Shown: one piece after another, positions 1 to 16,618 of the stretch
Layout of the letters: each line of letters begins with the position of its first letter
Position numbering within the stretch: position 1 is the first letter of the stretch
Origin: a virus
Reading direction: 5' to 3' (one strand)
DNA length: 16,618 nucleotides
Virus genome (UHGV): UHGV-0216076
Program-made: the position numbers and the translations under genes
Notes under the pieces: generated by a model
The model's input: the letters and a program-made list of their open reading frames with translations, nothing else
Told to the model about the DNA's origin: nothing
Databases searched by the model: none

Positions 1-40
1 CAGAGCCAGATGTGAAGGATGATGAGTAAAATTATCGCTA

Positions 41-508
41 TCATCGAAGGCATTGCGTCCTGATGTATTCCTGAAGCGTTCTCAGTGCTGTTTGGTCGCG
101 GATAATTCCGTCCCGGATATCGAGAACGTTTCGTCCAGCAACTGGAGAGAGTTCGACGGTGGCATCATTGCCCATGCCGGAGGCGCTGGAGGTTTCGGCT
201 GAGGATGGCACAGGGCATTTTCCTTTGACGAGCACCCTGCCACCATTATCAAGCTTGCGCCGAAGAGCATCATTTTCAGCTTTCGCATCAGCTAACTCCT
301 TCGTGTATTTAGCATCGAGTGCATCAGCATCACGCTGGCGCTGTTGCATGTCAGTAATGGTGGCGTTCGCCAGCTTCAGCTCACTGACTTTTTTATCGCG
401 CTGCTCTTTGTAGGTAATGGCGTTATCACGGTAGTGATTAACAGCCCATGACAGGCAAACGATGATGCAGATAACCAGAGCGGAGATAATCGCGGTTACT
501 CTGCTCAT
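41..508 (-). CDS. Rz: Rz i-spanin (inner-membrane spanin); N-terminal half matches lambda Rz, C-terminal half diverged
   Basis: 155-aa ORF; N-terminus [34 protein letters not shown] matches lambda Rz from memory; N-terminal TM segment; 4-nt overlap with R stop. Confidence 0.9.
82..288 (-). CDS. Rz1: Rz1 o-spanin, outer-membrane lipoprotein embedded out of frame inside Rz
   Basis: 68-aa ORF wholly inside Rz in another frame; lipobox-like signal [19 protein letters not shown] followed by proline-rich [11 protein letters not shown], as in lambda Rz1. Confidence 0.65.
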
Positions 509-981
509 ACCTCAATCTCTCTGACCGTTCCACCCGCTTCTTTGAATTTTGCAATCAGGCTGTCAGCCTTATGCTCGAACTGACCATAACCAGCGCCCGG
601 CAGTGAAGCCCAGATATTGCTGCAACGGTCGATAGCCTGACGAATATCACCGCGGTCAATCATCGGCAAAGCGCCGCGCTCTTTAATCTGCTGCAGTGCA
701 ACAGCGTCCTGACTTTTGGGGGAGAAGTCTTTCAGGCCAAGCTGCTTGCGGTAGGCGTCCCACCAACGGGAAAGAAGCTGGTAACGTCCGGCGGCTGTTG
801 ATTTGAGTTTTGGGTTTAGCGTGACAAGTTTGCGAGGGTGATCGGAGTAATCAGTGAATAGCTCTCCCCCTACAATGACGTCATAACCATGATTTCTGGT
901 TTTCTGACGTCCGTTATCAGTTCCCTCTGACCACGCCAGCATATCGAGGAACGCCTTACGTTGATTATTGATTTCCACCAT
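505..981 (-). CDS. R: Endolysin R (lytic transglycosylase)
   Basis: 158-aa ORF near-identical to lambda R as recalled ([35 protein letters not shown]...); start overlaps S stop. Confidence 0.95.
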
Positions 982-1288
982 CTTCTACTCCGGCTTTTTT
1001 AGCAGCGAAGCGTTTGATAAGCGAACCAATCGAGTCAGTACCGATGTAGCCGATGAACACGCTCGTTATATAAGCGAGATTGCTACTTAGTCCGGCGAAG
1101 TCGAGAAGGTCACGAATGAACCAGGCGATAATGGCGCACATCGTTGCGTCGATTACTGTTTTTGTAAACGCACCGCCATTATATCTGCCGCGAAGGTACG
1201 CCATTGCAAACGCAAGGATTGCCCCGATGCCTTGTTCCTTTGCCGCGAGAATGGCGGCTAACAGGTCATGTTTTTCTGGCATCTTCAT
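965..1288 (-). CDS. S: Holin S (S107/S105 dual-start class I holin)
   Basis: 107-aa ORF matching lambda S ([35 protein letters not shown]...); dual-start Met-Lys-Met N-terminus. Confidence 0.95.
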
Positions 1289-1580
1289 GTCTTACCCCCA
1301 ATAAGGGGATTTGCTCTATTTAATTAGGAATAAGGTCGATTACTGATAGAACAAATCCAGGCTACTTTGTTTAGTAATCAGATTTGTTCGTGACCGATAT
1401 GCACGGGCAAAACGGCAGGAGGTTGTTAGCGCAACTTCTTGCCACCCGCTTTCACGAAGCCAGCCATTGAGCTGGTTTTCTTTTATGCAAAGCACACCGC
1501 ACCGTAGCCACAGCGGATAAGGTGATTATTTTTGTCTGTCTGGTATTTGGTTTGATGTGCTTTCAGAAAGGCCGTGCTTA

Positions 1581-1615
1581 AAACGCAAAAAGCCCCGAGC
1601 TATTAACTCAGGGCT
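1581..1615 (-). terminator. tR'-like intrinsic terminator ending a short PR' leader (6S-type) RNA
   Basis: Hairpin AGCCCCGAG/CTCAGGGCT (8 of 9 pairs) with 7-nt loop; on the minus strand it is followed by UUUUU; lies about 60 nt downstream of the PR' -10. Confidence 0.55.
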
Positions 1616-1644
1616 TTATTTAACGAGTGCATTTATCCATCGTT

Positions 1645-1680
1645 GAGTCAAATTTACCCAACTTTATTCAAAAAGTCAAT
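1645..1680 (-). promoter_or_regulatory. Late promoter PR' with overlapping qut (Q-utilisation) site
   Basis: Minus strand reads TTGACT-N17-TAAATT (-35 at 1674-1679, -10 at 1651-1656), the lambda PR' arrangement as recalled; sits just downstream of Q and upstream of S. Confidence 0.65.
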
Positions 1681-1721
1681 ATTATGCCGTTAATATGTTG
1701 CCATCCGTGGCAATCATGCTG

Positions 1722-2345
1722 TTAACGTGTGACCGTATTCAAAATGCTGTCTGCGATTGACTCTTCCTTGTGGCATTGCATCACCAGAGCGTCATACAGC
1801 GGCTTAACAGTGCGTGACCAGGTGGGTTGGGTAAGGTTGGGGATTAGCATCGTTACAGCGCGATATGCGGCGCTTGCTGGCATCCTTGAATAGCCGACGC
1901 CTTTGCATCTTCCACACTCTTTCTCAACAACTCTCCCCCACTGCTCTGTTTTGGCAATATCAACCGCACGGCCTGTACCGTGGCAATCTCTGCATCTTGC
2001 GCCAGGCGTCGCGGCACTACGGCAATAATCCGCATAAGCGAATGTTGCGAGAACTTGCAGTACCTTTGCCTTAGTATTTCCTTCAAGCTTTGCCACACCA
2101 CGGTATTTCCCCGATACCTTGTGTGCAAATTGCATCAGATAGTTGACAGCCTTTTGTTTGTCGTTCTGGCTGAGTTCGTGCTTACCGCAGAATGCAGCCA
2201 TACCGAATCCGGCTTGTGATTGCGCCATCCCCATAGCAGCCATCACATCAGTACCGGAAAGAGAGTCAGAAGCCGTAGTCCGTGGTGAGTCGCTCATCAT
2301 CGGGCTTTTTGGCGAATGAAATTTAGCTACGCTTTCGAGTCTCAT
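1722..2345 (-). CDS. Q: Late-gene antiterminator Q
   Basis: 207-aa ORF matching lambda Q ([22 protein letters not shown]...); ATGA start/stop overlap with ninI. Confidence 0.95.
2045..2077 (+). promoter_or_regulatory. Possible CII-dependent anti-Q promoter (paQ) inside Q
   Basis: TTGC-N6-TTGC tetrad repeat at 2045-2058 antisense to Q, followed by TAGTAT at 2072-2077; same arrangement as PRE. Confidence 0.4.
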
Positions 2346-3007
2346 GCGCCTTCTCCCTGTACCTGAATCAATGTGAGGTTTCCGCAGAACACTGCGCCGG
2401 TATCGATATACATCTGGTTGGCAAACTTGAGTGGTTTCACTGCTGGCGTATGACCAAAGATGAACGTGTCCGCGCCTTTGATTTCTTTCACGATCCCGTC
2501 TTGTGAGTTGCTGATTCGTTCGCGGTTCCAGATTACCTGCTGATGATCAACTGGCTTTCCAAACTCGTATTCGTCACAAGGATAATCGGCGTGGCAGATG
2601 ACATATTTTTTATCTTTGCTCACCAGTTCGATGATTAACGGAAGTTCATCTGCTTTATGGGAAAGAGCTTTAGCCAGAATTTCTTTGTCGTAATCGAGAT
2701 TAAAGAACCAGCCACCGCCATTAAACAGCCAGTGATTGACGTTTCCACGCTCTGATAAGCCATCAATCATCATTTGCTCATGGTTTCCACGTACAGCTCG
2801 GAACCAGGGAAATGTGATTAATTCCAGACATTCGACGTTCTCTGTACCGCGATCGACCAAATCGCCAACCGAGATAAGCAGGTCTTTTTTGGTGTCGAAT
2901 CCTATCGTCTCCAGTTTTTTCATCAGGTTCGTGTAGCATCCGTGCAGATCGCCAACTACCCAAATATTTCGGTATTTGCTGCCATCAATTTTTTCGTAAT
3001 AGCGCAT
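2342..3007 (-). CDS. ninI: NinI Ser/Thr protein phosphatase (lambda orf221)
   Basis: Matches lambda NinI from [25 protein letters not shown]; metallophosphatase motifs GDLHG, GDLVDRG, GNHE; start set at the internal Met with GGAG SD (the open frame extends to 3082). Confidence 0.85.
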
Positions 3008-3191
3008 CTCTTTCACTCCATCCGCGATGAACCATGAGAACGTCGTTGACGATGGCGTGCATTTTCCCGTCTTTATCATCAACGTATTTTCTGACCGTAC
3101 CGCGACTACATTTCAGTCTGCGTGCTACTTCTGTCTGGTTTCCGTATGCTTCAACGAGCATGTCTGGAATGGTTTTTACTGAGAACGTCAT
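2985..3191 (-). CDS. ninH: NinH
   Basis: 68-aa ORF matching lambda NinH as recalled ([37 protein letters not shown]...); ATGA overlap with ninG stop. Confidence 0.85.
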
Positions 3192-3799
3192 GCGGCCTCA
3201 CTTCTGCTATTTCGCAGGTCTTTGAGTTTCTGTTGGTACTCTGCCTTGATCGCCTTGCACTCTTCGACAGTCCAGCGATGGCGGTTATGGTTTGATTCGA
3301 TTTCGTCTACTGCTTCCTGCCCGATCCGGTTAATCAGTTCGACGCGATACGGAACGAGATTTCCGCTTTTATGCTGGTTGCACACCACGCATTGCTTGTG
3401 AATATTGCGTTCATCAAATCGGAGTTGAGGTGCCGCAGCAGTTGTCCGGTAATGTCCGGCATCCCACTGAGCAGACGTGAGCGTTCCGCACGAGATACAT
3501 GGTAAGTCGCGGTCTCTTTCTCTGATGAAGGCGTTTACTGCTTGTTGGGCTTGTTTAATCCAGTAACTGCGGGGCTTTAAGGCGAGTTTTCGAATCTTAA
3601 GTTTATCTTTCTGTTTCTGCTCCTCTCGTCGTCGTTTCTTCTCTGCTGCTTTTTCCGCTTTTTCGCGTTCTTTGCTTCGTCGTTCGAGTGCTATCTTTGT
3701 TCCACACTCTGGAGAGCACCACCACTGATTAGCGAATGCAGGGTGAAACCATTCCCGACATTCTTCGTTTTTACATCGTCTTCGCGCTGGTTTAGCCAT
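3188..3799 (-). CDS. ninG: NinG (Rap) recombination-associated endonuclease
   Basis: 203-aa ORF matching lambda NinG ([10 protein letters not shown]...[16 protein letters not shown]...); Cys-rich N-terminus and basic linker. Confidence 0.9.
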
Positions 3800-3974
3800 C
3801 GTCTTCTTCCTCGTACATTGAGCTATTCGGATCGCTCATCAGTTCTGCGCAGCAGTGCTCACACACGTGAACTTCCAGCACATGCAGCTTCTGACCGCAG
3901 TTAGCGCACGTTAAAGCCCGCTCGACGCTTTCTTTCTGGTATTGAAGGGATTGGGATGGGCTAAGCATTAACAA
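3792..3974 (-). CDS. ninF: NinF
   Basis: 60-aa ORF matching lambda NinF ([27 protein letters not shown]...); true start may be the second Met at 3968. Confidence 0.8.
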
Positions 3975-4911
3975 CCTCCATACAAACTTTCACGAATGCC
4001 GTTGCTACTTCTGCATTGATTGCGTTTCCATATCCAATAATTCGCTGATCTTGATTGCGCTTTGCCATTCCTCCCAGTGTGGACTTGCCTCGTCCCAAGC
4101 TTTTGGCAATGCCATTAACCATCGGGAATGAGCCGGGTCTAACTGGACGATATTTTTCATCTCTACAGTAAAGCCAGTCTGCATCTCTCCAGAAGCCGTT
4201 AACCGGTAATGAGTACATAGCTTCACCGTCCCTGGAAGTTTCAAGCAGATTCTTGGGGTTCCGCTCTTGTCTTTTCCGCTGTAGCAATGCGTTGAACCTG
4301 TTGCATCGTTCGCTAAAGGAGTTTGCCATCCCGCTAGTCTCACGCATCCAGATAGGTTCTGAATTCCCCTGCGCGTTTCTGGCTGAAAGTTGATATTTGT
4401 CGTTGGAGTAGGCCACCCAATACAATCGCTGCCTGATGTGCGGAGAACCGAAGCCCGCAGCGCAAATATCGGTACCTGCAGAGGTGTAGTTCGCACCTTC
4501 CAAGTCAGTTTGTACAAGGTCGAGCCAAGCGAGGCCGTCTGCGCTTGCAACCTGTTCGCCAATAACGATGCCAGGATTGCATTTTTCAATAAGCCAGAAG
4601 AATGCCGGCCATAAGTGCCGCTCGTCATCAACCCCTTTTCCTTTGCCTGCCGAGCTGAAAGGTTGGCATGGGCAACTTCCTGTCCAGATACTCTTGTTGT
4701 CTGGCCATCCTGCTTTTCTAAGTGCATAGCTCCAAACTCCGATTCCTGCAAAAAAGTGGTGCTGGGTAAATCCTCGCAAATCACCTGGTGTGACATCTTC
4801 AATACTCCTTTCATCTACATAACCGGGGGCAATTTCTCCAGCGTCAATTAAGTTACGCAGCCATTGCGCTGCATACGGATCTATTTCGTTGTAATACGCA
4901 GTCATCGTCAT
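3961..4911 (-). CDS. Orphan DNA (cytosine-5) methyltransferase, Dcm-like
   Basis: Canonical C5-MTase motif order: I FFAGIGV, IV SCPCQPF, VI GEQV (ENV-like), [26 protein letters not shown]; start set at the Met whose ATG overlaps the ninE stop (ATGA) with GAGGA SD; no restriction endonuclease partner nearby. Confidence 0.8.
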
Positions 4912-5084
4912 TTCCTCGCACGATGTCTTAGCCACCGGATATCCCACAGGTGAGCCGTGTAGTTGAAGGTTTTTACGTCAGATTCTTTTGGGATTGGCTT
5001 GCGTTTATTTCTGGAGCGTTTCGTTGGAAGGTATTTGCAGTTTTCGCAGATTATGTCGGTGAAACTTCGTCGCTGTCGTCTCAT
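4908..5084 (-). CDS. ninE: NinE-like small basic protein
   Basis: 58-aa reading [48 protein letters not shown] resembles lambda NinE as recalled; ATGA overlap with ninB stop. Confidence 0.65.
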
Positions 5085-5521
5085 GCCGCCCTGTCTCCCC
5101 ATCGCGCTTTCCATTCGAGAGCCAGTCGCGCTTCGTCTGACCACTTAACGCCACGCTCTGTACCGAATGCCTGTATAAGCTCTAATAGCTCCGCAAATTC
5201 GCTTACACGCATCCTGCTGGTTGACTGGCCTATTACCACAAAGCCATTCCCGGCAAGGTTAGGAACAACGTCCTGCTGCTTTAATGCTGCTGTAAACACA
5301 CACTTCCAGCTTTCTGCATCCAGCCAGCGCCCATGCCATTCAACCTGACGAGAGACGTCACCAAGGCAAGCCCAAAGCTTTCGATTCTGGTCTAAGCTGC
5401 GGTTGCGTTCCTGAATGGTTACTACGATTGGTTTGGTTGGGTCTGGAAGGATTTGCTGTACTGCGTGAATAGCGTTTTGCTGATGTGCCGGAGATCGAAT
5501 TTCAAAGGTTAGTTTTTTCAT
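5081..5521 (-). CDS. ninB: NinB (Orf) recombination mediator
   Basis: Matches lambda NinB from [34 protein letters not shown]; start at the internal Met with GGAG SD. Confidence 0.9.
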
Positions 5522-5536
5522 GACTTCCCTCTCCCC

Positions 5537-5569
5537 CAAATAAAAAGGCCTGCGATTACCAGCAGGCCT
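5537..5569 (-). terminator. tR2-like intrinsic terminator upstream of ninB
   Basis: Minus strand: hairpin AGGCCTGC/GCAGGCCT (8-bp stem) followed by TTTTTATTT; sits between the replication gene and ninB, where lambda tR2 lies. Confidence 0.6.
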
Positions 5570-5598
5570 GTTATTAGCTCAGTGATGTAGATGGTCAT

Positions 5599-7479
5599 TT
5601 AATACTCTGTCACGTTTTCCTGTCGCCACGCCTCGTCATATTCCGATTTCGGCATATTGGCGATGTAGCTATATGGCGATCCTGATTCAAGTTGCAGGAA
5701 CTGGTGCGATTGCTCGTCAAGGAACAACGGGACACCACCTTCCCAACCTTCACCGTTACGTTGTTTTTCAAGCATCAAAACAGATGCCGGAGATGCCAGT
5801 AGCTGTTCGTCCTTCTCTGACATCTTTTCACCACTCTGAACTCTCTGTAACGCTCTCTCGCGAGCCTTGTTACGCCAGATGATGAAAAGGTTGTCTGTCA
5901 GGTCTGTTATCGCTCCAGAGCCTTTTACGTCCATTTTCCCGGTTGGTTTTTCTTCGCTGTCTCCTTTTCGCGAGTGAGTAACGAGAATGACGTGGGAGTT
6001 TGTTTTGTTTTTGAAGTCGCAAATCGAGTCAACAAACGCCTTCTGCCCGTTATAGTCATCGTCGCCTATGCCACATTTCATCAGGCTGTCGATGATGAAT
6101 AACTGGATGCCGTATCGGCGGCGAGCGTAGTCGAATATTTCGATCAGCCTGTCGGCTTTCGCCGTTCCGGTCAGGCCAAACACCCAAAGTCTTTCGTCAT
6201 AAAATTTAAATGCAGAGTCAATTTCCAGCACTGGCGGCATCTTGCAGCACGTTGCCTGACGGGTAAGTCGCTTAAGGAGAATGCCTGGCTTCAGCTCAAG
6301 TGACGCGATGCACGTCTTCACACCCTGACGCATTGCCTCAAGTGCCATATGCCCGACAACCTCCGTTTTTCCGTGACCGTTCACACCATTGACCAGCGTC
6401 AACTCGGCCTCACGGAACTGGAATTTATCTGCGAGAGATTCCCACGGTGGATTAAACAGATACTGCTGCTTGCCGTAGAAAGCGTTGATAGTGTCCTGGT
6501 AAAACTCTCGCGCGCTGTAGAGTTCTTCAGGATCGAAGTAGGATGCCGTGCCGATGTACTGCCAGATTTCATCCTCGGTAACACCGTTCATCAGGCATTC
6601 GTTGATGTCTTTGTACGGCAGAGTAACAAGACGGCAACGATGTTCACCGAGTCGGCTTGCGATTTCCCTTGCGGCTTCACGACCAACATCATCAACGTCC
6701 ATCGAGATGAATATTTCCTCAAACCTGTCGAGGTTGTGATACTCAAACTCAATCCACTGTTGCTTAGCGCCTTTCCCGCCACCAAACGGCACGGATAACG
6801 CCGAGATGCCGTATTGCGCATAGCTCATACAATCAATTTCGCCTTCGCAAAGTACAACCGCCCTCACGCCAGCGTCCAGAGCCTGCCATCCGAACAGACA
6901 AGGTTCGCAATCACCTTCTGCCATAATGACTTTCTTCCCGTCCGGGCGCTCAGTGCTGATTCGCTTGACCTGCAACAACTCACCATCGCGTTTGTACGGA
7001 AGCACCAGTGCATCAAGTTCTCGTTCTCCATTCCACACCTTGCCGCTGACAACCTCGTAGCGCTTTACGATTTCTGGCGATATGCCACGCGATTGCAGGT
7101 ACTCAAGATGGGATTCTGTTCTGGTAACGTAGCGGGCGATTTTCTTGCGATCAGGTCTGGAGAATTTCTTCTCACGTTTGGCATCGAAATGGTGATCGTC
7201 ATCCTTGATACCGAGAAATGCTTTCGCTTCCTGCATAGCCTGATGCAGGTTAATTCCACGACATGCCATCCACAAATCAAGCATGTCACCGCCGTCTCCC
7301 TCAGCGAAATCAGCCCATTTTTTCTTGCCGCTAAGGTTGACCTTAAGGCTGTTTCCCTTGTCACCGTTGACGTTACCGGCAACCCACTCATGCCCCTCTT
7401 TCTTGCCGTTTGGCAACAGGTGCGGAGCCACCCTGTCAACCTGCGCCCAAAGCAGGTCGCTAAGTTCACTTGGCCTCAT
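5599..7479 (-). CDS. Replication protein: TOPRIM primase fused to an SF4/DnaB-like helicase
   Basis: 626-aa ORF; TOPRIM-like acidic motifs (VLCEGEIDCMSY, ISMDVDDVG); Walker A GVNGHGKT and Walker B LFIIDSL in the C-terminal half; GAGGG SD; occupies the lambda P position. Confidence 0.75.
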   Translation of the reverse strand: MRPSELSDLLWAQVDRVAPHLLPNGKKEGHEWVAGNVNGDKGNSLKVNLSGKKKWADFAEGDGGDMLDLWMACRGINLHQAMQEAKAFLGIKDDDHHFDAKREKKFSRPDRKKIARYVTRTESHLEYLQSRGISPEIVKRYEVVSGKVWNGERELDALVLPYKRDGELLQVKRISTERPDGKKVIMAEGDCEPCLFGWQALDAGVRAVVLCEGEIDCMSYAQYGISALSVPFGGGKGAKQQWIEFEYHNLDRFEEIFISMDVDDVGREAAREIASRLGEHRCRLVTLPYKDINECLMNGVTEDEIWQYIGTASYFDPEELYSAREFYQDTINAFYGKQQYLFNPPWESLADKFQFREAELTLVNGVNGHGKTEVVGHMALEAMRQGVKTCIASLELKPGILLKRLTRQATCCKMPPVLEIDSAFKFYDERLWVFGLTGTAKADRLIEIFDYARRRYGIQLFIIDSLMKCGIGDDDYNGQKAFVDSICDFKNKTNSHVILVTHSRKGDSEEKPTGKMDVKGSGAITDLTDNLFIIWRNKARERALQRVQSGEKMSEKDEQLLASPASVLMLEKQRNGEGWEGGVPLFLDEQSHQFLQLESGSPYSYIANMPKSEYDEAWRQENVTEY

Positions 7480-7586
7480 GATTCCCTCAGATTGAGATTT
7501 TTAAACCAGAAATCGACAAACGAAATACTTAACCAGCCGTGGTTATAACCAGCGACCAGTAACGATTTGATTTTTGATTTCATGGT

Positions 7587-8447
7587 TCACCTGTCGAAAA
7601 ACACGTAGCCAGTTTTCGATACGGTGATTGCGGATGATGGTTTGGATTGTGGTTGAATGGTTTCTGGCTTTTCGTCGTTCCAGCGCTGACCGTTCAGGTA
7701 GCTCGATGGTAACAACCTGTCGAATCCGAACTGCTTACCATTCCTGCATGCGATGTCTTCTGCCAGCATCGTGGCAAACTCGCTTGCCGTACCCCTGGTA
7801 GTTTTACGCCATTCCCTGAACTGTGTTCTGAATGCCGAAGCTGCGTTTTTCTTCCCGGCCTTCCGCATGCCTGCACACCAGAATATTTCCTCGAATGCCT
7901 TGTCGGTTTCTTCGTGACGGTCAGATGATTTTTCACACTCCGTCCGAACACTTTCGGACATAGTGTTTTTATTATTTCTTTTTTCTTTTGTAATAGTTTC
8001 TTTTGTGTGTCCCTGTTTTGGTGACAGCGCTGTCACCGTTTTGGTGACACTTTTTGTCACCAATGCAGTGACATTATCACCAGAGTAGTGACACCCTTCG
8101 ATTTGCCATTCCTCGATGTTCTTGTTAGGCCCGATTTGCTGGCCTTCGCGAAGGATAACCTTCATCGCGATAAGCTCATTCTTGGCCTTGTTTACCTTCT
8201 GTCTTGGCAGCCTGGTAATTTGAGCTAACTGACTATCAGAGATGCGATCCATCTTTTTACCGTAGCCGTATGTTTTACGGCATATGGCGTGGGCAACCTT
8301 GCTCTGATTTTTCGTTAAATCTGCGCCGATAAGCTCTTCATACAGGGCATTTGCAAGACGGGTATAACCATCTTCAACTTCTGCCACACGACGCTCCACA
8401 GGCCGTTGTGAAGGCCTTAAATGTGTTACGGTTGCAAGATTACTCAT
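7587..8447 (-). CDS. Replication initiator with lambda O-like N-terminal origin-binding domain
   Basis: 286-aa ORF; N-terminus ([56 protein letters not shown]...GPNKNIEEW) parallels the lambda O N-terminal domain as recalled; C-terminal half unlike lambda O; iterons lie inside the gene. Confidence 0.8.
7962..8100. repeat. Putative origin of replication inside the initiator gene: iteron-like GGTGACA/TGTCACC repeats next to an AT-rich tract
   Basis: At least seven copies of GTGACA/TGTCAC-type half-sites between 8020 and 8094 (e.g. GGTGACAGCGCTGTCACC), flanked at 7962-8010 by a T-rich segment; same layout as lambda ori (iterons then AT-rich region within O). Confidence 0.6.
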
Positions 8448-8586
8448 GACCTTTCTCCTTCTGCATCAGCTTCACTTTTTCCAACTCAGCCCGGAATCGA
8501 CCAGGCTGCTTGAAGCTGGACAGGAAGCGATCACGTAGTATGTGTTTGTGAATTTTGTCCTGGTAAGGACTGAGTTGTTTTGTCAT
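8440..8586 (-). CDS. Small 48-aa ORF between cII and the initiator gene, hypothetical
   Basis: [48 protein letters not shown]; preceded by the AGGAG SD that serves O in lambda; its stop overlaps the initiator start; too short for the supplied ORF track. Confidence 0.3.
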
Positions 8587-8596
8587 AATTACTCCT

Positions 8597-8675
8597 GTTG
8601 ATAGATCCAGTAATGACCTCAGAACTCCATCTGGATTTGATCAGAACGCTCGGTTGCCGCCGGGCGTTTTTTATT
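8597..8675 (+). ncRNA. oop: OOP antisense RNA homologue (antisense to the cII 3' end)
   Basis: Sequence GTTGATAGATCCAGTAATGACCTCAGAACTCCATCTGGATTTGATCAGAACGCTCGGTTGCCGCCGGGCGTTTTTTATT matches lambda oop as recalled, including the terminator; -10 CATAAT at 8584-8589; the -35 position lies in replaced DNA. Confidence 0.5.
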
Positions 8676-8912
8676 GGTGAGAATCGAAGCAACTTGTCGT
8701 GCCAATCGAGCCATGTCGTCGTCAACGACGCCCCATTCAAGAACAGCAAGCAGCATTGAGAACTTTGGAATCCAGTCCCTCTTCCACCTGCTGATCTGCG
8801 ACTTATCAACTCCCACAGCTTCCGCTGTCTTCTCAGTTCCAAGCATTGCGATTTTGTTAAGCAACGCACTCTCGATTCGTAGAGCCTCGTTGCGTTTGTT
8901 TGCACGAACCAT
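8619..8912 (-). CDS. cII: CII transcriptional activator
   Basis: 97-aa reading from [47 protein letters not shown] matches lambda CII; the longer listed ORF is an upstream extension. Confidence 0.95.
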
Positions 8913-8922
8913 ATGTAAGTAT
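8890..8922 (+). promoter_or_regulatory. PRE (CII-activated promoter for repressor establishment)
   Basis: TTGCGTTTGTTTGC (TTGC-N6-TTGC) at 8890-8903 inside the first cII codons on the opposite strand, followed by AAGTAT at 8917-8922, as in lambda. Confidence 0.55.
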
Positions 8923-8991
8923 TTCCTTAGATAACAATTGATTGAATGTATGCAAATAAATGCATACACCATAGGTGTGGTTTAATTTGAT

Positions 8992-9023
8992 GCCCTTTTT
9001 CAGGGCTGGGATGTGTAAGAGCG
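8992..9023 (-). promoter_or_regulatory. nutR (boxA plus boxB) N-utilisation site
   Basis: Minus strand reads CGCTCTTAC (boxA) then GCCCTGAAAAAGGGC (boxB hairpin), matching lambda nutR; sits between cro and cII. Confidence 0.8.
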
Positions 9024-9031
9024 GGAATGTC

Positions 9032-9247
9032 TTAAGCGGCTTTGTGTTCCGGCGGGAACACGTCATCAAGACTGACTTTTGCGCCCAACTTGTTTAGGCA
9101 CTCAACAAGAGCACGGCATGTTTTAAGGTCTGGGAAGCGACGACCAGATTCCCAATGTCCGATAGCTCCCTGTGTGCATCCAACTGCCTTAGCAAGTGTT
9201 GTTTGAGAGATATTCAGTGACTCTCGATATTTTCGTAGGTTGCTCAT
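9032..9247 (-). CDS. cro: Cro-like HTH repressor (non-lambda immunity type)
   Basis: 71-aa reading from MSNLRKYRESLNISQTTLAKAVGCTQGAIGHWESGRR; GGAGGG SD; first gene of the rightward operon, divergent from cI; recognition helix resembles that of the adjacent CI; unlike lambda Cro. Confidence 0.8.
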   Translation of the reverse strand: MSNLRKYRESLNISQTTLAKAVGCTQGAIGHWESGRRFPDLKTCRALVECLNKLGAKVSLDDVFPPEHKAA

Positions 9248-9273
9248 ATGCCCTCCATAGTAACCATGAAACA

Positions 9274-9302
9274 ATAATACGATATGTACTTTTAGAATGC
9301 AA
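9274..9302 (-). promoter_or_regulatory. PR early rightward promoter overlapping an operator dyad
   Basis: Minus strand TTGCAT-N17-TATTAT (-35 at 9297-9302, -10 at 9274-9279), 27 nt upstream of the cro ATG; the 15-bp dyad AATACGATATGTACT (9276-9290) overlaps the -10 and spacer. Confidence 0.6.
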
Positions 9303-9364
9303 ACAAAAAATACATCTTGTGCATGGATGGTTTTAGTACAGAGCGTAATAATAAGGGTATGAAA

Positions 9365-10018
9365 ATGAAATGGTATGAACTGGCTAGATCCAGAATGAAA
9401 GAGCTCGGCATAACTCAAGAGAAGTTAGCTGAAGAGCTTGGTATGACGCAGGGTGGAATTGGTCACTGGTTGCGCGGATCTCGTCATCCATCTCTTGACG
9501 AGATTGGTGTGGTGTTTAAATACCTTGGTATTGATAACGTCTCATTCAACCACGACGGTACATTTTCACCTGTTGGCGAATACTCATCTGCCCCCGTTAA
9601 AAAACAATATGAGTACCCTGTTTTTTCTCATGTTCAGGCCGGGATGTTCTCGCCTGAGCTTAGAACCTTTACCAAAGGTGATGCGGAGAGATGGGTCAGC
9701 ACAACCAAAAAAGCCAGTGATTGTGCGTTCTGGCTTGAAGTTGAAGGTAATTCCATGACCGCGCCAACAGGATCCAAGCCAAGCTTTCCTGACGGGATGT
9801 TAATTCTCGTTGACCCTGAGCAGGCTGTTGAGCCAGGTGATTTCTGCATAGCCAGACTTGGTGGTGACGAGTTTACCTTCAAGAAACTGATCAGGGATAG
9901 CGGTCAGGTGTTCCTACAGCCACTAAACCCGCAATATCCAATGATTCCATGCAATGATAGCTGTTCCGTAGTAGGGAAAGTTATCGCCAGCCAGTGGCCT
10001 GAAGAGACATTTAGTTAA
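9365..10018 (+). CDS. cI: CI repressor (HTH N-terminus, LexA/S24-type autocleavage C-terminal domain)
   Basis: N-terminal HTH ([23 protein letters not shown]); C-terminal S24 peptidase features (GNSM serine, downstream conserved lysine in FTFKKL); divergent from cro; start could be 9359 or 9365; unlike lambda CI. Confidence 0.85.
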
Positions 10019-10050
10019 CAGCCTCACAACTCTAAAACACACAACAATAA

Positions 10051-10078
10051 CCCGACCTTAGCGTCGGGTTTTCTTTTT
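10051..10078 (+). terminator. Intrinsic terminator downstream of cI
   Basis: Hairpin CCCGAC/GTCGGG with 6-nt loop followed by TTTTCTTTTT, about 30 nt after the cI stop. Confidence 0.6.
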
Positions 10079-10143
10079 CCAAAATATAAACCCATTAAAT
10101 ACAAAGCGTTATAAAAAACTAATTATATTTAGAACATTTTGTA

Positions 10144-10172
10144 TTGACTCGATAAAGTACAAATCGTACTAT
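10144..10172 (+). promoter_or_regulatory. PL early leftward promoter overlapping an operator dyad
   Basis: TTGACT-N17-TACTAT (-35 at 10144-10149, -10 at 10167-10172); perfect 15-bp dyad AGTACAAATCGTACT (10156-10170) overlaps spacer and -10; nutL follows 40 nt downstream. Confidence 0.6.
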
Positions 10173-10212
10173 TTAGCCATCAGCAGGACGCACTGACCAC
10201 CATGAAGGTGAG

Positions 10213-10242
10213 GCTCTTAAAAATTAAGCCCTGAAGAAGGGC
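10213..10242 (+). promoter_or_regulatory. nutL (boxA plus boxB)
   Basis: GCTCTTAA followed by boxB hairpin GCCCTGAAGAAGGGC, matching lambda nutL as recalled. Confidence 0.8.
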
Positions 10243-10510
10243 AGCATTCAAAGCAGAAGGCTTTGGGGTGTGGTGAAGCCAGCTAGTCACTGGCAAGTGC
10301 TTACCTACTGTTGAGCGGTGAAGCGCTCCCAACGCTAGCAATAGCGTGGACGAGATGGGGAGCCGCGGGCGATAAGGCCGCCATAACGCGCACGTTGTCG
10401 CATGGAAAAATCGCTGGGGTGCCGGTTATACCCCTCCGAATGAGACTCAACAAGCTGGAGCTAGACTACCAGCCACCACACCACCAAAGCTAACTGACAG
10501 GAGAATCCAG

Positions 10511-11408
<898 letters not shown>

Positions 11409-11531
11409 TTAAAAGACAGGCATACTAATAAACACTGCACTGTGTATTCATTCCAACGAGTGAATACACGGAGCAATGTCGCTCGTAACTAAACAGGAGC
11501 CGACTTGTTCTGATTATTGGAAATCTTCTTT

Positions 11532-11559
11532 GCCCTCCAATGTGAGGGCAGTTTTTTTT
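11532..11559 (+). terminator. Strong intrinsic terminator immediately upstream of the acidic-protein gene
   Basis: Perfect 7-bp stem TGCCCTC/GAGGGCA with 6-nt loop followed by G plus T8. Confidence 0.65.
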
Positions 11560-11572
11560 GACGGAGTAAACG

Positions 11573-11821
11573 ATGATAAAAACTGATTACCCTGCAGAGC
11601 TTAAACAAAAAGTAATAACAGCAATTAAATGCTCTTTTATCTCATGTCGTACAGATGAAGAACGATATGTCGTTGAGTGTACAATTGTCGAGTTTCTCAC
11701 AGCGATGGAATTTACCGCTGCAGAATCAATAGATGTATTAAAGCAATCAGACGGAAATGATATTGAAACGGATGATGTTATTGACCGACTAATAAAATCA
11801 TTCGAAGAAGAAATAGAGTAG
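11573..11821 (+). CDS. Hypothetical 82-aa strongly acidic protein
   Basis: GGAG SD 6 nt upstream; AT-rich; C-terminus DGNDIETDDVIDRLIKSFEEEIE is highly acidic; occupies the ral/anti-restriction slot of the PL operon. Confidence 0.6.
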   Translation: MIKTDYPAELKQKVITAIKCSFISCRTDEERYVVECTIVEFLTAMEFTAAESIDVLKQSDGNDIETDDVIDRLIKSFEEEIE

Positions 11822-11904
11822 CCGCCTGAGCGCGGCTTTACCGCATACCAATAATGCTTCACGAGAGGCATTTTCGTTATGCAATCAAATATAAGGAGTT
11901 ACCC

Positions 11905-12039
11905 ATGATGCACTTTCAGCTCGCGGGTAGCGGCGTCATGTCCGCTTTCTACCCGCACGAATCTGAATTATCACGCCGAGTTAAACAATTAATCAGAGCA
12001 GCAAAGAAACAACTGGAGGCGTTATGCGCAATGAAATAG
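11905..12039 (+). CDS. cIII: CIII-like protein (FtsH inhibitor that stabilises CII)
   Basis: 44-aa reading MMHFQLAGSGVMSAFYPHESELSRRVKQLIRAAKKQLEAL parallels lambda CIII (MQYAIAGWPVAGCPSESLLERITRKLRDGWKRL) including the amphipathic helix; AAGGAG SD. Confidence 0.75.
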   Translation: MMHFQLAGSGVMSAFYPHESELSRRVKQLIRAAKKQLEALCAMK

Positions 12040-12176
12040 CCATTAATCACCAGATGCTTCGTGCTGCACAGAACAAAGCAGTAATAGCCAGATTTATTGG
12101 TGATTCAAAAATGTGGCTTGAAGCAAATAAAGCGATGAAATCAGCTATCAACCTTCCGTGGTATCGCAGGAAATGA
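12024..12176 (+). CDS. Kil-like small protein
   Basis: 50-aa ORF MRNEIAINHQMLRAAQNKAVIARFIGDSKMWLEANKAMKSAINLPWYRRK; GGAGG SD; position after cIII as in lambda/P22; FIGD motif recalled from lambda Kil (uncertain). Confidence 0.45.
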   Translation: MRNEIAINHQMLRAAQNKAVIARFIGDSKMWLEANKAMKSAINLPWYRRK

Positions 12177-12251
12177 GTTTTACAGATAACTGGTCAGACG
12201 AAGAATTCATTCGTCAGATGAAAGATTTAATCGGTAACGAAGGAGATATTC

Positions 12252-12422
12252 ATGTCACTTGCAACCACAGTGAAGGAGAGCAAGTTACAGAGACGCATGT
12301 ACACGCAGAAAGCTCTCTGGTATCGCCATAATGGTGACCGCGAAGGGATGCGGGTATGCCTTAATTTGTCCCGAGTCGAAGTATTAAATCAGCGTTATTT
12401 CCTTGGGCCGTGTCCATTCTGA
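12252..12422 (+). CDS. Small 56-aa ORF upstream of erf (Arf-like by position), hypothetical
   Basis: AGGAG SD 6 nt upstream; ends 10 nt before the erf start; an alternative 52-aa ORF (12173-12331, ATGA-coupled to the Kil-like ORF) overlaps it in another frame, so only one is likely real. Confidence 0.35.
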   Translation: MSLATTVKESKLQRRMYTQKALWYRHNGDREGMRVCLNLSRVEVLNQRYFLGPCPF

Positions 12423-12432
12423 GAACAATAAT

Positions 12433-13038
12433 ATGAGCAAAGAATTTTACGCAAGACTGGCAGCTATTCAGGAGAATCTGAACGCGCCAAAGAATCAGTA
12501 CAACTCATTCGGCAAATATAAATACAGAAGCTGCGAAGACATTCTTGAAGGCGTTAAGCCGTTACTGAATGGCCTGTTTTTATCAATCAGCGATGAAGTT
12601 GTGTTGATTGGTGATCGGTATTACGTGAAAGCCACGGCAACTATTACCGATGGCGAAAACAGTCATACGGCAACCGCTCTTGCACGAGAGGAAGAAAGCA
12701 AGAAAGGAATGGATTCTGCACAAGTTACTGGAGCTACAAGCTCTTATGCACGCAAGTATTGCCTCAATGGTTTATTCGGCATTGATGATGCGAAAGATGC
12801 AGATACAGACGAGCATAAACATCAACAGAACGCAGCAGCAAAGCAATCAAAACCATCACCTACACCTGAACAGGTTCTAAAAGCATTCACTGACGCGGCA
12901 TTGCAGAAAAACACCGTGGAAGAGCTTAAACAGGCGTTCGCCAAAGCGTGGAAGATGCTCGAAGGCACACCGGAGCAGCACAAAGCGCAGGACGTTTACA
13001 ACATCAGACGAGACGAATTAGAAGGAGCGGCTGCTTAA
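12433..13038 (+). CDS. erf: Erf-family single-strand annealing protein
   Basis: Reading from MSKEFYARLAAIQENLNAPKNQYNSFGKYKYRSCEDILEGVKPLLNG resembles P22 Erf as recalled; replaces lambda Red exo/bet; stop overlaps the next start (TAATG). Confidence 0.8.
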   Translation: MSKEFYARLAAIQENLNAPKNQYNSFGKYKYRSCEDILEGVKPLLNGLFLSISDEVVLIGDRYYVKATATITDGENSHTATALAREEESKKGMDSAQVTGATSSYARKYCLNGLFGIDDAKDADTDEHKHQQNAAAKQSKPSPTPEQVLKAFTDAALQKNTVEELKQAFAKAWKMLEGTPEQHKAQDVYNIRRDELEGAAA

Positions 13039-13421
13039 TGGCACATTCGATTACTGTAAGACTAAACAAGCCCGCAAGAGAGTTTCAGGCCGGGGAAAAT
13101 ATCGGATTCAACATCCGTGCTGGAGTTCAGTATTACGATCGCCAGACAAAAAAGAAAGAATGGACAAACTACAGCGCCGTTGTATTTGCCAAGCCGGGAG
13201 CGCAAGCGGATTACTACCGTAGTGTTCTTGTTGAAGGTGGCATTGTGGAAATTACCGGAGAAAACATCAGGGTTGATGTTTATCAGGGGCAAAATGGTCA
13301 ATCAATCACTCTTGAATTACTGAATGCAAAGATTGGATTTGCAGCTTCAGGAAACAGCCAACAGCAGCAAAGTAGCAATCATCAAAATCATCCTGAATAC
13401 GACGATTCAATTCCATTCTAA
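13038..13421 (+). CDS. SSB-like single-stranded DNA-binding protein
   Basis: 127 aa; Gln/Gly/Ser-rich linker (SGNSQQQQSSNHQNH) and C-terminal acidic tip DDSIPF like E. coli SSB DDDIPF; translationally coupled to erf. Confidence 0.65.
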   Translation: MAHSITVRLNKPAREFQAGENIGFNIRAGVQYYDRQTKKKEWTNYSAVVFAKPGAQADYYRSVLVEGGIVEITGENIRVDVYQGQNGQSITLELLNAKIGFAASGNSQQQQSSNHQNHPEYDDSIPF

Positions 13422-13444
13422 AGTAGCAACATAAGGATTCCATT

Positions 13445-13741
13445 ATGCCAGCGCCTATGTATGGTGCGGATGACCCGCGCCGCTGTTCCGGCAATTCTGT
13501 ATCGGAGGTGCTGGATAAATTCAGAAAAAACTACGATCGAATAATGTCTCTACCGCAGGAAACGAAAGAGGAAAAGGAATTTCGCCACTGTATATGGCTT
13601 GCAGAGAAAGAAGAACGCGAGCGAATTTACCAGACATCAATCCGACCATTCCGCAAAGCCACATATACCCACTTCCCTGAATATATCGACCCGCGCCTGC
13701 GTAATTACCGCTCACGCTATGGCGCTATCAGTAATGACTGA
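13445..13741 (+). CDS. Hypothetical 98-aa protein (Abc2-like anti-RecBCD by position only)
   Basis: AAGGA SD; follows erf/ssb where P22 carries abc genes; no sequence recognition. Confidence 0.55.
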
Positions 13742-13751
13742 GGAATTTACC

Positions 13752-13919
13752 ATGAGAGGACTTGCATACAATCCCGGCATTCTTCCGGCAGAAATGATTA
13801 TTCGCCAACGCGTAAAGCCAATGCCATCGAGAGAGGAATTGCTTAAGAGAAATTCTTTTCCATCAGTGAATCAAAACAAATATCTGAATGCGATGTGGCG
13901 CAAAGGAGGCAACCAGTGA
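13752..13919 (+). CDS. Hypothetical 55-aa protein
   Basis: ATG at 13752; stop overlaps the GTG start of the Ea22-like gene (GTGA); the listed longer ORF in this frame starts inside the previous gene. Confidence 0.35.
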
Positions 13920-14584
13920 GCAAGATTGACTATCAGGCACTGCGTGCTAAGGCAGAGAAAGCAACGTGTGGTGTGTGGTCGCTCGAATATGGAGAGGGCC
14001 GATTTGATGGTGATGATGCGCTAATTCATCGTGAAGTTGCTGGATATATTCCCATTTGCAGAATTGAAGGAGCGCATCCTGAAAGCGGTTTCGATGAAGA
14101 TTTCCAAATGGAACAGCAGGCCAATGCTGAATTCATCGCCGCAGCCAATCCGGCTACCGTCTTGGCGCTGCTGGATGAACGGGAAAGAAACCAGCAATAC
14201 ATAAAACGCCGCGATCAGGAGAACGAGGAGATTGCGTTAACGGTAGGGAAGCTGCGTGTTGAGCTGGAAGGCAAAGACAAGCTGATTGCAGAGCTTGGAA
14301 AACAATGCGCCGAATGGGAGCGAAAAGCATTAAGCAACTTTGAAGAGTGTGCTGCGATGGCTGAACGTATCGAAGAGATGAGTAAGCAAAGTTGCGAAGC
14401 CCGTGAGCGTGATTTGTTTGAATCATGGGTAATGCATTCAATTTGTATCTCCAAATCGACGCTTGAAGGATTGCGCACCGAAACTGGATACCGTAACGCA
14501 ACCTTATCAGGCACAGACTTCAACCGAATGTGGAAACAATGGAAATCTATCCGCGCCGCTGGCATTCGCATCAAAGGAGAGTGA
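13916..14584 (+). CDS. Ead/Ea22-like protein
   Basis: N-terminal region [24 protein letters not shown]...[20 protein letters not shown] resembles the conserved Ead/Ea22 N-domain; coiled-coil C-terminal half; start set at GTG 13916 with AGGAGG SD (the listed ORF begins at 13895). Confidence 0.7.
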
Positions 14585-14585
14585 T

Positions 14586-15230
14586 ATGAGCACTATCACT
14601 AAAGAACGTATCGAATTGTTCATTAAATCCCCGCTTGAAAACGGGCTTACCCGTGGCGAACAAATGGAACTGGCACGAATTGCACTGGCCTCGCTTGAGG
14701 CAGAGCCAGTTGGTGCATTCCACATTGCTGAACAGCAAGTTGACGGCACAAGTGACTACATCAAGGATGGGGAGTGGCCTATTGATAATGGGACAATTGA
14801 AGTCTACGCCGCCCCGCCAGTACCGGTAGTACCTGCTGCATTACCTGAGAACGACGATGAGGATGGGCATGACATTGATTATCTTGAGCCATCTGAAGTT
14901 TACGCGCTTGGGCGAACAGCTGGCTGGAACGCCTGCCGCTCCGCCATGCTTCAGGGTAAATCCGAACAACCACAAAACGCACAACAAAATATTCCGGAAA
15001 ATATTCCCGGTGGCAACTCTCCGGTAACTCCTGATGGTTGGATAAGCTGTAGTGATCGAATGCCGAAAGGGTATGCTGATGTGTTAGTGACCGACGGCGA
15101 GCATGTCGAGGTTAAATGGTGGGATGAATCTGAGTATTGGAATAGTTGGACGGAACTTAACTCAGATATCTTTGCCGATGAAATAACTCACTGGATGCCG
15201 CTACCGAAACCGCCGCAGGAGGTGAAGTGA
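14586..15230 (+). CDS. Hypothetical protein with DUF551-like C-terminal domain
   Basis: Start MSTITKERIELF with AAGGAGAG SD; C-terminus ...DGWISCSDRMPKGYADVLVTDGEHVEVKWWDE...ITHWMPLPKPP fits the DUF551 pattern as recalled. Confidence 0.65.
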   Translation: MSTITKERIELFIKSPLENGLTRGEQMELARIALASLEAEPVGAFHIAEQQVDGTSDYIKDGEWPIDNGTIEVYAAPPVPVVPAALPENDDEDGHDIDYLEPSEVYALGRTAGWNACRSAMLQGKSEQPQNAQQNIPENIPGGNSPVTPDGWISCSDRMPKGYADVLVTDGEHVEVKWWDESEYWNSWTELNSDIFADEITHWMPLPKPPQEVK

Positions 15231-15508
15231 TGGACTCCTTCGCGAAATATACGATTATTGACTGGATAGCATTCCTTCAGGTTTTGCTCATCTGGTTTTA
15301 TATGGCTTACAGGAGTGGACAGTGGATTGTAAGTGTGGCCTGTAGCAAGGGATGGCGTTGGTGGAACCGAAAGAATAAAAAAGCGCTGGCCTTGGATTCG
15401 TTTTACGAAGCATTCAATCTTAACAGCCTTCAGCCTGGTTCTGTCGTTGTTGTCACCACTCAAAGCGGCATGACCATTCAGATTCATAAACCAAAAGAGG
15501 AAAAATGA
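15230..15508 (+). CDS. Hypothetical small membrane protein (92 aa, one predicted TM helix)
   Basis: Hydrophobic segment IIDWIAFLQVLLIWFYMAY then basic stretch RWWNRKNKK; start overlaps the previous stop (TGATG). Confidence 0.5.
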   Translation: MDSFAKYTIIDWIAFLQVLLIWFYMAYRSGQWIVSVACSKGWRWWNRKNKKALALDSFYEAFNLNSLQPGSVVVVTTQSGMTIQIHKPKEEK

Positions 15509-15666
15509 TGTGGCCTATATGTGTTAATTGCGGACGGATGTGCCTATCTGGATGGTGCCGAAAGTGCGACAAATGCACGAAGAAAAGACAATAACAATCC
15601 TCGCACTCGCGGGGATTTCTTTTATCTGAACTCGCTACGGCGAGTTTTGTTTTATGGAGATGATAA

Positions 15667-15834
15667 ATGCACTTCCGAGTCACAGGTGAATGGAATGGAG
15701 AGCCATTCAACAGGGTTATCGAAGCAGAGAACATCAACGACTGCTATAACCACTGGATGATATGGGCGCAGATAGCGCATGCAGACGTAACCAATATTCG
15801 AATTGAAGAACTGAAAGAACACCATGCCGCCTGA
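15667..15834 (+). CDS. Hypothetical 55-aa protein
   Basis: GGAG SD about 8 nt upstream; preceded by a weak hairpin plus T-tract (15631-15654) and followed by hairpin CCGCC/GGCGG plus T6 (15827-15846). Confidence 0.35.
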   Translation: MHFRVTGEWNGEPFNRVIEAENINDCYNHWMIWAQIAHADVTNIRIEELKEHHAA

Positions 15835-15860
15835 TGGCGGTTTTTTATTGGAGACAAGAA

Positions 15861-16205
15861 ATGTCAGATTTGGCTATGAAGGTTTTGAAATGGCAATCGA
15901 CTGGCGATGTCGGCATCAGTAGCGCAACTCTTGCCTCAATCGCATGTGGACTGAAAAAGAATATCTATGGTCATAGCTTCGGTGCTCCATATGACGCAGC
16001 CGATTTCCGGCGATGCGTTGCACTTGTTGAGCAGATTCCAGAAATCAGAGATTCATTCGACAAGGTTGCAAAGCGCGTTCCGGCATTCAAAGGCATCCTC
16101 AACGAATGGGATTCTCTCGTTGCTCTGTTGAAGTCTGAAATGAAGATACACGGAAACAAAGCACCAGAGACTTACAGAAGAATCAGCGAGCTACGCAAGG
16201 ACTAA
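15861..16205 (+). CDS. Hypothetical 114-aa protein
   Basis: Start MSDLAMKVLKW with GGAG SD 6-7 nt upstream, directly after a terminator-like hairpin; no family recognised. Confidence 0.55.
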   Translation: MSDLAMKVLKWQSTGDVGISSATLASIACGLKKNIYGHSFGAPYDAADFRRCVALVEQIPEIRDSFDKVAKRVPAFKGILNEWDSLVALLKSEMKIHGNKAPETYRRISELRKD

Positions 16206-16329
16206 CCACAGTCTCACACTCGATGAGGCCTGTTCATTTCTCAAGATATCCAGACCTACCATTGCTGCATCAATGCGGCTTTTTATTGCCTGATTTGCAG
16301 GTTCGATTCCCTATTCGGAGATAGCACTC

Positions 16330-16530
16330 ATGCAACACGAACTACAGCCTGATTCACTGGTTGATTTGAAATTCATCATGGCTGATACTGGCTTCGGTAA
16401 GACCTTCATCTATGACCGGATTAAGTCCGGGGACCTGCCTAAAGCCAAAGTTATCCACGGGCGAGCAAGATGGTTATATCGTGACCATTGTGAATTCAAA
16501 AATAAGCTCTTAAGCCGCGCCAATGGGTAA
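16330..16530 (+). CDS. xis: Excisionase-like winged-helix protein (Xis/AlpA family)
   Basis: 66 aa; pattern L..L.FIMADTGFGKTFIYDRIKSGDLP...GRARWLYRDHCEF fits AlpA/Xis-type proteins; its 3' end overlaps an ATG opening a frame that runs off the window, as xis-int does in lambda. Confidence 0.55.
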   Translation: MQHELQPDSLVDLKFIMADTGFGKTFIYDRIKSGDLPKAKVIHGRARWLYRDHCEFKNKLLSRANG

Positions 16531-16618
16531 AATAGCGGGTAAAATTTTTTTCACATCTAAAAAACACCATTCCAATCAATCCCCTGCCGCTTCAAGTAGA
16601 TGTCTGCAGGGGACACCA
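16523..16618 (+). CDS. int: Possible 5' end of the integrase gene, truncated by the window end
   Basis: ATG at 16523 overlaps the last xis codons; the frame stays open for 32 codons to the end of the window (MGKIAGKIFFTSKKHHSNQSP...); assignment by position only. Confidence 0.3.
   Translation, partial: MGKIAGKIFFTSKKHHSNQSPAASSRCLQGTP

Follow-up and report, generated by a model that had tools for sequence, protein, structure and literature searches.

The locus occupies positions 3961 to 4947 of the window, the whole stretch of 16,618 nucleotides analysed from the virus genome UHGV-0216076. It belongs to a prophage and sits in a lambdoid nin region, unaccompanied by a restriction enzyme, as an orphan methylase. 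The initial annotation had described a 269-codon open reading frame (4005..4814) nested within a methyltransferase ORF, on the same strand and in another frame. The coordinates and the same-strand overlap were reproduced; the orientation had to be corrected, since both ORFs run on the minus strand. Hereafter we call the methyltransferase chain alpha and the nested one beta. The longest form of the alpha frame spans 3961..4947 (328 aa from the GTG at 4947) and fully contains the open beta frame, which is displaced to +1 relative to it (4947-4814 = 133 = 3x44+1). An in-frame ATG at 4911, upstream of 4905, would give about 316-317 aa, and the start chosen by NCBI PGAP in the 99.9% identical copy of E. 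coli APEC O2-211 is the ATG at 4905. From its own ATG, beta spans about 263 codons, i.e., 84% of alpha. In 11 complete E. coli genomes the locus was 99.3-99.9% identical with both frames intact, and the overlap is therefore not an indel artefact. A search of E. coli genomes and plasmids for relatives linked to restriction genes returned prophage and phage-plasmid copies only. The features of the locus are as follows.

3961..4905, minus strand: alpha ORF, putative catalytic subunit of a C5 cytosine methyltransferase, 314 aa from the ATG at 4905
4732-4755, minus strand: alpha motif I, conserved catalytic motif
4654-4680, minus strand: alpha motif IV (PCQ), conserved catalytic motif
4549-4560, minus strand: alpha motif VI, conserved catalytic motif
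4417-4446, minus strand: alpha motif VIII, conserved catalytic motif
4201..4416, minus strand: alpha "variable region", an unconserved, stop-free spacer rich in Gly, Arg, Ser and Glu (column identity 0.04-0.20, pLDDT <50)
4123..4200, minus strand: conserved C-terminal block of alpha, overlapping that of beta (identity 0.54-0.81 in both frames)
3994..4035, minus strand: alpha motif X, nearly all downstream of the beta stop codon (4005-4007)
4005..4796, minus strand: beta ORF, nested, +1 frame, 263 aa from the ATG at 4796-4794; frame open from 4814
4805..4810, minus strand: AAGGAG, Shine-Dalgarno sequence of beta, 8 nt upstream of the ATG at 4796 and inside the alpha codons E-R-S (GAA AGG AGT)
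4794..4796, minus strand: beta start codon ATG, made by the alpha codons Asp-Val (GAT|G)
4434..4661, minus strand: conserved N-terminal block of beta (LxxRLQ ... LRASVxRTS), overprinted on alpha motifs IV-VIII (identity 0.46-0.66)
4209..4418, minus strand: beta module region with two GWxTP modules, GWPTP at 4404-4418 and GWQTP at 4317-4331
4095..4208, minus strand: conserved C-terminal block of beta (RLTxxGEMxTGxxxxM ... QL[ND]PAHSRWLM[AG]LPxxW; identity 0.56-0.81)
4095-4145, minus strand: motif-IX-like element of beta (LNPxxSxWLMGxPxxW), inside the C-terminal block and the most conserved element of beta (identity 0.8)

As had been proposed, the main frame carries the canonical motifs in the order I (FFAGIGVW), IV (PCQPFS), VI (GEQV), VIII (PHIRQR) and X (GYGNAI), at positions that are invariant across relatives. 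Alpha matched PF00145 (E=4.7e-14) and TIGR00675 (E=4.9e-11, below the curated cut-off of that model), and more than 8000 of its homologues carry the name DNA cytosine methyltransferase. The AlphaFold2 model of the 316-aa form (ATG 4911) was confident over residues 1-171 and 296-316, with pLDDT <50 over residues 172-295. A Foldseek search of the PDB with this model gave M.HhaI, DNMT5, M.HaeIII, DNMT2 and DNMT1 as top matches (E about 1e-7); the alignment with M.HhaI, the best fold match, covered only about 180 columns. Alpha is thus predicted to form the large domain of a C5 methyltransferase, with a Rossmann-type fold like that of M.HhaI, and in its model as a lone chain it is a catalytic domain with a disordered insert. 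A folded small domain, comprising a target-recognition region and motif IX, was not found in alpha, where residues 172-295 are low-complexity and unconserved, and no motif IX was recognised in this chain alongside motifs I-VIII and X.

Beta begins with an N-terminal tail of about 45 unconstrained residues. The GWxTP strings and the RWLMALP-type string that the initial annotation had picked out of the nested frame are all present, the latter within 4095-4145. Relatives carry from one to six GWxTP modules per beta chain, against two here; differences in beta length consist of whole modules, and the length of the alpha spacer tracks their number (Spearman rho=0.66, p=4e-11). An alignment of the main product to homologues over its full length in a single frame, with no significant hits for the nested frame, had been named in advance as the result that would speak against the overlap. 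The first part was observed, positions 5-317 of 327 of phrog_363 being aligned in one frame (E=1.4e-92), but highly significant matches to the nested frame likewise run into the thousands: 2784 homologues and a family of 15,411 representative clusters, both at E<=1e-3. Homology does not switch frame between the two ORFs; it runs in both at once. Among PHROGs, beta matched phrog_1008 and phrog_31772.

The 263-aa beta product is called by gene finders, and exactly this product is on deposit as a hypothetical protein of E. coli HVH 55 and other strains. The annotation of phage K1G lists both nested CDSs, and RefSeq names the inner one DNA methyltransferase. This nested ORF of K1G is also labelled "Mte8-like protein", which may be a pointer to a named methylase; "Mte8" was sought in the literature and not traced. 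Every phage, plasmid and genome match of beta that was examined proved to be the +1 frame of such a methyltransferase gene, and the phage and plasmid tblastn matches checked included no single-chain relative with a beta-like region in frame. Searches with beta gave no match in Pfam or NCBIfam, and its profile had 0 matches among PDB sequences. Modelled in isolation by AlphaFold2, beta reached a mean pLDDT of 47, and the model was therefore too poor for a fold search.

Conservation extends to the start signals of beta. In the nucleotide alignment, 93/119 relatives have an ATG at the homologous site; the remaining 26/119 do not, so that beta must start elsewhere in those genes. Of the 93 non-redundant relatives with this ATG, 70 also show a Shine-Dalgarno-like motif before it. 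Furthermore, the alpha Asp codon that contributes to this ATG is GAT in 97 cases and GAC in 15, whereas the remaining Asp codons in these genes number 996 GAT and 1517 GAC (p=1.3e-23, Fisher test). The locus does not resemble a programmed +1 frameshift gene, since beta possesses a conserved Shine-Dalgarno sequence and ATG of its own, and its frame is already free of stops close to the alpha start.

The comparison was extended to 166 homologous loci with 45-60% protein identity, taken from viral contigs and from the genomes of alpha-, beta-, gamma-, delta- and epsilon-proteobacteria. All 166 keep the +1 ORF open, at a median of 299 codons and never fewer than 216, whereas the +2 frame has a median of 54 codons. 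Open +1 frames were likewise seen in phages N15 and K1G, in a Rhodobacter phage, and in one rV5-like and one T4-like phage, with lambdoid and Kagunavirus phages among the groups that keep the frame open. When alpha of the present locus was shuffled among synonymous codons, a +1 stretch of 269 codons arose in 0/200 replicates (null mean 102), in agreement with the earlier view that an overlap this long is improbable by chance. Across loci, the null mean was about 100-200 codons, and at least one of 200 shuffles matched the observed length in 78/166 loci, these being GC-rich relatives.

The pattern of substitution follows both frames. Third-position identity of alpha, measured in pairs with the same amino acid, was 0.36-0.55 outside the parts conserved in beta and 0.65-0.97 inside them. 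It rises sharply at 4665, to 0.65-0.83 over the N-terminal block of beta, reaches 0.87-0.97 over the C-terminal block and is back to background (0.48-0.50) at motif X. Likewise, in 2265 sequence pairs, substitutions at alpha codon positions 1/2/3 were distributed 17/14/68% in the N-terminal region and 45/30/25% in the alpha spacer, the latter being the periodicity of the beta frame; the two doubly conserved regions gave 35/21/44% and 39/21/41%, the second of these corresponding to 4123..4200. The alpha frame meets no stop codon in the spacer in any of the loci compared (78/78), whereas beta-synonymous shuffles predict 16 such loci. These comparisons show purifying selection on both frames across a very large family. 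Selection on both frames over 4665-4400 and 4215-4066 suggests that both are translated there, and, as judged from the alignments, genuine dual coding is strongly supported. This was one of the options raised at the outset; the others, a frameshifted or mosaic methyltransferase, a sequencing indel and coincidence, were rejected because both frames are intact and selected in the relatives examined.

The initial annotation had also likened the nested frame to C-terminal elements of phage C5 methyltransferases, and this likeness held in part. The WxTP and RWLMALP strings are the most conserved in beta, and the element QL[ND]PAHSRWLM[GA]LPxxW has the same spacing as motif IX of M.HhaI (LHPRECARVMGYPDSY; L1, P3, M10, G11, P13, aromatic residue at 16; the M.HhaI sequence used is identical to PDB 10mh_A), but profile tests were non-significant. 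With hhalign, the beta profile placed another segment (LSARQAKE...) on motifs IX-X of M.HhaI at a non-significant E=0.14, and this alignment was set aside as noise. Virtual chimeras were also built. A chain of alpha motifs I-VIII, the beta modules and IX-like element, and alpha motif X scored 41 bits against PF00145, compared with 53 for alpha alone, and a short chimera of IX and X alone had no match in Pfam. In chimeras from 81 relatives the IX-like element usually adjoins YGNAI, about 1 codon apart, and a single-chain reading is therefore not sensible.

The closest known system is M.EcoHK31I, an E. coli enzyme recognising YGGCCR, in which beta lies wholly within the alpha gene in a different frame, motifs I-VIII and X are on alpha and motif IX is on beta (PMC2836561; PMC3404938). 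Internal Met codons can serve as starts of its beta chain, and the enzyme is active only with both chains; removal of the beta start codons abolishes methylation, which is restored by beta supplied in trans (PMC2836561; PMC3404938). The present locus has the same layout, with a same-strand nested beta in another frame (conserved in 166/166 relatives), an alpha chain bearing motifs I-VIII as well as X, without IX, and a similar alpha size (about 310 aa). It differs in being an orphan in a lambdoid nin region, whereas M.EcoHK31I is part of a restriction-modification system, and in its longer beta (263 aa). The M.EcoHK31I chains described by Lee, Kam and Shaw in 1995 reportedly measure 309 aa (alpha) and 176 aa (beta). 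Furthermore, the published account assigns the target-recognition domain of M.EcoHK31I to alpha and not to beta, while here the conserved modular (GWxTP) part appears to lie in beta, the alpha variable region looking like a spacer only.

Other precedents share part of this arrangement. In lambda, Rz1 is wholly embedded in the +1 frame of Rz, and the two products form one complex that disrupts the outer membrane; this is likewise a lambdoid-phage gene inside the +1 frame of another, although the proteins and their function are unrelated and Rz1 has about 60 codons against about 263 for beta. Spanin architectures have been reviewed (PMC6139136). M.AquI of Agmenellum quadruplicatum is a natural two-polypeptide C5 methyltransferase split in the variable region (PMC3404938). 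It resembles the present pair in its alpha/beta composition and differs in having motifs I-VIII on alpha and the distal variable region, IX and X on beta, whereas motif X is here on alpha; its genes are essentially consecutive, whereas beta is here wholly inside alpha. Large-domain fragments of M.HhaI, M.BspRI, M.BsuRI and M.SssI also form active enzymes with a separate C-terminal fragment, and the artificial split works best when placed after motif VIII and before the target-recognition region (PMC3404938). The conserved module region of beta starts in this same zone, although those enzymes come from single-frame genes that were split artificially and involve neither overlap nor dual coding. 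A literature search for this layout in phage methylases found no paper.

Taken together, we consider that the locus is probably a dual-coding gene for a two-subunit C5 methyltransferase of the M.EcoHK31I type, with beta encoded inside alpha and both chains required. The alpha frame would yield the AdoMet-binding catalytic large domain (motifs I-VIII), followed by a translated, otherwise unconstrained spacer and then by the conserved C-terminal block and motif X. Ribosomes would start independently at the internal Shine-Dalgarno sequence (AAGGAG, 4810-4805) and ATG (4796) and read the +1 frame into beta, in which about 45 free tail residues are followed by a conserved block, a variable number of GWxTP modules and the C-terminal block with the motif-IX-like element. 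We infer that beta is made as a protein that associates with alpha and holds both motif IX and the target-recognition function; the small domain missing from alpha, with motif IX and probably a good part of target recognition, would come from beta. By analogy with M.EcoHK31I, DNA would be methylated by the alpha-beta complex only. A more specific proposal, that the alpha variable region is a mere translated spacer and that recognition (tandem GWxTP modules plus motif IX) resides in a separate +1-frame subunit overprinted on the catalytic core, falls slightly short of an even chance.

Selection on the beta frame would also be expected if beta were a real protein other than a methyltransferase subunit, for example one that regulates alpha, acts against restriction or in another early phage function, or binds DNA and merely shares the locus. 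The lack of beta matches in Pfam, NCBIfam and PDB sequences and its low-confidence isolated model would fit such a role. Among the matches examined, however, beta was met only nested in this methyltransferase family, whose alpha chain has neither a folded small domain nor a recognisable motif IX; the most conserved element of beta has motif-IX spacing, and the sole studied enzyme of this layout needs beta for activity (PMC2836561). We therefore hold such a role to be unlikely, at roughly a quarter of the weight given to a subunit.

Read along the genome, alpha supplies motifs I-VIII, beta the GWxTP modules followed by the IX-like element, and alpha again motif X; this order is the canonical one, as would be expected of a single frame-hopping polypeptide in which the ribosome or RNA polymerase shifts by +1 after motif VIII and possibly back before X, the double ORFs being incidental. 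This would, however, leave unexplained why the same nucleotides are under selection in both frames (4665-4400 and 4215-4066), why alpha is kept open through the spacer, and why the beta frame is open, with a conserved Shine-Dalgarno sequence and ATG, about 125 codons upstream of the needed shift. The shift would have to be +1, whereas -1 is the common type; in most relatives the IX-like element lies closer to YGNAI than canonical IX-X spacing, which is larger, and the virtual chimera scored below alpha alone against PF00145. We regard frame-hopping as quite improbable. A non-functional nested ORF, whether due to chance or composition, a by-product of alpha constraint, a sequencing indel or a decaying frameshifted pseudogene, can draw on the fairly long +1 stretches that shuffles already yield and on the observed length being reached in some GC-rich relatives. 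At this locus no shuffle did so, and the frame is open in every one of the diverse loci while +2 is not; moreover, beta-phase periodicity in the spacer, wobble positions frozen exactly over the beta-conserved blocks and a conserved beta start codon (p=1e-23) make this account barely credible.

The two-subunit reading has consequences beyond this prophage. In bacteria and dsDNA phages, same-strand dual coding in which one gene lies fully inside another over about 790 nt, with purifying selection on both products, is a rarity that tends to meet with doubt; the comparative signal here is clear across thousands of lineages. The layout, known from one E. coli enzyme, M.EcoHK31I, is widespread in phages, where it mostly goes unannotated. 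PGAP gives alpha only for this gene, and in some phages beta only is annotated; with pipelines reporting one chain or the other, the enzyme is probably mis-described in thousands of genomes and, if our reading is true, standard annotation leaves out half of it. Alpha cloned alone, or synonymously recoded, would probably be an inactive methylase. If the recognition modules sit in beta, specificity prediction for orphan phage methylases must use the other frame, and if the alpha variable region is indeed a spacer, gain and loss of modules in beta (1-6) could retune specificity with the catalytic chain untouched. Methods for detecting overlapping genes, and ideas on how two proteins co-evolve on one sequence, could naturally be tested on this locus. 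If the spacer reading is true, M.EcoHK31I would be no curiosity but the only member studied so far of one of the most widespread kinds of gene in bacteria and phages that code doubly over a long stretch of the same strand.

The two overlapping frames of the initial annotation were recovered in the ORF listing at the coordinates it gave, on the minus strand:

3961-4947, minus strand, C5-methyltransferase frame (alpha), 328 aa from GTG, 317 aa from ATG 4911 and 314 aa from ATG 4905
4005-4814, minus strand, +1 frame, nested ORF (beta), 269 aa

The 328-codon ORF read from GTG begins with 45 nt (4903-4947) that are the 3' end of ninE; on their own, these have matches in over 1200 E. coli genomes and in many P22, Stx, and H-19B phages where the methylase is absent, which makes the methylase gene a mosaic insert lying between ninE and ninF. 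Since these 45 nt belong to ninE, the true start of alpha is probably ATG 4905, where the Shine-Dalgarno spacing is better and which PGAP selected in the 99.9%-identical copy of E. coli APEC O2-211. The start of ninF (3792-3974) overlaps the alpha stop and, because the methylase is adjoined by nin genes (NinB, NinE, NinF, and NinG-like), the locus falls in the nin region of an E. coli prophage of mosaic lambdoid type. In the APEC O2-211 prophage, ninB and ninE additionally flank a phage N6-adenine methyltransferase gene (5340-5867 of its record); this gene is absent from the window (compared region 4947-5081), and the two are thus different mosaics of one nin region.

Motifs I, IV, VI, VIII, and X lie in the alpha frame, as initially annotated; overall, motifs I-VIII and X are present and motif IX is absent. 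Alpha aligned in a single frame over its full length to homologues (phrog_363, E=1.4e-92), and its PF00145 match (E=4.7e-14) covered motifs IV-VIII only. In the AlphaFold2 model (316-aa form, ATG 4911), residues 1-171 and 296-316 were confident, with pLDDT <50 for 172-295; PDB fold matches were M.HhaI and other C5-methyltransferases, over only ~180 columns corresponding to the large catalytic domain. A putative DNA modification methyltransferase of E. coli prophage CP-933R (PDB 3g7u) was also matched (E ~1e-6, 170 columns). The spacer, or "variable region", of alpha (4201-4416) is rich in Gly, Arg, Ser, Glu, and Gln, scarce in hydrophobic residues, and 34-150 residues long across relatives.

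The initial annotation regarded a 269-codon nested ORF as improbable by chance, and this held: none of 200 synonymous-codon shuffles of the window alpha reached 269 open codons in +1 (null mean 102). A beta homologue was found in the +1 frame inside the C5-methyltransferase ORF at every locus opened (a Salmonella prophage, a metagenomic contig, phage N15 gp58, phage K1G, a Rhodobacter phage, an rV5-like Salmonella phage, a T4-like Krischvirus, and a Burkholderia phage). Among 166 loci compared, 160 of them collected through homology to alpha in viral contigs and in GTDB genomes spanning alpha- to epsilon-proteobacteria, the +1 frame was open for at least 216 codons in all (median 299 codons, 83% of alpha), against a median open stretch of 54 codons in +2. 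On single GC-rich relatives the shuffle test was less decisive; the family-wide pattern is decisive. A 196-codon antisense ORF crosses the spacer region of the Salmonella homologue (3308-3898, minus strand of its record); as antisense ORFs in the window do not exceed 78 aa, it is probably a GC-content effect. The window sequence recurs at 99.3-99.9% identity in 11 complete E. coli genomes, which excludes a sequencing indel.

Both frames are under purifying selection. In 119 sequences <80% identical, we compared third positions of alpha codons, which are second positions of beta codons, in same-amino-acid pairs; identity was 0.36-0.55 over 4905-4666 and 4035-3964, and 0.65-0.97 over 4665-4396 and 4215-4066, exactly the beta-conserved parts. 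Moreover, in 2265 pairs with 72-97% nucleotide identity, substitutions at alpha codon positions 1/2/3 were 17/14/68% upstream of motif IV, as in ordinary single-frame coding, 35/21/44% and 39/21/41% in the two doubly conserved regions, and 23/23/54% past the beta stop. Within the alpha "variable region" they were 45/30/25%, which is beta-frame periodicity (beta position 3 > 1 > 2); there, the selected frame is beta and alpha is essentially unconstrained. Alpha was nevertheless stop-free through the spacer in 78 of 78 loci, where 16 were expected from beta-synonymous shuffles, and so its N- and C-terminal parts have to be kept in a single polypeptide.

Since constraint acts on the same nucleotides in both frames, translation must yield two distinct products. 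One frame-hopping product cannot explain this constraint; a frameshift fusion of alpha and beta is improbable. Even less credible is a non-functional nested ORF, given purifying selection on beta in both substitution tests and a +1 frame that is universally open while +2 is not. Of the four options initially offered, genuine dual coding is retained, and a frameshifted or mosaic methyltransferase, an indel, and coincidence are discarded.

Beta is probably made by initiation at ATG 4796-4794, eight nucleotides downstream of AAGGAG (4810-4805); alpha codons D-E-R-S form this Shine-Dalgarno sequence, and E-D-V the beta ATG. Of 119 relatives, 93 share this ATG at the corresponding site, 70 of these 93 also having a Shine-Dalgarno-like motif, and the Asp codon creating the ATG favors GAT (97:15 versus 996:1517 at other Asp codons of the same genes; Fisher p=1.3e-23). 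Gene finders choose ATG 4796, and database entries for E. coli HVH 55 and other strains include the 263-aa product as a hypothetical protein. Beta residues 1 to ~45 showed no beta-frame constraint.

Although the initial annotation had contemplated a nested frame lacking significant hits, beta matched 2784 proteins at E<=1e-3 (typically ~295 aa, ~50% identity, 94% coverage, no Pfam domain) and two PHROG families whose label is DNA methyltransferase (E=3e-23 and 2e-18); a Pfam search with beta gave no match. An exhaustive profile search recovered 15,411 representative clusters at E<=1e-3 (7,038 at E<=1e-30); since nearly all match from the first residue, these represent separate gene predictions for the same nested ORF. 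Conserved N-terminal blocks (including LxxRLQ and LRASVxRTS) are followed by GWxTP modules, then RLTxxGEMxTGS and a C-terminal element; the conserved segment at 4608-4661 overlaps alpha motif IV (4654-4680). Relatives carry one to six tandem GWxTP modules, the window two, and their number rises with the length of the alpha spacer (rho=0.66), so gene length variation is driven by beta; module gain and loss looks like its main source in the family. In some relatives (including one at 2980-4002 of its record, and Burkholderia phage phiBtTUL1a), four or five tandem modules of ~30-40 aa each stand opposite Gly/Arg/Ser-rich filler in alpha.

The likeness of the nested frame to C-terminal elements of phage C5-methyltransferases, proposed initially, is consistent with these results. 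The last beta element matches motif IX of the verified M.HhaI sequence (LHPRECARVMGYPDSY) at L1, P3, M10, G11, P13, and aromatic 16, a resemblance that falls short of statistical significance: searched against PDB sequences, the beta profile had no matches, hhalign against M.HhaI gave only E=0.14, on another segment, and alpha/beta frame chimeras scanned against Pfam did not improve the PF00145 score. Modelled alone, beta was poor (mean pLDDT 47), which would fit an obligate subunit, though it is no evidence for one.

M.EcoHK31I, an E. coli two-subunit C5-methyltransferase, is a direct precedent for this layout. Silent removal of its beta start codons abolished in vivo methylation, which beta from a second plasmid restored (PMC2836561; also PMC3404938, citing Lee, Kam and Shaw 1995); M.AquI is another natural two-chain C5-methyltransferase, differently split and not nested (PMC3404938). 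Compared by architecture alone, M.EcoHK31I and the window gene share a different-frame nested beta and an alpha in which motifs I-VIII and X are present and IX is not. Unlike M.EcoHK31I, the window gene sits as an orphan within the nin region of a prophage, its beta is longer, and evolutionary evidence puts its conserved modular part in beta, the alpha "variable region" being only a spacer. We consider an alpha/beta C5-methyltransferase of M.EcoHK31I type the most likely mechanism, and a reasonably probable one; its main rival, a beta functional in some other role, appears rather unlikely.

Annotation of these genes is uneven. PGAP annotates alpha and not beta in E. coli, while in several Burkholderia phage records beta is the one frame annotated, under the names 'DNA repair protein', 'putative metabolic enzyme' or 'hypothetical protein'; in phiBtTUL1a (1360-2268 of the compared locus), the methyltransferase frame, 457 codons stop-to-stop, is unannotated. 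The depositors of phage K1G (GU196277.1, 2010) listed both a "putative C-specific methylase" (1413-2237) and a nested "putative Mte8-like protein" (1501-2193), the latter named DNA methyltransferase in RefSeq. The name 'Mte8' is perhaps database shorthand for one of the named E. coli methylases, and might point to a relative that is in-frame or has been studied by experiment. Our literature search for this layout in phage methyltransferases found no paper making the connection. There is an indication that the recognition modules are located in the overprinted frame, which, with the breadth of the family and the missing annotation, would take the finding beyond a routine annotation fix.

Follow-up and report, generated by a model that had tools for sequence, protein, structure and literature searches.

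A lambdoid replication module with a predicted in-gene origin and a T7 gp4-like primase-helicase in place of lambda P

The replication origin of bacteriophage lambda has been defined experimentally (PMC7466680). The described system closest to the locus considered here is that of Salmonella phage ES18, a type annotated since 2005, in which the GenBank record lists a 'rep_origin similar to lambda ori'. ES18 (gp58-gp61), and likewise epsilon34 (genes 49-53), g341c and vB_SosS_Oslo, have the same gene order as the present module, namely a small ORF, an O-like initiator with an internal origin, a 35-aa ORF and a 626-aa primase-helicase. The replication region of epsilon34 and ES18 has been described as comprising an O-homologous origin binder and a putative helicase (PMC2629481), and the ES18-like primase-helicase module is one of three module types found in P22-like phages (PMC10307801).

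Here, we analyse a replication module in a stretch of viral DNA of 16,618 nucleotides (UHGV-0216076; the window), in which every gene of the module is carried by the minus strand. The module is of an ordinary, already sequenced lambdoid type, with an in-gene origin and a T7-like primase-helicase replacing lambda P. The module type, the placement of the origin within a gene and the mosaicism of lambdoid phages were all known before, and no new principle is involved. Probably the locus serves a lambdoid phage or prophage as its early-right replication module, of the type first annotated in ES18, and works by the mechanism proposed below. In the literature searched, we found no experiments on this origin or these proteins.

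Gene content, boundaries and occurrence of the module

The original prediction, made from the sequence, had listed an initiator of 286 aa (7587..8447, minus strand) and a protein of 626 aa (5599..7479, minus strand). Both are present exactly as stated, and two small ORFs had been missed. The first encodes a 48-aa DUF2740 protein (8440..8586, minus strand; Pfam DUF2740, E 9e-29; phrog_1913) that is 98% identical to the product of the ORF upstream of O in Escherichia phage PhiR12_2_star. It is this ORF, rather than the initiator, that makes use of the ribosome-binding site and ATG of lambda cII/O. Identity to lambda runs as far as this ATG, and the stop codon of the ORF overlaps with the start of the initiator. 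The edge of the module, formerly drawn at this ribosome-binding site immediately before the initiator, therefore has to be moved: the replaced block begins at the DUF2740 ORF (8586), not at 8447.

The second small ORF, of 35 aa (MKSKIKSLLVAGYNHGWLSISFVDFWFKNLNLRES; 7476..7583, minus strand), begins 4 nt past the initiator stop and shares an ATGA overlap with the start of the primase-helicase gene, to which it is translationally coupled. It matches phrog_21848 (E 4e-26), has its counterpart in ES18 gp60 with 94% identity, and retains 17 of its 35 residues invariant across ES18, LMessi and Fraca. From the initiator stop (7587) to ninB (5539) there is only this ORF and the primase-helicase gene, which agrees with the earlier statement that the latter stands in place of P; neither the ORF list nor the Pfam and PHROG matches for this interval include a lambda P homologue directly after the initiator.

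Lambda-identical sequence lies on both flanks, comprising the 3′ end of cII with the ribosome-binding site on one side and a terminator with ninB on the other. The terminator that had been predicted before ninB is indeed there, with a hairpin and T-run at 5569-5546. The intrinsic terminator as a whole (AGGCCTGC...GCAGGCCT plus the T-run; 5536..5569, minus strand, upstream of ninB) lies in an intergenic segment with one mismatch to the lambda ren-ninB spacer. Presumably it corresponds to tR2, a name that the lambda record compared does not annotate. An Rfam scan of the whole window returned zero families at gathering score and hence no RNA element was called; an oop-like terminator is suggested by homology only. 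The label 'non-lambda' given earlier to the module is too strong, as the origin architecture, the AT-rich tract and the two flanks are all lambda-homologous.

The products of the ES18-type module, a phrog_33384 C-terminal half, a phrog_21848 35-aa ORF and a phrog_239 primase-helicase, occur here in that order, and the same trio is present in LMessi and Fraca. The exact module is carried as a prophage by ~5% of complete E. coli genomes and is also found in mEp043 and Sf101. Eru1-3, the named types of Stx-phage replication regions, were considered as a possible assignment; as described, with an SF2 helicase and separate Toprim protein or with O-like and DnaB-like proteins (PMC8044961, PMC8951638), they differ from the module, and the text of these descriptions gave no match. 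The identical copies in E. coli chromosomes, together with a primase-helicase match that is broken into three pieces in some Stx phages, might indicate a decaying, functionless prophage remnant. We regard this as highly improbable, since all four ORFs are intact and translationally coupled, and the module is 98.8-99.4% identical to that of the isolated, plaque-forming phages mEp043, Sf101 and vB_EcoP-720R6.

The composite initiator and the predicted origin

The initiator (7587..8447, as above) combines a lambda O-type N-domain (aa 1-150) with an ES18-type C-terminal half (C-half; aa 158-286, phrog_33384). A lambda O-like N-terminal domain and an unrelated C-terminal half had been anticipated. 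The N-domain is 50% identical to aa 1-150 of lambda O and scores above the cut-offs of PF04492 Phage_rep_O (aa 20-114, E 1e-37, 128.8 bits versus 28.7) and TIGR01610 (105.4 versus 45.5), and it is 100% identical to that of PhiR12_2_star O. By BLASTP, nothing beyond aa 157 is significantly similar to lambda O, and thus there is no lambda-type (P-binding) C-terminal domain; the best local alignment of the C-half to lambda O matches 12 of 43 residues, and the PHROG families differ (phrog_33384/270/9327/9474 here, phrog_2357/391/2514/9773 in lambda O). Instead, the C-half shares 96% identity with ES18 gp59 and 61% with its LMessi counterpart. Pfam searches of the C-half at E <= 10 gave zero matches, and a PDB sequence search with the initiator gave nothing relevant (best E 0.53). 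An AlphaFold model of the C-half from a shallow alignment of 13 sequences has three predicted helices and a pLDDT of 56; with the C-half not modellable at this level, the argument for its role as an adaptor comes from co-inheritance alone.

That co-inheritance is extensive. The C-half, the 35-aa ORF and the primase-helicase are found together behind at least three different N-domains, which include the present O-type, the lambda O-type (ES18, epsilon34), a non-O type (Fraca, LMessi; 61-62% identity) and PF13730 HTH types. The pairing does not hold throughout, since in Vibrio phages distant homologues of the C-half (~44% identity) are not followed by a primase-helicase. An exclusive pairing is ruled out by Vibrio phage D59, where such a homologue is paired with a 173-aa, weakly P-like protein.

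Within the initiator gene, downstream of the region encoding the N-domain, four iterons are followed by an AT-rich tract, the arrangement of a Phage_rep_O-type origin. Repeat search, pattern search and in-register alignment with lambda delimit four 19-bp direct repeats of the form TGTCACC-N5-GGTGACA (8008-8093, minus strand), at 8008-8026, 8031-8049, 8055-8073 and 8075-8093. Their minus-strand sequences are TGTCACTACTCTGGTGATA, TGTCACTGCATTGGTGACA, TGTCACCAAAACGGTGACA and TGTCACCAAAACAGGGACA. Each consists of 7-nt inverted arms around a 5-nt spacer, with start-to-start distances of 20, 24 and 23 bp; they align in register with lambda ITN1-4, for which the annotated coordinates give the identical 20/24/23 spacing. 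The clustering is far beyond chance: of the 14 copies of GTGACA in the window, six fall within 8021-8093, against 0.035 expected in 73 bp from the background rate (Poisson P ~3e-12). The pattern TGTCAC-N7-GTGACA with at most two mismatches has five matches, four of them at the origin (0.66 expected; 0 of 200 shuffles reached five). The sole match elsewhere, at 7359-7377 in the primase-helicase gene with two mismatches, is not counted as a fifth iteron and is consistent with chance, given the expectation of 0.66.

The original prediction had described the cluster as dyad repeats and quoted four strings, all of which are present: GGTGACAGCGCTGTCACC at 8020-8037, GGTGACACTTTTTGTCACC at 8043-8061, AGTGACATTATCACC at 8067-8081 and AGTGACAC at 8087-8094. 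The repeats are thus real, but the dyads, with spacers of 4, 5 and 1 nt, are the junctions of neighbouring iterons rather than units. One could still argue that initiator dimers straddle the gaps between iterons and bind the dyads GGTGACA-spacer-TGTCACC, as 8020-8037 is a perfect 18-bp palindrome and 8043-8061 a good 19-bp dyad; both readings share the same half-sites, so that the sequence by itself does not decide between them. Against such straddling stand the unequal spacers and the two outer half-sites that it leaves unpaired, whereas the lambda-registered reading yields four units of constant 7-5-7 geometry, in register with lambda's annotated iterons and identically spaced, and phiEt88 has the 7-5-7 units too. 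Binding to the dyads is accordingly improbable, and the 19-bp iterons are taken as the units below.

The AT-rich tract follows the iterons in the direction of transcription, as had been proposed (7967..8007, minus strand; 17% G+C), and presumably serves as the DNA-unwinding element. Its sequence hardly differs from that of the lambda ori tract, and the likeness to the lambda layout noted earlier extends to a base-for-base alignment, in register, of repeats and tract. Together, the repeat cluster and the tract constitute a predicted origin; the matching records checked (PhiR12_2_star, mEp043, Sf101, vB_EcoP-720R6 and E. coli prophages) carry no origin feature here. The repeats also encode a Val-Thr-rich linker, and it is conceivable that the cluster is merely coding sequence or a relic and that the working origin lies elsewhere in the phage. 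We consider this very unlikely: position, spacing and flanking AT-rich tract are homologous to the experimentally defined lambda ori (PMC7466680), the cluster exceeds chance by the margin given above, and among lambda, phiEt88 and the present phage the arms change with the N-domain while the architecture stays constant. The arms read TCCCTC in lambda (N-domain identity 50%) and TGTTACC in phiEt88 (55%), and are identical to those of the present phage in PhiR12_2_star (100%).

The AT-rich tract also contains the junction of two half-modules, at ~7960-7985. On one side, the sequence is that of PhiR12_2_star, which has the same N-domain and iterons but a lambda C-half and P; on the other side it is that of ES18, which has the same C-half, 35-aa ORF and primase-helicase but lambda iterons. 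By these alignments, the module is a recombinant of two known halves, one comprising the DUF2740 ORF, N-domain and TGTCACC iterons and the other the C-half, 35-aa ORF and primase-helicase, joined within the conserved tract. Directly after the tract, the repeat search located an imperfect palindrome (7935..7966; 14-nt arms, 86% complementary, 4 nt between), and the same sequence is present in the alignment with ES18. In lambda, the corresponding place is occupied by another palindrome.

The primase-helicase and a proposed route of initiation

The 626-aa protein (5599..7479, as above) is a primase-helicase of the T7 gp4/Twinkle type, with a DnaG-type RNA polymerase domain containing TOPRIM, and an SF4 RecA-like helicase domain. 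It matches phrog_239 (E 3e-171) and is 94% identical to ES18 gp61, annotated as 'putative primase/helicase; similar to phage T7 gene 4'. The TOPRIM and Walker A/B motifs read from it earlier are borne out by Pfam matches to Toprim_2 (aa 209-296, E 3e-12) and to AAA_25/DnaB_C (aa 355-594), AAA_25, with 28 bits, passing its 27-bit cut-off and DnaB_C, with 23.8 bits, staying under its own, which is likewise 27 bits. Its best solved relatives in a PDB sequence search are T7 gp4 (E 3e-23) and Twinkle (E 7e-14); the comparison with T7 gp4 that had been suggested as a check yields a single alignment over aa 192-539. The architecture of P4 alpha, in which an archaeo-eukaryotic-type primase is combined with an SF3 helicase, is unlikely for the present protein, because at E <= 0.01 its Pfam matches are only Toprim_2, AAA_25 and DnaB_C and its PDB sequence matches only T7 gp4 and Twinkle chains. 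The PHROG matches likewise point only to a TOPRIM primase and a DnaB/SF4-type helicase, and P4 alpha, which had also been suggested for comparison, is set aside as a relative.

The catalytic motifs are well preserved. Conservation throughout the family and alignment to T7 are seen for the acidic TOPRIM residues E212, E214, D216, D261, D263 and D291. The motifs EGEID, DxD and KD(I/A)NE align to T7 as well and are retained in 29 sequences. In the helicase domain, Walker A (GHGKT) and Walker B (FIIDSL) also align to T7; the position of T7 'DLRGSG' reads 'DVKGSG' here, with Lys for the T7 Arg. AlphaFold models aa 1-322 with a pLDDT of 91.7, and the model of the primase part matches the zinc-binding and RNA polymerase domains of Aquifex DnaG (2au3, E 2.5e-13). 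Further fold matches are 1nui and 5guj, a T7 primase fragment being among the matches. The N-terminus is zinc-binding-domain-like, on the basis of fold matches to 1d0q and 2au3 and of TIGR01391 at positions 27-155; Pfam at E <= 10 gave zero matches to it.

This N-terminus bears on whether the phage brings its own primase and helicase, as the original prediction held to be probable. Residues 1-95 contain only H20, H30, C73 and H79, none of them in the ligand positions of a Cys4-type zinc site, and across the protein and its 28 homologues there is no conserved Cys or His column in the N-terminus. The helicase reading stands; a phage-supplied primase is plausible too, though with less certainty, because the zinc-binding-domain-like region is devoid of zinc ligands. 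The zinc-binding domain of T7 gp4 is required for template-directed priming, gp4 without it being unable to prime on templates, and human Twinkle is not known to have primase activity. The protein could be a helicase only, with a primase part that, like that of metazoan Twinkle, is inactive or structural, and with host DnaG as the primase. Yet all TOPRIM acidic residues and the motifs of the RNA polymerase domain vary little or not at all down to ~40% identity, the high-confidence model matches the fold of a complete DnaG zinc-binding and RNA polymerase domain, and the N-terminal domain is itself strongly conserved (LLPNGK, G..G.S, DF, GD..DLW), which argues for selection on function. A helicase-only protein is therefore unlikely, although it is the alternative that we take most seriously.

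With a primase-helicase preferred, initiation may proceed as follows. The lambda O-type N-domain of the initiator, presumably as dimers, would bind the four in-gene 19-bp inverted-repeat iterons, and the resulting nucleoprotein complex would stress the adjoining AT-rich tract until it melts. The C-half would then directly recruit the hexameric, T7 gp4-like primase-helicase that the phage itself encodes, perhaps aided by the co-inherited and translationally coupled 35-aa protein. The enzyme would unwind the DNA and probably prime, replacing the lambda route of P, host DnaB, release by DnaK/DnaJ/GrpE and DnaG, and so would be expected to work independently of host DnaB and DnaG; elongation would be left to host polymerase. 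More tentatively, and in our view somewhat against the odds, the C-half and the 35-aa protein could form a dedicated loader that places the gp4-like enzyme on a lambda-type theta origin melted by the initiator, with neither a P- or DnaC-type loader nor release by chaperones; the enzyme could belong to a zinc-free primase subfamily that chooses priming sites differently; and the AT-rich tract could serve both as unwinding element and as recombination joint. Were the tract such a joint, origin specificity and choice of helicase could reassort freely.

Comparison with known systems

Lambda, ES18, PhiR12_2_star and the present phage make up a natural two-by-two set, with a division of labour in which the N-domain pairs with the iterons and the C-half with the helicase system. 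The set thereby offers ready-made chimeras with which to test the needs of each half for DnaB, DnaC, DnaG and DnaK/J/GrpE. The practical value is modest: a precise predicted origin, of the class TGTCACC-N5-GGTGACA, for a replication module of E. coli prophages.

ES18 differs from the present phage in its N-domain, which is of lambda specificity and 52% identical, and in its lambda-type TCCCTC iterons. Its upstream small ORF encodes another protein, and it has an extra gp62 and NinA ahead of NinB. PhiR12_2_star shares the DUF2740 ORF, the N-domain, the iterons and the greater part of the AT-rich tract; from the tract onward it is lambda-like (93-100% identity to lambda in 40-column alignment windows), with lambda C-half, P and Ren. 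Lambda itself has the same N-domain family, an in-gene origin and four 19-bp inverted-repeat iterons. Its arms are TCCCTC/GAGGGA, in contrast to TGTCACC/GGTGACA here, its C-half is unrelated, and it has P and Ren where the present phage has the primase-helicase and two small ORFs.

P22 (gene 18/gene 12) and phiEt88 resemble the present phage in having an O-type initiator, internal iterons and a phage helicase instead of P (PMC8022706), the phiEt88 iterons differing by one base per arm. They depart from it in that the partner is of the DnaB family and lacks a primase domain, and the initiator C-halves are different. Finally, T7 gp4 and Twinkle share with the present protein the domain order, the fold of the primase part and aligned TOPRIM catalytic residues, Walker A/B and H3 motifs, at ~16-27% identity in structural alignments. 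Unlike them, it lacks zinc ligands in its zinc-binding-like domain and has an extra conserved C-terminal extension of ~90 aa (phrog_23248/32971). The T7 origin is transcription-primed; the present enzyme would act in a theta-type, initiator-dependent origin context.

Gene content and boundaries of the block

The replication module consists of four genes, not two, all of them on the minus strand. A DUF2740 ORF of 48 aa (8586-8440; Pfam E 9e-29) precedes the lambda O-like initiator (8447-7587; 286 aa), which is followed by a small ORF of 35 aa (7583-7476; phrog_21848) and by the primase-helicase (7479-5599; 626 aa); NinB (5539-5081; Pfam E 1e-54) comes next. The four frames follow one another in tight coupling: the initiator starts in an overlap with the DUF2740 stop, the 35-aa ORF begins 4 nt past the initiator stop, and an ATGA is common to the 35-aa ORF and the primase-helicase start. 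The coordinates, protein lengths and four repeat strings quoted in the original prediction were all correct.

The upstream flank is 97% identical to lambda across the cII 3′ end and the O ribosome-binding site, and divergence begins at the ATG that starts the DUF2740 ORF in the window. The downstream flank, from 5 nt past the primase-helicase stop, has a single mismatch to the lambda ren-ninB spacer, and this near-identical segment includes a hairpin and T-run, which corresponds to lambda tR2, an element that the lambda GenBank record does not annotate. The lambda-like flanks expected on both sides of the module are therefore present, and the replaced block between them (8586-5599) is slightly larger than the interval first proposed.

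Two further observations concern the region around the start of the block. At 8643-8670 (+), within the cII 3′ end segment that shares 97% identity with lambda, there is a strong hairpin that resembles a terminator and has a T-run; it has no Rfam family match and, by homology, corresponds to the terminator of the oop antisense RNA. PHROG 1913 and the RefSeq re-annotations of mEp043, Sf101 and SEN22 call the DUF2740 ORF, which uses the lambda O ribosome-binding site, a 'tail protein'; this looks like a propagated mislabel because the ORF sits between cII and the initiator.

Within the initiator, aa 20-114 match Phage_rep_O (Pfam; 128.8 bits, cut-off 28.7), TIGR01610 is also matched by the N-terminal domain, and aa 1-157 share 49% identity with lambda O. 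Past aa 157 there is no significant similarity to lambda O, and the C-half (aa 158-286) matches the profiles phrog_33384, 270, 9327 and 9474, a set disjoint from that matched by the lambda O C-half (phrog_2357, 391, 2514 and 9773). The initiator thus joins an O-like N-domain to an unrelated C-half, as had been proposed.

Iterons and origin layout

A repeat search identified four 19-bp direct repeats, at 8008-8026, 8031-8049, 8055-8073 and 8075-8093. Read on the coding strand, these are iteron 1 (8093-8075), TGTCACT ACTCT GGTGATA; iteron 2 (8073-8055), TGTCACT GCATT GGTGACA; iteron 3 (8049-8031), TGTCACC AAAAC GGTGACA; and iteron 4 (8026-8008), TGTCACC AAAAC AGGGACA. Every iteron has a 5-nt spacer between 7-nt inverted arms. 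Lambda has the same iteron architecture, with units of ATCCCTC AAAAC GAGGGAA; the start-to-start spacings of its ITN1-4 (39034, 39054, 39078 and 39101), namely 20, 24 and 23 bp, are identical in the window, and a MAFFT alignment places the two sets in register. The repeats had originally been delimited as dyads, GGTGACA...TGTCACC. Those strings are present, but as units they combine the right arm of one iteron with the left arm of the next, a reading that gives spacers of 4, 5 and 1 nt and leaves the two outer arms unpaired.

The iteron cluster is far beyond chance: six of the 14 GTGACA hexamers fall within 73 bp, against 0.035 expected (P about 3e-12), and the 19-bp iteron pattern has four matches at the origin and one elsewhere. 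This extra match, TGTCACCGTTGACGTTACC at 7359-7377 (+), carries two mismatches and lies inside the primase-helicase gene; because 0.66 matches are expected in the window, it is consistent with chance.

Directly downstream of the iterons is an AT-rich tract (7967-8007; 17% G+C) that is almost identical to its lambda counterpart (ACACAAAAGA.ACTATTACAAAAGAAAAAAGAAA). The predicted lambda-type layout of repeats followed by an AT-rich tract is thereby confirmed, in register with lambda. Right after the tract lies an imperfect palindrome (7935-7966), with 14-nt arms that are 86% complementary. The Salmonella phage ES18 has it too, and the equivalent position in lambda is occupied by a different palindrome; for these reasons the element seems to go with the C-half and partner side of the origin.

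A further variant is provided by Erwinia phage phiEt88, whose O has an N-domain 55% identical to that of the window's initiator and whose initiator partner is a DnaB-like helicase. Its O gene contains 7-5-7 iterons of the form TGTTACC-N5-GGTAACA (2875-2945 of the phiEt88 locus, L008), which differ from the window's by one base per arm and are followed by the same ACACAAAAGA motif. Comparison of lambda, phiEt88 and the window thus indicates that the iteron arms vary along with the N-domain on a constant architecture, a known pattern of lambdoid origins (PMC8022706, PMC7466680).

A mosaic junction and a co-inherited trio

By megablast, the block is 98.8% identical in mEp043 and Sf101, 99.4% in vB_EcoP-720R6 and 92% in SEN22. 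Among 5,426 complete E. coli genomes, 298 contain it, in several cases at 100% identity.

Two other phages each correspond to one half of the module. The Escherichia phage PhiR12_2_star shares with the window the DUF2740 ORF, the N-domain (100% over aa 1-150) and the iterons, but has beyond these a lambda-type C-half, then P and Ren. ES18, unlike the window, has a lambda-type N-domain and iterons, and is 96% identical to it in the C-half and 94% in both the 35-aa ORF and the primase-helicase; its GenBank record annotates an origin and a 'putative primase/helicase; similar to phage T7 gene 4'. A four-way alignment, assessed in 40-column windows, puts the window's identity to PhiR12_2_star at 97-100% between 8589 and about 7998, with base-for-base agreement on to about 7975; from about 7958 on, its identity to ES18 is 87-100%. 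The alignment places the switch between half-modules inside the common AT-rich tract. All four pairings of a lambda or TGTCACC N-domain and iterons with a P or primase-helicase partner thus exist in nature.

The 35-aa ORF accompanies the C-half and primase-helicase in every locus examined; 17 of its 35 residues do not vary among ES18, LMessi and Fraca, and in Fraca it is unannotated. In Fraca and LMessi (61-62% identity) this trio follows an N-domain of a non-O type, and it also occurs behind PF13730 HTH N-domains. Mainly from such co-inheritance, we infer that the C-half is a partner-specific adaptor. The pairing is not absolute: in Vibrio phage D59 (3126-4362 of the D59 locus, L006), a distant C-half homologue (about 44% identical) has no primase-helicase downstream and is followed by a 173-aa protein with a weak P-like helicase loader match (phrog_109, E 2e-4).

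The same C-half, at about 96% identity, and the same primase-helicase recur in the Stx phages vB_EcoP_24B, Min27 and Stx2a_F451. Their matches, spread over about 3.7 kb, are split into three pieces, and the gene annotations read 'O' and 'P' or 'helix-turn-helix domain-containing protein'; together, the split match and these annotations suggest a different N-domain (PF13730) plus an insertion or mis-annotation.

The primase-helicase and a proposed route of initiation

The description of the partner as a protein with TOPRIM motifs and a Walker A/B SF4 helicase domain was upheld. Pfam matches cover aa 209-296 (Toprim_2) and aa 355-594 (AAA_25/DnaB_C), phrog_239 'DNA primase/helicase' is matched at E 3e-171, and the best matches among proteins of solved structure are T7 gp4 (E 3e-23, a single alignment over aa 192-539) and Twinkle. 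The TOPRIM motifs EGEID, DxD and KD.NE, Walker A (GHGKT), Walker B (FIIDSL) and the H3 histidine all align with T7 gp4. Given these TOPRIM and DnaB/SF4-type matches, P4 alpha is an unlikely relative. Around residue 500, 'DLRGSGA' of T7 gp4 is aligned to 'DVKGSGA', with Lys for Arg, and homologues likewise have K at this position; the T7 Arg is the arginine finger R522.

An AlphaFold model of aa 1-322 (29-sequence alignment; pLDDT 91.7) was compared with solved structures by Foldseek, which returned the zinc-binding and RNA polymerase domains of Aquifex DnaG (2au3, E 2.5e-13), and also the T7 primase fragment 1nui and the isolated DnaG zinc-binding domain 1d0q. The zinc-binding-domain-like N-terminus is strongly conserved despite missing its zinc ligands: the only Cys and His residues in aa 1-95 are H20, H30, C73 and H79, and neither residue forms a conserved column across the window protein and 28 homologues down to about 40% identity. 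As to the suggestion that the phage brings its own primase and helicase, the helicase function is well supported by homology; conservation of the catalytic residues makes the primase function likely, though less certain, the zinc ligands being absent.

In the mechanism proposed here, dimers of the initiator N-domain would bind the four iterons and the resulting complex would melt the AT-rich tract, by homology to the lambda origin, which has been defined experimentally (PMC7466680). The phage primase-helicase would then be brought in by the C-half, perhaps together with the 35-aa protein, as their co-inheritance suggests. The conserved catalytic motifs are consistent with a final step in which this enzyme would unwind and probably prime, replacing the P/DnaB/chaperone/DnaG route of lambda.

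No experiments on this module type were found in the searched literature. The type itself is already known, and the window is a further example. An ES18-like region has been described in epsilon34 as an O-homologous origin binder with a putative helicase (PMC2629481), and a paper on the Anderson typing phages counts the ES18-like primase-helicase module among three replication module types of P22-like phages (PMC10307801). That lambdoid phages carry in-gene iterons of different specificities is textbook knowledge (PMC8022706); added here are the explicit iteron set of the TGTCACC specificity class, its in-register correction and the mapped junction.

What the first reader, a model, noticed from the sequence alone, without database searches (positions are those of the whole stretch)
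11573..11821. Small strongly acidic protein in the ral slot: candidate anti-restriction or anti-defence factor
The 82-aa protein has an extremely acidic C-terminal third and comes from an AT-rich gene. It is the first gene after N in the PL operon, gated by a terminator, in the slot where lambda carries the restriction-alleviation gene ral. Small acidic early proteins are often DNA mimics or inhibitors of host defence systems. It shows no resemblance to lambda Ral.
Basis: inference. Interest (0 to 1): 0.5.

Follow-up and report, generated by a model that had tools for sequence, protein, structure and literature searches.

The report
Small acidic early phage protein, function untested
This is a real, conserved 82-residue acidic four-helix protein carried as a one-gene cassette in the early leftward operon of a lambda-like prophage. 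Public phage annotation already labels its family "anti-restriction", but that label has no experimental or homology basis, and published data on a relative argue against classical restriction relief.

Summary
Window 11573-11821 (+) encodes an 82-aa protein with pI 4.27, 20 D/E against 9 K/R, and 34.5% GC against 47% for the window. It lies just after a strong terminator and just before cIII.

It is a genuine gene. It is about 99% identical to HK446 gp36, Kapi1_017 and ECP1_057, and occurs in 58 of 5426 complete E. coli genomes. Relatives at 25-45% identity occur in other lambdoid phages and in virulent Skatevirus phages. AlphaFold2 with the family alignment gives a confident four-helix bundle (pLDDT 91.7) whose acidic positions on helices 3-4 are conserved.

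Two corrections:
- The terminator is the lambda tL2a / PreS small-RNA element, so the gene fills lambda's ea10 slot, not ral's.
- A reverse-strand Rip1 defence gene lies between N and this element.

There is no homology to Ral, Ea10, gp17, Pfam, NCBIfam, PADLOC or any PDB entry. The only database label is PHROG 14587 "anti-restriction"; the only independent source I found for it is the ECP1 record's "ral" product name.

The gene was already in a 200-gene accessory-gene screen (orf194) and is not among the hits those papers name. Skatevirus Bas77, which carries a homologue, is restricted as strongly as relatives that lack one.

Best reading: an N-dependent early protein-binding inhibitor whose target is unknown. 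Classical anti-restriction is unlikely.

The parts
11573..11821 (+). 82-aa acidic protein gene, a member of PHROG 14587. It is ~99% identical to HK446 gp36, Kapi1_017 and ECP1_057. The predicted fold is a four-helix bundle (H7-21, H28-44, H49-58, H64-81).
11563..11566 (+). Shine-Dalgarno GGAG, 6 nt upstream of the ATG
   Evidence: read directly from the sequence
11561..11843 (+). Single-gene cassette of 283 bp (ribosome-binding site, ORF and a GC-rich hairpin). It is present in the window, HK446 and Kapi1 and absent from HK97, whose flanks are otherwise collinear. No promoter-like site on this strand within or just upstream.
11820..11837 (+). GC-rich hairpin AGCCGCCTGAGCGCGGCT overlapping the stop codon, at the 3' end of the cassette. 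It has no T-run on the + strand. Its role is unknown.
11530..11559 (+). Intrinsic terminator (8-bp GC-rich stem plus T8) immediately upstream. It is the homologue of lambda tL2a, so reading into the gene should need N antitermination (inferred).
11437..11559 (+). Conserved non-coding element that differs by one base up to the T-tract from the lambda ral-ea10 intergenic region. That region encodes the Hfq-dependent sRNA LPR1/PreS, which ends at tL2a. This element forms the left flank of the slot.
11905..12039 (+). cIII, the right flank of the slot. The likely start is the second in-frame ATG pair, MMHFQ, as in HK97; the mechanical ORF starts at 11854.
10511..10834 (+). Lambda-type antiterminator N. 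It supplies the read-through needed to express the gene (inferred from lambda biology).
10228..10242 (+). GCCCTGAAGAAGGGC hairpin upstream of N. I recognise it as lambda nutL boxB from memory; no tool confirmed that identity.
   Evidence: hairpin listed on the - strand; identity from memory

Best explanation
The gene is a promoterless, single-gene accessory cassette in the delayed-early leftward (PL) operon of a lambdoid prophage. It sits directly behind the PreS/tL2a terminator, in the place where lambda has ea10. It is therefore silent in the lysogen and made only after induction or infection, once N lets RNA polymerase read through the terminator.

Its product is a compact, strongly acidic four-helix bundle. 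Nearly all exposed positions of helices 3 and 4 are conserved Asp/Glu.

Most likely it works stoichiometrically: it binds a positively charged, probably nucleic-acid-binding, surface of a host or rival-element protein and blocks it. That would make it an early counter-defence or host-takeover inhibitor with a narrow target range.

The target is probably not one of the common E. coli type I, II or III restriction systems.

Shown here: the gene is real, its family is conserved, and its fold, charge pattern, position, cassette boundaries and silence in a lysogen are established. Inferred: N-dependence, a protein-binding inhibitory mode of action, and the class of target.
For: Family, fold and charge:
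- The family is conserved and confidently folded.
- Acidity is conserved, net -9 to -20. The conserved acidic columns are 28, 40, 49-51, 54, 65, 67, 68, 71, 72, 75 and 76, and the hydrophobic core pattern is conserved.

Position and expression:
- The cassette lies exactly between the tL2a-type terminator and cIII.
- No convincing promoter-like site lies upstream on the + strand.
- Kapi1_017, about 99% identical, was not detected in lysogen RNA-seq, like kil and cIII.

Accessory-slot behaviour:
- A 45%-identical homologue sits directly after an N gene and before cIII and erf in a different lambdoid lineage.
- In Skatevirus the homologue is the promoter-proximal first gene of a divergent operon. 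That position is variable between close relatives.
- SeSz-2 has two diverged paralogues.
- The identical lambdoid slot otherwise holds other small acidic proteins: Ea10 (net -14) and gp17 (net -14, PHROG label 'superinfection exclusion').
- A defence gene, a Rip1 homologue, lies next door.
- An independent algorithm already picked the gene as an accessory gene.
Against: - The near-identical orf194 is not named among the confirmed counter-defence or cell-death-trigger genes in a screen of ECOR strains with 8 phages. I could not see its per-gene scores, and only 196 of the 200 genes were scored in the published version.
- Bas77, which has a homologue, behaves like Bas78, Bas79 and Bas80, which lack one, on six R-M systems and on RexAB, PifA and Fun/Z. 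Old sensitivity does not track the gene either.
- Many small phage proteins are acidic, so charge alone is weak evidence.
Confidence: 0.45

Rival explanations
1. It is a classical anti-restriction protein. Either it is a DNA mimic that blocks type I (or type III) R-M enzymes as Ocr and ArdA do, or it is a functional analogue of Ral that alleviates EcoKI-type restriction.
For: - Small, acidic, early, AT-rich gene in the N-cIII accessory region.
- PHROG 14587 and RefSeq call the family 'anti-restriction protein', and the ECP1 record calls it 'antirestriction protein ral'.
- In SeSz-2 a paralogue occupies the position where relatives carry a C5 DNA methyltransferase.
Against: - No similarity to Ral by BLAST or profile comparison. 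Ral is a different PHROG (1055) and is basic, pI 8.8.
- No sequence or fold match to Ocr, ArdA, Arn or KlcA among the listed hits.
- The only independent source I found for the label is the unvalidated ECP1 product name.
- The screen that recovered Ocr, Ral and ArdA does not name orf194 among its hits.
- Bas77, which has a homologue, plates at about 0.04-0.1 on EcoKI (1 site) and about 1e-3 on EcoCFT_I (2 sites). On EcoRI, EcoRV, EcoCFT_II and EcoP1_I it plates at 1e-5 to 1e-7. Bas78, Bas79 and Bas80, which lack a homologue, give the same values.
Confidence: 0.1
2. It is a non-defence early function. It would tune the phage's own programme or host physiology, for example DNA replication, recombination or the nucleoid, or the lysis-lysogeny decision, as its operon neighbours cIII, Kil, Erf and Abc2 do.
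For: - It is co-transcribed with cIII, kil, erf and an Abc2-like gene.
- In Skatevirus it heads an operon with a ParB-like protein, a DNA methyltransferase and RusA. In another phage group it follows the primase-helicase.
- No defence-related phenotype has been reported.
Against: - It is dispensable and patchy. It occurs in 58 of 5426 E. coli genomes, against 2245 that carry the flanking PreS element. It is absent from HK97 and from Bas78 and Bas79.
- It is swapped with unrelated cargo at two independent slots. That pattern suits an arms-race gene better than a developmental one.
Confidence: 0.3
3. It is a factor in competition between phages. It would either let the phage escape exclusion by resident prophages or act against co-infecting phages. 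I recall that role being described for P22 gene 17; I did not verify it here.
For: - gp17 (PHROG 1510, 'superinfection exclusion') occupies the identical slot in H-19B.
- A Rip1-type prophage defence gene is adjacent in this window and in HK446.
Against: - No homology to gp17.
- It is not linked to Rip1: only 3 genomes carry both together, against 58 with the gene.
- It is not expressed from the Kapi1 prophage, so it cannot act as a lysogen-expressed exclusion function.
Confidence: 0.12
4. It is not a functional gene, only a chance ORF in AT-rich spacer DNA.
For: An overlapping 94-aa ORF exists on the opposite strand.
Against: Protein-level conservation holds down to 25-45% identity across distinct phage groups. 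The core pattern is conserved, a ribosome-binding site is present, and the model reaches pLDDT 91.7.
Confidence: 0.01

Closest known systems
PHROG 14587 / HK446 gp36 (AFH20664.1, YP_007111989.1), Kapi1_017, ECP1_057
   Same: The same gene. Identity is about 99% (T37A relative to HK446), with a full-length profile match at E 5e-48 and the same position between the terminator and cIII.
   Different: Nothing of substance differs. The family's 'anti-restriction' name is an annotation, not a tested function.
Lambda Ral (PHROG 1055)
   Same: Both are small early proteins in the N-cIII accessory region of the PL operon.
   Different: There is no sequence or profile similarity. Ral is basic (pI 8.8) and Cys-rich. 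Ral lies upstream of the PreS/tL2a element, whereas this gene lies downstream of it.
Lambda Ea10 (PHROG 646) and P22/H-19B gp17 (PHROG 1510)
   Same: They are alternative cargo of exactly the same slot, between the tL2a-type terminator and cIII, with homologous flanks. They are also small and strongly acidic (net -14).
   Different: There is no detectable homology (hhalign probability under 1%). They are longer (122 and 103 aa). Ea10's function is not understood.
Ocr (T7 gp0.3) and ArdA DNA-mimic anti-restriction proteins
   Same: All are early-expressed, small, very acidic and promoter-proximal. In Skatevirus the homologue is the first gene of its operon, as 0.3 is in T7 (the T7 gene position is from memory).
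   Different: There is no sequence or fold similarity. A phage that carries a homologue is fully sensitive to two type I systems. The screen that recovered Ocr and ArdA did not report this gene.
N-terminal four-helix bundle of B12-dependent photoreceptors (AerR 7te2, CarH 5c8d)
   Different: Identity is 3-6%, and the B12-binding Rossmann domain is absent. This is a generic up-down bundle resemblance with no functional implication.

Membership tests
PHROG 14587 (labelled 'anti-restriction protein') | Full-length match to the family profile | tested here: met
   E 5.3e-48 over residues 1-82 of an 82-position profile. The Skatevirus and other lambdoid homologues hit the same PHROG.
PHROG 14587 (labelled 'anti-restriction protein') | Demonstrated relief of restriction by any member | tested here: not met
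   I found no experimental report. Bas77, which carries a member, is restricted like relatives that lack one. orf194 is not named among the screen hits. This evidence is indirect, not an isogenic test.
Lambda Ral family (PHROG 1055) | Sequence homology to lambda Ral | tested here: not met
   BLASTP E 16; hhalign probability 0.1%.
Lambda Ral family (PHROG 1055) | Position between orf28/sieB and the tL2a/PreS element | tested here: not met
   The gene lies downstream of the PreS/tL2a homologue, in the ea10 position.
Lambda Ral family (PHROG 1055) | Enhances modification and alleviates restriction by EcoKI-type enzymes | not testable with these tools
   This needs phage plating on r+m+ hosts with and without the gene.
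DNA-mimic anti-restriction proteins (Ocr, ArdA) | High density of surface Asp/Glu | tested here: met
   24% D/E, net -11, pI 4.27. The acidity is conserved across the family.
DNA-mimic anti-restriction proteins (Ocr, ArdA) | Fold or sequence related to Ocr or ArdA, or an elongated dimer that mimics bent B-DNA | tested here: not met
DNA-mimic anti-restriction proteins (Ocr, ArdA) | Blocks type I R-M in vivo | tested here: inconclusive
   Only indirect data exist. Bas77, with a ~40%-identical homologue, has an EOP of about 1e-3 on EcoCFT_I with 2 sites, the same as Bas78 and Bas79. The window protein itself has not been tested.
Lambda Ea10 / P22 gp17 (cargo of the same slot) | Sequence homology | tested here: not met
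   BLASTP found nothing. hhalign probabilities were 0.13% and 0.16%.
Lambda Ea10 / P22 gp17 (cargo of the same slot) | Same insertion point between the tL2a-type terminator and cIII | tested here: met
   Shared flanks in mEpX2 (Ea10), H-19B (gp17), HK97 (empty slot) and the window.
Colicin E7 immunity protein (Im7) | Significant sequence similarity | tested here: not met
   The single-sequence E value was 0.22. The hit disappeared when the family profile was used. Im7 is not among the listed fold matches.

The most novel reading that the evidence does not exclude
The PHROG 14587 family is a new structural class of phage counter-defence protein. It would be a compact acidic four-helix bundle that neutralises a defence system, or a nucleic-acid-binding host factor, not covered by the ECOR and BASEL test panels. 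Phages would install it at the promoter-proximal or first-expressed accessory slot in both temperate lambdoids (the ea10 slot behind PreS/tL2a) and virulent Skateviruses. By extension, the tL2a-cIII slot (Ea10, gp17, this gene) would be a dedicated hotspot for acidic inhibitors.
Probability: 0.25. Interest if true: 0.6.

Novelty: already known. Interest (0 to 1): 0.3.

Why it matters
If the protein does inhibit a defence system, it would add a new fold and target to the anti-defence catalogue. It would also give meaning to a slot whose lambda occupant, ea10, is still not understood.

The practical value of this check is more modest:
- The widely propagated "anti-restriction protein" label for this family rests on no evidence I could find, and published plating data on a relative contradict it.
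- The gene's true positional counterpart in lambda is ea10, behind the PreS sRNA/tL2a element, not ral.
- The gene has already been picked and screened once, and no phenotype was reported.

Tried and rejected
- **Ral homology:** BLASTP and profile comparison found none.
- **Ea10 and gp17 homology:** none.
- **Pfam, NCBIfam and PADLOC:** nothing reached a threshold, scanning the single protein against all three and every family member against Pfam.
- **PDB by sequence:** a weak Im7 hit (E 0.22) looked tempting because Im7 is an acidic helical nuclease inhibitor, but it vanished with the family profile.
- **Fold searches:**
  - Foldseek against the PDB gave nothing at E <= 0.001.
  - BFVD returned only family members.
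  - The AlphaFold database library was not available.
- **Antidote to the neighbouring Rip1 defence gene:** rejected, because only 3 genomes carry both together against 58 with the gene. Kapi1, ECP1 and E. coli C41 have other neighbours.
- **Paralogue alternating with a DNA methyltransferase in Skatevirus:** the paralogue occurs only in SeSz-2 and SEzh_1, too few cases to carry weight.
- **Plasmid leading-region location, as for ArdA:** only two 165-kb conjugative plasmids carry a 98.8%-identical copy. I did not pursue this.
- **Per-gene screen scores for orf194:** I could not find them in the held supplementary files.
- **Rfam scan of 9000-13000:** no significant family; PreS did not come up as a family.

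Full report
**What is there.** The window is a mosaic lambdoid (pro)phage, and the + strand runs in the direction of the early leftward (PL) operon.
- Gene order is cI (9317-10018), a GCCCTGAAGAAGGGC hairpin at 10228-10242, lambda-type N (10511-10834), a reverse-strand 167-aa gene (10827-11330), and a conserved non-coding element ending in a strong terminator (11530-11551 plus T8).
- Then come the 82-aa ORF (11573-11821), cIII, kil, a small ORF and erf. I recognise the hairpin upstream of N as lambda nutL boxB from memory only.
A GGAG ribosome-binding site lies 6 nt before the ATG.

**It is a real gene with a small family.**
- The same gene at about 99% identity is HK446 gp36, Kapi1_017 and ECP1_057. 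It occurs in 58 of 5426 complete E. coli genomes, always on the chromosome, and in two large conjugative plasmids.
- An exhaustive HMMER scan of 1.84 billion representative proteins found 17 clusters. A profile search found 43.
- tblastn found relatives at about 40% identity in 107 virulent siphovirus records. These are Skatevirus-type phages of Salmonella, Klebsiella and E. coli, and many of the records are variants of one phage.
- Alignments show invariant A17, C25 and F41, near-invariant E40, G61 and D67, and a conserved hydrophobic pattern.
- Strong acidity is conserved across the family, with net charge -9 to -20 and median -13.5. The conserved acidic columns are concentrated on helices 3 and 4, and K11 and K13 are conserved basic positions.
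- AlphaFold2 without an alignment was poor (pLDDT 61). With the 38-sequence alignment it gave a confident four-helix bundle (pLDDT 91.7, pTM 0.80).

**Position, refined.** Alignment with HK97 shows a discrete 283-bp cassette (11561-11843) made of the ribosome-binding site, the ORF and a GC-rich hairpin. It is inserted between the terminator's T-tract and the sequence that leads into cIII.
- The 120 nt upstream of the cassette differ by one base up to the T-tract from the lambda ral-ea10 intergenic region.
- A 2024 preprint shows that this lambda region encodes the Hfq-dependent sRNA LPR1/PreS, whose 3' end is terminator tL2a (bioRxiv 10.1101/2024.10.31.621285).
- The element folds well (z = -3.6) and is present in 2245 of 5426 E. 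coli genomes.
- The gene therefore occupies lambda's ea10 slot, not ral's. With the same flanks the slot holds Ea10 in mEpX2, gp17 in H-19B and nothing in HK97.
- Ea10 (net -14), gp17 (net -14) and lambda orf28 (net -12) are also strongly acidic, whereas Ral is basic with pI 8.8.
- A 45%-identical homologue sits directly after an N gene and before cIII and erf in another lambdoid lineage.
- In Kapi1 lysogens the gene is not expressed, like kil and cIII (PMC12922286). This fits repression of PL and dependence on N read-through, which remains an inference.

**What it is not.**
- There is no similarity to Ral, Ea10 or gp17 by BLAST or profile comparison.
- Nothing in Pfam, NCBIfam or PADLOC reaches a threshold.
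- A weak Im7 hit against PDB sequences vanished when the family profile was used.
- Foldseek against the PDB finds nothing significant, and BFVD returns only family members.
- No Ocr, ArdA, Arn, KlcA or other known DNA mimic or anti-defence protein appears among the listed matches.

**The existing label.**
- PHROG 14587 is named 'anti-restriction protein' and matches at E 5e-48. RefSeq and pharokka-style annotations repeat that name.
- The original HK446 and Kapi1 records say 'hypothetical protein'. The only independent source I found is ECP1's product name 'antirestriction protein ral', which the homology tests contradict.
- True Ral is a separate family, PHROG 1055.
- I found no experimental paper on the family.

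**Published data that bear on function.**
- Silas et al. (bioRxiv 10.1101/2023.04.06.535777) list HK446 AFH20664.1, which differs from the window protein by T37A, as UDP0194 (orf194). It is one of the 200 accessory genes in their library for screening in ECOR strains with eight phages, and carries no annotation comment.
- orf194 is absent from the main text.
- The named counter-defence hits are ocr, ral, ardA and orfs 48, 63, 92, 116, 126, 143 and 148. The named cell-death triggers do not include orf194 either.
- I could not retrieve per-gene scores, and the published version scored 196 of the 200 genes. This is therefore an absence of reported phenotype, not a proven null.
- In the BASEL collection (PMC11990801), Skatevirus Bas77 carries a homologue as the first gene of a divergent operon. 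The operon runs X, a small ORF, a ParB-like gene, a C5 methyltransferase, a small ORF and RusA.
- Its close relatives Bas78 and Bas79 have unrelated, non-acidic genes in that first position. No family member was found in the fetched region of either by profile search, or in any Bas78-81 genome record by tblastn.
- Plating efficiencies are the same within noise. For Bas77 they are about 0.04-0.1 on EcoKI, about 1e-3 on EcoCFT_I and 1e-5 to 1e-7 on EcoRI, EcoRV, EcoCFT_II and EcoP1_I. Bas78, Bas79 and Bas80 give matching values.
- RexAB, PifA and Fun/Z do not affect any of these phages. Old sensitivity does not track the gene.
- These phages are not isogenic, and the homologue is only about 40% identical to the window protein. 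Even so, this argues against a general anti-R-M function for the family.

**Interpretation.** The anatomy fits a fast-exchanging early effector:
- a promoterless cassette behind an N-suppressible terminator;
- placement in promoter-proximal variable slots in two unrelated phage lineages;
- a paralogue pair in SeSz-2;
- a patchy distribution;
- a conserved acidic face on a compact bundle.

My best estimate (0.45) is a stoichiometric inhibitor that binds a basic surface on a host or rival-element protein, with a narrow target not represented in the panels tested so far. A non-defence early role in DNA metabolism or development is the main rival (0.3). Escape from exclusion by other phages gets 0.12. 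Classical anti-restriction gets 0.1. A chance ORF is excluded.

**Novelty and score.** The gene, its family, its 'anti-restriction' label and its status as an accessory gene are all already in public databases and in a published screen. The finding is therefore not new, and the proposed function remains unproven and partly contradicted. Interest is modest (0.3). It would rise to about 0.6 if the family proved to be a new class of defence inhibitor, which I rate at about 0.25.

Noticed in passing
window 10827-11330 (- strand): The 167-aa gene convergent with N, in the position of lambda sieB, is a close homologue of PDB 9oox chain L, 'ring interacting pore 1 (Rip1)' (E 1.6e-105 over residues 6-167). 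A 2026 review describes Rip1 as a prophage-encoded single-protein abortive defence that assembles around phage small-terminase or portal rings to form a membrane pore. PHROG 1244 still lists the family as unknown function.
   Followed up: partly
window ~11437-11559 (+ strand): This non-coding element differs by one base up to the T-tract from the lambda ral-ea10 intergenic region. That region encodes the Hfq-dependent sRNA LPR1/PreS, which ends at terminator tL2a. The element folds with z = -3.6, matches in 2245 of 5426 complete E. coli genomes, and gave no Rfam match.
   Followed up: partly
L004 (lambda), L016 (mEpX2), L017 (H-19B), same slot as window 11561-11843: The alternative cargo of the tL2a-cIII slot is also small and strongly acidic: Ea10 (122 aa, net -14) and gp17 (103 aa, net -14). 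Lambda orf28 nearby is 28 aa with net -12. None is homologous to the window protein. The slot may be a hotspot for acidic effectors.
   Followed up: partly
L014 (Salmonella phage SeSz-2) 3501-3761 and 4766-4990: SeSz-2 carries two diverged paralogues of the family in one operon. The second (gp60, 74 aa, 25% identical to the window protein) sits where Bas77 and other relatives carry a C5 DNA methyltransferase. Only SeSz-2 and SEzh_1 have it.
   Followed up: partly
L005, L019, L020 (Bas77, Bas78, Bas79): The first gene of the divergent operon (X, ParB-like, methyltransferase, RusA) is a variable slot among near-identical Skateviruses. It holds a family member in Bas77, a 114-aa phrog_1273 protein in Bas78 and a 207-aa phrog_2260 protein in Bas79. 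Bas80 is fully resistant to Old, unlike Bas77, Bas78 and Bas79.
   Followed up: partly
window 11820-11837: A GC-rich hairpin (AGCCGCCTGAGCGCGGCT) overlaps the stop codon and ends the cassette. It has no T-run on the + strand. The scan lists it as terminator-like on the - strand.
   Followed up: no
L003 (Kapi1) 2288-2971: In Kapi1 the gene immediately upstream of the cassette is annotated with an Nmad5 (nucleotide-modification-associated) domain instead of the Rip1 homologue. This shows that the region upstream of PreS is itself a variable slot.
   Followed up: no
plasmids CP098966.1 (125298-125543) and CP099047.1 (125585-125830): Two ~165-kb conjugative E. coli plasmids carry a 98.8%-identical copy of the gene. 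This may be a prophage or phage fragment inserted in the plasmid.
   Followed up: no
window 13445-13741 (+ strand): This 98-aa ORF looks Abc2-like (anti-RecBCD), judged by eye from its position and from the HK446 annotation of the equivalent gene. If so, RecBCD inhibition is probably already covered in this operon.
   Followed up: no

Follow-up and report, generated by a model that had tools for sequence, protein, structure and literature searches.

The window analysed here, the whole 16,618-nucleotide stretch of virus genome UHGV-0216076, carries a leftward early (PL) operon that runs on one strand in the order N, cIII, kil, erf, ssb, abc2, further small genes and xis. Our subject is positions 13445–16205, downstream of genes for a cI-like repressor, lambda N, cIII, Kil, Erf and SSB on the same strand; the prophage has an Sf6-type xis and an att site at argW. 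An initial annotation had described a string of small genes between the recombination module and xis, and a reading of them as small accessory genes of the early-left operon is supported. All the open reading frames it listed were confirmed on the + strand at the positions below, each with a family match or evidence of conservation.

10214–10242, + strand: nutL-like site, read from the sequence, with boxA-like GGCTCTTA and boxB GCCCTGAAGAAGGGC; control element of the whole operon
10511–10834, + strand: lambda-type antiterminator N, 107 amino acids (aa); PDB 6GOV chain N, E 6.4e-65, residues 1–107
13445–13741, + strand: Abc2, anti-RecBCD protein 2, 98 aa; PF11043, E 1e-61; phrog_656; PDB 8B1T chain A
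13752–13919, + strand: DUF2737 protein, 55 aa, basic; PF10930, E 9e-32; phrog_1117
13916–14584, + strand: Ead/Ea22-like protein, 222 aa; PF13935, E 1.6e-30
14586–15230, + strand: EaA-like protein, 214 aa, with C-terminal DUF551 domain; PF04448, E 1.2e-14, residues 151–211; phrog_60
15230–15508, + strand: DUF4752 protein, 92 aa; PF15944, E 3e-36
15505/15508–15594, + strand: Cys-rich microprotein, 29 aa (28 aa from the conserved ATG at 15508); conserved reading frame with motif MWPIC-x2-CGRMC-x4-WC-x-KCDK
15596–15617, + strand: terminator-like hairpin 1, a 9-bp stem then TCTTTTAT; directly 3' of the microprotein stop
15628–15656, + strand: terminator-like hairpin 2, an 8-bp stem (15628–15647) and TGTTTTAT, then the shared Shine-Dalgarno junction GGAGA
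15667–15834, + strand: homologue of lambda Orf55 (lambdap35), 55 aa; phrog_676; 53 of 55 residues identical to lambda Orf55
15826–15850, + strand: terminator-like hairpin 3, GCCGCC-TGAT-GGCGGT (stem 15826–15841) and TTTTTATTG; overlaps the orf55 stop
15861–16205, + strand: all-alpha protein (predicted), HK022p30-like, 114 aa; phrog_1229
16264–16283, + strand: terminator-like hairpin 4, GCTGCATCAATGCGGC (stem 16264–16279) and TTTTTATTG; upstream of xis
16330–16530, + strand: excisionase-like protein of the Sf6 gene 18/HK620 HKaC type, 66 aa; phrog_66, E 2.7e-8

The genes from Abc2 through DUF2737, Ead/Ea22-like, EaA-like/DUF551 and the DUF4752 membrane protein to the Cys-rich microprotein form a tightly packed, largely translationally coupled block. 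On its 3' side stand two single-gene cassettes (lambda Orf55 and the 114-aa HK022p30-like gene), each ending in a G+C-rich hairpin and T-tract, and then xis and an argW-type att core. The suggestion that most starts overlap the preceding stop was roughly right: four junctions overlap (13916, 15230 and 15505/15508) or abut within 1 nucleotide (14586), a 10-nucleotide gap precedes 13752, and intergenic hairpins precede the last three genes, xis counted. The same gene string, adjoining host csc genes, occurs on a human-gut metagenome scaffold, where an independent gene caller recovered every listed frame except the 29-aa peptide. Each frame other than this peptide has a Pfam or PHROG match at E ≤ 1e-14, and NCBIfam gave no match for any of the eight. 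A scan of the window for tRNAs found none. Further upstream, at 11573–11821, lies a gene assigned to an 'anti-restriction' PHROG.

The claim that at least seven products have no assigned function was an overstatement, as Abc2 is characterised, an Ea22 phenotype has been described and the frame at 15667 is lambda Orf55; it stands for the DUF2737, DUF551/EaA-like, DUF4752, Cys-rich and 114-aa products, which lack a demonstrated function. Besides Abc2 and lambda Orf55, the genes belong to catalogued families. The 98-aa frame, listed at first among the functionless, aligns over residues 1–98 with positions 1–97 of the 97 in PF11043 (205.5 bits, cut-off 25) and with residues 1–97 of P22 Abc2 in PDB 8B1T chain A (E 2.6e-56). 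On this full-length similarity it is Abc2, and functionally it would belong to the Erf/SSB recombination module. In P22, whose Abc2 has been solved in complex with RecBCD (PDB 8B1T/8B1U), the protein attaches to RecBCD and redirects that enzyme to serve the phage Erf pathway (PMC9836394), and its relative here, which likewise adjoins an Erf recombinase, may bind and modify RecBCD in the same way. The locus differs from P22 in that no Abc1 gene stands beside Abc2 in the window.

The DUF2737 frame that follows (109.2 bits to PF10930, cut-off 25) falls in a 90%-identity cluster of 370 member sequences that carries the NCBI name DUF2737. The Ead/Ea22-like gene opens with a GTG that overlaps the TGA of its predecessor. 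Its earlier label, and that of the DUF551 protein, hold, with matches above gathering score to the coiled-coil region of PF13935 (106.9 bits, cut-off 27) and to PF04448 (55.4 bits, cut-off 22), respectively. With lambda Ea22 the 222-aa protein shares, by BLASTP, 45 of 74 residues, confined to a central segment (residues 51–123); the C-terminal domain of the lambda type, solved by NMR, did not align by BLASTP, and the C terminus here matches phrog_29036. Relatives of Ea22 are described as pro-lysogenic (PMC10834534, PMC7093339), and the protein at this locus may bias the decision towards lysogeny, as in lambda and Stx phages. The 214-aa gene has homologues in phages Gally and HF4s under the name EaA. 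The 92-aa frame (123.6 bits to PF15944, cut-off 27) had been called a single-helix membrane protein, and the Kyte-Doolittle profile agrees, with a maximum of 1.78 at residues 8–26 (19-residue window) and a net charge of +7 C-terminal of the helix. Its AF2 model, at a pLDDT of only 68, has a long helix at 9–45; the protein looks like a single predicted N-terminal transmembrane helix with a small basic cytoplasmic tail domain.

The 29-aa Cys-rich frame might be thought a chance reading frame in a stretch, 15505–15666, that is merely a non-coding terminator region: its length is below the reach of most gene callers, the identical scaffold lacks a call for it, neither Pfam nor PHROG yields a match, and the annotators of mEp213 picked an alternative 79-aa frame over it. 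We regard this as extremely improbable in the face of intact 24–28-aa versions, which 77 viral contigs and the unrelated phages C1, KFS-SE2 and Tr1 carry in different gene neighbourhoods, unrelated virulent phages among them. Five of the six Cys are kept in homologues, as are the W and the KCDK; WC-x-[KR]CDK, which our search pattern did not require, is present in all but three of the intact versions. Among codon differences, the synonymous ones are usually at least as numerous as the non-synonymous, and in every case there is a Shine-Dalgarno sequence and a start that overlaps the upstream stop, which here couples the microprotein translationally to DUF4752. We conclude that this is a conserved gene of 24–28 aa, annotated as HK106 gp30 and routinely missed by gene callers; the initial annotation was right to mark a peptide but counted four Cys, not six. 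Two leads were discarded: a 90% cluster that also takes in a TolC-like protein of 480 aa, an artefact of clustering very short sequences, and the 'DUF1244' label on some metagenome entries, which hmmscan did not reproduce.

The 55-aa frame at 15667, correctly noted as present and wrongly as unassigned, lies in a DNA segment 96% identical to lambda 29102–29361. Its near-identical lambda counterpart has been modelled and, as a modelling proposal only, suggested to be a T7 Gp2-like inhibitor of RNA polymerase, with a Gp2-like fold that would bind the beta' jaw/sigma70 region 1.1 (PMC8614690); Orf55 has no sequence match among solved structures. The 114-aa protein belongs to a family of about 3,000 clusters at 50% identity, with no Pfam model, that ranges from enterobacterial and Vibrio phages to those of Arthrobacter and Clavibacter. 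Structure prediction yielded a confident all-alpha model that has no match among solved structures. The family's invariant motif, G-x-SS ... P-x-D-x2-D-x2-RC ... PE, resembles a binding or active site; its invariant residues in the 114-aa protein include S20, S21, D45, D48, R51, C52 and E61. A relaxed Pfam scan of 49 members returned scattered weak matches only, and a mS41 SAM domain (8 of the 49, best E 0.0016) was rejected, as was a PF04447 (dATP/dGTP pyrophosphohydrolase) lead, where the database proteins that combine PF04447 with 114-aa-like segments proved to be chimeric, their parts meeting at short motifs common to both, and so give no evidence of homology. Among ten long proteins scanned for what the 114-aa domain is fused to, just one has Pfam domains (FHA, TPR, DUF6585). 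It is conceivable, though we lean against it, that this family and the microprotein, the latter conserved in temperate and virulent phages and for the most part unannotated, are unrecognised classes of phage effector, in which case the microprotein could be a minimal zinc-binding inhibitor of a host factor.

Hairpins with T-tracts had been reported ahead of the orf55 and 114-aa genes, and both are real (stems 15628–15647 and 15826–15841); with those at 15596–15617 and 16264–16279 there are four in all. Folding energies of the first three are −13.1, −11.9 and −11.6 kcal/mol, and for the fourth no separate stem-loop was recovered in a 101-nucleotide fold. The double hairpin formed by the first two folds with z = −4.5, and 9000–16618 holds 22 terminator-like elements against 7.6 ± 2.7 in shuffles; the same hairpin and signal scan also picked up the boxB palindrome GCCCTGAAGAAGGGC of nutL. 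Hairpin 1 is found beside different genes in hundreds of lambdoid phages, and the homologue of hairpin 3 is annotated as a rho-independent terminator in HK140. The four, each with its T-run, have the form of intrinsic terminators and are predicted to act as such. Literature searches turned up no coordinates that tie the lambda counterparts (29286–29361 and about 29100) to a named terminator such as tL3. An Rfam scan of 9000–16618 (E ≤ 1) returned no RNA family, which rules out the double hairpin as a known sRNA.

On the initial view, the hairpins could shield the last two genes from transcription running on from PL. Polymerase modified by N is not stopped by intrinsic terminators. As a near-identical lambda N gene (its identical copy on the metagenome scaffold matches PF11438) and nutL lie in the same operon, the hairpins should not insulate anything from antiterminated PL transcripts; the nutL boxA, GGCTCTTA, is one base off the lambda consensus, CGCTCTTA. 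Additionally, a simple consensus scan, of a kind that would miss weak or activator-dependent promoters, found no + strand sigma-70-like site between 13445 and 16300, and thus nothing points to separate expression. Insulation is therefore unlikely. Judging from the sequence and from lambda, PL transcripts would be modified at nutL by N after infection or induction and would read through all four hairpins, such that all block genes and xis would be made early. In the lysogen, unmodified polymerases that owe their start to leaky or spurious transcription would be halted by the hairpins, and xis would thereby stay silent.

The hairpins also coincide with mosaic recombination joints. Coverage of the region reaches 80% in no phage or complete E. 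coli genome, but hundreds share pieces of it at 90–99% identity, with homology break-points at 15590, 15850 and 16275–16283, that is, at hairpins. Homology to lambda, HK140 and Sf6 stops at 15850, and that to Sf6 resumes at 16275; the xis segment then matches Sf6 at 97.7% DNA identity through to the attP core. Alignment to Sf6, which has the same flanks and, like lambda, lacks the 114-aa gene, places this cassette between two copies of hairpin plus TTTTTATTG, its left joint at hairpin 3 and its right joint at hairpin 4. In the loci from other phages that we compared, three different genes come after hairpin 2, namely orf55, a further gene and, with nothing between, the 114-aa gene. These comparisons show that hairpin, T-tract and Shine-Dalgarno sequences common to otherwise unrelated cassettes mark the points of gene swap, insertion and loss between phages. 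They recall the boundary sequences of Casjens and Clark, short conserved intergenic sequences at mosaic joints, and Sf6 annotators marked such sequences ('bsq2', 'bsq3') in the homologous region.

The same architecture raises the question of whether each of the two cassettes, orf55 and the 114-aa gene, is a moron-like unit, insulated from PL by the hairpins and expressed separately, for example from the prophage, to give an exclusion or other lysogen phenotype. Both are single genes bracketed by hairpins with T-tracts, and in the 114-aa gene we see an insertable cassette, placed between genes that are adjacent in relatives and followed by a terminator-like 3' hairpin, which fits part of the moron definition (Juhala/Hendrix). 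We nevertheless judge this reading distinctly unlikely, because the consensus scan, with weak promoters not excluded, found the cassette no promoter of its own, and because PL transcripts modified by the upstream N and nutL should override the hairpins. The cassettes also lack a distinct composition, with G+C at 0.44–0.50 across 15600–16300 against 0.43–0.53 elsewhere in the region. Moreover, lambda itself has Orf55 at the same position as part of its PL operon, and PADLOC defence models matched none of the frames. The 114-aa cassette thus does not meet the full moron definition.

[quoted passage not shown] As in lambda (PMC10834534, PMC8614690, PMC7093339), it lies between recombination genes and xis within an N-antiterminated PL operon, is non-essential and mosaic, and holds an Ea22-family protein and a near-identical Orf55 with the same flanking hairpins. 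It differs in having Erf/SSB/Abc2 where lambda has Exo/Bet/Gam, an Ea22 relative that shares only the central coiled-coil segment, an extra 114-aa cassette between orf55 and xis, and no ea8.5, orf60a, orf61, orf63 or orf73. DNA similarity to lambda 27602–30861 is limited to 15591–15850, the Ea22 central segment being alike at the protein level only. Since the orf60a-orf63-orf61-orf73 cassette is absent (no Pfam or PHROG match to these families among the eight frames), the phenotypes of the lambda region are not simply transferable. With P22, HK022, HK106 and mEp213 the locus shares the Erf–Abc2–DUF2737–Ead/EaA-type order downstream of abc2; HK022 shares 13345–13900 and 15590–16292 at 96% identity, and mEp213 shares 15207–16260 (DUF4752, microprotein, orf55 and 114-aa genes) at 97%. 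However, the alleles differ at the middle genes (Ead, EaA), and the whole combination is not found in any one sequenced phage or complete E. coli genome (best coverage 72–73%).

Beyond Abc2 and the Ea22-type protein, the remaining proteins of the block would most likely act on host processes in early development or against host defences. A more specific version holds that the block is a counter-defence and host-takeover arsenal in which each small protein inhibits a host immunity or repair factor as Abc2 does RecBCD; it overlaps our preferred explanation of an accessory PL segment, from which it differs only in assigning these particular roles. Abc2 heads the block, the upstream 'anti-restriction' PHROG gene fits the idea, the neighbours of 114-aa relatives in phages PY54 and Vibrio K248 include Lar-like, methyltransferase, nuclease and DinI genes, and the high mosaic turnover is typical of arms-race genes. 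This neighbourhood evidence is loose, however; we found no sequence or fold similarity to a characterised anti-defence protein, and for the homologous region of lambda the sole reported phenotypes bear on the choice between lysis and lysogeny (PMC10834534, PMC7093339). We therefore see so specific an assignment as rather unlikely.

As an accessory PL segment, the region is ordinary and already catalogued, a new shuffle of modules that are found in thousands of E. coli prophages and are known from the named phages HK022, HK106, mEp213, Gally, lambda and Sf6. For annotation, its value lies in recognizing the first gene as Abc2 and the 55-aa gene at 15667 as lambda Orf55, and in recovering a conserved 28-aa gene that is routinely missed. 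The size and fold confidence of the 114-aa family merit a family definition and a functional test. Additionally, the region is a clean example of hairpin, T-tract and Shine-Dalgarno linkers serving as joints for single-gene cassette swaps next to xis.

We find that the accessory region at 13445-16205 brings known modules together in a new combination. Its coverage by any phage record or complete E. coli genome stays below 80% (best 72-73%), while each of its pieces occurs at 90-99% identity in many genomes. The whole gene string is also present in a public metagenome assembly (scaffold L093).

The window comes from a lambdoid prophage, of which it is the immunity and early-left region, and has the following features ahead of the string.

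9317-10018, + strand, cI-like repressor
near 10144, + strand, PL-like promoter
10228-10242, + strand, boxB of a nutL-like site (GCCCTGAAGAAGGGC, an exact lambda boxB)
+ strand, N protein, full-length match to solved lambda N (PDB 6GOV chain N, E 6e-65)
+ strand, further along than N, cIII, Kil, Erf recombinase and an SSB-like protein

At the other end, 16275-16618 matches phage Sf6 at 97.7% identity over a stretch that begins upstream of the Sf6 xis-like gene 18 and reaches the annotated attP core, and the last 15 bases match a tRNA-Arg gene 3' end found in 5420/5426 E. coli genomes. Thus, from its early-left setting and Sf6-like xis/att end, the region fills the slot of the lambda exo-xis and P22 and HK022 ea regions. 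It lies where those regions are defined by position, although the orf60a-orf73 cassette of lambda is absent.

Two separate fragments of the tRNA-Arg (argW) 3' half flank xis, one from the T-arm just 5' of the gene (16293-16310, ATTTGCAGGTTCGATTCC, 17/18 matching) and one from the acceptor end, which is the att core (16604-16618, CTGCAGGGGACACCA). The arrangement is identical in Sf6, and suggests that xis lies inside a formerly longer tRNA-derived att region. On L093 (8475-12645), the prophage end past xis adjoins host csc sucrose-utilisation genes (cscB-, cscK-, cscA- and cscR-like), as would fit insertion at argW of a sucrose-positive E. coli host. On the opposite strand, a 167-aa ORF (10827-11330, -) separates N from the PL gene that follows. 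It carries a CxxC...CxxC motif towards its C-terminus, matches phrog_1244, a group of unknown function, but nothing in Pfam or PADLOC, and has terminator-like hairpins on both sides (11331-11353, bidirectional). Exclusion genes expressed from the prophage are often located at this position in lambdoid phages. Additionally, an acidic 82-aa ORF (11573-11821, +) without a Pfam family has a full-length match (E 5e-48) to phrog_14587 ("anti-restriction protein").

Downstream of N and nutL, the genes form a single-strand operon.

13445-13741, + strand, Abc2, 98 aa (PF11043, PDB 8B1T chain A)
13752-13919, + strand, DUF2737 protein, 55 aa (PF10930)
13916-14584, + strand, Ead/Ea22-like protein, 222 aa, GTG start (PF13935)
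14586-15230, + strand, DUF551/EaA-like protein, 214 aa (PF04448)
15230-15508, + strand, DUF4752 protein, 92 aa (PF15944)
15505-15594, + strand, Cys-rich microprotein, 29 aa
15667-15834, + strand, lambda Orf55, 55 aa
15861-16205, + strand, HK022p30-like protein, 114 aa (phrog_1229)
16330-16530, + strand, excisionase-like gene, 3' of the 114-aa gene

All ORFs listed in the initial annotation were recovered, and all but the 29-aa one were also predicted by an independent gene caller on L093, a human-gut metagenome scaffold with an identical 214-aa protein and matching gene order. Starts at 13916 (GTGA), 15230 (TGATG) and 15505/15508 (ATGA or TGATG, with the DUF4752 end) overlap the preceding gene, 1 nt precedes the start at 14586, and the 10-nt gap before 13752 holds a Shine-Dalgarno sequence. 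Intergenic hairpins precede orf55, the 114-aa gene and xis.

The 98-aa ORF, previously labelled unknown, encodes Abc2 and belongs to the recombination module (PF11043, 205 bits, full length; PDB 8B1T chain A, E 2.6e-56); the Abc2-RecBCD complex structure has been solved (PMC9836394). The Ead/Ea22-like protein has only a 74-residue central segment in common with lambda Ea22, and another module (phrog_29036) makes up its C-terminus, fitting the mosaic C-termini described for Ea22 (PMC10834534). DUF551 forms the C-terminus of the EaA-like protein. The DUF4752 protein has a single strongly hydrophobic segment (residues 8-26, KD 1.78) preceding a net +7 charge, and thus is likely a single-pass membrane protein, N-out and C-in; its AF2 model is of modest quality (pLDDT 68). 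The ORF at 15667 is identical to lambda Orf55 at 53/55 residues (DNA 15591-15850, 96% identity with lambda 29102-29361), for which modelling has speculatively proposed a T7 Gp2-like contact with RNA polymerase (PMC8614690).

The 29-aa peptide contains six Cys rather than the four first counted. By tblastn, lambdoid phages carry intact homologues, usually without annotation, and so do the unrelated, virulent Escherichia phage C1, Salmonella KFS-SE2 and Citrobacter myovirus Tr1 (154 kb). A search with a degenerate DNA version of MWPICxxCGRMC matched 77 viral contigs, nearly all with intact 24-28 aa peptides; outside the pattern, W, C, x, K/R, C, D and K recur in all intact versions but three. 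Non-synonymous codon differences usually do not outnumber synonymous ones, and every copy comes with a Shine-Dalgarno sequence, its start coinciding with the stop of an upstream gene that differs from copy to copy. Together these features are good evidence, at the sequence level, for a real, translationally coupled microprotein, and its C-x2-C ... C-x2-C spacing indicates that it probably binds metal. It is already in databases, as HK106 lists it as gp30. A 79-aa ORF in an alternative frame (15521-15760, +), annotated as mEp213_028 in phage mEp213, runs across the double hairpin and shares sequence with both the microprotein and orf55. Since the microprotein frame and the hairpins are conserved, this ORF is probably spurious.

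Around these genes, in the final kilobase, a scan identified four terminator-like hairpins.

15596-15617, + strand, hairpin 1
15628-15647, + strand, hairpin 2
15826-15841, + strand, hairpin 3
16264-16279, + strand, hairpin 4

Over the scanned region there were 22 such hairpins where 7.6 +/- 2.7 were expected; the tandem pair has a folding energy of -27.3 kcal/mol (z -4.5), and the HK140 homologue of hairpin 3 is an annotated rho-independent terminator. Homology to lambda and HK140 starts at 15590/15591 and ends at 15850, and that to Sf6 covers 15590-15664, gives way to a different gene, covers 15783-15850 and resumes from 16275. In alignment, Sf6 reads hairpin, TTTTTTATTG, CCTGATTTGCAGG (xis leader), whereas the window reads hairpin, TTTTTTATTG, 114-aa gene, second hairpin, TTTTTATTG, then the xis leader of Sf6. 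Thus, the 114-aa gene is a cassette between two near-repeats, inserted here or lost elsewhere. Across the fetched loci, hairpin 2 is followed by orf55, another gene or directly the 114-aa gene, always after a shared TTTTAT(T)GGAGA junction. By sequence comparison with relatives, the hairpin elements are mosaic joints. In viral contig L050, an altered stem with an unchanged tail 3' of the microprotein hints that it is the stem-loop itself that is maintained.

Reading the hairpin-bracketed genes as morons, each an autonomous promoter, gene and terminator inserted between conserved neighbours, is not supported, because a sequence scan found no promoter-like sites inside the region, and there was neither a compositional difference nor a defence-model match. 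On the model of lambda, transcription from PL, once modified by N at nutL, would read through the hairpins, so that the whole string and xis would be expressed early after infection or induction, and unmodified transcription would halt before xis. Thus, where the initial annotation saw insulation from PL, the hairpins would instead act as a safety device for xis as well as recombination linkers.

The 114-aa protein (HK022p30/phrog_1229) has no match in Pfam, NCBIfam or PADLOC, and an exhaustive profile search places it among 3061 representatives at E <= 1e-3 (858 at E <= 1e-10), each a cluster at 50% identity. Members are mostly stand-alone and 110-130 aa, with a few tandem duplications or fusions. 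Relatives by tblastn span enterobacterial, Yersinia, Vibrio, Aeromonas and Arthrobacter phages, and Foldseek against BFVD added hits to a Clavibacter phage (E 1e-3) and, at a weaker level, a Sylvanvirus (E 0.04). In distant phages the surrounding genes are early accessory ones, such as those for Lar-like proteins, nucleases, a methyltransferase, DinI and RusA; this setting hints, without being specific, at interference with the host or at roles related to DNA. Escherichia phage vB_EcoP_phi315 (L092, 2501-2668) and other Stx phages have only the first 56 codons, 95% identical. This piece, a truncated remnant of cassette exchange, lies directly 5' of an annotated gene for a DNA methyltransferase and partly beneath it. 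The remaining interest of the region lies in this large, uncharacterised family and in the conserved microprotein.
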